Shown: piece after piece, positions 1 to 64,000 of the stretch
Layout of the letters: each line of letters opens with the position of its first letter
Numbering within the stretch: the first letter of the stretch is position 1
DNA from: Rhizodiscina lignyota
Lineage: Eukaryota
Reading direction: 5' to 3'
NCBI GenBank assembly: GCA_010015805.1
Contig: ML978125.1
Coordinates: 930,001-994,000 of the forward strand
Length of the DNA: 64,000 bases
Notes under the pieces: model-generated
What the model saw: the letters and a program-made list of their open reading frames with translations, nothing else
Told to the model about the DNA's origin: nothing
Databases searched by the model: none
Position numbers and translations under genes: made by a program

Positions 1-916
1 GTCCTTTCATTATATTCAATACTTCGCCTGCTGTGTCACCAAAGGTAGCCCAAAGCTGCCGCCTTCTCAGCGGACTTTGCCTTCATTCCCTTATGTTCCA
101 CACGCACTGATTCCCATGCACGTGTTGCAAGAATACAGGATGCTTCTAAATGCAAGACAGTGATCGTCCAACATCAATACCCAGTCCTGCGCAAAACGTT
201 TCTCTTCTGCACCATCTATGCGTCAATAGTAGTCGAACCTTGGCCAAACACATTTCCGCGGCCATACCAGCAATGCTGCCACAACTGTGCTACAAGAGTG
301 GAAGAAGCGTGCATCATGCGCACACAGACCTTCACGTACTAGCCGTGGAAGAACAGAAGAACTCTTCCATAGTAACACAGTGGCTTCTCAACATAGGCGC
401 CTCACCCTGCGGAAGAGACTTCTGCCGCATGCCAATCGTCCCTCGTGCAAGTGCACCGCAAGAGAGGAGAAGGTGAGTGATCTCCGTCAACTAGCTTGGC
501 CATCACAGTGTTGGAAAGATGGAAGATGCTTCCTACGGCAAAACGCAACACGGCTGTATGAGCAGAAGACCCCTTTGCCTCGCTTTCAATCGACGAGCAA
601 TACAAAACAGATTCTATTTCAAAGGGGACTAATTTAAACAACTAACAAAGGAGTAACATGTCTAAAATTGAACTTGATTGATTGCTCACACTGTACCATT
701 CTTAATATAGCTATTTTCCTCGCGCTACACATCATACAGAAGGTGTGAAATGAAGTTCTTGAGTGGCGATTATCCCACGGAATGTGGGCCCCCGCTAGCC
801 TACTTATCGCTATCCACGGATAGGTCGGTCGTAGGTCGGGTTTAAGGCCACAGGGCGTAGTATCTGTCTTACATGCTTTCAAAAGTTGCAAATAGATGCA
901 TTATTTATATCAGTAC

Positions 917-934
917 ATATATATATATATATAT
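917..934. repeat. (AT)9 microsatellite
   Basis: ATATATATATATATATAT upstream of the ketopantoate reductase gene. Confidence 0.9.
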
Positions 935-1058
935 GCTCCAATTCTTCTTATTTGCTCAGAGATATCTCACCATTTCTAGTAAATAGCGTAAGACCTTCGT
1001 TTTCAGTCTCGCCAGACATCCCCGATAATCGGACGAGAAACAACAAAAGGCCACAAGC

Positions 1059-2039
1059 ATGGCACCCAATGTCCTGATCTTCGGAGCAGGTGCTATCGGC
1101 AGCATCTACGTCTACATCCTAGACCAGGCCGGCGCGAATGTGACAGCCGTATGCAGAAGCAACTATCAGGCGGCGAAAGAGCACGGGTTTGAGATCATGT
1201 CAGAGAAGTTCGGCCACGTCAAAGTCAAATCGTCCGTTGTGCGCACAGTCGAGGAGGCATCGGGCCAAGAATGGGACTACGTGCTGGTCTGCAGCAAAGC
1301 GATGTGCGGTTCCAGGCCCACGACAGCAGAAATATTGAAGCCAGTGGTCGGCGCGAAGACTGCCATTGTGCTCCTCCAGAACGGCATCAGCATTGAAGAG
1401 GAATACATTGAAGCCTATCCAAGTAATCCTGTCATATCTGTCGTGGTCTACCTCCCCGCCACTCAACTTGCATCTGGTATCATCAAAATGGGCGACCTCG
1501 AGTATCTGGAAGTCGGGACGTACCCATCGGACGCCCCGTCATCCCACAAGGAGGCCGCATCCGCATTCTGCGACCTCATCAAGGCTGGCAAAGGGCATGC
1601 AATCCTCTACGACGACGTTCAGCCCCGACGCTGGAGCAAGCTTATCGTCAATGCACCGTGGAATCCGCTCTGCGCGTTAGCGCGCTCCACAGACGTCGCG
1701 TTCATGAACGCTTCGCCCCAGGCCACGGACGTTGTGTGGAGTGTGATGAAGGAGATCGTTGCCATCGCGAACGCGTTAGGATACGCAGAGATCAACGAGG
1801 AGGAGGCAGCGTTTCAGCTTGGCAGGGCGAAAGCGAGGATTCCGGACAAAGGAATCGAGCCTAGCATGCTTGCTGACATTTGGCTAGGAAGGGCGATGGA
1901 GGTTGAGGCAATTGTAGGCAATACGGTGCGAATTGCTGAGAAGAAGGGTGTCCCGGCGCCAGGATTGACAATGATATACGTTCTCACGAAAGCCCTGGAC
2001 GAGAGCAACGCAAGGCAGAGGATATTGAAGAAATTATGA
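1059..2039 (+). CDS. Ketopantoate reductase (2-dehydropantoate 2-reductase, PanE/ApbA family)
   Basis: Intronless 326-aa ORF. N-terminal GAGAIG Rossmann motif, LLQNG, WSKLIVNAPWN and SMLADIWLGRAMEVEAIVG motifs typical of the ApbA family. Confidence 0.9.
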   Translation: MAPNVLIFGAGAIGSIYVYILDQAGANVTAVCRSNYQAAKEHGFEIMSEKFGHVKVKSSVVRTVEEASGQEWDYVLVCSKAMCGSRPTTAEILKPVVGAKTAIVLLQNGISIEEEYIEAYPSNPVISVVVYLPATQLASGIIKMGDLEYLEVGTYPSDAPSSHKEAASAFCDLIKAGKGHAILYDDVQPRRWSKLIVNAPWNPLCALARSTDVAFMNASPQATDVVWSVMKEIVAIANALGYAEINEEEAAFQLGRAKARIPDKGIEPSMLADIWLGRAMEVEAIVGNTVRIAEKKGVPAPGLTMIYVLTKALDESNARQRILKKL

Positions 2040-2345
2040 GATGCCTGCCTTGACTGCAACGCTGGCAGACGGGCTCTGTATGAGATAGACCTGGGCTTCT
2101 CAGGGCTTTGAAGACTCTCACTCGAGTTGTCGATCTGTAAACAGCGAAGAGGTTTTATAGAAGCGCAAGTAGACATAGATTTGCTGTTCGCTCGCAGGAA
2201 AGATCAGAAGGGGAAGCAGTTTGCTCTTCTCATTACAATTGTTAAAGCCCCAGAAACTTGCTCGTAACCCCGCGTTCAACGCTATGCAGACTCTGCCATG
2301 CCACTAAGAATGAGAGACGTATGTACACTTGTATTTAGACGGCCG

Positions 2346-5300
2346 CTAGAACCCAAACGGGTTTTGAGGAGCTGTTGCGAATGTTAGCATGCTCCTTAGC
2401 GCCACCACAGATGAAGCGAACTTACTGGCTTGAGAAAGATTCGCCCTCCGTCCCGTTGGCTGAGGGGTCAATTTGTTAGCGGCAGGATTGACACCGAACC
2501 GGACTGGTGGCGGAGGTCCAGTCTTCTGCGGTACCAAAGGTGCCGCGGTAGGCTGCTGAGGAATTGGCGGAGGTTGAGGGATTTGTTGTTGCTGACCGAA
2601 GCTAGGTTGTTGTTGCGGCTGCTGGCTAAAACCCTGTAGCCCTTGTTGTTGGGGCTGTTGCCCGAAGCCAGGATTGCCATATTGATTCAGCTGAGGACCA
2701 TTTCCAAATTGGCTGATTCCAGTTCTTTGTGGAGTCAAAGCAGGAGGCAAGAAAGAGTTGATTCCAGTCTGCTGAGGTTGCAACTGCGGAGGTGGGGAGA
2801 AGGTCTGGAAACCAGTAGGCTGTGGTTGAAACCTCGGGTTAGGATCCGCAAAGGGACTGCCATTTTGCTGACCATTGATGAGCTGCTGCTGAACAGTCAA
2901 GAATCCTGGTTGTCCAAACCCGGTGGGCTGGGGCTGGAGTCCCTGCTGTTGAAATTGTCCATAGCCGGTGGGCTGTGACAGGATGCCATTCTGGAATTGA
3001 CCCGGCTGCTGGCCAAATCCAGTAGGTTGGCTCTGTAGGAAGTTCTGCTGCAGTCGCTGTTGGTTGAGGTCCTGCAGACTTTGCCCCGGAGGAGAAATGT
3101 GGGTTTGGAAGTTCGGGTTGGGACCGCCTGGGAAACCTGTGAGCTGGGGCTGCAGGGCAGGCGGCGGAGCAAATGCTGGCGGATTGGGAACCGATGCAGC
3201 GCGCTGAGGTGGAGGTGCAATCAGACCACCAGTTGCGGAAGCCTGTTGTGGCACTTGAGGCCTCTGTCTTGGCGGTGCGAACTGTTGTTGCGGAACACCG
3301 GTCTGTTGCGGGCTAAACTGTTGTTGAATAATGCCGGTTTGCTGTGGAGTAAACTGCTGTTGAGGTGGCTGTTGCTGAGGCGGCTGCTTCGCAAGCTGGT
3401 CGAAAAGCGAAGGTGCAGCTCCCACGGGCTGTTGTGGCTGTTGTTGTGGAGCAGGCTGGGGTTGAGGAGGCACCTGCTGCTGAGGAATCGGCTGAGGAGC
3501 TGGCTGGGGTGCCTGTGTAGGCTGTAATGGCGGAGATGTCAGTGACAGCGACGACAACTCGCCAAGCGCTCCTGATGGAGGAGCTGGTGCCGGTGCAGGC
3601 GCAGGCGCTTGAGCAGGTGCAGCGGGAGCTGAGGCGCTTGATGTTGACGTTGACTGTTTGACCTGTCGTGGCTCCCAGGCATTATCCTCAAAGCCAGTGC
3701 TGACACGTCGCTCTAGTTTCGGCGCTGGTTTCGGCACAGAGGTCAGCGGGGTGGCAGTAGCATCTGAAGGCATAGGCTTTTCATCGCCTTTCTGCTTCAG
3801 AGCATCTCCATCAACCACATCATTCGTTTGGCCTGTGGGCGTTGGGCGGCCCCTTCGAGTGTTGTTCCTGAGAGTTCCGCCAGCCCCAGAAAAGAGGCCG
3901 CCGGCATCGCCATTAGCATTTTCAGCCTCACCGTTTGCACCCTTTGAAACCGCAAAAGTCGTTGTCCTGTTAAACTTGCTGTCCAGGAGTCTCATAACAC
4001 GGAGAATATCGCCTTCTTTCAGTCCCAAGGTGCGGAGAAGTTCTGGCGTGATATCCTGCTGATTCTCTTCACCCATCTCGTCTGCATCAAATGCGTTCGC
4101 ATATCTCTGGCAAATCTGCGGATTGACACCAGCCTGGAGGAAGAAATCAAACCAGTCATACGTTGGCTTCTTCGGCTGTTCGACAGAGATGCCAGTCTTT
4201 CCGTTTTCACGAGCAGAGGCGGCTGCGGTAGCGGCATCTTTCTTTCGCTGCGACTCGCGCCGCTTGAGGCTTGACAAAGGCTTGTCGTCCTCGAGAGACA
4301 CTCCAGAAATGGCCTCGACGTATTCCAAATCCTCAACTGCCATCTTCTGGACGGGCACTGCGATTTTAACGCCATTGAGCTTGTGCAGATGGATCTTGCC
4401 GTCTCGGAGACCGATGTATTCAGCTTCGACCTTGAACGATCCCGATCGATCAGTCCACGTTCGGACTTTCTTGGAGTCGGGTTCTGGTATTCTTTAGCAT
4501 CTCGATACTCTCCCAAATGATGTCGCAACTTACTGGCTTTGCCAGACCCGCCTTTCGTGTCTCGGCTTTCGCGCTTGCCTCTCTGTGACGGGCGTCTCTC
4601 AGTTCCCTGCGCCAAACTGCTTTGACGTTGAGGTAAATGCAAGCCGGGTCCTACCTCTGTAGCACCGTCATCTCCTCGCCTACTCTGCCTTGCCGCATTC
4701 CTCGTAAGACGCTCTTCGTCCAATCTATTCTGCTCTACAGTCGATCGACCTGCGTTGATGCCAGCCGCGCCTGACGCGGAAACGGAGCCCGTAATCTCGA
4801 CGTAATTACTGGGTACGACTCCCTCCTTTCCGTTCTTCAGACGACGGACCATCCACCATTCGTCACTCTTCGCGTCATCGAGGACAATGACTTCATCCCC
4901 AGCGGCCACGGTGACCTCATCTTCTCCTTGAGCCATGAAATCGAACAGTAATTGACCTTTCTTCTGCGCGCTCCCACTACTTGCAGCAAGGACTTCACGG
5001 AGGCCTTCGGCCCTCGCAGCTCCAGCAATTTCACCCAAGCCTGACACAATCTCGTGTGCGGTGTCTTTCGCTCCAGCATGAAAATCAATGCTTCGACTTG
5101 GTCGCACAAGCTCCAGAAATACATGCTTGCCCTCAATCGAATAGTGTGTCAGCTTCTCCGCCGTCCATTCCACCTGCGGCCCGTCTCGCGACTTTTCCGG
5201 TGCTATCATGATGATGCCCTTCGCGATATTGACTCCAAGAGTACAAGGCATCTTCCTATTCTTGCCATTGTGTGATATCATCTCATGGATGTTGTAAAGA

Positions 5301-6203
5301 TGAAACCCTCCTGGCGAGGGAAGCACATTTTCATCATCGTATGCACCACCGATAGCTCGATTGTATGGAGGCGAAGGTTGCACGCCAGGTGGAGACGGAG
5401 ATCGGACGGGGGCATGTTGAATAGGTGGAGAGGGTAGCTGTTCAGAGGGTGGTCGTCTCGGTAGTATAGGCGCCGGTTCTTCATCCGACTCTTCTGGAGT
5501 ATATTGGGGTTGTCTTGGAGGCATCGCTGGAGGCGGCGATATTGGAGCTCTGCTCGCAGCTGCCGAACCACCCGTCTTCTGAGCTAGTATACCAGCAAGT
5601 GCGACGGCTGGGCTTTGCGTCGGCGTTCCGGTCGAACTTGGAGTCGGTGGCTCATCAGGCTCTGGTTCAGGTATGGACGCTCTCGGCCGCACGGGGAGAG
5701 AGGGAGAAGCATCAGCCTCTTCAATATAGTTCGCTGGGACGAACCCGAACTCCCCGTTCAGTCCCACTAAGGTCCAATCAGGATCCGAGCTGTCGTAGAC
5801 GTTGAGAGTTGCATCTTCGGAGAAAGAGAGTTCTTCATCCGTCTGCCGCGTATAGTCATATAAGGCCTTTGCCTTATGCAACGGTTTAGCCTTTAAAGAG
5901 GGGCATATTAGCATCTCTGCATTACCCTTTCTTCGCAAGTCGAACAGCGCATGTTCGGAGTACGAAACTCCGTGCGCTGCAATAGCAGTTCTGAGAAAGA
6001 CATACCTCCTCCACATAGTTGTTTGGTATCAGCCCTTCAGGCTCTTCCTCATCTTCAATGTTTGCCTTCTTCTTTGCCCTCCACCAATCGTCCTCCTTGC
6101 TCTTCTCAAGAACGAAGAGAAGGTCTCCCTCCTGAATCGCTAGCTCACCTTCACCCTGCGGAATGTAGTCATAGACTGCTCTGTAAATTCCCAGAAACAC
6201 CAT
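2346..6203 (-). CDS. SLA1: Actin cytoskeleton/endocytosis adaptor Sla1 (3x SH3, PH-like, SHD1, SAM-like, QxTG repeats)
   Basis: Exons 6203-6006, 5890-4534, 4483-~2425 and a short last exon to 2346, joined by GT-AG introns. SH3 motifs AVYDY/ALYDY/LLFDF. SHD1 [24 protein letters not shown] motif, many P/QQxTG repeats, terminal NPFGF. Confidence 0.95.
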
Positions 6204-7039
6204 TGTGCAGTTTAAGATCGCTCAAATAACGATCACGGTAGTTCGAGGCGGCCGCAGATAGGGCTGGGATATTCTGGTCGGAGAGTGGAGGGTAGGCGTC
6301 GGAGGTGGGTGGCAGCCAAGCCGACGTGGGCTTGTTAGACGTGCACTATATAACTCCAAAGAAAGTTGTTGAAGTTCTATGAAAGAGGAAGAAGCCCATC
6401 CGGCGCTGGGAGTGCTCACAGGCGCTAGGAAAGAAAGATTTGTTAAGCATGAAGCGCGCGGAGCGTGAGACACGAACGCATTGGAGGTTGATTTCTTGGC
6501 ATGGCCGGGGTTAGGCGTCATCCAGACCAGAGACTGTTCCACAACCTCCACTTCACTGCTCGATCACGGTGGCCATCCAGGGATATGCTACAGTGGCATC
6601 AACCAACCTTCTAAGATCACTCTTTCAAATAGCTTTTTGATCATACCGTCATTTTATTGCTCATTAAACAAAATGGTCTGCCGACACCTCGCTTGCTACC
6701 CCTGCGAGTTCATCCTGCCCCTTCAATGTTATTCATAGCTAGGCTCGCGCCTGATTTCGTTGTAACAAGTGGAACAGCTGCGGATCCGCAGAGCTCAGCT
6801 GTAATATGAAGAGAGCTCACCACCAAGCTACTTCTAGTATCTTCAACTGACTGTCCTGCGAACTGCAGTCTATCAATATGTCCACATCCATGAAGCCGGC
6901 AGTACCTGGAACCCTGCAATCATTCTCCCACCCCTATCGAGCATGATATCGGCACAGTAAAATGCGATGCTGTACTTGTGGGATCTTGGGAGTGTGATAC
7001 ATATGTTTGAAGCTCTGTGGTCGAACCTTGAGCAGCCGG

Positions 7040-8599
7040 TCAATACGTAAATTCGAAGCCCTCCTAATTTGAATCAGCACTGATCGGACTGCCGTGAGCT
7101 GCTATTGTCCACTTACAGTATGCTCAATTGTCCTTTTCCCTTTTCTCTCACTCTTATTCGCAAAGTAAAAGTAGAGTGAGAACAGGCCGACGAAAGCAAT
7201 CATGAGGATATGCGAACCAATCGATATCCACACTGCTGTCATATACCTTGGAGCCTCATTTTGTCTGATGATATAACTTCCTGCTATTCCTCCAGCACCA
7301 TTAAGGATGGTTACAGTGGCAGCGGTAAATACTCTCTTCCATTGCCTTTATCTAACGTCAGCTTCTCATGGTGGCCGATACAGAAGAACAAGAGACTTAC
7401 CCAACAATGTTGTTTGCTTGGTATGCGTTTAAAGCAGCCCAATTAGCAACATACGCCCCCGTGGCGAGATATGTGCCAATATATCTCACAGTAACCTGTG
7501 AAGCGAATCCCAGCATACAGAAGCCAACAATCAAACAGAGGCAGTTGAATATTATGATCGGTCCCCGCATGCGTAACTTGTCCCCAAAGTACGAACTGAG
7601 TATGGCAGGGACCACTGCATAATAATAAGGTGGGGCAGACAGCAAGATTGCTTGATTTGTGCTGAATCCCATGCCGCTTTGTAGAATGATTGGCAAGAAG
7701 TATGAGAGACTGGTAGAGACGAGGTTCAAAAGGAAATAAAGCACAGCAAATCCATACACCTTGAAGTCCTTCGCGTGAACTAGGAGTTTAGTCAGGCTAA
7801 AAGGCTCGACATGTACGTCTCCTCTATCTCGTTGGATTCTGGACGTTGCGATCTTGACTTCTCCTTCACTGAGGAAGCGGAAGCTCTTATGCGCATGTTC
7901 TGGGAAGTCCACCATCCACCAGAACGTGACTATGCCCATCACGCAGGCGATAAGGCCCTGGACAAGAAACATCCATTGCCATCCTTTCAATGAGCCTCTC
8001 CCATCAAGCTGATTCAGGCCGAAATTGACAATCGATCCGGTCGCCAGGACGATGACCTCCCCGCTCTGCATGTATGCAAATCGCAATTGCTGCTCCTCGC
8101 GCTTGTACCAAGTGGATATTAGATACGTTAGTCCTGGATAGACACCACTCATCGCAATGCCCAACAGCACTCTTAATGCGATCATCTGCCGCCAGCTCTT
8201 CACGAATGCGGTGCATAGCGTAATCACGCCAAACGCGAACGTGATGCTTGCGAACCACCAGCGAGGGCCAAAGAAGCGCACTGCAACTGTGGACGGGAGT
8301 TGGAATGCAATGGCAGAGAGGGTAAATATGAAGATGGAGACGGAATATCGGTCGCCCGTCAGGTCCAGATCTTTCAGCATAGAGGTCGTTGCGGCGCTCG
8401 ATATGACTCCAGAGTCGAGGAGATCAAGGGAGCAGAGAATGCCAGCAATGCTGCACAGACGGAGGTCCACATGGCGTCGAATACGAAGTTCTTCTTGAAG
8501 CAGCCTCTCGATTTCCTCTTCGTCATCGTAGTTACCGATAATTTCCTCTTCTACCTCTTCGGTACCGATGGCAGGCGTCTGTGAGTCCCTAAGGCCCAT
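7040..8599 (-). CDS. MFS transporter, anion:cation symporter (allantoate/nicotinate permease-like) family
   Basis: Long exon 8599-~7402 with YLISTWYKREEQQLR and LKGWQWMFLVQG motifs. Two downstream exons after GT-AG introns (QWKRVFTAATVT...; EGFEFTY*, stop at 7040). Confidence 0.88.
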
Positions 8600-9374
8600 C
8601 TTAGTGATGGTGGATGCAGAAATATTGGATTGTGTTCGAGGCGCCAAAGCCCAGACTCTCTCCAGCCTCGGATAGCGAATGCGATGCAGGGTACATTTGA
8701 CCGCTTAAGTTCGCTTCTCTTATCGGATGCTAATATAGCCAGGTAGTAAAGCTCTGTCCGACCTTAGTTGCTTGATTAGAGGTGCGGTTTCGGCGGGCCT
8801 TCCGATGATCTACGGAAGCCGGTTACACAGTGGGGAATTTGCAAGCATGTGCGGATGTGGGCAAGGGCATCGTGAACTTATTTCCGTGATGTCAATGCTC
8901 CTCAGGGATGCCAGATTGCAGACATGTGCTAATTGTGTTCGTTTCTAGAATATGATTGATACATGGATGGCACTGGTACGAGAAAGGTGCGTTCCAAGTC
9001 CAAGTTGGATGACGAAGCTCCCAGTTAGGAAGTGCTGATAAGTTACCGCTAACAGCAATTCTAATAGAGACACGCCACATTACAAAGCAGTGAGCCCCTA
9101 ACTATACGCTCAGACTACACGAAGAAATGAACTTCTGTAGCTTTACATGCTCTTGGAGACACAGTCGAAATTGTATGAGGGATTCCTGGCCAGCTCGAAC
9201 TGTATGCGAGATTCATCTTACCGTGGAGTTCAACAACGATATGTAACTAGCTAGGGGAATCTCGGTGTAATTCTGCAAATCACGCGAGACAACTCCTGAT
9301 ACAGCTACTATGTCGTCTCGACATCGTAGCTGAAGCCTCGTTTCGTCTTCATCTATATGTGGAGGACAGCCAAC

Positions 9375-9968
9375 TCAGACGCTATTTACGATGCGCATAT
9401 GCTTGATATCCACCTCGTCGACCAGATCGTCAATCTTGAAGTATTCCCCAAACACTTCCTTCTGAGGGACCTCTTTCCAAGGGGAAAGTAACACAAATTC
9501 TTCCTTCTTGCGTCCCTCATCCACTTTCCATCCACTCACAACCTTTCCATCTGTCACAGCCTGACCAATGCTCCTTTGGCTTCTTTCAAAGCGTCTTTCA
9601 ACCTCCCCCCTCTTTCCCTCCTTGACCAGAAATCTTCCCACTTGTACTAGGGGCGCCTCAACCCTCAAATCATCAAGCACGAAGTCGAAGTGCGCCATCC
9701 ACTGAAACTCGAAGTACTTCTGCATGGTCGGTACCATTTCCCTCCATTCCGTCGAGCTGTGCAGGTCTTTATAGTGCTGTGCGAGAGACTCCCATTGGCC
9801 GAGTAAATAGATGAAGCTCGGGTCCTCGACTTGCTGCAGGTAGTAGAAAGGAAAGCTGGTGAAGTCTTGAAGCCGATTTTTTATCTGTGTGAGCATGGCG
9901 CGCAGTTTAGGATCATCCAGTGAAGCTGTAGGCTTGAGCTTGAGAAGCCCAATCTCACTGACCGGCAT
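9375..9968 (-). CDS. Dimeric alpha-beta barrel (ABM-like) domain protein
   Basis: Intronless ~197-aa ORF. MPVSEIGLLKL...QQVEDPSFIYLLGQWESLAQH pattern matches fungal ABM-like proteins. Confidence 0.7.
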   Translation of the reverse strand: MPVSEIGLLKLKPTASLDDPKLRAMLTQIKNRLQDFTSFPFYYLQQVEDPSFIYLLGQWESLAQHYKDLHSSTEWREMVPTMQKYFEFQWMAHFDFVLDDLRVEAPLVQVGRFLVKEGKRGEVERRFERSQRSIGQAVTDGKVVSGWKVDEGRKKEEFVLLSPWKEVPQKEVFGEYFKIDDLVDEVDIKHMRIVNSV

Positions 9969-11363
9969 CTTCAAGGATGGCAGAGAGAACTATCTTCATT
10001 CAAATGGTAAGAAAATGTTTCGCAATGAGGATGAGTCTGAATCGGAGAATGTCCTTTATCCACTGTGACCCGAGAATGTTTAAAATGAAGTCTGAAGCCA
10101 GGATCTTATATTGGAAGCTGTAGCTATACATTAGTGACAGTTGTTGTCGCCCATTCGTTGTCGAAAGAGCAGGACTAGGCCAAATGTTTGAGTTGATGAT
10201 GTCATCTGCAAAGTGTTCAGATTGGTGAGACGCTGGATTGCCAGAAACAAAGAATTAGGAGTTAACTCTGTGCTCCAAATTATTTCATGTCATACATATA
10301 TCAGCACACTTTAAACAGAAAGAAAATTGAACGTGACGAGAAGCTGCTCAATTATACCAAAAGAAAGATGCGACATCCACATAGTCCAGTATCTGTGCAG
10401 GCAAATTCGACATGTCCACCTGTGTCTGTAAGCAGGGAACACGAATTTTGGGACCTAGGTTGATGAAGTTTGTAAGGTCAATATTCTTTCAGGGGAGCCA
10501 ATCGCCCGCAATTTGAGAGAAGTATTTGATATGAGAAAAGTCCGCTATGGGCTCCAACTCCGATGGAGAAATGCGCCGTATGCACGAGCTGTTGCTAAGA
10601 CGTATGTATGGTGACTTCAGGGTACACACTGTGCACCTGTTGCCCTGCATTTTTGCTGCGCAACAGGGGCAATCGCAAACCCAAGAAGAGACACGCCACA
10701 GTACAAGGCTGTGACCCACAGACTATATGCTCAGGCTTCTCGAAGAAACGAGTTCGCTTCACAAGCCTTCCAGTACAGGGCCAAAATGAGACAAGACAAG
10801 GGACTCTTGGCCCGCTCCTACCATACGCGAGAACTCATCCTAGCAGTGAGAGTCCACGGACTTGAGGAATATGGGCGCAATTTAGAGACAAGACGGCGAC
10901 CAATGTAAAAAAAAGCTTGCCACAAAGGTAGTGTAGTTCAGAGAAATTTCATCCAATGATAGAAGAATAATTTCTCTAAAGAGCAGCATCAATCGAAAAA
11001 TTTCGTCAACTAACAGGGCAAATGCTTGATGTGAGAGTAACGGTGCGAGGCGAAAACATTGACAGAAGACAGAAGTCACACTCCCGAAACTCTTGCATGC
11101 TTTGGAGATATGTATGCAGTTAATAAAGGAACTCTCTAGACTGTACAAGCATCATTCGCGCATGTTCAACCTTATTAAATTCATAAAGATGCGAGAAGGA
11201 ACTTCATCAGTTGCTTACTAAAATACTGCCCCGGTATCAGATCCGACCTCGGCATTTCCATATCCAAGTCCCCCACCACAAACGTCAGTCGTTTACCTAT
11301 CTGCAATGAGCATCTAACGTCATAAAGAAATGGCCGCGAGCGCCAGATATAACTTCCGTAGAC

Positions 11364-12565
11364 ATGACGACGTTAACACCAGCATCTGCGGTACGTTCTA
11401 CTCAATCTGCACCGAAACGCAAGGATTTCGGCATGGTGGAGAGTTTTGATATTGACATCCCGCAGCAAGCGATAGCGCGACTTCGAGCATATTGCCCACC
11501 ACCGACACATTATTATAGTCTTCCGTTGTCGAGGAGAGCGGCTGTATTAATTCTCTTGTTTGCGGACCGATATGGGGATTTGAGAGTTGTGCTTACGATG
11601 AGGGCGAATACGTTGAAGTCATGTGGGTCTTCTCCCAATTGACCACGGAATTATATGCTTATGCAATTTAGACGCTGGCCAAGCTGCGCTTCCTGGGGGT
11701 AAGCAGTTTATTCTTCAATCGTTCGTATAATTTCGGGGAAATGATCCTAAGTAGAGTCACAGGCAAGGCGGACAGCTTGTCGGAGACTGCGTTCCAGACA
11801 GCCAGACGAGAAGCATACGAGGAGATTGGATTACCACTGGAAGACAGCAAGATGCCACCACCATTCCGGGTTGAGCATCTGTGCCAGCTGCCTATGAATC
11901 TTGCCCGAACCGAGCTGGGCGTTCGACCAACGGTTGCATTTATATCGAGTACCAATAGTACACAATCTGGGTCCACAGGTACGACAGAGACCAATGGCCG
12001 TGCACCATCCGTTGAGGAGGCATTAATACCAAGACTCGATGCCAAGGAAGTAGCCGCTGTGTTCTCTGCTCCGTTTCACAACTTCTTAAGAGCAACGGAT
12101 GAAAAGCGAGGCCATATCCACACGACAGCAAGCGCGTCACCTCCGGATGGAGCCGGCGTCGAAGCTGCTGGATTTCCATCGGGCTGGTATAAAGGCACTT
12201 GGACAGATTGGCACGAAAGCCGATGGAGGATGCACAACTTCTACGTGCCGGTAGCCGGACAGACCGTAACTCGCCCTCCGCCCGAGCAAATGGTGTCGCC
12301 GTTGCCGTATCGAGATCGCTCTCCATCTACGGGTGACGATCCATTAGCAGGACTGAGCAGATTCAGAGTGTTCGGCATGACGGCGCGGATAATGGTAGAC
12401 GCAGCTCGCGTCGCATACGGAGAGGATCCGGAGTTCGAGCACAACTCGCATTTTGGCGATGAAGAGATGATCGAGCGACTTATGAGGATGGGACGACTGG
12501 GGCCAATTCGAAGGAGGAGCGACGAGATCACAAAGGAGGATATGGTAGCAGCTTCAAAGCTCTAG
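11364..12565 (+). CDS. NUDIX hydrolase, CoA pyrophosphatase (PCD1/NUDT7-like), peroxisomal
   Basis: Three introns. RAAVLILL..LRVVLTMRA, then a Nudix box assembled across exons (AALPGG-KADSLSETAFQTARREAYEEIGL), VFGMTARI, and C-terminal SKL (PTS1). Confidence 0.88.
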
Positions 12566-13699
12566 ACTTGAATGCACATAAGCTGACCCAAATGGGTGTT
12601 AAGAGTACAAGCGTAACGACAACGGAAATAGAGGCCGTTACTCCAGCTTCAGCCGCTGCAGCTGTGGAGCGGCACAAGAAGGCTGAGCAATGCACAGAAC
12701 CGCAGCCGAAGAAAAGACGTCTTCTGAGACGCAGGTACGCGGGAAATTGAGGCCCAACTCGTGCAATGATAACATGTTACCTGCAATGTCAATGTACACG
12801 CAGTGTAATGGAAATGGGGGAAGAGGTGTTCTCTCGCCTGCGAGGTTCATTTTTCCTTCTTCCTCCTGTGACACAACGCAACCGTTACGTGTAACCGTAG
12901 GCGAAGCAGATGTGTGAGGCTGAACCGTGGGCCGCGTTAAGCCGATGGGCCGGCATCAGGTCTGGCGCAATTGCCACGAGGAGGCACTGGGGAATGGCCC
13001 ACAGAATGCAGAAGAAGCAAAATGGAAGGATCGTGGCTTAACGGCCTCGCGATCCCATACGAAGAGGAACCACTGAACGATCGAACAGACAATGACGATG
13101 GAAGAGAGGGCGCCAATGGCGCTACAAGCGAACTGTGCCGCTAAGTGATAGGATATTAAGGACGAATCAATTGTAGTTACGAGGACCAGGTCTTGATAAC
13201 GATGAATTCGTGCCGCCATTTGACGGACGGCACAGTTGGTCAGGTGGAAATTTCAACTACAATGCCCCCACCGGAGAGAACAGTTGGTGTCGACGTGCAT
13301 GCAGTAACGTCTGCGCCAGATGCGCCACAAATGTGAGAATGCTTGAATCAACGGAAAGGTGCACGAGTCTGCCGGGACGTTTGAATTAAAGGCAGTGTAA
13401 TCGTGCACCTGTCATTCGCAGAGCGCAGACAATGGCACACGTTGTGATCCCGTGAACTGTATATAAAACACAGAGGCGTTAATGAGGCAATATCGTGTGA
13501 ACGAGATGCGCAACATGGATATGTTATACCTAGAGTCGCATCCTTCGTGATCTGCTTGCTTGGAGTGGAGGAATCAAAGCCAAGCGAGAGACACGACAAC
13601 CCGGGGTCCCGGTCAGGGGCCGGAAAAGAACTCAGAGTCTGTGAGCTTGTGACAGGGCAAACATGGTGAGTGTTGCCACCGAGGGAGTGGAAAATCACC

Positions 13700-13721
13700 G
13701 TCAAGGTCAAGGTCAAGGTCA
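13700..13721. repeat. (TCAAGG)3+ hexanucleotide repeat
   Basis: gtcaaggtcaaggtcaaggtca in a long intergenic region. Confidence 0.8.
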
Positions 13722-15150
13722 GACACGAGAGCAACGGTTTTGCTGTAATATGCAGGGGCGGTGAGGAGAGAGTTCGAAACTCTCCGGCCACGTTGTTGAT
13801 TCGCCACTCGACTCGATGCCGTCTCCAGATGCCAAATGTGCGACGTAGACGGCACAGCGGAAGACTCACATCGAGAGTGGTGACTTGGCAGCTGCAAAGG
13901 AAGTCACTCGAGCAGGAGGTTCAACGCCAGTCAGCGTAAGCGCGCTAGCTATCAGCACGGTCGTTTGAGGCTGTGGTCCAAATAGGCAGTGGTGACAGAC
14001 GGTCACACTCTCGCGGCTTCTAAGCGTCCGGCCCAGCAGCCGGGGAATTGAACAGTTCCAGTCAAGATCTTCTTCCTAGGCACGGAAGCGGGATAGGTGC
14101 GTCTGCCCTGACCAAGTCGTGTATCGCGCAGCGACGCGGCTCTAATCTCTATCGGTTCCTGAGCGTGGGTTCTGCGCCAATTCGCCGGGCGTGAACGCGA
14201 GTCGAGCAGTGCCGTGGTGCTGTGCAGCAAGCGTGCAGGCACGATGCATAGAGGCCGCAGAAGGCGGCACGCACAGGCTCGTCCGTCCATTTCGCTGGGG
14301 TTTCGAAGACCAGCGTCCCCAGCGCTCGAAGGGCGCAGGCCCTGGTTAAATGTTTGTTCAGCATTGCTCTGCACTTCCTTTTCCCACGTCGCCGCCAGCG
14401 AACCCACTCGCGATCCATGGGAACGGCAGGGGAGCCGGGTCGGAGCGCGCAAAGCGCAAGTGAAACGTCCATGCGGCGTGGCCACTCGTGGTATTTTCGC
14501 GAGCGACGCCGCTCACTGGCTGCGTCCTCGAAGTGCTGAGCGGCTTCGCCCATGTTTCAGGCACAGAGAGGGCTCAAAGCTCCCTCTGATCCGCGCGGTC
14601 CGGCCACTGAGACGGGGAGAGGCGTGGCACTGACAGCACAGTGCTGATGGGCATCACCAAAATTAGCGCCTCGTCGTCCACAAGAGTAAGACCTCGCCCA
14701 TTGCGTGGTAGGGACGGGGTTGATATTGCTTCTCCCACGAGGCCCGTGCCGCGCCAGCGAGGAGTGCAGAGGTGCGGGCGAATGACGGATCGGCGTTGCG
14801 ATGCAGAGTGCGCCAGCAAGCCCGCAGTGATCACCTTGGGCAGGCTGCGCGCTCTTGCTGGCCGAGAGCAATTGTGCGAAAAGAAATTCCTCTCACACGC
14901 TGCCGGATGCGCCAAATAGTGCCAGCCCTGCAAGGAACACGCAAGGACGGCTATCCTCAGCAGAGCGACGGGCTGTATAGAAACGTCGAACCTTCCCTCG
15001 CTCGCCGCCGTCACTTCTGCTCGCGGCCTCGACGTGCCCGGCACCAACATGGCCTGATGTCGATGCCTTCCTGACAGCACATCCATCCGCTAACACTCCT
15101 TCTTTTCTTCCTTACCAGCAATCATTGACTCTCTCTCCCTTGTCCGTACC

Positions 15151-17067
15151 ATGCCGGCCATGGTCTTCTTCCACCACCAGACGCCCACCGCGTCGACCCT
15201 CCCTCCGCCCTCCGATCCCTGGAAGCGCGAGGCCACAGCAGCTATGAAGAAGCACCATTCCGGCTATACAATTTCCAAGCCGACGCTCACCGAGGCCGAG
15301 TTCGCTGAGCTGCCTCCGTCGATTCAGTAGGTGCATTTCGTTTGATTTGTGTCTGGCGAGCACTTAAACTGCATTTATCCATCGGCTGCCTATCCTTCCA
15401 CCATCCCTTGACGTCGCTTTCCCCTCGCAGCAAGACGCAGCAATGCTATAGCCCGACTGGCGACGGACTCCTGGTCCAAGCCTCCGGCGAGTCGACCGTC
15501 AGCGGTCGCTAACTCGTTTGCGGATGGACCTTGCATTGGGAAGAAAAGGTCCCCGTCATGCATTGGCGCGAAACTGTCTCCCGCATGTCGAACCTACCTA
15601 CAAACGCATGCCCCTCCTCGCAGCTCGTCACCTCGCTTCACCTCACTTCTTCCTCTCGCACCTTTTAACTAACCTGCCATCCCCAGACGAAAGTATTTCT
15701 CTTCCGTCGAGCGTCTGCGAATTGCCGAGCATACCGCGTCTGTGCTTTCGCGAACTCGCCCAATCGAGCAACCAGCAAGGAGTGTCCGGCATTCGAAGAG
15801 CATTCCGTCTAGCCTCGATCAGGTCGCCCGCTCCAATTCCAAAAAACGTCGCCGGCTGCGAAAGCCCGAGGCCGCACTCTACGATCAATTGGTGTCCCAA
15901 AACGAGGCTCAATGGTTTCTTAACCTGCCGGAGAAGGTCCGCCGGCAACAATTCTCAAGAGAGGAGCAGATCTTGTTCGCCAGCCGATGCGACTCGCTTG
16001 CGCTGGACAGCACGGACGAAGCATCCCCTTCTGTCCCATCTGTACCATTCCAGAACGAGCTACCACCCCCTCGAACGCCAGTAAGGCCCAAGACTTCCTC
16101 ATCGCTTGGGACGACCTGTTTCGAACAGAGCCCCGTTCCAATTGTTGAGGAGGCAGTCTCTATAAAATACTTCAGGCCTGACGACATGGCATCCTGCTTC
16201 GATCCCTCCTTTACCAAAAGATCCCGCAGGCCGTCAACAAGGCGCACTCGTTCCATGAGCGGCGTAAGCACTCGACACTCCACGTCTTCTGTGCCTCCCC
16301 TGCTCCCCTCACCGTTCATGCATCAGGCTGGATCGGCGCATAAACGCGCCATTTCCTCTGCCCCACGAGCTTCCGAAAGCTCTGCGTCAGCGTTCGACCC
16401 AAATGCTGTACACTATAGCGACCCAGAAGCACGGATGAAGCTCCGAATGTATCTCGGTTCGCCTCAGAAGTTTGACGAGGCCTTGGAGTTTGGTTTTCCG
16501 TCCGGCGAGCAGGCTGAGGTGCCACTGACCGCTGACCGCAGCGTTCACTTCCTCGCTCCGCTCACACTTACCCACGACTTTCAGTCATTTCTGAATGATG
16601 ACTGGCTGTCCTTTCTGGATTCAGACGAAGAACTTGACGATGACGATGAGGTCGAGAGGGAGTCACTCCCAGACGCAGAGAGTCCTGTGACACCCGGCGA
16701 ATCTGACGAGATGTTTCGAAACTCGCCAAGAGTCCCATCACAGATGGCTTCGGTGGAGTCTGGTCCCTCTGCTCCACGTCCATCATCCAGCTACAAGCAG
16801 AAAACAGACGTGTTCGGCCACTCTGTATCAGGTAGCCGTGAGATGACTCTTCGCATGACGTTGACTCGACCCGACCTTCGTGCGAATGAGGTGGAGCTCT
16901 ATGGATGGCAAGGAAAGCCGAAAGATGATCCGCTCGCACTAGAAGAGCTGCCAATATCCGACGACATGAATGGAGGGCAAAGTCCATTTACCACCAAGCC
17001 GAACCGCAAGTCTGGACGCATGAGCATGAAGCAATTCTTGAACAAGGTCAGGAAAGAGCGCCGATAA
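15151..17067 (+). CDS. Conserved fungal hypothetical Ser/Pro-rich protein (often auto-annotated 'mucin')
   Basis: Exon 1 15151-15326 (..EAEFAELPPSI) and a 360-nt intron 15327-15686 give QRKYFSSVERLR. Conserved blocks LPEKVRRQQFSREEQ, ARMKLRMYLGSPQKFDEALEFGFPS and REMTLRMTLTRPDLRA. Confidence 0.75.
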
Positions 17068-17942
17068 GCGCTTCCCTAGGTAGTCGTACTTTTCCATTTT
17101 GCATGACTTTAGCGCCCGTTGCCATTTCCTTTTTGCTGTTTTTTAGCGGGAGTTCCGGGATAAAAAATCTCTGTGCATTATAGGTGGGATACGAGACTAC
17201 CAGGAGTCTTAGGCGCATGAAGCCAGGATAAGAGTCCATGGCGCTTCGCTTTGCTTTTCGCCGCTGCATTGACAGAGTATGGGGAATAAGAAGGGGAGTA
17301 GCTACAGTAGCTGCACACGCGGGGGACTATCTGTGTTTTATCTACATTGTAATTGCTGCTGAGGAGATACTGGGGGGGATCTAGTCACCGCTTCTTTCAT
17401 TGCTTCACATATGTACCTCGATGTACAAAGAGTAGAGGGGCTGCAATGCCCCATATGCACATGAGCCCTGAGGCTCTACTGCGCTGTCCAGGAGGCGGAT
17501 ACAGCCAATTTGGCCAAATGCAATCACCTCAATAAAACCTCATTTTAACCTGAACGTGTTCATTCGGCAGATCCACGAGAGTGCCCTGGCATGTCGCATG
17601 AATCGCCCGAGTCGCTGCTCCTTGCAGCTGCGTTAGCGGCGTCCCAAACAACACAGCTGTTTTGGATCTCCGTACGCATCACCACCCACGTCTCCCGTAC
17701 AAAGTTCTCCTTCCTGCCTCCTTCCTTGTCACGATCCTTGATGCTGACTTAGCTCTTTTTCTTTTCTCTTGACAACACACGCGCCAGGCAGCAGCAACTT
17801 CACTGTTTACACTCCCGTCCGCTTGAGATCAACAACGCGTCTTTAGCTCCCTTCGGAGAGATTCGCTCGCGCCCTCTCTAAAGCTCACAACAGCTCAGCT
17901 TCGGGACGCGACGCGCACTCACCGCACCACCAACAAGCAAAC

Positions 17943-19665
17943 ATGTCGCTCCTTTCCATCTACCAGCAGTTTCTGCGCACCCCAAATACCTCCGTCCTCG
18001 CCGACAATGCCGCGATATACTACATACCAACTCTCACTACCATCAATGAGCCAGCGGCGATCATTAGACACCTCCAGGCGCAAGGCAGGCAATTGAAGAA
18101 GAAGAGCGAGACGGCACTCGACGCGATAGAAGGCGCAAGTGGCCTGCATCTGGACACGGAGACCACCATCGAATTCATATCTGGTGGAGGAGCATATCTG
18201 CCTGGGCTGGATGATAATTTCATTGCGGACAAGATCGTCACGCTTCCTCTGGTAAGCCTGGCTTCAGCAGTTCTATCGGGACGTACAATTGACAACTTAT
18301 AACCAGTCTCACGCTGTCCATTTCGACGAACATCAGAAGATTTCCCACATACGCATCTCCTGGGATCAAGGCTCGCTTCTCAAGCAGATCGATGTTATCG
18401 GCGCGCGTGGCCGCAATTGGCCCCTTCGTGATGGCAAAGACCAGGCGCGTCTAATTGCTTCCAATAGCTCTGCACCCGTCGAGCAAGCACCTATCGCATC
18501 GCGACGGACCACAACTAGCGAGCCAGACAGTCGCGGACGCTCGCGCGGCAGCACTTCGACGAGTGCGACTGGAGATCCACACGCCAGCCTGTCACTCTTC
18601 GCACCGCGTCAGGATGATGATGGGGGTTCATTCTCGCCCACCAGCGGAGCGTCCGTCGCGACTCGCGTGTCTGCAAGGCCCCCAACACGCGATCTAACCG
18701 ATCTTCTCGCGGAAGACGCGCCTTCCCCTGCCTCTACCATCCAAAACCCGTCTCCGAAGAAGAATGGCAACCACGCAAGAGCTGGTGCAGGGAAGAACTA
18801 CCATCCTGTGCGCTTATTCGATGAGAACGACGAGCGTCCGGTGTCTCCTGAGAAGGTTGTCAAGCCCAACTCGAAGAAGTACCAACACTTCGAATTCGGT
18901 CAAGGCGAGGAGGCACCACCCGAGAACCCTGCTGTTCTTGCCGCTCTCGAAGAAAGGAACAGGAAGCATGCGAGCCAGTGGGCCTTTGAAGACTTCGTGA
19001 CGCCGGACAAAGTCAAGCCCAAGCTTCGCACGCAGGATATGCGAACGTTCGGATGGAGCGACGATGAGGAGGATGGTGAGACTTCTCCCATCCATCGTGA
19101 AGTCGTGCATCAGCCTCGCCCAGACGCAAAACCTCACTTTGAATTCGCGGATGACGGAACACCAATCGCCGAGCGTAAGCAAACCGCGACGAAGCTACAC
19201 AAGGGGAGTCTAGGATTGTACAAGGACCATATCTTGGGCGACGACGATGCGGAAGACCCTAATCTCGTGAAGAAGCCACTGTCAACCGTCACCAACATCA
19301 AGAATCAAGACCGCCATCGTGACTTCGACAGCCAATTCGAAATGACGGACGCGAGCCCGGTCGGCAAAGCTCGCGTTGACACCAGCGCTGGCGGAAACAA
19401 GGCAAAAGGCAATAGCAAGCCGAACGACAACCAGAAGAAAGTGCTCAATGGAATGAGTGCGAATTGGGGCATGTACGACAACTCGCCAGACAGCAGCTCG
19501 AAGGAGTCAAAGGAGAAGGAGAACCGCGGCATCAAGGCAGGCGGTAACGGCATGGGCGGGCGCAAGGGCGCGACACGACACTGGGGAATTGGAGACTCTG
19601 ATGAGGAAGACGCAGCACCGGCTAAGCAACAGCCTGCTGCCAACAAGACCTTCTGGGACTTTTGA
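17943..19665 (+). CDS. NTF2-like domain protein with disordered C-terminus (conserved fungal)
   Basis: Two exons, intron ~18251-18306. YIPTLTTI..., FISGGGAYLPGLDDNF, IRISWDQGSLLKQIDVIGARGRNWP, and terminal FWDF. Confidence 0.8.
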
Positions 19666-20631
19666 GCATGGGACTTGGGCGAGGTCGATTTGCGAGCGAA
19701 AAAAGCTTTCTCATGACATCCATGCGTTCTACGGCCGCGAAGAGGAAGGGGGATTCTGCGATGACGAACGACATGTCCGCCTGAATGGCTTCATGGTTCA
19801 TGTTTATGCCTTTCCCTTTCCTTTTTTCTTGTTTCTTGTGATTCACTAATCCTGGATGCGTTACCGCTCCCTTGGAAAGTCTTCTTCCTTTGGTACTTGG
19901 AGGGTCTAGCGTGTCTTTCTCCTTTTTCTTCCCTGTATAAGTATCCCGTATAGCTAGCTAGCTAGATAGCATCAGGTGCTCAAATACATCGTGTCTCGTA
20001 GACTTAACACTTCCATTCCATATTTCTCCAAGTCCGTCAGGTGCATCTCTTCTCAATCGGCTGATTACAATCACACAGTTTGAACGGGTTGGGGGTTTCA
20101 ACAACGGGCTTGGGACTTGGTGAAAAGGTTAAATCATGTTGTCCACGGCCACAGTTTACATCGCCGAGCCCATTGGCATCAGTTCACTATTGCTCCGGTT
20201 CCCACACCTTAAACTCTATTCCGAACTGCATGCTATCATCGATCTCGAAGCGGTTGGAGGCTTCCTCAACGAGCACGCGACCTTTCGTGCACACATGATT
20301 GTGTTTGCCATAGCTGGTATTTACCAAGTCAGGGACTATTGCACAAGTTCTCCAAATTCCTTCAAGTCAACCAAATATCCCTTGAGGCGGCATGTGTCGG
20401 AACTACAATTCGACACCATTGGAAGCCTCCTCATCGGCCTTGGAACCTACTACGCGGATCAAAGTCCATAGGCTATAGGGACTATTTCTGAAGCCAGACG
20501 CTGTAACAGGAGTTCAAGCAATTCCTCCAAGTCGCACAGGGATACTCTACTTCGACCTGTGCGTGAGCATAGTATAAGAGATAATGCGAAGTCTCCTCAC
20601 TGAACCTGAGACTTTGTAGGGAAATGGAAAC

Positions 20632-21068
20632 TCATTGAGCGCAGACGGAATTGCTAAAGTTGAGTACAATAGTACGGATTGACCATGCTTCGATCACAGC
20701 TTTAACCGTCTCATCTTCGTGATGGGGCTCAGCGTATGCTGTGGAAGCAGCCCGTGAGCCTCTCTTCTTTGAGGTCTTGGATTTCTTTTTGGCGATTCAT
20801 CCTCGATCTCCTCAACTTCTTCGTCAGAAAGGTCCTTAGGATCCTCTTCGACGTCATCATCTGGCCCAGCAATATACTCAAAAGCCTCGTCATCAAGAAA
20901 AGCATCATCGGCATCTAAGATGTATTCATCCTCAGCATCGGATGCCTCAAGCTCGACACCGTTGCTCTAGGCGATGTCATTGGACCATGTGTCGAAATAA
21001 TGATTATAACTGTCTCGAGTCAGGTACAGTAGTGGAGGCTTGCTTGCTTTTCCAAGTCCTTTAGACAT
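20632..21068 (-). pseudogene. Decayed gene fragment (acidic tract followed by basic tract)
   Basis: ATG 21068 MSKGLGKASKPPLLY...NDIA, then an in-frame TAG (20969-20967), then a highly acidic run (EASDAEDEYILDADDAFLDDEAFEY...). A protein-like continuation KKSKTSKKRGSRAA... needs a one-base shift at the A5 run near 20786. Confidence 0.45.
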
Positions 21069-21201
21069 ACCTCTATTAGGCCATGTTCGACCACGCTATT
21101 TGACGTCGGGAGAAGCCTCCTCATCACACTTGGACTTTGCGCAGAAATGTAATCACTTTGTGTTCAAAGTGTGCTCATCCAATTTGTGGGTATCTCGCTG
21201 G

Positions 21202-21876
21202 CTACATGAATGCGTCTGCCGGAATCTGATCCTTCTTCTCGGCATATATGGCCGATGCCTTGTCCCAGTCCCAATCGCCCGCCTCCAAGCACATCACCGC
21301 ATATTCCTTTCTCATCCTTGTGGCCTCCATCACCCTCTTCACCATCTCCTCCCTCCGCATCTCTTCCTTCCTGTCCTCCTCCGGGTCACTATCCGGCATC
21401 TCCACGTCTTCCATCTCCTCCGCCTGTTTGGGGGCATCTGCTTCGATTGTGATCGGAGTCCCCGCGAAGTCGTAGCCACTTAGGTTGATAGTGGCGATGT
21501 AGTCGCTCTTGACGACCTGGATGGTGAGCGTGCCATTGTTGACAGTGTGACTTTGGATCTGGACCGGGGCGCCTTGCCGTCTCCCGTGTGATGTGTTGTG
21601 CTTTTGTTTCGATATTGTCGCGCGTCGCTCGATGAATGCGATCAGCGCGGCAACTCCGCCGTCCGGGTTGCTGGAGGCTTTGCTGTTCCTCCAACCCGAC
21701 ACGTGAAGTGTCCTTAGCGGTTGTTCCGCGTGACGGTCTGGTGCCGCGGACATTGAGACATCGCTACCTCGGTCGGTGCGTGCGTGTTTGTAGTTGTTGT
21801 ATTGGTAGGATCGAGGGGCGTCTTGATGGTCATATGGTGTTTGTTGGCTGGATCGCTTCATTGTGAAAGCAGCCAT
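21202..21876 (-). CDS. Truncated Mex67/TAP-like protein: N-terminal RNA-binding region plus C-terminal TAP-C (UBA-like) domain
   Basis: Intronless 224 aa. LHVSGWRNSKASSNPDGGVAALIAFIERRA and LSGYDFAGTPITIE resemble the N-terminus of filamentous-fungal Mex67. EMVKRVMEATRMRKEYAVMCLEAGDWDWDKASAIYAEKKDQIPADAF is a TAP-C signature. Confidence 0.75.
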   Translation of the reverse strand: MAAFTMKRSSQQTPYDHQDAPRSYQYNNYKHARTDRGSDVSMSAAPDRHAEQPLRTLHVSGWRNSKASSNPDGGVAALIAFIERRATISKQKHNTSHGRRQGAPVQIQSHTVNNGTLTIQVVKSDYIATINLSGYDFAGTPITIEADAPKQAEEMEDVEMPDSDPEEDRKEEMRREEMVKRVMEATRMRKEYAVMCLEAGDWDWDKASAIYAEKKDQIPADAFM

Positions 21877-22383
21877 GATGGTGATGTTGTGTGTGTGTGT
21901 CGTTATCGAGAGTGTAGGGTAGTGTGGAGGTGTGCTTTAAGAGGTGTGCGTAGTCTTTGTGAAGCTTTCCCTGATGTGTATAAGTTGTGTACAAATGTTT
22001 GATGATAAATGGATGCTTTGAAGTTGTACTTCTCAAGCGATGTCTGAGTATTGTGTTGAGAAGAAGGAGAGGAAGAGACGGAAGCCTTTGTAGCTGACCC
22101 GCACACTGTGGGGAACTTTCATCAACGACGGGATCGCCAGAGTCTTGGCAGGGTCTCAGGCACCAGCCCTAGATCCGACCAATGACGACACCGTGCATTT
22201 AAAATCTCCGTCGCTCCCAACGCACAAGAGCGAAAACGTTGAAAAAACATCGCACAAACTTAATTTTTTAGTTTTTAATTCATCACTCATTATTGGATTG
22301 GCCAATGGCATGAGAGCTTTTGCATACAATCACGTCTGTACATCATTTCCAATTTCAGATATCCAGCGGTGACTGGATGTTAT

Positions 22384-25044
22384 TCAGGACTGCCACCGAA
22401 ACTTTTCGCTCCTCAGCATACTAACCAGGCCAATTGGTAGCAGGCCTTGGTCGCCCATCGCCAATCCACCGAAGCGCTCGATCAGGTCGGTAGCGTACAA
22501 TTCCAGGGCCCACTTCCAGTACGGCTTCAGGCCGCCCCACGTCTGCGAGAAATCCCCCGAGAACTCAATGTTCGAGGGCAGCGTCTTGAGGGCATTTTCG
22601 ACGTCCTGCGTGGCTTCAAGGACGTCCTCAGGAGATGCCTCCATCAACTCCTCGTACGTGCGATGAAGGTACGAACTTGTCTCTTCCATGAAGCTTGTGA
22701 ATTCCTTGAAGCCCATAAACGGCTCGTCTTCCTCAGGTTTGTAGGCACTAGTATTCAGATTAGGGTTGTGTTCCCCACTGTCATACTTTTCTTTCAGCCT
22801 CTCATAATCCTCCTCCTCTTTCTCGAAAGCGCGGTTGACCCTTTCCTTTGGAGAGATGAAAGGATGTCGCACCTGCATGAAGAGTGGGATAAACGGTGAT
22901 CGCAGTTCGAGTCCACCAAGCTCAATCGGCAGGTAGAAGAAGCCGTCTGGGAGATCGGTAACATCGAAGCGCTCACGGATGACCTTGCGGAGATATTCCG
23001 TTACGTTTGCACCAGAGCCTTGGTCGCTGTCAAACAGCCTTCGTTGGATGTACTCGAAAGTCTCGATCACCATCTTCACGTGTTCTTTTCCGAAGCATCG
23101 CGCAGGTTGGCCAAAGTTGTTGCTAAAGAAGCGGTCGACGTAGCTGTTGTATGCCTGAACCCAAGCGAACACACTTCGGCACGCGGACAGTTGACGCTGC
23201 AGCTCCTTGATATGGTCCTCGACCTCTTCCTTGTCGATCACCCATCGGCCTGATCTGGCATCCAGTTTGAGGAAACCCCATCGGACAGCACCGGAGGGTA
23301 GCACAGATGATGGTTTCTTGATGGAACCAGCTTCGCCAGATACCTGCACTGCACCGGTCTTCTCCTCATTCAGTTCTAAGCCCATGACTTTGGAGAATTC
23401 GAGGATCGCTTTCCATGCCTCCGCACACACAGTCTCCTGCCCCCAAAACCAGAGGTCGTCATGGAAACGGTATATGTTTGCTCCCTTCGTGCGTTGATTG
23501 ACTGCAAAGTCAAGGCAAAAGAGTACCGCCTCACCGAGCGCATCGCTCAGGATATGGGACATTGGAATGCCACGCTGTCTTCTCCGCACCTCTGAGTCTG
23601 CACCATCGTGTGCGAAAGAGAGTGGTGTCTCGAGGAACTTCTTGAAGAAGCGGAGCCATTTCGTCTTTACTCCGAAAAACTTCAGCACTGTGAAGATGGT
23701 CGAATGCGGCAGAGAAGGACCAAACCACTTAAAGTCGGACTGGAGGATGGTGAATCCTCCATACAGTTTTGTGTTGACCAGCAATTCCGCAGTCGCCAGC
23801 CGCAGCATCGATTGCTTTATCACCATCGGGGCCTTCCTCTCGCCTAGGGCGAAGCTGTCAACGCTGTCATCTCCGTAGTCGCGTCCGCCGCCGTGGAATT
23901 GCGAAGGGAGTTGCGTCATGAAATAGTCCGTCTCATACATTGTCCTCCTCTCATTGCGCACGGTGGAAGCATTTCGGAGCCCCGAGTCGCTTCCCAAGAA
24001 GAACTCCCGTCTTTGTCTGTCTCTCTTGCCCATTGCTTTGTATGGATTGACAAGCCAAGCACCGGAGTGAAAGAACGATGTAAATGTCTGCTTTAGTAGT
24101 ACGGCCCACTTCGATCCGATGAAGTGGAGAAATATCGCCTGATGCAACTCTTCATCCATGAAGACGCGATACTTCCCATTGAGCTGTCGTCGCATGTGCA
24201 GCGGCACAGGTTGGGGATCCCATTTCCATTCTTCCAGGGAATCAAGATCCATGTTAAGGACATCCGCCATTTCAGCAAGGACGTCATCTCGGTCGCGAAG
24301 GTCAACCAAAGCCTCTCTCTTGGGTCCGGTAAAGAGGTCGGCCCTCAACAGCCCTTGGATGCAGGTGCACACAATACCAGCATCGAAGCGCTCTGGAGAC
24401 ATCTTATCGATATCCTTCAATTTCTCCCGCAGCTCTTCCAGCGGCGTCTTCTTCAGCTTTTTCGACTTGTGAACAGTTGCGAACAATTCTTGTAGATATT
24501 TTTCAATCGCAGATTGATCAGTCTCCTTAGCTTTGAAGGCGTAGCTCTCCCATTCTTTCCGCTGCTCATGCATCTCTTCGCGCCCGACCTGCTCAAAAGA
24601 CGTACTCGACTCTTCCGAGCTGTCTGAGTCTCTTCGCTTCTGGCCTGAAGCTCCAGCAACGGCATCGTTCGGGTTCTCAATCCATTCCGTTACCAGACGC
24701 CCAAACAGCGAGGCGTACTCGTATTTGAGGGCCTGGATATCGAGATCGTGTTCGAGCTTTTGCTGCCACTGTTTCAACAGTGCCTCAGAGACTGAAGGGT
24801 CATGCTTCGACTGGTCGAGGAAGCGAGTGACATTCTTTTCAGAGATGCCAGTTCGCCCGACTGTGATACTATGCTTTTCGCAACCTTCCAACAGAGCTCT
24901 GACTTTCTTCTCCAGGCTAGGTTCAGATTCGGCAGCCTTAAGGATCGCCTGCCTTTGCGAGTCGAACCTTTTCCGGAGTTCCACAAGCTTTTCGAGCTTC
25001 TTCTCTGTGACGTGGTGGAGAGTGGAGAGGACTGCGGAAGCCAT
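22384..25044 (-). CDS. rvt: RVT-class cellular reverse transcriptase-related protein
   Basis: Intronless 886 aa. Helical, coiled-coil-like N-terminus. RT motifs GKYRVFMDEE, LQSDFKWFGPSLPH, RGIPMSHILSDALGE, YRFHDDLWFW (23455-23466), GLELNEEKTG, VRWGFL. No endonuclease, RNase H, integrase, gag or flanking repeats seen. Confidence 0.9.
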   Translation of the reverse strand: MASAVLSTLHHVTEKKLEKLVELRKRFDSQRQAILKAAESEPSLEKKVRALLEGCEKHSITVGRTGISEKNVTRFLDQSKHDPSVSEALLKQWQQKLEHDLDIQALKYEYASLFGRLVTEWIENPNDAVAGASGQKRRDSDSSEESSTSFEQVGREEMHEQRKEWESYAFKAKETDQSAIEKYLQELFATVHKSKKLKKTPLEELREKLKDIDKMSPERFDAGIVCTCIQGLLRADLFTGPKREALVDLRDRDDVLAEMADVLNMDLDSLEEWKWDPQPVPLHMRRQLNGKYRVFMDEELHQAIFLHFIGSKWAVLLKQTFTSFFHSGAWLVNPYKAMGKRDRQRREFFLGSDSGLRNASTVRNERRTMYETDYFMTQLPSQFHGGGRDYGDDSVDSFALGERKAPMVIKQSMLRLATAELLVNTKLYGGFTILQSDFKWFGPSLPHSTIFTVLKFFGVKTKWLRFFKKFLETPLSFAHDGADSEVRRRQRGIPMSHILSDALGEAVLFCLDFAVNQRTKGANIYRFHDDLWFWGQETVCAEAWKAILEFSKVMGLELNEEKTGAVQVSGEAGSIKKPSSVLPSGAVRWGFLKLDARSGRWVIDKEEVEDHIKELQRQLSACRSVFAWVQAYNSYVDRFFSNNFGQPARCFGKEHVKMVIETFEYIQRRLFDSDQGSGANVTEYLRKVIRERFDVTDLPDGFFYLPIELGGLELRSPFIPLFMQVRHPFISPKERVNRAFEKEEEDYERLKEKYDSGEHNPNLNTSAYKPEEDEPFMGFKEFTSFMEETSSYLHRTYEELMEASPEDVLEATQDVENALKTLPSNIEFSGDFSQTWGGLKPYWKWALELYATDLIERFGGLAMGDQGLLPIGLVSMLRSEKFRWQS

Positions 25045-25823
25045 GCTGACCCCAGGGGCTGGTGGAAATGAATGACAAGCTCAAATGTGAGAGAAAACAA
25101 AATAGTATTGGGTATACCGCTGTTGAGATTTGCAGTATTTACGAATTCACTCGAGAGCTTTGAAGACAAATGTAAGCGCTTTCTTGTGGAGATCTCAGTT
25201 TATGTAGAGAGCAGATGGGAGGCTGGAAAAATGCGCTATGACTGGCTCCACTGCGGCTGAGCTAAAGTATTCCTGCGGTGACTGAATGAGCAACCCGGAG
25301 AAGGCTGTTGCCTATTTTACAAGTCATAGGGCGATATGAAATTATATATTCTCACAACTGTGAACTAAAAGGTGACTCGAGGAAGCAGAGAGCCTTCGCC
25401 AGGATGAAGGGGTGAACTAAGGAGGCAAGCACCGGTGTGCTAGCTTGTGTGATCGACATGCAGAATGGCGCTGTAGTTGGCGGCAGACACGAGCGATCGA
25501 ATGAACTCCGTTCCATCATACTCCCAATTCTAGCGCCTAAAATGAGCGTAAGATTTTCAGCAAACATACGAGCCTTAGACCCTGGTTCGAAGTAGTTACT
25601 CTACTTCCGTGCCGCTGCTTAGCTTTTCTTATCACGCCCTTCGAGTGGAGACCAAGACATGTTCAATGTCTTTCTTAGTCACCTCCCAGCAACGTCATAT
25701 TTTGCATTATTCCAAGTTGAATAAATGGTTTCAAATACCCTGGAAGCTTTTCTCGATTTCTCTCGAGGGCAGTCTTTTGTCCTCTCTTTTTTAAGTTAAA
25801 ACTTATCTGGTCCTGAGTTCACC

Positions 25824-26792
25824 ATGGGGTTCGAGCAAATCAATATCACAGAAGTCCCATCAGATCTCGGCTCCGTCTATCGGGGCAAGTCTCGCGGCCC
25901 CGGTGCATTTACAAACGCAGGTCTGCTCAGAAAACTTGCGGCTTCGGGAATGGGATTGCGGATAGAAGCAACCGCCTTAGCTGCTGGCGACTTTGCATGG
26001 GCCTCCTCCACGCGAGAGCCAAATGGAGCACGCAACGAAGCAAAGTGTGTCGAAGCTTGCGGACAGGTTCAACGAGTCATCGGACAACGTCTTGCCAGTA
26101 TGGGGCCCGAGAAGACCTTTCAATTGATATTTTCTGGCGAATGTCTATACTGTCCTGCGATTTTGTCGGCTTACTGGCATTATCTGAGTGGGACTGGGCG
26201 GCGTGTGGGCATTATCTACGTCGATGCCGATTGCGATTTGTACACTCCAGTGGAACCGAACTCGACAGGAAACATTGCTGGCATGACACTTACACATCTA
26301 ACACTACGTGATGGGGCGTTGGAGAGTATGAAGGAGTTCAGTCGCCCCGACGGCTCTGGAGTGGTCGACAGTAACAACATCGTTCTGTTCGGACTCAACA
26401 TTGACTCTCCCGCGAACAAGCGTGAGCATCTGGGCTACCTTTTTGACAACAACTTTCGGGTTGTCACATCCCAAACGGTACAGAAAGCGCCGCTAGAGCA
26501 AGCGAGAGAGGCCTTGAAATGGTTGGAAGATCGGGTTGATCTCATTCTCGTCCATTTGGACGTGGACGTAATCGATCCCGGTCTGTTTCCATTGGGCAAT
26601 GTTCCCAGCTGGACAGGCCTTGGATTCAAGGAAACTATGGCTGCGGTTAAAGTATTTCTGAATAGCCAAAAGACTGTAGGACTCAGTGTTGCTGAGGTGA
26701 ATCCTGATCATGCCCCGGGGTTGACGATGACGGGGCAGCTTCTCGACGAGATCATTGAGGGTCTGAAGGAAAGACAGACATCCAGAAACTAA
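25824..26792 (+). CDS. Arginase/ureohydrolase-family protein (atypical ligands)
   Basis: Intronless 322 aa. SRGPGA, FSGEC, YVDADCDL, VHLDVDVIDP and VAEVNPDH motifs. Confidence 0.85.
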   Translation: MGFEQINITEVPSDLGSVYRGKSRGPGAFTNAGLLRKLAASGMGLRIEATALAAGDFAWASSTREPNGARNEAKCVEACGQVQRVIGQRLASMGPEKTFQLIFSGECLYCPAILSAYWHYLSGTGRRVGIIYVDADCDLYTPVEPNSTGNIAGMTLTHLTLRDGALESMKEFSRPDGSGVVDSNNIVLFGLNIDSPANKREHLGYLFDNNFRVVTSQTVQKAPLEQAREALKWLEDRVDLILVHLDVDVIDPGLFPLGNVPSWTGLGFKETMAAVKVFLNSQKTVGLSVAEVNPDHAPGLTMTGQLLDEIIEGLKERQTSRN

Positions 26793-27072
26793 GTCTTCCA
26801 CAAATTGTAACACAGGTCATGAAGACTTGCAATTACGATGATGTATATAAGGAGTGAGGAGTCCATGAGCAGTTGAGATCTCGCGCTAAGCCATAAACAG
26901 ATATTCCCGCGCCTTTCCTGGCGCTTTTTGATCACGCCCTGTGAGTGGAGACATCGAAGACAACGTTTAGTCATCTCTCAAGCACTCCAGAGTTTTTGCA
27001 TCGCAGGTCGTTCTGACAATTCACGTATCTCAAGATAGTGTCCAACCGCTTATCATCTATACTTCGGACAAA

Positions 27073-28629
27073 ATGAGCGACACATTTACTACTGAAAGCG
27101 TCATTGAGCTTCAAACCCACAACAATGAAACTTCTCAATCAAATTGGCAAGCCTCAACCGCACCATCGGATCCCGATTCAATCATCGAACAATCACGCGC
27201 TGCAGATGCTACTGTTCCTGAAGGTGGTTATGGTTGGGTTGTACTTTTCGGATGCGGAGTCATCACATTCTGGTTCGTGGGTACAACGTATTGTTGGGGT
27301 GTTATCCAAGGAGCATTAGTGAAAGAAGGCCTCGCTTCTCCTTCTACGCTCGCCTTTGTTGGCTCCTTGACAGTCGCTTTCATTGCTATCCTTGCAATTC
27401 CTAGCGCGCGTGTAGTGAGAGCACTCGGAGCAAGAAATACCGGTCTTCTGGCGATATCCTGCCTTGCCGCAGGGGAACTTCTCAGTGGCTTCACTACGAA
27501 AAGTGTAGGCGGGTTATTCGTTACTGCGGGCATTGTCATGGGTGTTGGCGTTTCGATGGCTTACATGGTATGTCTTCAACTCGACCTGAGCCCATTTTGA
27601 TTGGGTCTCCATCCATCCTTTGGACTGAATGCTCATTGCGGAAGGTTGTGTCGGCAACGCCAGCTCAGTATTTCTCTCGCAGACGTGGCCTTGCTAATGG
27701 AATCGTCTTTGCCTGTGGTGGCATCGGGGGAGCAGTGATCAGCTTTGCCATGGACGGCTTACTACAGAAACTTGGCCCGGCTTGGACTTTCCGAGTCATC
27801 GGGTTCGTAACACTAGCCACTGGACTCCCAGCAGCTTGGCTCGTCAAAGAGAGGACGCCGATAAGGAACAGGGCACTTATTGACCGGTATGTTGCCGATC
27901 TCACCCAGGTGAAGCTCGTAGTATGGAAAGTTTAACGCTCGTACTGATCGGTGTCGGCCCAGGTATCTGTTTCGGGATATCAAATTCCTCGTTTTATTCA
28001 TCACCGGAGCGATCGGGACATTCCCGCTTTTCGTGCCGCCGTTCTTTCTTCCACTTTATAGTGCTTCTTTGGGAATGTCCGCGAGTACAGGAGCTGGTCT
28101 AGTCGGTAAGCTATTCCATGACCCGTCTTCCATCCTTTCGGACGACTGATGCTGAATTGATCTAGCTGGCTTCAACTTCTCCTCTGCTATAGGCAGAATA
28201 GGCTTCGGCTTTGTGAGCGACATGATTGGCCCGTTGAACAGCTTGTTCATTGCACTGCTCCTCTCTGCGCTCAGTATGCTTGCTCTCTGGCCAGTGTCCA
28301 GCAGCCTTGGCCCACTCATCGCATTTGTGATTATCAATGGAGCTGCGAACGGAGGCTTTTTCTCCCTTACGCCAACTGTAGTTGCGAGCCTTTTTGGTTC
28401 GGCGAGAGTGAGCGTTGCGATGGGCATGATCGTGACGGGGTGGACTGGTGGATATCTGTTGGGTGCTCCGATCGCGGGATACATCCTAAATGCATATGGC
28501 GGACAGAGCGCAGGCTTCGAAGCCTATCGTCCGGCAATTTACTACGCTGGATCAATGGCCCTTGGGGCTGCTGCACTAGCTGGGTTCGTCAGACTGCGTG
28601 TGAGCAGGAGGCTCCTGAAGAAGGCGTGA
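27073..28629 (+). CDS. MFS monocarboxylate-transporter-like (MCH) protein
   Basis: Four exons. VPEGGYGWVV, QYFSRRRGLANG and IGRIGFGFVSDMIGPLN motifs. Confidence 0.88.
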
Positions 28630-29301
28630 AGCTTCGGCATGAGAGCTTCTACGGTAAGGATTGCTAGATAGCGTCCAGATCTGTTTCCATAGCGTCTGGC
28701 GTGCGGAGCCTTTTACTTGCTGGCTGGTGCCGAAACCTGTCCATCTGTGCCTTCTTGCAGCGAGTGAAGTCGTTTCAGTGGAGCGCGAACAGAAACGCTA
28801 GGGTGCGCTCTGATTGGCCACGCTTCCCGCCTAACAAAACATCTGCGACATCTCCCCTCCCTTCACCATGAACATGGACGACTCTAACCACGCGAACAGA
28901 TTGCCCCTCGATCGACATGAAGCCAAGCCTTACCATCTGTGCAGATATCATCTAATCGACATGATACAGGAGTGCGGTGAGGGGGAGATCTTTGACTGGT
29001 CGCTGCCAGCTTTGGGGTGACGGACCTTTGCCTTATGGCAGCTTCTTTGTTCACGTTGTTTTCTCTGTGTGAAGACGCCATCATTGTGATATTACCCATG
29101 ATGTCCACACGTTGTGCGAGTTATACTTCACGAGTTGCACACTCTTGAGTGATGTTAGGGTGCATTCCTCATCTTCATTTTTGGAAGATACATTCTTTTC
29201 TTGAGCGGGTCTCAATCGTTCTTTTCTTGCACTGTTAACCCAGTCCTTCATATCATCTTCTAAGCTCATACCAGCTTCCTCCATCTCGAACATCTCAGAA
29301 A

Positions 29302-29946
29302 ATGATACACTTCGGATCACTCTTCGCTACCCTCGTCCTTGCGCATAGCGCAATATCTGTCCCCGTCGAGGTCGAACGCCGCGATGTGGATGCTGCCACT
29401 AAGGCGCTTCTCACCGCTGCCCCAACAAGCAACACCTGTAGTGGAGCTACATATCCGAATGAATGCGCCACGGCCCAGCAAGCCGCCCAACCCATTATCG
29501 ATGGCTTCGCTCAGTACGGTATCACCACCGTCGGCGAGCAAGCAGCAGCCCTTTCCATCATGATCTTCGAGAGCGGCAGCTTCAAGTACAACGAGAAGCA
29601 CTTCCCTGCACCGGTTCCAGGTCAGGGAACGCGCAACATGCAGAACCCGGAATTCAACCAAAAATATGTCGCTGACCTCGAGAAGAGCGGCAAACTCAAG
29701 AGCTCCGACGTTCAGGCTGCAGGAACCGATCCGAACAAGATTCTGGCTCTAGTGCAACCGGATGAATTCAGCTTTGCCTCTGCTGCTTGGTTTATCTCTA
29801 CACAGTGTGACGCAGCTACACGTGCAGGATTGCAGGCGGGGACTCAAGCTGGCTATACGGCTTATTTGACGAATTGCGTCCAGACGACTGTAACGGATGA
29901 TAGGATTTCTGGATGGAAGGCAGCCTTGCAGGCCGCTTCTGGCTAG
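29302..29946 (+). CDS. Small secreted protein, putative lysozyme-like fold
   Basis: Intronless 214 aa. Signal peptide, Kex2-type RR site, four Cys, and motif GEQAAALSIMIFESGSFKY...GQGTRNMQ...FASAAWF. Confidence 0.75.
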   Translation: MIHFGSLFATLVLAHSAISVPVEVERRDVDAATKALLTAAPTSNTCSGATYPNECATAQQAAQPIIDGFAQYGITTVGEQAAALSIMIFESGSFKYNEKHFPAPVPGQGTRNMQNPEFNQKYVADLEKSGKLKSSDVQAAGTDPNKILALVQPDEFSFASAAWFISTQCDAATRAGLQAGTQAGYTAYLTNCVQTTVTDDRISGWKAALQAASG

Positions 29947-30074
29947 AGGAGAATGTATGATTTTCATTCTTGCGAATCATGCAGACAGTTATGTAGCTGC
30001 AAATTTCGATATTCTTACTTGAATTGATTTCGATTTCGATGCTTTGCTTCCTTCATGTTGTCCAATATGTTTAT

Positions 30075-30503
30075 TTACAAATGGTGTCCAGACCTCTTCT
30101 CCGCTCGCTTATAGACTTTCCCTGCCTCAAGTTGCCTCAACCACATTTCCACAACAGGATAGTCTCCCGGTCGGATTCCCAATTTCTGTGCAATGATGAA
30201 CTGGCAAGAGAAAGACAGCATGCAGTCAGCGGCGGTCACGTCGTTTCCAACGAGATGTTCCCCGTTCCCCCTCTCCAATTCCTTAGTCAACCATTCGAAG
30301 TGCTTCTTGACTGGCTTTGATAGGGTTTTCTCTAGCTCCGCGAGGCCACTCGATCCTGCTAATGACGGAGGAGTGTTGAGCCGGATGAACCAAATCGCCA
30401 GACCATGCATGAGAAATGTGCCTTCCGAGGCCCACATGTACTCTCGCACTTTGCTGCGCAATGCCGCCTCTGTGGGCATCAAGCGGTGCCTGGTGTGTTG
30501 CAA
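30075..30503 (-). pseudogene. Glutathione S-transferase C-terminal fragment (N-terminal domain not found)
   Basis: YMWASEGTFLMH...HLVGNDVTAADCMLSF...YPVVEMWL...YKRA is a GST-C domain. No thioredoxin-like GST-N coding sequence is recognisable upstream before the next gene. Confidence 0.6.
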
Positions 30504-31120
30504 TGTTCCTGCTGACGCTACGCCGACAATTAGGCATATCTATATATCTGAAGAGAATATCTATATGCTTAGGGCGTCGCGGAACTGGCGACTATCACTA
30601 TTTCCTAACTCGGAGTAGAAATGGCTTCGTAAGCGGTGCACTCATCCTCCTGTGTGGCCGCAATTCGCAAATTCAAAAGCATCTTTTTCGACCTGTTACG
30701 TTTTGGGTGGCTTCATACTCCATCACTTTGCCTCAGACACTGTTAGAACCATTGCGGCAATGCGGCCAAGGAATCGTTCGGAAACATATCCTAATAAGGC
30801 ACAATGAAACTACTCTTTACTACTACATGGCTCAGAAAACTTGTTCACTATCGCGCAAAATCACGTGCGTTAAGCATGGCGATGAGGAATCAAGCGGGAA
30901 GATGAAGAATCGATACAATAGAGAAGAAACATTGAACCATGAATGTCTAGTATCGCTTTCGCATTTCTTTCGACTGCATTTATATGGCCCGGGCGAAATG
31001 ACTGCCAAGTACAAAGATCAATGGCATCTCCACTGCTCCGCACAGATGGCTACGCACAGCTCAAACCTGCTGAACATCAAAACACATTCCCATTACTCCG
31101 TATAAATTATTCGATATCGC

Positions 31121-33063
31121 CTAACCCAAGCTCTTGTCATCCATAGCGTCGAAGTTCCTCATCAAGTCATAATATAGCCTCATCCCTTCCAAATGCGCAT
31201 CTATATCGATCCTCTCATCGATCGCGCCACCATTGATCAGTGTCCCCTGCCTCGCAGGTGTAAACCGATATACGTTCTTCGTCAGACTCAAGTAATGCTG
31301 AGAATCTGTGTTGCTCAGCATGATGCTCCCTGCCGGAATCACAGTTCTCTTCTCCTTCCGCTCGGGGTCAGCCGTCGCCACATCGACGTCCTCAAAGACC
31401 TGGCGTATAGTGCCCGCGAAGAGCTTCCAGACACCATTTTTGTCATCCGTTGGCGATACAGGGGAAGGCTCCAGGTCGCTGTTCGATGAAAGCGTGACGA
31501 CGCCTGCAGGGTAATTCGAACCGGGCTCTTCGTAGCCAAATCCCCTAAGAGCTAAGCTATGCCTCTGCACAGTCGGATAAACCAGAGCAGCAACATGTTC
31601 CTTGACCTCTTCAATCGTCTGGTGCGGCGCAATGCGGTAATTGACTGTCACATTGACCGAATCCGGGAGCAGACTATCCTGTACTCCGCCGCGAATGATA
31701 TCCACAGCTTGTGAAGTCCGAACCATGAACTCCACATCTCTGCCCTTATTCTCGAACTTCAGCGAGCCGCGCTCGGCCAGACTTTCGCCGAATTGCAGCT
31801 CGTCCTGGTCACCAGCCAGCGCGCTCGGGAGGAAATTCTCGACCTCTTTGCGTGAGTGACGAACGTAGCATTGTAGCAAATTCCTCAGTGGATTCATAGC
31901 CGCTATTTTCGGTGCGAATGATTTACTTTCGAGTTCGGTGATTATCTCGCTCATGATACCGATGCCGGTGTGCTCTGGAGGTTGAGAACTATGTCCCCCG
32001 CTAACCTCAAGGGACAGGACAACATTAAGAAATCCCTTCTCTTGAATAGCTGGTACAGCGTAGAGCAGAGATCCAAGGGTATTAATGCCCATGCCTCCCT
32101 CATCATGAACCATAGCAAGCGAATCTTTTCCCAACTTCTTTTCGAGATGCTGTGCGATCTGCTTTGCCCCAAGTAAGCCACCAGTTTCCTTATCGAATCC
32201 GAAGGCGAACAAGATCGTCCGTTGCGGCTCAAAGCGCTGCTCTAGTAGCTCCTCGGCGACGGATAGTAGGCCGACCAGGTTGCTCTTAGAATGTGAGCCT
32301 CGACCCCAAACATAGCTGTTGTCATGGAAAGCCTGGTATGGTCGATGTTTCCACTTAAGCCACGGCCCCGAGGGGACAACGTCCTGCTGTGCGGTGAAGA
32401 GAATTGGCTTGAGATTATCGTTCCAGCCCTTCCATGTGTACACCAGACCGTATTTATTGATTGTCTCGACAGTTGTATTCGAATGTCTGTTCGCTGTCAG
32501 TAATATGGCCTCGAATATGTACGTCAGAGACCCGCGTACACTCGAGGGAAATGAGCTTTCAAGACCCTGTGCAAATGATCGAATTTCTCCCATCGACGGT
32601 CTTTTCCGAATGGGCCAAAGTTGTCCTCGATCTCCGTGGGGACATTGATTGCCGCACTTAGTCTTTCAACCTGGCGCTGTCTGCTATCAATGCCCATTAA
32701 TCTACGACTGTCTTTCAAGCCATCACTAGGCGGCTGCGCGACCGATGGAACGTTGCACCATGATTCGATCAACTCTTTGTTATCTGGTGGGAACCCGTGG
32801 AGCGTTGAGCTCACGAATGGAGCCGAGGAACTGATCGTTGGAGTTTCGACTACTCCCGAAGTATTTGATGATTGCTCTGAGGGCTGATTCTTCGACGATG
32901 AGGACGAGGAAGAGGAAGGAAGGAAGAGATTGAATCCATGACGCCGTGTATACTCAACAAGCCCAGCGAAGATGAGGCATATGATAAAGACGGCAGTGGG
33001 GAGTCGCCATGAACAGTACCACGGACGGCGTACTTGCGCCGGATTTTCGCCTTCGCCTCCCAT
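31121..33063 (-). CDS. M20 carboxypeptidase S (CPS1-like) homolog, type II membrane anchored, predicted catalytically impaired
   Basis: Two exons with an intron ~32488-32539. N-terminal TM segment. RLSAAINVPTE, YGLVYTWKG, HDEGG, GGHSSQPP and TSQAVDIIRGG are present, but the metal ligands are altered. Confidence 0.85.
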
Positions 33064-35134
33064 TCTTTCATGGAAGATAATATTCACATTGAGACAAAAG
33101 GAGTGATAGGCGAACGGAAATATCAAGCGAGCAGTAAAGGAATATAGCAGACGTTGACAAATTCAAGCTTTCCATCGTCGACTTGTTCCGAGCTGATCAC
33201 AGCATCCAGATCTCTGCTCTTCTCACGACAATCTACCCTGTATGCATTGGGATGTCACCGAACGAATGTCACTGACCGGGGCCGTACCACCCAGGGCGCA
33301 CTACTTCACGACCCTCGGCCATAGATATGCTAATAATAATAAGTCCATCCGTTCTTGTATAGTATATGCGTCTCTCAGCCTCCAGAACCTCCAATCCTGT
33401 GTTTCTTGTTTGCGGACAACACATGGCAGGCGTGATGTTGATGCCACATGTACGAAGTTGAGCTGACGTCGGACTGCGCTGTCCATGTTTAGTGTCTGCC
33501 AGTGTATAGAGAGAGTTCAATGATGGAAGGTCGAGCCCTGTGGTATACATAGATGAAATAGCCTTATGCTTTCGAAACGGGGGACACCTGACCGAGATTG
33601 AAGGAGTTCGATGTGCGCTTGAATTTCTGGGGTACTGTTATGTAATATATTATTCATTTATGACCTAGCGCCTGTGGATGTATCGAATTTCGACCAGGTT
33701 TTAAATCCTTCTAAGGGTGGCCGGAACGACAAAACCTCCCGACCTTTCCGCGCCGTTTCTGAACGTCCTCTTCCTGAAGCCTCAACGGTTCTGTGGTATC
33801 AATTGCTTCTAATCGCAGATGGGTTCAATTACCTGTGTTCTATATGCTAAAATTCCGCATATCCCTTTCGCTGTTAAGCAAGCCGTAATGCTGCGGCTCG
33901 AGTGCAGCGCTGAAATGATTCTCTGACTTACTCGACACCCACAACGTTGGTAGCCATTTACCCTCGACACCTATGTTAATAGGAGACAGTACTTCGTGGA
34001 CTGGCCTCGTCGGATCATACATTACCCTTCGCTCCTAGTGAGTCCTCCGGCTGTCGCAGAAGGCCACCGCCGATCTCCAATCTCTGGGTATGAGACATAT
34101 CTGTGCCACGCCCTACCCGTATTCATAGCCATAGAAGACCACCATGCGCCCCCAGATCGGTTCAGGGTCAGCACTGTGCCGACTCCTGATCTCTTACTGT
34201 TTCAGGATGGGAAGATAGGACAGGGTGTCCCTCGACTCTTCAACGTTTGAGCTGGATCTTGATATCTTGCCTTATCGGGCACGAGAGCAAGACGCATCTG
34301 CTAATGGATCGCATTATGTGCAGCGGGTGTACTCGAAACGCTCTGAGGCTGAAGTGTCTGTCATTCGTCGCTGCTACTACTGGAGAACCGACATTTTTGG
34401 CTAGGCCTGCATCTAGCGCCGACACCGTACTGCGTTTAAGATAGTGAAAATGGAAATGGCCTCCGGAAAAAGTAGCAAAGGGGAAATGCTCGTGATCTTT
34501 ATGTACAGGTGCCACCTCGTGCCTGTAGCGCCTTATAAGCATAATCCTGTTGGATGAGTAAGGCTGGTCCAATCCTCCAAGCATGTGTGCCCAGCTGTGC
34601 AGAAACCAAGCTCCAGCGCCGAGAATGCTTGAGCTAAACTGGTGGCTGGTGCCGAGTGCTACTCTGTAGGGCGATTGCCGCGATGTGCATCACCCAGCAA
34701 CCTGAATCGCCGTTGCTAAAAATTCCCTTGCCCGCGACTACGTCAACGAAGCAGCGAGAGCAAGATTCCGCAGAGACGCGTCGCTTGCCGCCACGAGAGC
34801 GTCGTCAATTTGCGGAGCACCGCCATTTACGTGCGTCAAGATCTCCCACGAGTCAGGTGGCTTAGACGTCGCAATCAAGCAGGTGAGCGGCTCAGGCCCC
34901 TGTGCAGCTGCTGATGAGTGGTGCTCCAAAGCGAGTGGAACGAAGACCCCTCCCCGCGAACCATTCAAAACCACCCAACGCCCCGGTGCTCAAACCTAAT
35001 CTTGCGGCGTAACGACACATCTCACTCCAACCTCCACCTCACTTCAGAACCACCTCGCTCGCGCTACAATCGCTCCATACTTCTTCAACACATTCGCTGC
35101 TTGATCGCGACCGATTCAATACACCCCAACCACA

Positions 35135-35658
35135 ATGTCTGCGCAAGGTTACTACCAGGGTGGCCCCCAATACCCACAACATCCGCAGCAGAGGTGAGTT
35201 TCTTGGTGACCGTCGCACGACGAGTTTACTCGCCGATATCAGGACACGCGCTCACAATCGTCGCAGTTACGGCGGCCCACCGCCGCAGCAGGGCGGATAT
35301 GGATACCAGCAACAGCCTGTGAGTTAACCTGAAGCAATTCATACGAGGCGATTTGGAAGCTGACATGTCATGCGATAGATGCAATATCAGCCAGGTCCTC
35401 CACCACAGCAGGTCGTCGTCCGCGAAAAGAAGGATAAGGGCTGCATTGGCTCACTGTGAGTTGCTTCTGGACGATTTTGGGCCGATTGGAAGTTAACACG
35501 ACTACAGTCTTGCCTGCTTGTGCTGCTGCTTCGTCTGCGAGGAGGGATGCGAGTGCTGCGCGGTATGCTTCAACCCCAAAGCCTATATATCCTAATCGCG
35601 TAGACTAACATATTTCGTTATTCAGGACTGCTGCGAGTGCGCCGAGGACTGCTGCTAG
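35135..35658 (+). CDS. CYSTM (cysteine-rich transmembrane module) small protein, 91 aa
   Basis: Five exons 35135-35193, 35267-35318, 35379-35455, 35508-35562 and 35626-35658, all with GT-AG introns and branch sites. Spliced protein MSAQGYYQGGPQYPQ...KKDKGCIGSLLACLCCCFVCEEGCECCADCCECAEDCC*. Confidence 0.9.
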
Positions 35659-36050
35659 TCTGGCCGACAGAACTTTATAACGGAGCGACAAACCAACCCC
35701 TTACTTTCACGACCTTGATGAGGAAATTTTTGGCGGATGCATGCTTGGGTGGGACAAAACTTCTGTCGATTCCGGCAATCGAGAGTCTGCACATAAATTG
35801 GTCTCGCTCAAAGCACCGCGAATATGGGATATCTATTGCTTTTTCGAGGATTGCAAGGGTTTCCTTAATTGCGGATGCAAGCGTATAGTTCTCTCTCCTT
35901 CAGAAAATCAGACTGGGTTCTTTTTCTTCTTGCGTGTGCTCTCTGTCTGCCTGCCTACTTTCTCCTTCTGGACCCTGTAGCAACATGAATGCATTGCTTT
36001 GCACGTCCTGATCTTTCGATTTGAAGGCGAGCCTGCAAATCTGCGGCTGA

Positions 36051-36075
36051 GGTCAAGGTCAAGGTCAAGGTCAAG
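36051..36075. repeat. (GGTCAA)4 hexanucleotide repeat
   Basis: ggtcaaggtcaaggtcaaggtcaag between the convergent CYSTM and PRP4 3' ends. Confidence 0.8.
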
Positions 36076-36183
36076 ACTTTGACGTGACAAAGCCGTAGCT
36101 GCGGCAGATATATCTGCATTACCAAAGCATTGCTGAATTTTCTCTGCAATTGGGTATCATATGAAGCGAACTTTTCCAGGTCC

Positions 36184-37746
36184 TCAAACGCCCTCTCCGT
36201 CATCCCTCGCCCACAGCTTCACCGTGCGATCATGCCCACTGCTCACAATCCACTTCCCATCAGTCGTCACATCCGCGCTCAGCACGTTGCCCGAGTGCCC
36301 GCTCAGCGTCTTACACAGTGCCCAATCATCCGCCGAGAAGATATTGACATTCTTATCAAACCCGCAGCTCACAAAGAACGTCCCCGCCTTCTTCGGCACC
36401 ACGTCACCCTTCTCGTCCTTGTGTACGCCAACCCCCGACGCTGGCCCATCCGTACCCTGGAACCAGCGCACGTCCGTCACGCCACCCTTGTGCGCGCCGA
36501 TCGACGCCAGTTCGCGCACCGCGCGTACATCCCAGCACTTGACGAAGCCGTCGCCACTGCCGGACAGCACGCGGTACCCATCGACGCCCCATTCTAACGC
36601 GTAGATGGGTGCAATGTGGCTGTCGAGGTACATGACCATGCGGCCGGTTCGCAAGTCCCAGATGCGACCAATACTGTCAAGGCCACCGCTCGCGAGCAGA
36701 GCACCGTCTGAGTTGAATGCGACGGTGTATACTTCACGTGAGTGGCCCTCTTGCAGGAGGAGTTCAGTGGTGGTATTGATATCCCAGAGACGCCAGGTAG
36801 TGTCGTATGATGCGGACGCAAGGAAGCGGCCTGAGGGATGGAACTCGGTGCGTACGACGCGCCCGCTGTGGCCAGAGAGTGTGGAGATTGGGGTATCGGA
36901 CTCAAGTGACCAGAGGTTGACGTTGCCTTCACCGCCACCAGAGGCGAGGTTCACCGTGGAAGAGGAGACGTCGGAGGAAGGGAGTGTAGCACCAGGGTAC
37001 CAGGAGATGCCACCGACGCGGTCTTTGTGACCACGAAGGAGCTTTTTCTGTTCGAGGTTGGGCACGTCAAGGAGACGAATACTGCCACCCCAATTTCCTG
37101 CTGCGATGATGGAGCCATTTGGCGCGAAGCGTGCTATGCTGACTGGACGGTCTGCTGCGATTTGCGAGCCGTACAGGTCGAAGCCTTGTAGTTTCTCTTT
37201 GATCGCTTTCCGATGTTTGATATGTGTTCGGAGTGGTATTGTGGATTCGAGCTTCTGGAAAGCTAGACGCTCTTTTGCCCTCGGTAGCGAATATCGTGCG
37301 ATTTCTCTCCGCGTGTATAGCAGCTCTGGAATGCCTTCTGTGTAGAACTCTTCCTCCGCCTCTTGCTGTCCCTCCTCTCCTTCTCCCATGTCCATATCGC
37401 CATCACCATCGACTTCATCCACCGCCTCTGCCTGCACCATGAGGAGCTCTCGCAGCCTGTCTCTTCGATCCGCTGGGCCTTCCCCAAAAAGTGTGATGGG
37501 TTCACCCAACTCGCGTAATCTTGCGCGCACTCGTCCATCGTCCGTAGGTACAGCAATTTTCGCCGCTTGTCGCTTCCGTGAGAACTGAGAGAGGATGGCT
37601 GAGGCTTTCTCAGACGGTACGCCGGCCGCGCCTGAGGGCATGAGATAGTCGTGGTCGATGGGCACGCTTGCCAGGTCGATGCCCATTTCCTCGTCCTCAT
37701 CGTCGCGGATGTCTTCGACTAGCGCCTGGCGCGATGGGTGCATCAT
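36184..37746 (-). CDS. PRP4: U4/U6 snRNP protein Prp4 (SFM plus WD40 repeats)
   Basis: 520 aa. [37 protein letters not shown]4 motif and WD40 repeats ([23 protein letters not shown]). Confidence 0.95.
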
Positions 37747-38020
37747 TTTGGCGGTTTGCTGTAGAGAAAGTTGTAAGTTGTAAGTTGAAGGTGGTAAGGC
37801 CTAGAAAAGTACAACGCCAGTGATGAAATGATAGGGTTAGGGTTTGGGGGTTGGCGTTTAGGGCTGTTGATTGGCCGGTCAATCGTCCACCTTGGATCTC
37901 CTTCAGCCTCCTTCCACCGTGGAACTCCATGAAAAGCGATTAATACGCCGAGCTGGCATTTTCACGCCATGTTTGGATTCTTGCCCACTGCACGCTTTCC
38001 ACGGTTCGTCTTTTCGGACC

Positions 38021-39410
38021 ATGGCTGACTTCCTTTCACGCCCTCCTATTGCTGAGGAGTTTGTTTTCGATGATTTCATAAACGATTCCGAACTTCTACC
38101 AGATGCGCTCGCCAACGACCCTTTCAATGTCGAAGTTGAATGCGCTCATCAGCAGAGTCCGATGGACACCTCATGGGAACATTGGACGAACGATTATCTA
38201 TATCTCGGACTGAATGCTGCAATTGCAACCGAACAAGAGCAGATAGACTTCGCTCCACGAAGAGATTCTTTTACCAACTGCCTTGCTTTGGTCACAGAAG
38301 CTGAGGATACTTTGGCTCCTGATCCACTGCCCATCTCTGAATGTCCTATAATTCTTGATCTCCCCGATGCTACGTGCAATGGGGAAGTGGCGGCAACCGG
38401 CGAGACCTCGTTCCAAGCGGACGCCGGCGTGCGAAGAAAAAGACGTGTGGCTTCACAAGCTCTGCAAAAGTTCACATCGAACCAGACAGGGAAGTGTGAT
38501 ATCACATGCTACAAGCACCGGCGGCCGCAAAGGAAGAAAACGATACTCACGAAAGCATCCATCGGAAACTTCAATCGAAGGGAAACCGTCTTCTCAGTCA
38601 CAGAATCGGAAAGTAACGTACTATTGCACGGTTTGCAGGAAAGGGTTCAGGGGTTGCTATGATTGGAAGCGCCACGAAGCTACACATTTCGACAACATTC
38701 AGAAATGGATCTGCATGCCAGAAAACACGGCGATTCATAATTCAACGTGTGCTTTCTGTGAATCACCTCAGCCAAACTCAGAACATTTTAAGGGCCACAG
38801 AGTTCACGATTGCCTTCAGCGCCCGCTCGCCGAAAGAACATTTGGGCGGAAAGATCTCTTGAAACAGCATATAAAGGACTGGCATTTGGACAAGAAACCT
38901 CCAATGGACCAGAAAGGGCAGGATGAGATCTTAGCTCGCTGGTTCAAGGACACGGATCCCGCAGAGCTAAGCGCGAACGGCCTTTGGTGCGGGTTCTGCG
39001 AGACGATACTACACACTTTGACCGAACGAGTCGATCATATTACGGAACACTATCGGAATGGTTGGCACATTGTGTTGTGGACTACCCTAAGTGATGCTTG
39101 CATAGAGGGTGACCGTATGGAGGAATGGTGCCTCCTTTGTTACCTACGGGTGCCAGTTTTTAATGCACATATCGTCCGAGTCACGCTGATGCGCCACAGT
39201 TTCCGGCATGAGAACGACATGGACTTCCTGGATCATCTACGCAACGTACATGCCGTCAACACTGACAACATCGATAATGTGGCTTTCACATGCCCTCTAA
39301 CTTGCGGCCACTGGGATAAAAGCTTGGTAATTCAAAACCCATTTATGGGCATAGCTATTGCGCACTGGGTCTTGATCAAGCGGCTCAAAGTCCGGAAGCG
39401 AAACCTTTAG
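38021..39410 (+). CDS. C2H2/C2HC zinc-finger protein (5' structure uncertain)
   Basis: Frame 38355-39410 has YYCTVCRKGFRGCYDWKRHEATH, WIC...CAFC, RTFGRKDLLKQHIKDWH and WCGFC...HITEH. An overlapping upstream frame from ATG 38021 encodes an acidic N-terminus. Confidence 0.7.
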
Positions 39411-39822
39411 TTTATGTTGTACTATACGGGGTTGAACAAAGTGCGCTTTGGATCCGATATTGCGAACGCCATGTTCAGGTTATTGTAGGTGCAAATTCTG
39501 CTTCGAGATTTCCGTAAAGATATCTCAATTATATCTTCTTGTATTCCGAAGCCTGTACACAGGAAGAGTAACAAAACGCAATGAGTGACAATGTCGTGAA
39601 GCCTGGTTTAAGCAGCTACAGCTTCCTCACCAGCAACGGGAAATCCGTAGCATTAATGGTCTGAAAGAAAGTATTTCAGCAAAACGCCGTCATGCCAACG
39701 TCCTAAAACACCATCACATCGGAGTTGGAGAGACAGTATTGTTAGCTCGTGTTGCGCAGTCGCTACAGTTGGCAATAGCTTTCGGTACAGTTCCGAAGGA
39801 CTTGGAGCTGAGGGTGGTAGTT

Positions 39823-41937
39823 CTAGGTGTCTGAATAGTACGGCTGGGGGGAATCAAAAGCCTTCGGCGTCTGAGGGCTATACACAGTCTCCATTGGCGT
39901 CGCTGGCACCGCCTTGTACTTCTTACGCTTAATCATGAAGATACTAATGATTCGTGTAGTCAGTCGCTGGGTTGAAAAATGGCCAAGTTGAGGGAAAGAC
40001 ACAGTCGGAAGGGCGCAAGAGTAGGGACATACCAATAGCATCCTGTAACCAACGCGAGGAATGCCGGGACACCAAGGCCAATGCTCAGCCCAAGAATCAA
40101 TTTCTCGTTAACTCCGGCGGTAGAATCAATCGTGGAACCATTATGATGCGAGAAGTCCGGCGAACTCGTCGGCGGAGGTGTATAAGAAGAGGGCCTTCCG
40201 GACGTTGAAGCCAGCTGTTTTGCATTTGTTCCGAAAGGGATCGTCGTTGAAACGCTATTCGATGTTGAGTTGGGATAGCTGGTGTCAGTTCCAGACGGCA
40301 CCAGAGTGGTCAGCGCAGTGGTATATGTTGTCCTGGAAGCTTAGCGTCAGCTTTACATAGCAGTAAGATAAAGAGCATGTGCGGAAAGTGCCATCTCTTA
40401 CGTTGCTTGTTGGGATGCCGGGCAATTGATCGTTGACACCATGCATGATACGCCGGTATACGTCACTGTTGTGCTGACCTCCATAGAATTGTCTCTTGCA
40501 CCAACGACTCTGGGCATCAAGCCACCAGAAGAATCTGCGCTAGTAGACGTGGTTGTTGCAGATACGGTTTTTGTCTTCGATGCCGCGCAAACATCGGCGA
40601 GTGTCGTGTAAAAGATGGCCGTCGTCTTGTCGATATTCGGTCCCCACCTGTGGGAATCGAGAGCCAGAGTCGCTCCAGCCGCTGCACCAAGGCCAAGTGT
40701 ATATTCTTCGACAATACGTAGCTCGCAGCCGCTGCTATCGCCTGCATTGGAGCCAGTGACATGTGTCGCGAACTCAGCAATGTCGGCATAAAGACCTAGC
40801 TCAACACCGCCGCTAGCGCTGAAATCCCCAATATCCTTGGTCTCGAAGTCCATTCCGATATGGCAGCCTAGCTTTAAAAGGGCTGTGATCGTTCCCGAGC
40901 CGTGTATTTGGACGGGGAGAAACTCGAATTGGCCGCCGTTCCTTTATTTCAAGTATCATTAGCAACAACCGACTATATATCTCACGGCTTCGCAATTTTT
41001 AGGGTAGACACACATAATCAGATCAAGCTTGTCAGTATCAGGCTCGAATAAATTGAGGGTAAAGCCGAGTCCATCATTCATCAGAATGTGAAAGCCGCTT
41101 GAAATGTCAACGTCCGCATCCACCGAGAGTATCAGGTCAACAGTAAAGATTACGCCGACCATGATATCCTCGCCTAAGCTGAAGCCAATCGGGGTGTCAG
41201 ATGAGTAGATGTTCAAACTGTAGGTCGCACCAGCCGTCAGCTGAAGCTCAATGTCCATGTACAGCTCTAGCCCATTGAAGTCGAGCTCCATTTGGACATT
41301 TGAAATCCCGCTGATATTGTTAACATTGAAAGTCTCATTGAGAGTTGGGAGCGCTGGTATGTTCTCAAAGCTCAAGGAGGCTATGTCATCAATAGCTGCT
41401 TCGACGACGGACTCAATCTCGTCGACTGCCTCGTGCCAAACATTCTCAACATAGCCTTCAATTCCAGACTTGAATGTGCTCAAAGCCTGAGATGCGTTAA
41501 AGTTGCCATCAGTCGTGAGCGTTGCTACAACGTCGGACTTGATGTAACACGTCTGACAAAGGATTTTCACGTCGTAGTTCGCAGTGGCGTTCCCACCTGC
41601 GACCTGGCCGGACGTCGAGCTGTAGTTTTAATTAGACAAATTAGACACTCATTCAGCACATAGTAGGAAGAGCATGAACGTCTGCGTACCCGCTATGAGT
41701 ATATATGACCCCGTTTGTCCAACTTTTCCCTAAAGATATCGTCTTCCGGATGGTGCTATCTCGTTTAAAGACATTGGGGGCAGGGAAGCCTCGACCAAGT
41801 ACTCGAAAAGAGTTGATATCAGTTGCCCCACCGGCACTACGTTCATGTACGACAATATTTGACGCGGACGATCCCGAGGCTATGAAGCAGACACTCAGTA
41901 ACCAATGAAGAGCGTAAACGAAGGAGCGGGACACCAT
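39823..41937 (-). CDS. Multi-exon type I membrane/cell-surface protein of unknown function
   Basis: Signal peptide MVSRSFVYALHWLLSVCFIA, beta-rich ectodomain (CQTCYIKS..., GGVELGLYADIAEF), Ser/Thr-rich stalk, TM LILGLSIGLGVPAFLALV and a basic stop-transfer KRKKY. At least five introns. Confidence 0.75.
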
Positions 41938-43206
41938 TGCGAGTCCAAAGAGAGCAATCTAGATGATACTAGTAGGTTAAGGTACTTATTGGAAAGATGA
42001 TAATCATCCGAGTAACTCGGATGCTTCCCTTCGTCTTTACCGCAGATGTATTGTGGGCATACTCCAACGTCTTATAGCAAAGTTCCAGCTAGCCCTTGGA
42101 TCCATAACTCTTCTTGAACGAGGCTGCGGACAAGCAGCGGAGCCGCTTCGTTTACTTTGTCCGCCGCATCTTATCTGGTGAGTTGCAGTCTCGAAGTATG
42201 CAGGTGCGGGCGTTGATGCATGACTTTGACAAGCTTGTAATCCCATAGCCTTGTGTCGATGGTGAGAACGGACCTGCATGCGAGCCGTGAAACGAGCCAT
42301 AAGGCAACGGCCCCCAACAACAAGAGAGTTTTATTGGAATGATTGAAAGAAGCGTATCAAATTGGTTCTTTTGAGCCCTAATGTTGTTCAGCTCAAACGT
42401 GCTTACAGTGAAATGCAATATGAACAACGCCACTGCGGCACAGTCGAATTGGAAATAGTCCATGTACGTCCAAAGTCGGTCTGTTCGTCGAAGCCAGCCG
42501 ATCCAAATCATACGATAGGACGAATCCTTCCGGGCCAGGCTGTCCTAAAGGAGGAGCCCACCTGCACCGATTATAGTAGACTGTATGTATGCAAGAATCC
42601 GCGGTCAAGGTCGTCATGAGCCATTGAGGCTTGCAAGAAGGCTGCGTTTACTTTATGACCAGAACCGACGTGTCATATCCGTCAGCGTAGAGCCTTGAGG
42701 ACAGTACATAATCAGGCTGGAAGCGTTAATGGACAATAAGACGAGGATGAACATGTTCTAGATGATAATGAAATTATCCAGTTAGGAAAGATTTGCTCCG
42801 AAGGGTAGGAACTCTAATGGAAAAATTTCGTTGGAGTTTTCGAGGTCACGTGGTTTGCTCCCAAATCCAATGCCGGATTGTGAAAGTACCGCTCTCTAGG
42901 TAATTGGCATGTTATCAACGCTTTTCTGACATTAAAGGTGTAGGTCTGTAGGATGTTCAGAGCGCATGTTACCTCTCCGCGTCGGTGGGAATCTTCAAGA
43001 TGCCAAGCCAATGATGAAGGCGCGGGAAGGGTGACACGAGCTCACCGAATTCTGAAAAATCCTCCGACAACTTTGTAATCTCCGTACCTTCTTTGCTTTG
43101 TCTATCTGCATACGTTGAACATTTCGCCACTACTGTCCTTCTCTTCCTCTCCGTCTCTCATGTTCTACTCCAGGAGCGTCTTTGTCGCGCTTCTTGCGGT
43201 GCTGCT

Positions 43207-44451
43207 ATGGTTCGCCCCATATCAACGCCTATAGTAAGGACGCTCAGTAACGTAGCTGGTCCCCACCCGTTCAGGATAGCATTTACCTCGCCGCAATTCA
43301 AGTCCACCGCGTTCTATCAGTCACTTAATACCACCTCCATGCCGTACTTCCGCCGATACTTCAGCTCGAACCCTCCTCAACATCAGCCCACACGCTTCTC
43401 GTACGGCTTATCCGCGTCATATTCCGCGAAGAGACAGCGCCTTGACCCCGAAAGAAACCTATATACATTCGATCCGTATGTCAGACTTAAGAAGACTGCG
43501 ACCGAGCTCCGCAATGGGCCGAAGGACAAGAAGTCACGACCGCAGAGTGGGCAGGACGCGTTCTTCATCAGCAGCGTTGGCGATACCGATTCGATAGCAT
43601 TTGGGGTAGTGGATGGCGTAGGCGGATGGGAAGAATCGGGTGTTGACCCAGCAGACTTCGCCCATGGCCTGTGTGACTATATGGCAAGCGCTGCTCGCAC
43701 ATTTCCAGAGGGGTTCAATACGTCAGAGGCACGGCCGAAAGACCTTCTGGAAATCGGATATCTGAAAGTCATGGAGGACATGAGCATCGCGGCGGGAGGG
43801 AGCACCGCATGCGTCGCCACTGTCGATAGTGCAGGGCATCTTGAGGTCGCTAATCTGGGCGACTCTGGCTTCATCCACTTCGGTCTCAACGCAGTGCGTT
43901 ACGTCTCCCCGCCGCAAACGCACGCCTTCAACACACCTTACCAGCTATCGAAGCTACCACCGAAGATGCTCGAGCAGATGAAGCTCTTCCAAGGTGGCGC
44001 CAAACCCTTCGCTGAACACCCCGACGACTCTGCCATCACGGACCACCAGATGCGCCACGGCGATGTCCTGATCTTCGCGACTGATGGGGTATGGGACAAT
44101 CTGTCTCCCCAAGATACCCTTGAGATCGTGAACCGCGTGATGGTTTCTGCAGGGGCGTGGGTCGAGTCTTCTGACGGAGTAGAAGTGGGTGAACCACTGC
44201 GGCGACTGTCGAAGCGTGCGGCGGGGCAGACGAGCAATCGAGACGAAGTTAACTTGACGGCTGTACTGGCGCTCGCGATCACTAAAGAGGCGAAAGAAGC
44301 AAGTCTTAATACGAAGCGCGATGGGCCGTTTGCGAGAGAGGTACAGAGGCTGTATCCTGCGGAGAACTGGCGAGGTGGAAAGGCAGATGACATTTGCGCC
44401 GTTGTAGCAATTGCAATTGAAGAAAAGGCGCAGGTGCAATCGAAGCTGTGA
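43207..44451 (+). CDS. PTC7: PP2C-family protein phosphatase PTC7/Azr1-like, probably mitochondrial
   Basis: SGQDAFF, FGVVDGVGGW, GGSTAC, ANLGDSG, QTHAFNTPYQLS, ATDGVWDN and GGKADDI motifs. Arg/Ser-rich presequence. Start codon uncertain. Confidence 0.9.
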   Translation: MVRPISTPIVRTLSNVAGPHPFRIAFTSPQFKSTAFYQSLNTTSMPYFRRYFSSNPPQHQPTRFSYGLSASYSAKRQRLDPERNLYTFDPYVRLKKTATELRNGPKDKKSRPQSGQDAFFISSVGDTDSIAFGVVDGVGGWEESGVDPADFAHGLCDYMASAARTFPEGFNTSEARPKDLLEIGYLKVMEDMSIAAGGSTACVATVDSAGHLEVANLGDSGFIHFGLNAVRYVSPPQTHAFNTPYQLSKLPPKMLEQMKLFQGGAKPFAEHPDDSAITDHQMRHGDVLIFATDGVWDNLSPQDTLEIVNRVMVSAGAWVESSDGVEVGEPLRRLSKRAAGQTSNRDEVNLTAVLALAITKEAKEASLNTKRDGPFAREVQRLYPAENWRGGKADDICAVVAIAIEEKAQVQSKL

Positions 44452-44959
44452 ACCATATGTTGGCATTATCTGCCCTGTATGTAGCGGACCTCGTTTTGAG
44501 CACGGCGTCTGGTATTGTAATTGTGGGCTGTATGAAGCGGGCATTCTCAGCGTCTGATGTAGAGGTATGAAGGGCTACGCTGTACTGTTTAGAAGTTATG
44601 TATTTCTAGATTACTTTAACTGGATGAGTGGCGCATGAGACGGCTTGGGCGTCGGAGGCTTGCTTATCACATAGAGCATAGCGTTAAATTCACTCTTCAC
44701 TGACGGCTCCAGTGTCTGTCTGGAAAATCGCACAATGAAAGCAATATCTATTCATCCTATACACACGCCGAGCCCCAAACCCCCATGCAATTTCCAAGTC
44801 GTAAACCACGCCAAACATGAGTCCAGCTCGCTTTTCATAATGAGTGACTCCATCTCATCGAGCGAGAGCGAGAATCTAGGCTTACATAGTGGTACACCTC
44901 TTCTTTTCATCCTCAGCCAGCCTAATCATATGACTTTGAAGTCGCAAGCATGGATCCTT

Positions 44960-47900
44960 TCAAACCTCCTCATCGCTATCCTCACCGAGCAGCTCTCCCT
45001 CATCTGCATCAACAGAAGCATAATCGCCTCTTCCTCTTGCAAATGAACTCCGACTCGTATACGTCCTCCCACCATATCCGCCACTAAATGCACCCCTTGC
45101 ACTCCTGAACAAGCTCGCGGCAAGCAACGGTACTGCCGCCAACACTGCAATAACGGCACTGACTGCAGCAACAGGCCACTGCACCCACTTGCTACTCCCG
45201 GTACCAGTACCAGTGCCGAAGCCCATCCCGTCACCCAGCCTAATACGTCCGAATTTGCCATCCCAGTTCCTCCAGACCCAATATCCCACGCCCGCTGCGG
45301 CAGCAATCGGAAGTGTGATTGCGAAGAATAGCGCGACACCAGATATCTTCTTCTTGTCCGCGTACTCTTTCTCGTGACCGGGGCATGGGTGTGAAGCACT
45401 GGTAAGGTCCATCTCCATCCCACCCTCGCACGTCGAGATAGGGATACGACGGTAACCCGTGATCTCGTAGTACTCCCAAGCATCTTTGTTGTCGCGACAA
45501 ACTTGCATTGGATCAGCGGGTTTGAGGCCCTCGATGAGGGCGCAGGAGCCGTCGGACTGGCGCTCGAAATTGTAGTCACTGTGCGGGTAAGATTTAGCTT
45601 GGCAAGATTTAGAAATATTAATAGAGCAGAACACTTACCACTCGAAATCACGGCGCGTACATGTGCAGTTGCGCTCAATCTCGTGAAGTTTGTGGATCAT
45701 GGGCCCATTGTAGCATTTTCGGTCGAGCTTCTTGCGGTGGTACAGCGCAACATGGCCGAACAGGCACTCGGTATCTTGATTCGGATGCTTGGGTTCCCAG
45801 AGGTAGTAATCGTTATCTTCTGAGTCAGGGTTGTCTTCGTCGAGCCTGCACTTGTCAGATGTGAGGCCAGTGAAATCGACATTGATGACGAAGTTCGCTC
45901 CCCACAGCAGGAAATTGCGAGAGTTGTCGCTCGGCACTGTTGTGATGGCGGTGAGATCGACATCGCGGTCGCTGAAGGTATACCTTTCCCATTCCGCGCC
46001 TTCGTTTAAGGTATAGTATAAATCGCGGGTGGATTTTCCTTTCTCGACGATCACGACAATCGAGCCTTGGTCGCCATATTCCCACATGTAGTTGCCCTTC
46101 CTGATCGCCTTCCACTTGACACCGCCGTCCGTGGACATGAAAGTTTCGGTGTCATCGTTGGACAGAAACTCTCCAACCGTGCCGACGCCCATGACAAGGC
46201 CGATAGCAGACGGTGAAGCGTACGTCAAGCGCGGGTCATCTCGTTCACTGTATCCGTGAAGATGAATAGAGCACTTGTCAATGCCGTCAGATGCGCACTT
46301 GTACTTGTTCCCCTCAACGTCTTTCTCTGGCGCCGGGATAAGGGCCCAGTCGGCACCATCATTGTGTGTCATCTTCGTCTTCAGCTTTTTCCTCGAGCCT
46401 TTGTCGACCTCAGGTATATTAGCGACAACGTTGACGATCGCAACGCCCTCAAGCCCAGACATTTTCTCGAAGTCGACATAGCCGTCTTCATCTCTGTTAA
46501 CGTCTTTGATTGCCATTACGTAAGATGTACCGTTGCTGTTGCTCTTTATGATGGTACCATATTCCTGTCCAGGAGCTGCGTTGACCGTGACGTGCATGAA
46601 GATCGCATGAGTAGAGCTATCCAAGACAGTGTAAGCCTGCTGGTGTGGAACCTGGAAGCCTGGCGGAAACATTGCAGGAGCAAAAGTGCTACCATCAACA
46701 CTGGTGTTGACCTGCAGCCACTTCTTATCCTCGGTCTTGGCCGCAACGACAACAAATTCGGACATGGTTGCGAAATTGACGACATCATGGAATAGTTCTG
46801 TCTTGTGCGCAAACCAGTCATCGCTTGAAACCAGATGCAACGGGGCTTCAAGATCTTCGTCGACATGCTGCTGACATAGGACACGCTTTTCTGAGCCAGT
46901 TCTGGAGACAAACTGGCATTTCTCGACATAGCGAAGAAGCGTGTTCCAGTCTTCGCCGCCTTTCTGAGTGACGTGCGCAACTGTATGGCAGTTTGGATTG
47001 GTAATGCCTCTGCAGTCTTTACCGCCGATCCAAATCAGCCAGTCACTCTCGTCAGGATGAAACATGAGAAGCTGTATCTCCTTCCGCGGTGGGGGCCCTT
47101 CAGGCGCTGTAAAATAGTGGAAGCTCTTTCCGCGGTTCTTTGAGTAGTGGACCTTCTCGGAAGAGGTGATTAGGTAAATCGTATCGGTGTCGTATGTGTG
47201 AGGGTAGAGGCCGATGACATTGTCCTCGACGCCTTCAATATTACTCCATGTCTTGCCGTGATCATGGGTGATATGAGCGACACCGTCGGAAGTGAGAGCG
47301 ACTATTGTCTCTTCTACGTCCTGGTCATCCTCTTCCTCAATGAGTCGCTCAAGATAGAAGTATTGAAGGACCTGCTCCTTGAAGGTATGCTCTTTGTGCG
47401 ATATCTTACCACTGGCAACTGGCGCCTTCGTGTCGCTGCAAGGGCGTTTGATAGGATCATCCTTCTGTGCTCCACTCTTTCTCTTGCAATCGTTTCCAGG
47501 GATGAGACGCCAGCCAGAGCTACCCTCAAATTCGTCTTTCTCATTGGAGCAAGCATCTTTTGGTGGAGCAAGCGTACCAGCCGGAACACACTCGTTCTTC
47601 TCCCGGTCTCTGCGGAAGTTGTAATCGCACTCGAAATCATCGTCAGTGCATTCGCACTGCTCGGGTTCTGGTAAAGCTTCGTTGAACTCATTCTTCACCA
47701 AGCAATCTGCATCAGCCTTGCGCCTCCGGTACCTCTGCTTGTGGCCCATGATGCAAGTCGGCTTGCCGTCCGAGTCAACACGGGCATACCAGTCCTCGAA
47801 ATCGCTATCCTTGCATTCTCGCTTGTCTGTTCCCGAAAAGTCAATAGAGTATATCCAGAACTCATAGCCTTTGGAGGTGTGTCTCAAGCCGCTGAGGACA

Positions 47901-49489
47901 AACTTCAAGCTGGTGGAGTCAGGAATTGTCGTTAGCTCGTAGACCTTGAGCTCATGATCATCTGGAAACTTGACTGTATCCCAGTCCTTGCCGTGGTTAT
48001 AGGAGTATGCGAGCCTGTCCGTATCGCCCTTGTCTACCACAGCCACCACAATGGAGCCTTGGCCGCCAAACTCGTACAAGTGTGGTGAGTCTTGGGCCTT
48101 CCACCAGGTAACACCGGCATCATCAGAGGCGTAAAGATCACTGTCATCGTACCGCCCGAGTTTTTTACCCATATTGCCATTTCCAAAGACAAGTCCTGGT
48201 GCGGGGCTTGAAAATATCTTTCCATTCTGCTTCTGCTCGGTGACTGAGTGGAGATGCAATTTTCTGTCTCCGACCTTCATGAACTCGAAAGTACGACCGT
48301 CGTCAAAGCTAATGTGTGATTCCACGTCCTTGGGTATGATCCATGACATTTCTGCGTCCTTCCAGTTCTGTACGGTGTTCACGAGGATAATGCCCTGGAT
48401 ATCCTGGATCTTTTCGAAATCGACAATGCCAAACTCGTTCCGGTTGGTGTGCTCGATGTTCTGGGTGAAATAGGTGCCATTCGAATTGCTGCTGAACAAG
48501 ACGCCAATGTCTGCGCGATCTTGCGTCTTTACATCGATTTGGATACTGTAATTTGTCGATTCCAGCACAGTGTATGCGTCCTCTTCGATCCTATGCCCTC
48601 CGAATTCCCCGCGATGCCAGGTATTTGTGTCGTCTGTAATATATAGAGCCAGTTCTCTTGATGTCTCTGCCTTTGCAGCTACAACAATATAACCCTTCAC
48701 AGCAGCCATATTTGCCATACCATTGACGACGCGGCCACCCATCTGAGGCTCGATCGAAGATTTGAAATAGTTGTCAGAAGTCAAAAGTCTGTATTCCTTC
48801 GGTAGAGGAGAGAATTGGCCTTTCACTACGCAAACGATTCGGTTCTTATCCACCGTGTCATCGCCAGTTGTGAAGCGCTCGGTGCTCTTCGCCCAGAGGC
48901 AGTCTTTGCGTTCAACATCGAGTTCGTGGATGGATTCAAAGCCGTCTTCTGTGTACCACGTCTATAGAATAAGTTAGTACTTCAGTCAAGATACTCTAAT
49001 GTCATCGCAAACACATACCCTCCCCAAACATCCTCCTGTGAAGAAGTCGCATATTTCCATGCCCTGAAACAGCACTCGTTTGCTGTCTGCAGCATGAAAC
49101 TTAATAGGAACCGTTTGGCTTGGGTGTTCTGATGTCTTGAAGGACTTCCACGTCTTTCCTTTATCATATGTGATCCAACTAGTCTTTGCCCGTCCCAGTA
49201 CGACAGCAACTTGCTTGTCCGTCGGATGCTGGAGCATAAAGTACGGCTCTCCGTTTGGAAAGTCTGGTATCTTCTCCCACTTGTCGCCCGCAGCTTCTGT
49301 TCTCCAAATCTCACTGTCGCCTATGCCTGGCGACACAAGCGACAGAGCAACCTCGGAGTCGTCGAAGAAGAACATCATCTGTGGCGCTTGGTCGAACTTT
49401 TGGGGCGTAATCTTTGGCTCGCCCCCTTTTGCGAGGACGGCCGCGCTGGGCCATAAGGCCAGCAGGAAGGCCAGATATGGCAGTCTCAT
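44960..49489 (-). CDS. VPS10: Vacuolar protein sorting receptor Vps10/Pep1
   Basis: Three exons. Signal peptide, two Vps10 beta-propeller domains with BNR boxes (SFDDGRTF, SDDAGVTW, STDGGVKW), Cys-rich CTDDDFECDYNF, TM segment, and tail with YTSRSSFARG and LLGEDSDEEV. Confidence 0.95.
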
Positions 49490-50328
49490 CGTAGTACCAT
49501 TTGAGCGAAGTGAAGGTGGAGGGTTGTTGTTGGAAGTAAGTAAGAAGGCAGAAGCAGCACTTGACACCTTCGCTACTGGAGGTCTACATACGCCAGCGGC
49601 CAGGCTGACAAGGATGTGACGCCTCCTCCGCGGATCTTATTGCGCAGTGTGCCAGCTCTGTTACACCACTCCAGATGTGCATACTATTCGGCAGTTCGAT
49701 TAATGACCGCATGCTTCATGTTATACGGTCATTCTGGCTGTGCAGCTTCCTCCATCGCTGTGGCTAAGCCTCTCCTATTTACCGCAGTGCTCTCTCACAT
49801 CCAAAACATTATCTTCGACCATGTGAACTGCCGCGTAAGCAGAGCAAGTATGAAAGATAACGACAAATACGTTTATTCCGAGGCGCGAATACGCGCGCAG
49901 AAGTGCCGCCTAGCTAAACAACACGTTTCGTAAACAGCTACAGGGTCGGTGCGAGAGGATTGAGCTGGCTTCTGTACCAATCGGACCGGTGGCCCAGAAA
50001 CAGTGACGACTAGTGGAGCACTCTGGTCGACTTAGTCGCGGGCATCTGTACAGACAAACCCAGCTCTCTCACTGCACCTATTGAAGACGTCAAATCACAG
50101 CTGTAGAGTGACAGAATGCAACCTTGCTTATACTGTTCGATTGAGGAGATCTGGAGTCTTATCATACGCTGTCACTCTGCTCTAGCTCTATTGGCCCCTT
50201 CCCTACCTGCTTGACTATCGTACATATATTTCCTCTCATGCTCTCTCCGATTACTCCCTCCGAATCTCCCGAAAGCAGATCTCTTTCTGTCAACCCTTTC
50301 TTCAAGTCAGGTGTCCCATCTCAGAACC

Positions 50329-50998
50329 CTAACATCTCCTCAACGCAACGCTGTACTCCAACATTGTGTCATCCCACTCCTTTACCTCGTCGCTCTCCCA
50401 CAGCACGTCGTCGTCCTCACTGCCCTTCCTCCCCCACACCTTCGATAACCTCTTAACAGGGTACAGCATCGCCTTCCCCAACCACCCTTCACTCATCCTT
50501 CTCGCCGTCCTCGCAACCCAACTCTCTTTCCTCTCCATCATCATCATCACACCCTTCTCCACGTCCGCATCACTGCCCTCCTCAATAACCTCAATGGTCT
50601 GCACCATAGGGTGCATACAATCCTCCCCTGCATCTAGGTCGTATATCCTTGCCGCCTCCGTACGAAGATGATCGGGATGTTCGGGTGGCAGGAGCGTCCT
50701 TCTCTCCGCCGGCCTTGAGCCTCCAGTCGGACTTCGCTGCTTTACAGCGTCAACAAAACTCTACACATTGACCGACCGCAGCAGCGCGAACGTTTGTCGA
50801 TGTGTCTTTATTGGCACGCACAGTAGGGAATCTTACCTCCGATGAATCTGCCATCTGAGGAATGACAAGAGGTGGAAGCCGGGGTGGCACGGCGCTATCG
50901 TAGCGGTATATTGGCTTCGCTGTTATGCAAGCCTCATCGTCGGCGAAGGGGTTGTTAAAGTCTATGGCCGCTGTGGGTGGCTGGAGACTGGACGGCAT
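50329..50998 (-). CDS. Hypothetical protein (two exons)
   Basis: Exon 1 from ATG 50998 to a GTAAGA donor near 50836. An acceptor near 50740 gives an open frame joining the 50329-50616 ORF. No domain recognised. Confidence 0.5.
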
Positions 50999-52027
50999 GG
51001 TGAATCTGGATCGATGCTATTCTGATTGGCTTTCACGTGGAAGAATATGAACATTTTCACAGGGAGGGGGAGATTCCTTATATATTTCGCTCAGCTGTGC
51101 GGATCTGGTACTACTGCGGGGCCGATGATGATTTCGAGGGGTTCCCCATTGTGAGGGGCCAATTGGCAATTGTGTTTAGAGAGCATCTGAGTCGCTCATG
51201 ATGCCCATGGGTTCGGTTCAGCTGTGGTCACTTCAGCATCAAGTATGGTACGCCATGGCCCGAGCCGGTGGTTCTTGGACAGTGCAGATGACAGTCAATG
51301 GTGACAAAATAGTTAGCCGTAGATTTCAGGACGCTGAACAGCAATGGAGTGTAGCTTCTGTAATTAGTAAAGTGCACCAGATCTTCGATAGTTCGCTACT
51401 ACTCAGTATCGCAAAGGTACGCCTGAGCCTTCAGATATAGTCTTAGACTCTCACTCATATTGAAGTGTAAGAGCTAATCGCCTTTCAGCGTCACAGCTTG
51501 CCTAACGGCTAAGCAATTCGTCACACTCGAGCGCCTACACCAACCGCCATCACAGAGACTCAGACACGCGCTGAGAGTTGGCACGAGAACCATATTTGAG
51601 TGACGTCTTGTCATTCGAGTGCTATAATTACAGTAACTACCCGAGCGTGGCAATGTTCCAGTGCCACGTCTACTCGAAAGAAGCTGAGAAATCCGTCCTG
51701 AAAGGCACCAGAAAACAATCTGTTTCTGACTAAAGTAACCAAAGCCAGAAGGGGGCATGGGGGAATAGACAGCAGCAAAATGTTTTTCGGGTTTTCGGGG
51801 ATATGCAACCTCTGCCAACCGACCCCGTATTTTGCATCGTAATCATCCGTAAAGTGAAGGAAGGGAAAAAATTCAGTCCGCTCCCATGCAGATCGCTAGT
51901 GAAAACACGCCACCCATCAACACGTCCGAGGCGTGGGGGGTATGAATTGTGCAAAAGGTGTATCGTGAAAGTGAAAGTGAATCATAACAGTCTTGACTTC
52001 TTCTCGACGTCCCCAGATGTTATTCAT

Positions 52028-54508
52028 CTAATTGAGGTTGTTGGTGTTGGCCATGTCAACAAAGTCCATGTCATCGTAGAGCGGACCACCCAGCTGATTG
52101 TAGCCGTTCATGTCGGAGAACAAGGACACAGCCACGCTGTTGTCAACGCTACCAGTCGTCTCAGGGTACAGGTCGAAGTCGCCGCCACGGAAATCGAAGC
52201 CCTCGCCGAAGCCTTCATCCATTGGATAGTTGTTTCCGTGGGGGGATAGGAGGGTAGCATCAGCTTGACCAGTTGGAGAGAGGTGAGTGTTTGTAGAACC
52301 GAAGTTGGTATTGAGCGTGAGAGTCTGATCGTAGTCGAAATCCACAGGGCTGCTATTCGGCATAGTGGCCGGCGTAGGTGGAGGCTGGAAATTGACTTGC
52401 TGGAAGTTGATAGGGTGGAAATTGAATCCCGTGCCCAAGCTCTGATTCATGTCGAAATTCATGCCATCGATGCTCAAGGAGTGAGCCGATGGGAAAGCAT
52501 CTTCGAAAGAAGATTGATCGAACGGCGAGCGTGTGGAGCTTGTTGGCAAAGAGCCCGAGGTAGTCATCGACTGACGACGGCTATCTTGCACATCGTGTGA
52601 CGGCACCATTGGCGAGGGCTGAATAGGGTTATGGTAGTTATTGAAGTCGAAGTTGGGAAGAGCCGGAGACGGAGCAAATGGAGTAGCCGGGGTAGACATC
52701 AGCGCAGAGGCCGGAGTATTAATGAACGGCGTAAGGGGAGTAGCAGGGGTGCCAGAGGAACCTTCGCTTGTACGGTTTGTCTTGTTTCGGCCATTGTTCT
52801 TGGAGCGAACGTAGGTGTAACCGTGGGACTTCTCCATATGCTGTTTGCAATTGGACTCGCGTTTGCTGGTGTAGGTACAAGGCGAGAAGTTGCACTTGTA
52901 CATCGTGGGCGCAGCATTATGACGGTCATTAACGTGGCGCTCGCACTCCTTCTCCGTCGGCCAACCGTCCACGTGGTACTTGCAGGATTCCTCCGGGCAC
53001 TTCCAAGGACGAAGATGCGTCTTCTCGTGCTTTGTCAGGTCACAGGGACGCTTGAAGTCTTTACCGCACTCATTGCATGAGTGGATAACATCGCCAGGGC
53101 GGTCAGATTTGCGTCGACGAGCCATTGATCGCGTCGCGTCGTCACCGTCCAGATCTTCTTCAGAGAATGCACGCTTCAGGGGAGAAGTCTTCTCGATAGC
53201 CTCAACTTCTTCGGGAGAAGCGATGGGAATAGTCTTCCCGTCCTTCTTGCGAACGAGCTGTGCAGGCTTGCCGTCGTAACTGAGGCCACCCTCGATGGTT
53301 AATTCCTCGTCGCTATAGGTAAGATTAGTTATGTTGCATAGCGGAGAAGCGAGTGCAGTTTTAGAAGATGAAGGGTGAAAGCAAGGAAGATGGTATAGAT
53401 TTAATACAAGAGAGTTGTAGTGTTGGGTGTATTGTTGTAATGAGTCACAATAGGAAAGATCAATAGGAAGGTCACAATAGGAAGGATCAATAGGAAGATC
53501 AATAGGTGAGACATACGGGGAATAGTCCTTCTCATCGAGGGGCTTGCCAGCCTCCTGGCGTGCGCGCGTCTCTGCCATAATCTCTGCGTAGCGGCGGATC
53601 TGTTGAACCAAATCGATGGCGTATGAGTTAGTGTAAGGTAGATCGGCTGGGCCGTGTCGGTCAGATGCCGGGATGCTGTCAACGGTCGCGAGGATGAAGC
53701 TGATCGTTTGCTGGCAGAAGAGCTGGTATGATTCTGCGGACGGAGCGGAATCCTTCAATGCAGAAGAAAGATAATGAGTGAGATTGTCCTCCAAACCAAG
53801 AACAATAGAACTTACAAAAGCAAGGTATAGAAGATTCTTTTCAAGATCGCGGAGGGTCCTGATTTCCTTGTTGTCGACGCGGCGTGGAACGTCTGCGAGC
53901 AGACGGTGGAAGGCTTTGTGTGTATCTTCCTTGAGGATGGGATCAAGAATGCGTTGCTTGATCTCCTTGGCAGCAAAGTCGCTGAGACTGTGGCCGTCGT
54001 CCACTCCGGACGGCGCCGAGAATGACTTGTTGATTGCAGAGCCTGAGCTCTTCAATGATGATGCGAATGACTCTATGCTAGCACCGAGCCCACTATCGGA
54101 AAGATGATCGTGATCGACGACGACAGGCTTTTCGTCCTTTTCGTCGATGTCCATGAAATCATCGATGTTGGTATGTTCGAGGACGATGTTGGGCACGGCC
54201 CATACTTCAGCGTCCTTCAGAATGGGGACATTGGTGAGGCCGGCCAATGTGTCGTCGAACTTATGGAGGAGTTCGACGATGTCGGGGCGCGGGGCGATGA
54301 GGTCCTCCAAGGCCTTGGACGATGTTGGGGACCGCTTGGGTATATATGCAGCGTCGGCGACGGGATCGATCATGCTCGACGGGCCCCTAGAGGGAACATT
54401 GAACGTATCGACTTTGCGAAGGGAAGGTTTGGGAGATCCGGGAAGAGGAGGGCGGGCACCCGTGGCCTTTTGAGGGCGGCGTCTCGGGTGGGATGACGGG
54501 GAGTCCAT
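52028..54508 (-). CDS. ace1: C2H2 transcription factor ACE1/SltA
   Basis: SDSGLGAS, LRDLEK and RSMARRRK motifs, and three zinc fingers CNECGKDFKRPCDLTKHEKTHLRPWKC..GWPTEKE..YTSKRESNCKQHMEKSHG. Introns 53753-53815 and 53313-53516. Confidence 0.92.
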   Translation of the reverse strand: MDSPSSHPRRRPQKATGARPPLPGSPKPSLRKVDTFNVPSRGPSSMIDPVADAAYIPKRSPTSSKALEDLIAPRPDIVELLHKFDDTLAGLTNVPILKDAEVWAVPNIVLEHTNIDDFMDIDEKDEKPVVVDHDHLSDSGLGASIESFASSLKSSGSAINKSFSAPSGVDDGHSLSDFAAKEIKQRILDPILKEDTHKAFHRLLADVPRRVDNKEIRTLRDLEKNLLYLAFVSSIVLGLEDNLTHYLSSALKDSAPSAESYQLFCQQTISFILATVDSIPASDRHGPADLPYTNSYAIDLVQQIRRYAEIMAETRARQEAGKPLDEKDYSPYVSPIDLPIDPSYCDLPIDLSYCDSLQQYTQHYNSLVLNLYHLPCFHPSSSKTALASPLCNITNLTYSDEELTIEGGLSYDGKPAQLVRKKDGKTIPIASPEEVEAIEKTSPLKRAFSEEDLDGDDATRSMARRRKSDRPGDVIHSCNECGKDFKRPCDLTKHEKTHLRPWKCPEESCKYHVDGWPTEKECERHVNDRHNAAPTMYKCNFSPCTYTSKRESNCKQHMEKSHGYTYVRSKNNGRNKTNRTSEGSSGTPATPLTPFINTPASALMSTPATPFAPSPALPNFDFNNYHNPIQPSPMVPSHDVQDSRRQSMTTSGSLPTSSTRSPFDQSSFEDAFPSAHSLSIDGMNFDMNQSLGTGFNFHPINFQQVNFQPPPTPATMPNSSPVDFDYDQTLTLNTNFGSTNTHLSPTGQADATLLSPHGNNYPMDEGFGEGFDFRGGDFDLYPETTGSVDNSVAVSLFSDMNGYNQLGGPLYDDMDFVDMANTNNLN
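53444..53506. repeat. Imperfect tandem repeat, CAATAGG(AAG) core x5, inside ace1 intron
   Basis: gtcacaataggaaagatcaataggaaggtcacaataggaaggatcaataggaagatcaatagg. Confidence 0.85.
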
Positions 54509-57500
54509 TTCTGTCGAATGGGCTTGAATCAAACCGAGCTACTGGGTTTCCAGGATAATTAGCTTGGTTTGAGTCGAGTTAATGAGCCTTGAAAGTAAGG
54601 TGTGACTCACAATAAATGGCTGCAGCCCACTCGACAGATGCAAGATCTCGCTGAGATGCGTACAAAAGAGGCCGCCCACGACAACCTCGAGATCCGGGGA
54701 CAATTCTCTTTTGCTTCAAATCAGGAAAGACGCAGTCCTCGAACCAAGGGCTCAAGGCAAACGTTGGGACGTCTCCTTCGAGCGGTGTCGGAAAGGCGCG
54801 CGCCGGCAGCAGTAAGACTCTTGTGTGCTGAGCGGAACGTGGGAGGAGCAATCGAACGACGAACGTACGGCAATGCTAGCCGGCCTCTGATTTGTGGAGG
54901 CAGTTCTAGAGCAAGCGGAAACAGAGTGTACAGCAAGCAGAGTGAGGCTGTGGGGAAGATGTATAAGAGGAAGTGCAGCAAGCGGCGAGCGAGGTAACGC
55001 TGGCGAAGGAGCCAAAGCCAAGAGCAAACGGGTCAGGCTCTTGTCAGACAAGGTGACGAGGTCAGTTGAAACCTCAGGAAGGGACTGCGAGAGCGTTGCG
55101 GAGAGGAGGGTTGGAGATGGAGCGCGAAGTCGAGTTGAAGTGGTCGTTAGGCAGCAGTTCGTGATCCTGGCAACGCGTCGTGCTTCGTCCGTGCGATCGT
55201 ACGGAAGCGCGGGGGGTCTTCAACTCCGAGCGCTTGGCATTTGTGGCAATGCTCGCAGCGCGCCGGATTAGTGAATTTGCTCGCCTTCAAAATCACCATT
55301 AATTCGCAACTCGACGATTGCCGGGGCCGCGAGAATCGACGCTTATCGCTCTTCTCGTCCTGTTGAGTCGTCCCACTCCCCCGTCTTCAGAATCAGGCTC
55401 GACGGTGAAGACGGGCAAGTCACAAAGTCTCTTGACCGGAATTCAAAGCGGAATAGCGTGGAGGCTGCGCAATACTCGCCCACTTAGGGCCACTCACCAC
55501 CAGCTCTTTCATGCCATGGCGCATGCAATGCACAGCTCGCTCCCTCCGGTAGGTGCGATCAACGCCCTTCGAGGTTCGTGGAACGCTTTTTCAACAATCC
55601 CATCCATGGGTTGTTGCTGTGCCGCAGCCAACGAGTGCCATTTGATCCATCTGGCCTCCCGCAATACAAGGATGAGATCCTTCAGCTTTTGCACCGCTGT
55701 GAGACATGGAGAGCGTCACACACTCTCTCTAAATCCATCGGTGGCGTTATTCTCAGTCCTGTCGACTGGGGCCGAACTCCGTTATCTGGAGCTCTTCACC
55801 CACCTCTCGTGACTCAGGCATGCAGATTCATGCATACGTCGCCTGTCCTCCTCGCGCGTCCTACTGTACGAGGTCTTCTCGGTCCCCCCTTAGTTTCATT
55901 GGAAAGAAATGTTCCGTTTCCACTTGACTGCTCAACGTCGATGCACGGCGGCTGCCAACTCCCCGCAAGCTGGACTTCGTTGCGTCCTCTCTCGTCTTGG
56001 CACCTCTGCAGGTCGCGTCATTCCGCTGACGACCCATTCCGTCGACCTCTTTCCCTTTCTACAATCTCACGTCTCCTTATTAAGATCCTCCTATCATCGG
56101 AGAGAGCCAAGACCTCTATACAGGTGCGCACGTACTCTGTCCACGTCGCCATGAGACGGGAGCCGAGGGGCGACTTCGATCTTCACATGCTCTCATGAAA
56201 ATGTGAGATGAATGACGACGTGAGAACAATCCCTTCGAGCTCTTATTTGATTTGAACCATTCCCAGAGATCTAGATTGCGGTTTCAAGCCGTCGTCTGCA
56301 ATGTCACCGCCTGAGGTGGGGAGAAGGCACTTCTGTACAATCGTATTCGTTCCTGCAGTAGTTAGCTCTCGGTGGGCCTTCCCGTCGGTTCCTCAGTTTG
56401 CAGGTGGAGAACTGCAGCGCTTCGCCGAATGCGACGAAGTGGATATGGTCATGCAGGCCCTTGCTTAAAGGAGATGCGACAGCCTTATTTATAGGAAATT
56501 AGGAAATTAAGAGCCTTTCGAAAGCGATAACTTCTTTTTGAAAGTGAGGACTGCGTGCAAAAGCGTTGGAATATTCCCCTCGCAAGCATTGTCATAGTGT
56601 CAAAATCGCAGGAAGGTAGTGTAATATTCATGAATGATGCCCATGACCTGTGAATTGAATACCGACTGTGCTTAAACAGGAGAATATGTGAACAATGACA
56701 CTTTAGTTTACGAGATTTGGGCGTCCATCAAGTAAATGGACATGTCAGAAACAGTCTTCATTGGTTCAATGCCGCTACAGACGACTTCTCAGTATGGCTT
56801 ATCCATAGACCAGTGACGCCTATCGAGCAAATAGAGACAAGTTTCAGGGCAGCCGCACTGTCATGCTCGCGTGCGTGGTAGAATGTGACACTATCTCATT
56901 CACTGAAAGTGTCCTGGTAGATCATGACAAGGTAGTCGGGCTGGGCAGAGGCTTCAATGCAACATCTCACGAAAGCAGCGTCATCCATATGAGGCAAGAT
57001 AAGACATGCCATCTTCTGAATGCCGAAACCAGGGACATCACAATTCGATGCGCCTGAACTTGTGTTGGAGCGCTAGACTGTTCTCATTTGGTGCTACGTA
57101 CGCTTCTCCTCCATCAAATGTATTAGGAGCGGACAAATCAGCAGATCAACTCAGGGTATGTACGATCAAAAAAAGAGCAAAAGCTTCAGGGACTGGTGCA
57201 AGAGCAGAAGGAAATTGTTCACCGTCGGAGGGAGGGAGAGGCCGTCTGGAAAAAGACGCATTATTGCGTGAAGTGGACACAACTGAAAATGACCGCCATA
57301 AACAATCTGGTATCTCAAAGGGAGAGCAAGCTGCTTGCAGAAAAGGCCAGAAGAGAACGAAAACAACAGAGTACGGCAGGAAGCAGGTCAAATGAAGAAA
57401 GAGACTGTGTATTCGAGGATGTGCGCCTTTACGCCGCGCAGGATGTCTTTGAGCTGATGACCGTAAACACCAAGCTTGCAGATGTCAAGGGAATGTCGAA

Positions 57501-57622
57501 GATGCTGCGTCTGCGCAGACGCCGTGTACGGTTCCAAATGCTGGTCTAGATGTTCCACGTAAGAGGAGTACCGGTTCAGAATACAACACAAAGAAAATTG
57601 TGACGTACTGCTTTCTATCTCA

Positions 57623-60600
57623 TTACCGCCTTGGGCTACCACCCTGTTCGATGTTTCCAGTAAGCTCAGCTACGCGGGCTTTGATACGAGCGACACGCGA
57701 CTCGATCGTTTCTTCGCCACTGGTGTCACCATCGTCGGTCGTCTTGCTGTAGCTTTGGCTGTGGCTACGAGCGCCCGAGACCGTGCCCGTGCCCGGGCCC
57801 GTTTGTTCCTCGCTGTATCGTTGGGCACGTTCTGCGGCATTCTTCCTAATCTGTGCCCAGCGATCTGCTTGAGACTGAGCAGACATTGGCGACAAGTTGT
57901 CCTCAGTAGCAGGCTCAGGTTCGACCTCCATTGCTGGTGCTGCCGGAGATTCGGCTCGGACTGGCGGAGGCGTAGGGGTAGGGGTAGGCTTGAGAGAGCT
58001 ACGAGAGTGGCTGCCAAACTCTGGGGGTGCAGGAGCACCGTCTGAAGGATTGGGAGAATCTGTTGGCATAAACGCTGGCACGTCATCCATCGGGCCTTGA
58101 TCGAATCTGTTGAATTCGCGAGCCGCTTCACGCTCGTCGTGACTAGGAACTCTGGAGATATCGGTCTCAGTGCGATCGTCGACCTCAGGAGCAGGAGGAG
58201 GACGAGGTGATTCGGCCTTGGGAAGAATGGGTTCAATATGTGCATCCGGAGCCGGAGCTGGCTCAAACTGTTCAGGTGTGTCGGACCTGAACGGCTCCTT
58301 AGGCGGCTGTGGTGAGATGGCACGGCTCACGCGGTTGTTCTTCTTCAGGAACAACTTCTTCAAACCACCACCGCCACCACCAACCTGCTTCTTGAGCTTC
58401 TTAGGTGATGTCTTGCCTGCTCTGGCAGACTCAGGACTTGAGGTGGATTGTTTCGGAATCTCTTCCCGTGCCTCGTCTATAGAAGTAGGCTGTTGAGAGA
58501 TGCTGCCATTGCGCAATGCAGGATGATCGGCCGGAGCAGGCTTCTCATCGGCAACAGGAACTGGCACAACAGGGGACTGGGCCTTCTCTGGAGGAGTGGA
58601 TGGCGGCAGTGGTGCAGGTGGTGGAGGCACAGACTTGCGTGGAACCTGAACCTTGGGGGTCTCTATACCAGAATCATCTTGAGGTAGCGCAGGCAGATCT
58701 CGGTTCGACACGCTCTTGGGCATTGTTGGTGTGACTGACCCGTTGCCGGTCGTGAGATTGGCGTCGCTTTGACCCGCACCGAGGAATTCCATAGATTGGC
58801 CTTTTCCAGCATTCATGTTGCCCAGGTACCTAGCTCTGATGGCGCCCTTGTCAAACTCTTTCGCCCATTTCATAGCAGGTGCAGCTTCGCTCACGATCTG
58901 AGGTTGCAGCGTGAGCATGCTATTAGTCTTCGAATCCGCCAATTGACCCGTCCGATTCGGAGCGCGGAGGTCCTCTTTTGGCATCTGCTGGTTAATAAGT
59001 CTTGCCGCGGCAGCTTGGATCTTTGCCTGCTGATCAGCACCGATAGTGATCCTACTATACGGAGTACCTGCTGCTGAACGATTATGTGGGTCCTTCGGGG
59101 GTTGTTGAGCTTTCTTTCCAGTGGATTTGCGCCTTGTCAGACCGCGTCTCCTGAAGCTGAAACGGCTCTTCTTTTCAGCGATGTATGCTCCCTCTTCGGG
59201 CCCTGGAGAGGCTCCTTTCACCTGCTCTTCCATCACCAACCAACGACCTCCAGAAATATTTGTTTCAATCAGAGCGCATCGTCCAAAGACGGCTTTCCTT
59301 TCCGCCGGCTCTTCACTTGCCAAGCTTGTCATCCAGACCCACCAAAACGTATCATCCAAGTCAAACTTGGTGATGCTGGCCAACTCGCCTGGCTCTAAGT
59401 TCGTGTCCATGTTGAGGTTACGCACATGCGATTGTGAACTGTGCCCGCGGCCTTCGCCGATGGGAGGAAGAACCTTGTCGGGTGGCAGTAGCACGGGAGA
59501 ACTCGTAGATGTACCACGATCGTCTGCAAATCCAGTTGAGAGGAAATCGGCCCAGGAGGGAGTGGTTGGCCGTCCGAAGTCAGTATTCCTTGATTGTCCA
59601 TGCGATCTCATTTGGCCAAATGAGGGACCATCCATCGATTGAGTGCCTGTATATGCGTCGCGTGGTGGATCGTTCTCACTGATTCCTGCAAATCCAAGAT
59701 CCTCGAATCTTGACCAGGAGGGATCTTGCACATTTTTGGCGGAGCCGCTGTCAAGGATGTTCGATTGGTTTGTGCGAGAAATGGCATTCAGTACACGGCG
59801 GCACTCGTCTGTAAGTGCTTTCACAGGGTCCTCATATAGCGAATACTCCTGAAGAGCCATGTCATCGTCTCGGTATTCAAAATGCTTCGCTCGTCGAAGG
59901 AGGGCGAACGGAGTCGGCGACACGGCGTCTACGATCATGACAACTTTTGGCGTGGTGGTGAACATTAGAAGTGGGGTCTCTGGTGGATACTCAGTTTGAG
60001 AGAGGAGCGATTGGAGGGAACGAGGAATTTTTGAGATCCCCTGCGCTCCAGCAACCGGATCGGGCGACAACGATCTCAGGTAGGCAAAGAATAAGTGAGA
60101 GGCAGCATCCGCGGCGCTGAGACAGTCAGTCCAAGCATGTATGACTGGAGAATCGGCCTACCTTTGCCATGATTTATAACCTCCATCAAATCCATTGCCT
60201 TGGTCAGAGTGCTCGAATGCCCACCAACCAGCCATACGTGACAACTTCCTTCCACCAAGACCATTAGTCTTTCCACGAGCAGCGATAGCAGCCAAGAGAT
60301 CGAAGAAGTCGAAGATGATATCCTTTCTGGATGAGGACTCGACGCTGAGCGGAATGAAAGTATCGAAAGAGTGCCGAGCCAGCTGCGCGTCTTTAATGTA
60401 TTCAGCCAAACCGTTCTAAATATGCAACGGGACCATTATCATACCTTGTTCACCCATCTTGAACATCTCATACACGTCCCAGGTGACGACACCACCAGGC
60501 AAACGACTCCAGCACCACTTCATGATGCTGCATAGTACCATTGGCTCCGTCAGACGAAGCTCCTGTTGCAATCCATGCCCGTTGAACTGGTTGGCCCCAG

Positions 60601-60949
60601 CGTATTTTGCTTTGAAGAACTTTCCGATGAATATACGCGAACTGCTCGCATCGACACCTGGTCGAAAGGGAAGAAGGAGGAAAGGCATATCGAGCGCTGT
60701 AGTTGTGATGTTGTTAGCCTTGCCCTTGTTGGATGCTGAAGGTATAGAGATCGTACCTCTGGACTTCATTTCAATCGTGCATTCGTGGATAAGCTCTTGG
60801 ATCTCCTCTGGAGCGACCTCTCTTCGCGACCAGGCGTCCTCCCAGCGCGGCTTCGGAGGTTCGACAGCTCCCCCTTTGCCCTGGTCTGCATTTTTCTTTG
60901 CCTTTGAAGCTCCTCCATCTCTGCGGAAAACTTTCGAGAAGAACGGCAT
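57623..60949 (-). CDS. Msb1/Mug8 (DUF1708, RhoGAP-like) morphogenesis protein
   Basis: Four exons. MPFFSKVF, ALDMPFLLLPFRP, KWCWSRLPGGVVTW, NGLGGRKLSRMAGWWAF, SPTPFALLRRA, WSRFEDLGF, FWWVWMTSL and IESRVARIKARVAELT motifs. Confidence 0.85.
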
Positions 60950-62454
60950 GGCGGCAGCGGTGTTGTATTTGTATGGCCTCGGGCCCCGTTGGTTGTAGCT
61001 CACGGCGAGTTGATCAAGGGCGCGACTTGCGAGGGCTTCCGTGGAATTGGCGAGGCATGAACATGTGGTAGATTAAAGCTTTCAAACAACCCTTTCGGTC
61101 CTGAGCAGCACCGTTTTCCCTGGTCAGTCGCGGTACGTTATGTTTGAACAAGGATGGGGGAGTGCGCGTCGAGAGGGCTGTGACTTCAACTATCAATACC
61201 AAAAGGGCCAACTTACAGATCCGAAATATTGGGATGCACGCGCCAAATGCAGCTCTGGAGTGAATTGTCTGGTAGGATCAGCAACGAAGGCAAAGAAACA
61301 GTTGAGTATGGCAACCTACTTCGAGTGAAGCTTGCCCCCTGACCTGAAACGCTGGAATCGCGCTGGCGGATTGGCTCGCGTGAATTGTCAATGACAACGC
61401 ACAGCCCAATGGGACCACTCACAGCGCGCGTGCGAGAGAGTGAAGCAAAATCAGGTCGTCTTCCCTGCGCTCCGTGGCGAGTGCATATGTACGTGCAATT
61501 CGCAATGGTTCAAAGCGATCTCACGAAGATTCAGCGAGGCAACACAGAATTATCCCTTCCCCCTCGAGCACAGGACCCTAACATGCAAGAGAGCACACGC
61601 TAACCGCCACAGGAACTGTGGATGGCGCTCGTCGGATCGAACCGCGCATGGGATTTGCTTCCCAGGACGCTGGCGGTACGGAAAGGCTATTCCTGAATTG
61701 TGTGACGGGCTCACCAAGCTCGAGCCTCAAACGCTCGAGCGCCAGGGTCACTTATCCAAAGCAGAGCCAGTCAACGCCATGGCAGGCGCAGATGCCGACT
61801 CGATTTGCGCAACGCAGCCGCTCGTTTGAGGCTCTCATTTCCGTGTGAGCAGCTCTCTGTGCAGGGTACGGAAGATCCTCAAATTATCTTCTCGCACGCC
61901 TTGCAAACGTGCAGCTATCCGTATTGCAGCTGCGTTGATACCTGACGAGTAAACAGCAGAACAACGCTTCATGCTCGAGATCCGTCACACGAAGCATTAA
62001 ATACAGCGCTTCGACGTCCAAATTGACTCGAATCGCATCCCGGTGACTGGAGTTTCGATCGTCGAAAAGCTCTGCTCGCCGAGCATTCCAATATATGGAG
62101 ATCCCCCTTAGCATGGGGTCATGCCCGGACCCAAATTCCAGGTATCCACCTGCAGGGCGGCGGCGTCTGCAATGTATCTCTATTGACGCCGTGGCTATCA
62201 TCCGTCGTCACAAGTGCCAAATCAGTATCAACTTCTAATATTCCGACATCCACGATATTTCCTAGCGCATTATTGTCCATATCACCGCAATTGACGAGCA
62301 CGCTAACAACCTCGTGGGTACTAGATCAAGCATCATCTGATCCGCCTGGCGTTCATTCCCGCCACGGGACGGATCGAAATGGATCATTATGATTTTCATA
62401 AGTGCGATCTTTCGGCCATCTTCTGACATGCTTGCTTTTTGCCAGGTGTTCACA

Positions 62455-63753
62455 CTATTTCAGCCCCAGACGGTGGGACCATCCTTCCTGAATTGCTTCA
62501 ATGACATCGTATCCGTAGCACCAATCTCTTATTCTCCGATCAGCAATTCCATATGCGTTTCCCTCAGCATAGAATCGGTCGACGTTCCTTTCCTCTTCAT
62601 TTAAGCCATCACTGAGCAGTGACGCGTTTCTGGCCTCCCTCTGCAGGCCAGGGGGTAAGTGGAGAGTGTTACCCGCGTGCAAACTTGCTTCTCTTACGGC
62701 TTCAACCCTGGCCTTTCTCACTTTCTCAAAAACTAACATTGCCTCGGCCAGGGAAGCTCTCGAACTGGATCTCAGCGAAAGACATTCGGCCAATGCAGCA
62801 GCATCCTCAACCGCCATGGAAACACCCATTGAGAGGTAAAAGGCCATTGCATGTGCTGCATCTCCCATGAGAACGAATCTCCCTGTGGAAGACGCCCATC
62901 TGCGTAGTGGCATGACCTGTTCCACTGGCCAATTTTGAACATTCGGCTGAGCCATTTCAATCAATGCTATCACACAAGGGTCCCACCCGTCAAAGAGGCG
63001 TAGAATCTTCGCTTTATACTCTTCTTGTGACCAGGTCTTTGTATCAACATCATCAGGATGTGACAAGACCATGTTGAGGAGCTCTGAGCTTTTCATCATG
63101 TACGTCATAACTGACAGACTATCGCCGACCCAGCAATTACAGTTGTGTTGAGACACGACCAGAGCCGTTCGTGGATCCGATCTGATTTGCGACACTGGAA
63201 CTCTTGCACGATAGGCTGCCCATCCAGCTTTTGTTAGATGAGTCTCAGAATTTCCAGCACAAAGTGATTCGCGAGCAGAAGAGTTTATTCCATCCACGGC
63301 GACAACGAGATCTGCTTGTAGACGATCGCCATTCGCAAGCACGATTCCACCACCATCAAAGTCGTATTTCACGACGCGGCAGCTAAGCTTGATGTCAACA
63401 CCCGCCTTCACAGCATGCTCGTGAAGGATCCGATGGATATCTGCACGATGGATCACAATGTAAGGCGCGCCGTATCGCGCTTCGAAGTTTGCGAAAGGGA
63501 CGCTTCCAATGATGTGGCCATTGACGTCCTGGCGAACATTAAATGCTGCCGGCAGTGCAGCTTTAGCGAGAATGTCTGGTCCGAGTCCCCACTTCCAAAA
63601 GTATTTCGTCGCATTTGGTGTCATTTGCACGCCAGCTCCTATCTCGGCCAGTTGCGACGCAGATTCGACAATGGTGATTTTGTGGCCGGCAATGGCGAGG
63701 CACAAAGCAGCTGACAATCCGCCAATGCCGGCACCGACGATGATGATTTCCAT
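62455..63753 (-). CDS. FAD-dependent monooxygenase (salicylate hydroxylase-like)
   Basis: Intronless 432 aa. GAGIGG, EIGAGVQ, IHRADI, VDGINS and MGDAAHAMAFYLSMGVSMAVEDA motifs. Confidence 0.92.
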   Translation of the reverse strand: MEIIIVGAGIGGLSAALCLAIAGHKITIVESASQLAEIGAGVQMTPNATKYFWKWGLGPDILAKAALPAAFNVRQDVNGHIIGSVPFANFEARYGAPYIVIHRADIHRILHEHAVKAGVDIKLSCRVVKYDFDGGGIVLANGDRLQADLVVAVDGINSSARESLCAGNSETHLTKAGWAAYRARVPVSQIRSDPRTALVVSQHNCNCWVGDSLSVMTYMMKSSELLNMVLSHPDDVDTKTWSQEEYKAKILRLFDGWDPCVIALIEMAQPNVQNWPVEQVMPLRRWASSTGRFVLMGDAAHAMAFYLSMGVSMAVEDAAALAECLSLRSSSRASLAEAMLVFEKVRKARVEAVREASLHAGNTLHLPPGLQREARNASLLSDGLNEEERNVDRFYAEGNAYGIADRRIRDWCYGYDVIEAIQEGWSHRLGLK

Positions 63754-64000
63754 CTCTTGAATCGGTCAAAAGGTGCTAGAGTTATGAGAGTCCCCCTATG
63801 AGGTTTGATTGAGAAAGAAGACCCAACTTTTGAACTGAAATTATCCATGAGCTTCATGAAGGTGTAGCTGAATGGGCAGGGGAGGTAAAGAATATAAATG
63901 CGAGTATCTCGGCACCAACGGGATTAAATAAGTTACGGGGCTGATCAACGATCGAAACAAGAAAGACTAGAATCAGTCTCACAGCATGACAGACTCGGTC

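Follow-up and report, generated by a model that had tools for sequence, protein, structure and literature searches.

Evidence for a Mex67 descendant reduced to an RRM and a TAP-C domain in a 64-kb window of Rhizodiscina lignyota

We analyzed a 224-residue protein, P0001, encoded in a window of 64,000 nucleotides (the window is the whole stretch of DNA under analysis). Profile searches, a structure model and phylogenetic trees support the view that P0001 derives from Mex67 and has retained only its RRM and TAP-C domains. By descent, RRM and TAP-C it belongs with the Mex67/NXF1 family, but it has neither an LRR nor an NTF2-like domain; of the four domains that define the family, this Mex67 homolog by descent is without two. 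Fungi are usually regarded as having Mex67:Mtr2 (NXF1:NXT1) as their single, invariant and essential export receptor. With about even confidence, we read P0001 as a real and maintained domain-reduced Mex67 descendant, which would act at the pore as an accessory or modulating factor that docks through TAP-C and is independent of Mtr2.

The gene lies on the minus strand and is uninterrupted from its ATG start to its TAG stop, as a preliminary description of the locus had stated for a 224-residue intronless frame. The features are as follows.

21202..21876, minus strand: P0001 open reading frame, reduced Mex67-like protein; stop codon at 21202-21204
21727..21876, minus strand: disordered N-terminal region, residues 1-50 (block-mean pLDDT 50-64)
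21751..21780, minus strand: eroded Mex67 N-terminal motif RTDRGSDVSM, residues 33-42 (alignment A2)
21433..21726, minus strand: Mex67-type RRM, residues 51-148 (4wpm_A, E = 1.1e-7; Foldseek; Pfam RRM_9 below threshold)
21364..21432, minus strand: acidic linker, residues 149-171 (charge, low pLDDT)
21205..21363, minus strand: TAP-C (UBA-like) domain, residues 172-224, reaching the C-terminus (Pfam TAP_C, E = 2.8e-14)
22384..25044, minus strand: 886-residue reverse-transcriptase-domain (rvt-like) open reading frame (Pfam RVT_1, Atlas), given for context only

Both ends of the gene look complete by homology. The predicted start resembles an internal start of the relative P0003 (MAAFTM vs MPAITM), and the C-terminus is the usual end point of the family. 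The GC content at codon positions 1, 2 and 3 is 0.56, 0.44 and 0.68. The codon-position pattern is that of seven neighboring open reading frames, and the GC3 value is at the top of the range when compared with theirs (0.52-0.65).

The TAP-C domain was detected by Pfam at residues 177-223 with 52.8 bits against a cut-off of 21.3, which confirms the complete TAP-C domain seen earlier from the letters alone. Its sequence matches in the PDB were weak (4wp2_A, E = 0.018; 1go5_A, 0.058; 1oai_A, 0.087). An AlphaFold2 model of P0001 was built on a 34-sequence alignment and had a mean pLDDT of 83.6; in it the TAP-C domain forms three helices, with block-mean pLDDT of at least 91 from residue 171 to the end.

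The RRM gave a partial match to Pfam RRM_9, the Mex67 RRM model, of 22.0 bits, which is under the 25.9 cut-off. Residues 49-146 matched the RRM chain of Chaetomium thermophilum Mex67 (4wpm_A), and the top PDB matches of the model in Foldseek were the Mex67 RRMs 4wpm and 4wwu (TM by target 0.83-0.86; at the top, 0.84-0.86 for 4wpm and 0.86 for 4wwu), with generic RRMs next. The Mex67-like character of the N-terminal region, which had been proposed without any search, is borne out by these two results. Block-mean pLDDT is at least 94 for residues 51-140 and 89 for residues 141-150. Both domains were found by the profile and model checks and are predicted to fold with high confidence. A match to HscB (1fpo_A, E = 6e-4, residues 99-204) was treated as chance; it spans the charged linker and helices and has no fold-search support.

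Between the two domains lies a gap of 23 residues. The acidic linker of about 25 residues noted previously corresponds to residues 147-171, whose 25 residues have a net charge of −9; block-mean pLDDT is low, 51 for residues 151-160 and 70 for residues 161-170. In front of the RRM, the family has an N-terminal motif with the consensus R-x-D-[RK]-D-G-D-[LV]-x-M, in which P0001 reads GS in place of DG. Of the 33 other rows of alignment A2, 26 have the complete motif, and M42 alone is found in at least 90% of rows. The N-region before the xGW motif has 59 residues in P0001, compared with 130 in P0003 and 132 in P0004, and the QRExLRR motif of the latter two is missing. The shortened N-region without QRExLRR could reflect relaxed constraint.

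No Pfam match to the LRR (PF24048) or the NTF2-like domain (PF22602) was obtained in P0001. When the full-length Mex67 P0008 and the RRM-LRR-TAP-C protein P0006 were used as tblastn queries against the whole 64 kb, only the RRM and TAP-C of the P0001 frame matched; all other hits had E of at least 0.5, and no LRR or NTF2 remnant was found in the window. The absence of both domains, as first described, is therefore upheld at the level of the protein and of the surrounding DNA.

Relatives of P0001 were sought by several methods. A word-index search at similar length (213 candidates) returned a single relative, P0002, which has 179 residues, is 53% identical and carries the same two Pfam domains; among longer proteins, none of 993 candidates scored, a result superseded by the exhaustive search. 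For the latter, a profile of P0001 and P0002 was compared by HMMER with 1.84 billion representatives, and it gave 184 proteins at E ≤ 0.001, 50 at 1e-10 and six at 1e-30. In a scan of metagenome contigs 361 patterns were matched, with no relative confirmed. The feature search of the Atlas gave no usable match for P0001, and the Mex67 clusters in its structure search had TM of no more than 0.35-0.40 by query.

Pfam domains were scanned in 94 of the 150 matches listed from the profile search, the 56 left out being mostly short fragments. The canonical type, with the NXF NTF2 domain, accounts for 52 of the 94, and 18 have LRR and TAP-C without NTF2, three of these being short fragments. An RRM with one TAP-C only is found in three (P0002, P0003 and P0044), an RRM with two TAP-C domains in two (P0004 and P0005, with the RRM detected by a custom HMM), and two to four TAP-C domains only in four (P0041, P0009, P0030 and P0055); the remaining 15 are fragments or other. 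Thus the two-domain architecture, whose occurrence in other fungi had been left as a question, was found in three further proteins.

P0002 and P0003 are 51-58% identical to P0001, and in all three a contiguous RRM is followed by a short linker, acidic or variable, and by one TAP-C domain at the C-terminus. Against P0003, 61/98 positions are identical in the RRM, 29/53 in TAP-C, 15/48 in the N-terminus and 7/22 in the linker (8/22 to P0002), where the length is 23 vs 36 residues. Each of the three known members of this clade is a lone one-sequence cluster. P0044 clusters at 90% with a Corynespora cassiicola protein of 294 aa that is named 'TAP-C domain-containing protein'.

Source names exist for some of these proteins only. 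NTF2-less proteins among the profile matches come from Massarina eburnea, Hypomontagnella submonticulosa, Phlyctema vagabunda and a Trizodia MAG, and the full-length proteins nearest to the query come from Lineolata, Aulographum, Phyllosticta, Neofusicoccum, Pseudovirgaria and lichen-forming fungi. We checked the taxonomy of Massarina, Corynespora, Lineolata, Melanomma and Meristemomyces. Lineolata belongs to the Dothideomycetes, the class in which we presume Aulographum, Phyllosticta, Neofusicoccum and Pseudovirgaria also to be placed.

With the Massarina protein as query, a word-index search yielded 49 proteins, of which 37 had no NTF2 family in precomputed Pfam annotation; 28 of these 37 are 373-490 residues long. 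Nine named genera are represented without NTF2 (Massarina, Byssothecium, Kalmusia, Periconia, Didymosphaeria, Paraphaeosphaeria, Bimuria, Massariosphaeria and Lentithecium), and most of the checked genera of this group are Massarineae. The other 12 of the 49 carry the NTF2 family, their named sources being Melanomma, Pleomassaria and Delitschia.

To place the reduced proteins, two trees were built. The tree of RRM plus TAP-C (37 rows, 142 columns, careful search) unites P0001, P0002 and P0003 with support of 99/99. The RRM-LRR-TAP-C protein P0006 joins this two-domain clade weakly (83/55), and the pair P0004 and P0005, with an RRM and two TAP-C domains (100/98), joins next (91/91). In the full-length tree (53 rows, 415 columns, quick search, SH-aLRT only), P0001, P0002 and P0003 group with a support of 98, and the reduced clade of six members is recovered with 94. 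This clade sits among the full-length Mex67 proteins of non-Pleosporales Dothideomycetes (support 93), and its neighbors are those of Lineolata, Aulographum, Pseudovirgaria, Phyllosticta and Neofusicoccum.

Other reduced proteins are found elsewhere in the full-length tree. In a separate group (98), the two-domain protein of Corynespora is united with NTF2-less proteins from Massarina and six genera related to it; this group lies in a Pleosporales clade (100) with the full-length proteins of Delitschia, Melanomma and Pleomassaria. A third NTF2-less clade consists of six unnamed proteins on a long stem (100), and single NTF2-less proteins pair with full-length ones of related taxa. The starred branches alone require at least six changes of the label 'LRR+TAP-C only'. 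Some isolated NTF2-less proteins, such as gene models from MAGs, could be annotation errors. Our reading is that loss of the NTF2-like domain has been recurrent in Pezizomycotina, in a tree with weak backbone support.

A single origin of the two-domain layout was also considered. The four two-domain proteins were defined as a group from Pfam before tree building; forcing them together costs 66.85 log-likelihood units, and a single origin is rejected by the AU test (p-AU = 0.0045). The Corynespora protein P0151 reached the layout of RRM and TAP-C independently. We read these results to mean that the LRR was lost at least two times, and that the layout of P0001 is older than the split of its three known members. 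Because its clade includes P0006, which has RRM, LRR and TAP-C, as well as all three two-domain members without an LRR, the loss appears to have been stepwise and to precede their divergence: in this clade the NTF2-like domain was apparently lost before the LRR. The preliminary description had called P0001 an internally deleted Mex67, and this is where we depart from it, as P0006 and the LRR-less members fit stepwise loss and not a single internal deletion.

Canonical Mex67 has the order RRM-LRR-NTF2-like-TAP-C and forms a heterodimer with Mtr2. Compared with this type, represented by P0008 of Lineolata rhizophorae and by the structures 4wpm and 4wp2, P0001 has a homologous N-terminal motif, RRM and TAP-C. 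Its RRM shares a Dothideomycete-type long helix and insert with P0008 (ERRATISKQKHNTS vs EKRATISSQKYANA in P0008). However, P0001 has 224 residues, whereas canonical proteins have about 600-700, and P0001 lacks both an LRR and an NTF2-like domain, so that a site for Mtr2 binding, a second FG site and the main platform for RNA binding would all be missing.

Braun et al. reportedly engineered Tap/NXF1 derivatives with two UBA domains in 2002. Like P0001, such derivatives are without the NTF2-like:p15 module and contact the pore via UBA/TAP-C, and P0004 and P0005 look like natural versions of them; they differ from P0001, which has one TAP-C and no LRR, in keeping the RNA-binding N-terminus with the LRR as well as two UBA domains. 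Within fungi, P0151 of Corynespora cassiicola (294 aa) is, like P0001, a Mex67 derivative without NTF2-like and LRR, and the proteins of Massarina, Byssothecium, Kalmusia, Periconia, Didymosphaeria, Paraphaeosphaeria and Bimuria (about 400-420 aa) are Mex67-like and NTF2-less. Unlike the P0001 clade, the Corynespora and Massarina-type proteins form a separate Pleosporales lineage (support 100).

Drosophila Nxf2 and Nxf3 and the trypanosome proteins TbMex67b and TbMex67L are export-receptor duplicates that have been diverted to special tasks. According to the accessible part of 10.1101/608273, Nxf2 counteracts Nxf1, and the available text of PMC12774637 describes a division of labor between trypanosome Mex67 paralogs. 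The Drosophila paralogs retain the NTF2-like domain and work with Nxt1, as stated in the accessible sections of 10.1101/608273 and 10.1101/596171, whereas P0001 has no NTF2-like domain. Neither of the Drosophila paralogs is reduced to RRM and TAP-C, and the trypanosome paralogs are not known to be.

If P0001 acts at the pore, its function can be outlined from its domains. FG-nucleoporins are the known ligand of the TAP-C domain. The TAP-C of P0001 would dock on them without need for Mtr2, while the RRM and the N-terminal motif may engage partners of the canonical module, either adaptor proteins or, weakly, RNA. In this way P0001 might bridge to the cargo complexes of canonical Mex67 at the pore, or compete with them. 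As P0001 is without an NTF2-like domain, it cannot bind Mtr2 through one, and the suggested independence of Mtr2 agrees with this. On its domain content P0001 would have one presumptive FG site and an RNA-binding module that is weak at best. We favor an accessory role over that of a self-sufficient exporter because of this single FG site and the lack of the LRR-NTF2L:Mtr2 platform for RNA binding, and a stand-alone exporter seems unlikely.

Published work on Tap and on yeast Mex67 bears on this point. The available portion of PMC4488659 states that NTF2L and UBA provide one FG site each, that two sites are essential for export by Tap, and that Tap derivatives in which either domain is doubled export mRNA below wild-type efficiency. 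The proposal that P0001 is an export adaptor is thereby limited: the TAP-C domain is present, but it provides a single site. In the accessible part of PMC4330389, the yeast Mex67 RRM is described as having no RNP1 and RNP2 motifs, an RRM-LRR fragment binds A15 RNA at 12 µM compared with 260-310 nM when NTF2L:Mtr2 is included, and deletion of the RRM barely alters the RNA affinity of Mex67. These data make the earlier suggestion that P0001 could still bind RNA doubtful.

Against this background, P0001 might nevertheless be an autonomous, Mtr2-independent mini-exporter, if several copies per RNA or RNP, or self-association, supplied the cargo with at least two TAP-C domains. The residual export by the two-UBA Tap derivatives agrees with this, as do the natural RRM+2xTAP-C forms of the sisters P0004 and P0005 and the proteins that have three or four TAP-C domains (P0009, P0030 and P0055). 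We consider it unlikely, given the single TAP-C of P0001, the missing RNP motifs and 12 µM affinity cited above, and the net charge of its RRM, which at +3 is in the lower half of the range from 0 to +8 among 34 aligned proteins. The TAP-C domain could instead have a ligand other than FG repeats, as in Drosophila Nxf2. In that case P0001 would function inside the nucleus instead of at the pore, with its TAP-C re-purposed, for example, for a silencing or transcription-coupled factor or for ubiquitylated proteins. The accessible text of 10.1101/608273 reports Panoramix as a partner of the Nxf2 UBA, whose FG pocket is lost, and the reverse-transcriptase-like neighbor gene is suggestive only. However, P0001 retains the residues that are near-invariant in fungal TAP-C domains, namely C196, L197, W202 (the Trp of the W-D/N loop), A207 and Y211 (F/Y in the family). 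The pocket position highlighted for Nxf2 presumably aligns with I210 of P0001; a blocked FG pocket was considered on this ground and dismissed, as L, I or M also occurs there in 28 of 63 TAP-C domains of full-length proteins and the position does not discriminate. In the available part of 10.1101/608273, this position is A602 in human Nxf1 and G583 in yeast Mex67. We regard such a nuclear function as improbable.

The two other explanations concern whether P0001 is a functional gene at all, and they can be weighed against its pattern of change. We examined the 97 columns in which P0002 and P0003 agree, with entropy taken from 23 full-length Mex67 proteins. P0001 has lineage-specific changes in 31 of them, and the mean entropy of the changed columns is 2.36, compared with 1.50 in the 66 unchanged ones (one-sided Mann-Whitney test, p = 4e-6); the pattern is shared by P0002 (p = 2.5e-4) and P0003 (p = 0.013). 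Of the 26 columns with the highest conservation, P0001 has the majority residue in 21 and two canonical proteins in 22 and 23, and its five deviations are all conservative (L to I, K to R, N to S, F to Y and L to I). The avoidance of positions conserved in canonical Mex67 argues for constraint and not decay, in a protein-based test to which structural bias could contribute. A decaying Mex67 duplicate whose frame is still open by chance would agree with the terminal branch of P0001 in the RRM+TAP-C tree, which is 0.37 compared with 0.18 and 0.10 in its sisters, with its roughly 2.3 times more lineage-specific changes (31 vs 14 and 13), and with the eroded motif and shortened N-region. Yet all 224 codons form an unbroken frame, the cores of both domains are preserved, the layout is kept in two other lineages at the identities given above, and the codon-position GC pattern resembles that of neighboring frames. 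A non-functional remnant is thus quite improbable in our judgment. It is very improbable that P0001 is an assembly or annotation artefact, that is, a collapsed or chimeric version of the only MEX67 locus of the genome. An independently built Logan contig of 136,752 bases, possibly from the same source sample, spans positions 20700-22500 without a single difference or joint; the same layout, free of junctions, is encoded in two further sources, and the linker is an acidic segment of conserved type and not a break.

Returning to the accessory role at the pore, the doubling of TAP-C in the sister proteins suggests selection on the pore-docking end. A broader reading, which we put forward only tentatively and regard as rather doubtful, is that filamentous ascomycetes repeatedly evolved Mtr2-independent Mex67 derivatives (NTF2-less, LRR-less or with two to four TAP-C domains) as a second route through the pore or as a brake. 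If this is true, P0001 would be the most reduced form of such a class, serving specific RNAs or RNPs, and the sisters with two TAP-C domains would be the natural counterpart of '2xUBA' Tap, an engineered form that can export independently of p15.

A full-text literature search, with subscription journals mostly outside its coverage, found nothing on NTF2-less or RRM+TAP-C derivatives of fungal Mex67. The statement that the architecture is undescribed holds for publications to this extent, but not for public protein sets, where such proteins are already present, for example from Corynespora cassiicola; the NTF2-less and two-domain proteins there bear automatic names only and are uncharacterised. 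A conserved RRM+TAP-C derivative would be a natural dissection of the Mex67 receptor, and likewise its LRR-bearing NTF2-less and TAP-C-duplicated relatives. These forms could show what the RRM and N-terminal motif bind alone, and whether one or two TAP-C domains suffice for passage through the pore in vivo. They also raise the question of whether fungi, like flies, regulate or counteract bulk export via paralogs of the export receptor. If a decoy or brake proves true, it would be the first fungal example of this logic within the literature searched.

The reverse-transcriptase-domain frame is 507 bp upstream of the P0001 gene on the same strand, so the location of P0001 directly downstream of rvt was given correctly. 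A retrogene origin tied to this neighbor was considered, and stepwise domain loss fits the clade better. The frame matches Pfam RVT_1 with 27.9 bits, under the cut-off of 29.6, and in the Atlas it matches Ascomycota clusters named 'reverse transcriptase domain-containing protein', with 855-888 residues and TM of 0.89-0.91.

The reduced Mex67 gene, a 224-aa ORF with an RRM and a TAP-C domain (P0001), lies among the following neighbours in the window.

20690-21076 (approximate), minus strand, acid-rich frame of about 128 codons with one in-frame stop
21888-21899, microsatellite (TG)6, read as (CA)n on the coding strand of the reduced Mex67 ORF
22384-25044, minus strand, reverse-transcriptase-domain ORF of 886 aa (Pfam RVT_1 slightly below the cut-off; match in the Atlas structure-cluster comparison)
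25824-26792, plus strand, arginase-family ORF (Pfam Arginase, E = 1.7e-21)

The 886-aa ORF shares its strand with the reduced Mex67 gene and lies upstream of it at a distance of 507 bp. Its comparison with Ascomycota Atlas clusters of 855-888 aa gave TM values of 0.89-0.91, and the ORF is of the single-copy fungal 'rvt' type. The arginase-family ORF flanks this rvt-like gene on its far side.

We found that a well-populated set of Mex67-like proteins of 373-490 aa without the NTF2-like domain (P0057 and P0159-P0185, all from outside the window) occurred in nine named genera, namely Massarina, Byssothecium, Kalmusia, Periconia, Didymosphaeria, Paraphaeosphaeria, Bimuria, Massariosphaeria, and Lentithecium. 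Massarina was confirmed by taxonomy as a member of the Massarineae, the suborder to which the remaining eight genera presumably also belong. The search that gave this group turned up no protein with an NTF2 domain from any of these named species; since it scored word-sharing candidates only, this gives no evidence that a canonical Mex67 is absent from them.

More than one TAP-C domain was observed in the relatives P0004, P0005, P0009, P0030, P0055, and P0041, none of which is encoded in the window. P0004 and P0005 each combine two TAP-C domains with an RRM; P0055 has three copies and P0041 has two. Two relatives have four copies each, one of 603 aa from Meristemomyces frigidus (Mycosphaerellales) and the other of 289 aa. 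To our knowledge, TAP-C arrays of this kind have not been described. A further unusual setting for the domain is P0090, a 990-aa relative from outside the window in which TAP-C stands alongside a PDZ domain and zinc fingers of the CCCH type.

Pfam assigned no family to the window ORFs at 16186-17067 and 19039-19665. The acid-rich frame, which reads MSKGLGKASK...DDDVEEDPKDLSDEEVEE..., is immediately downstream of the reduced Mex67 ORF and may be a small intron-bearing gene or a relic. The (TG)6 microsatellite is located 12 bases upstream of the start codon of the same ORF.
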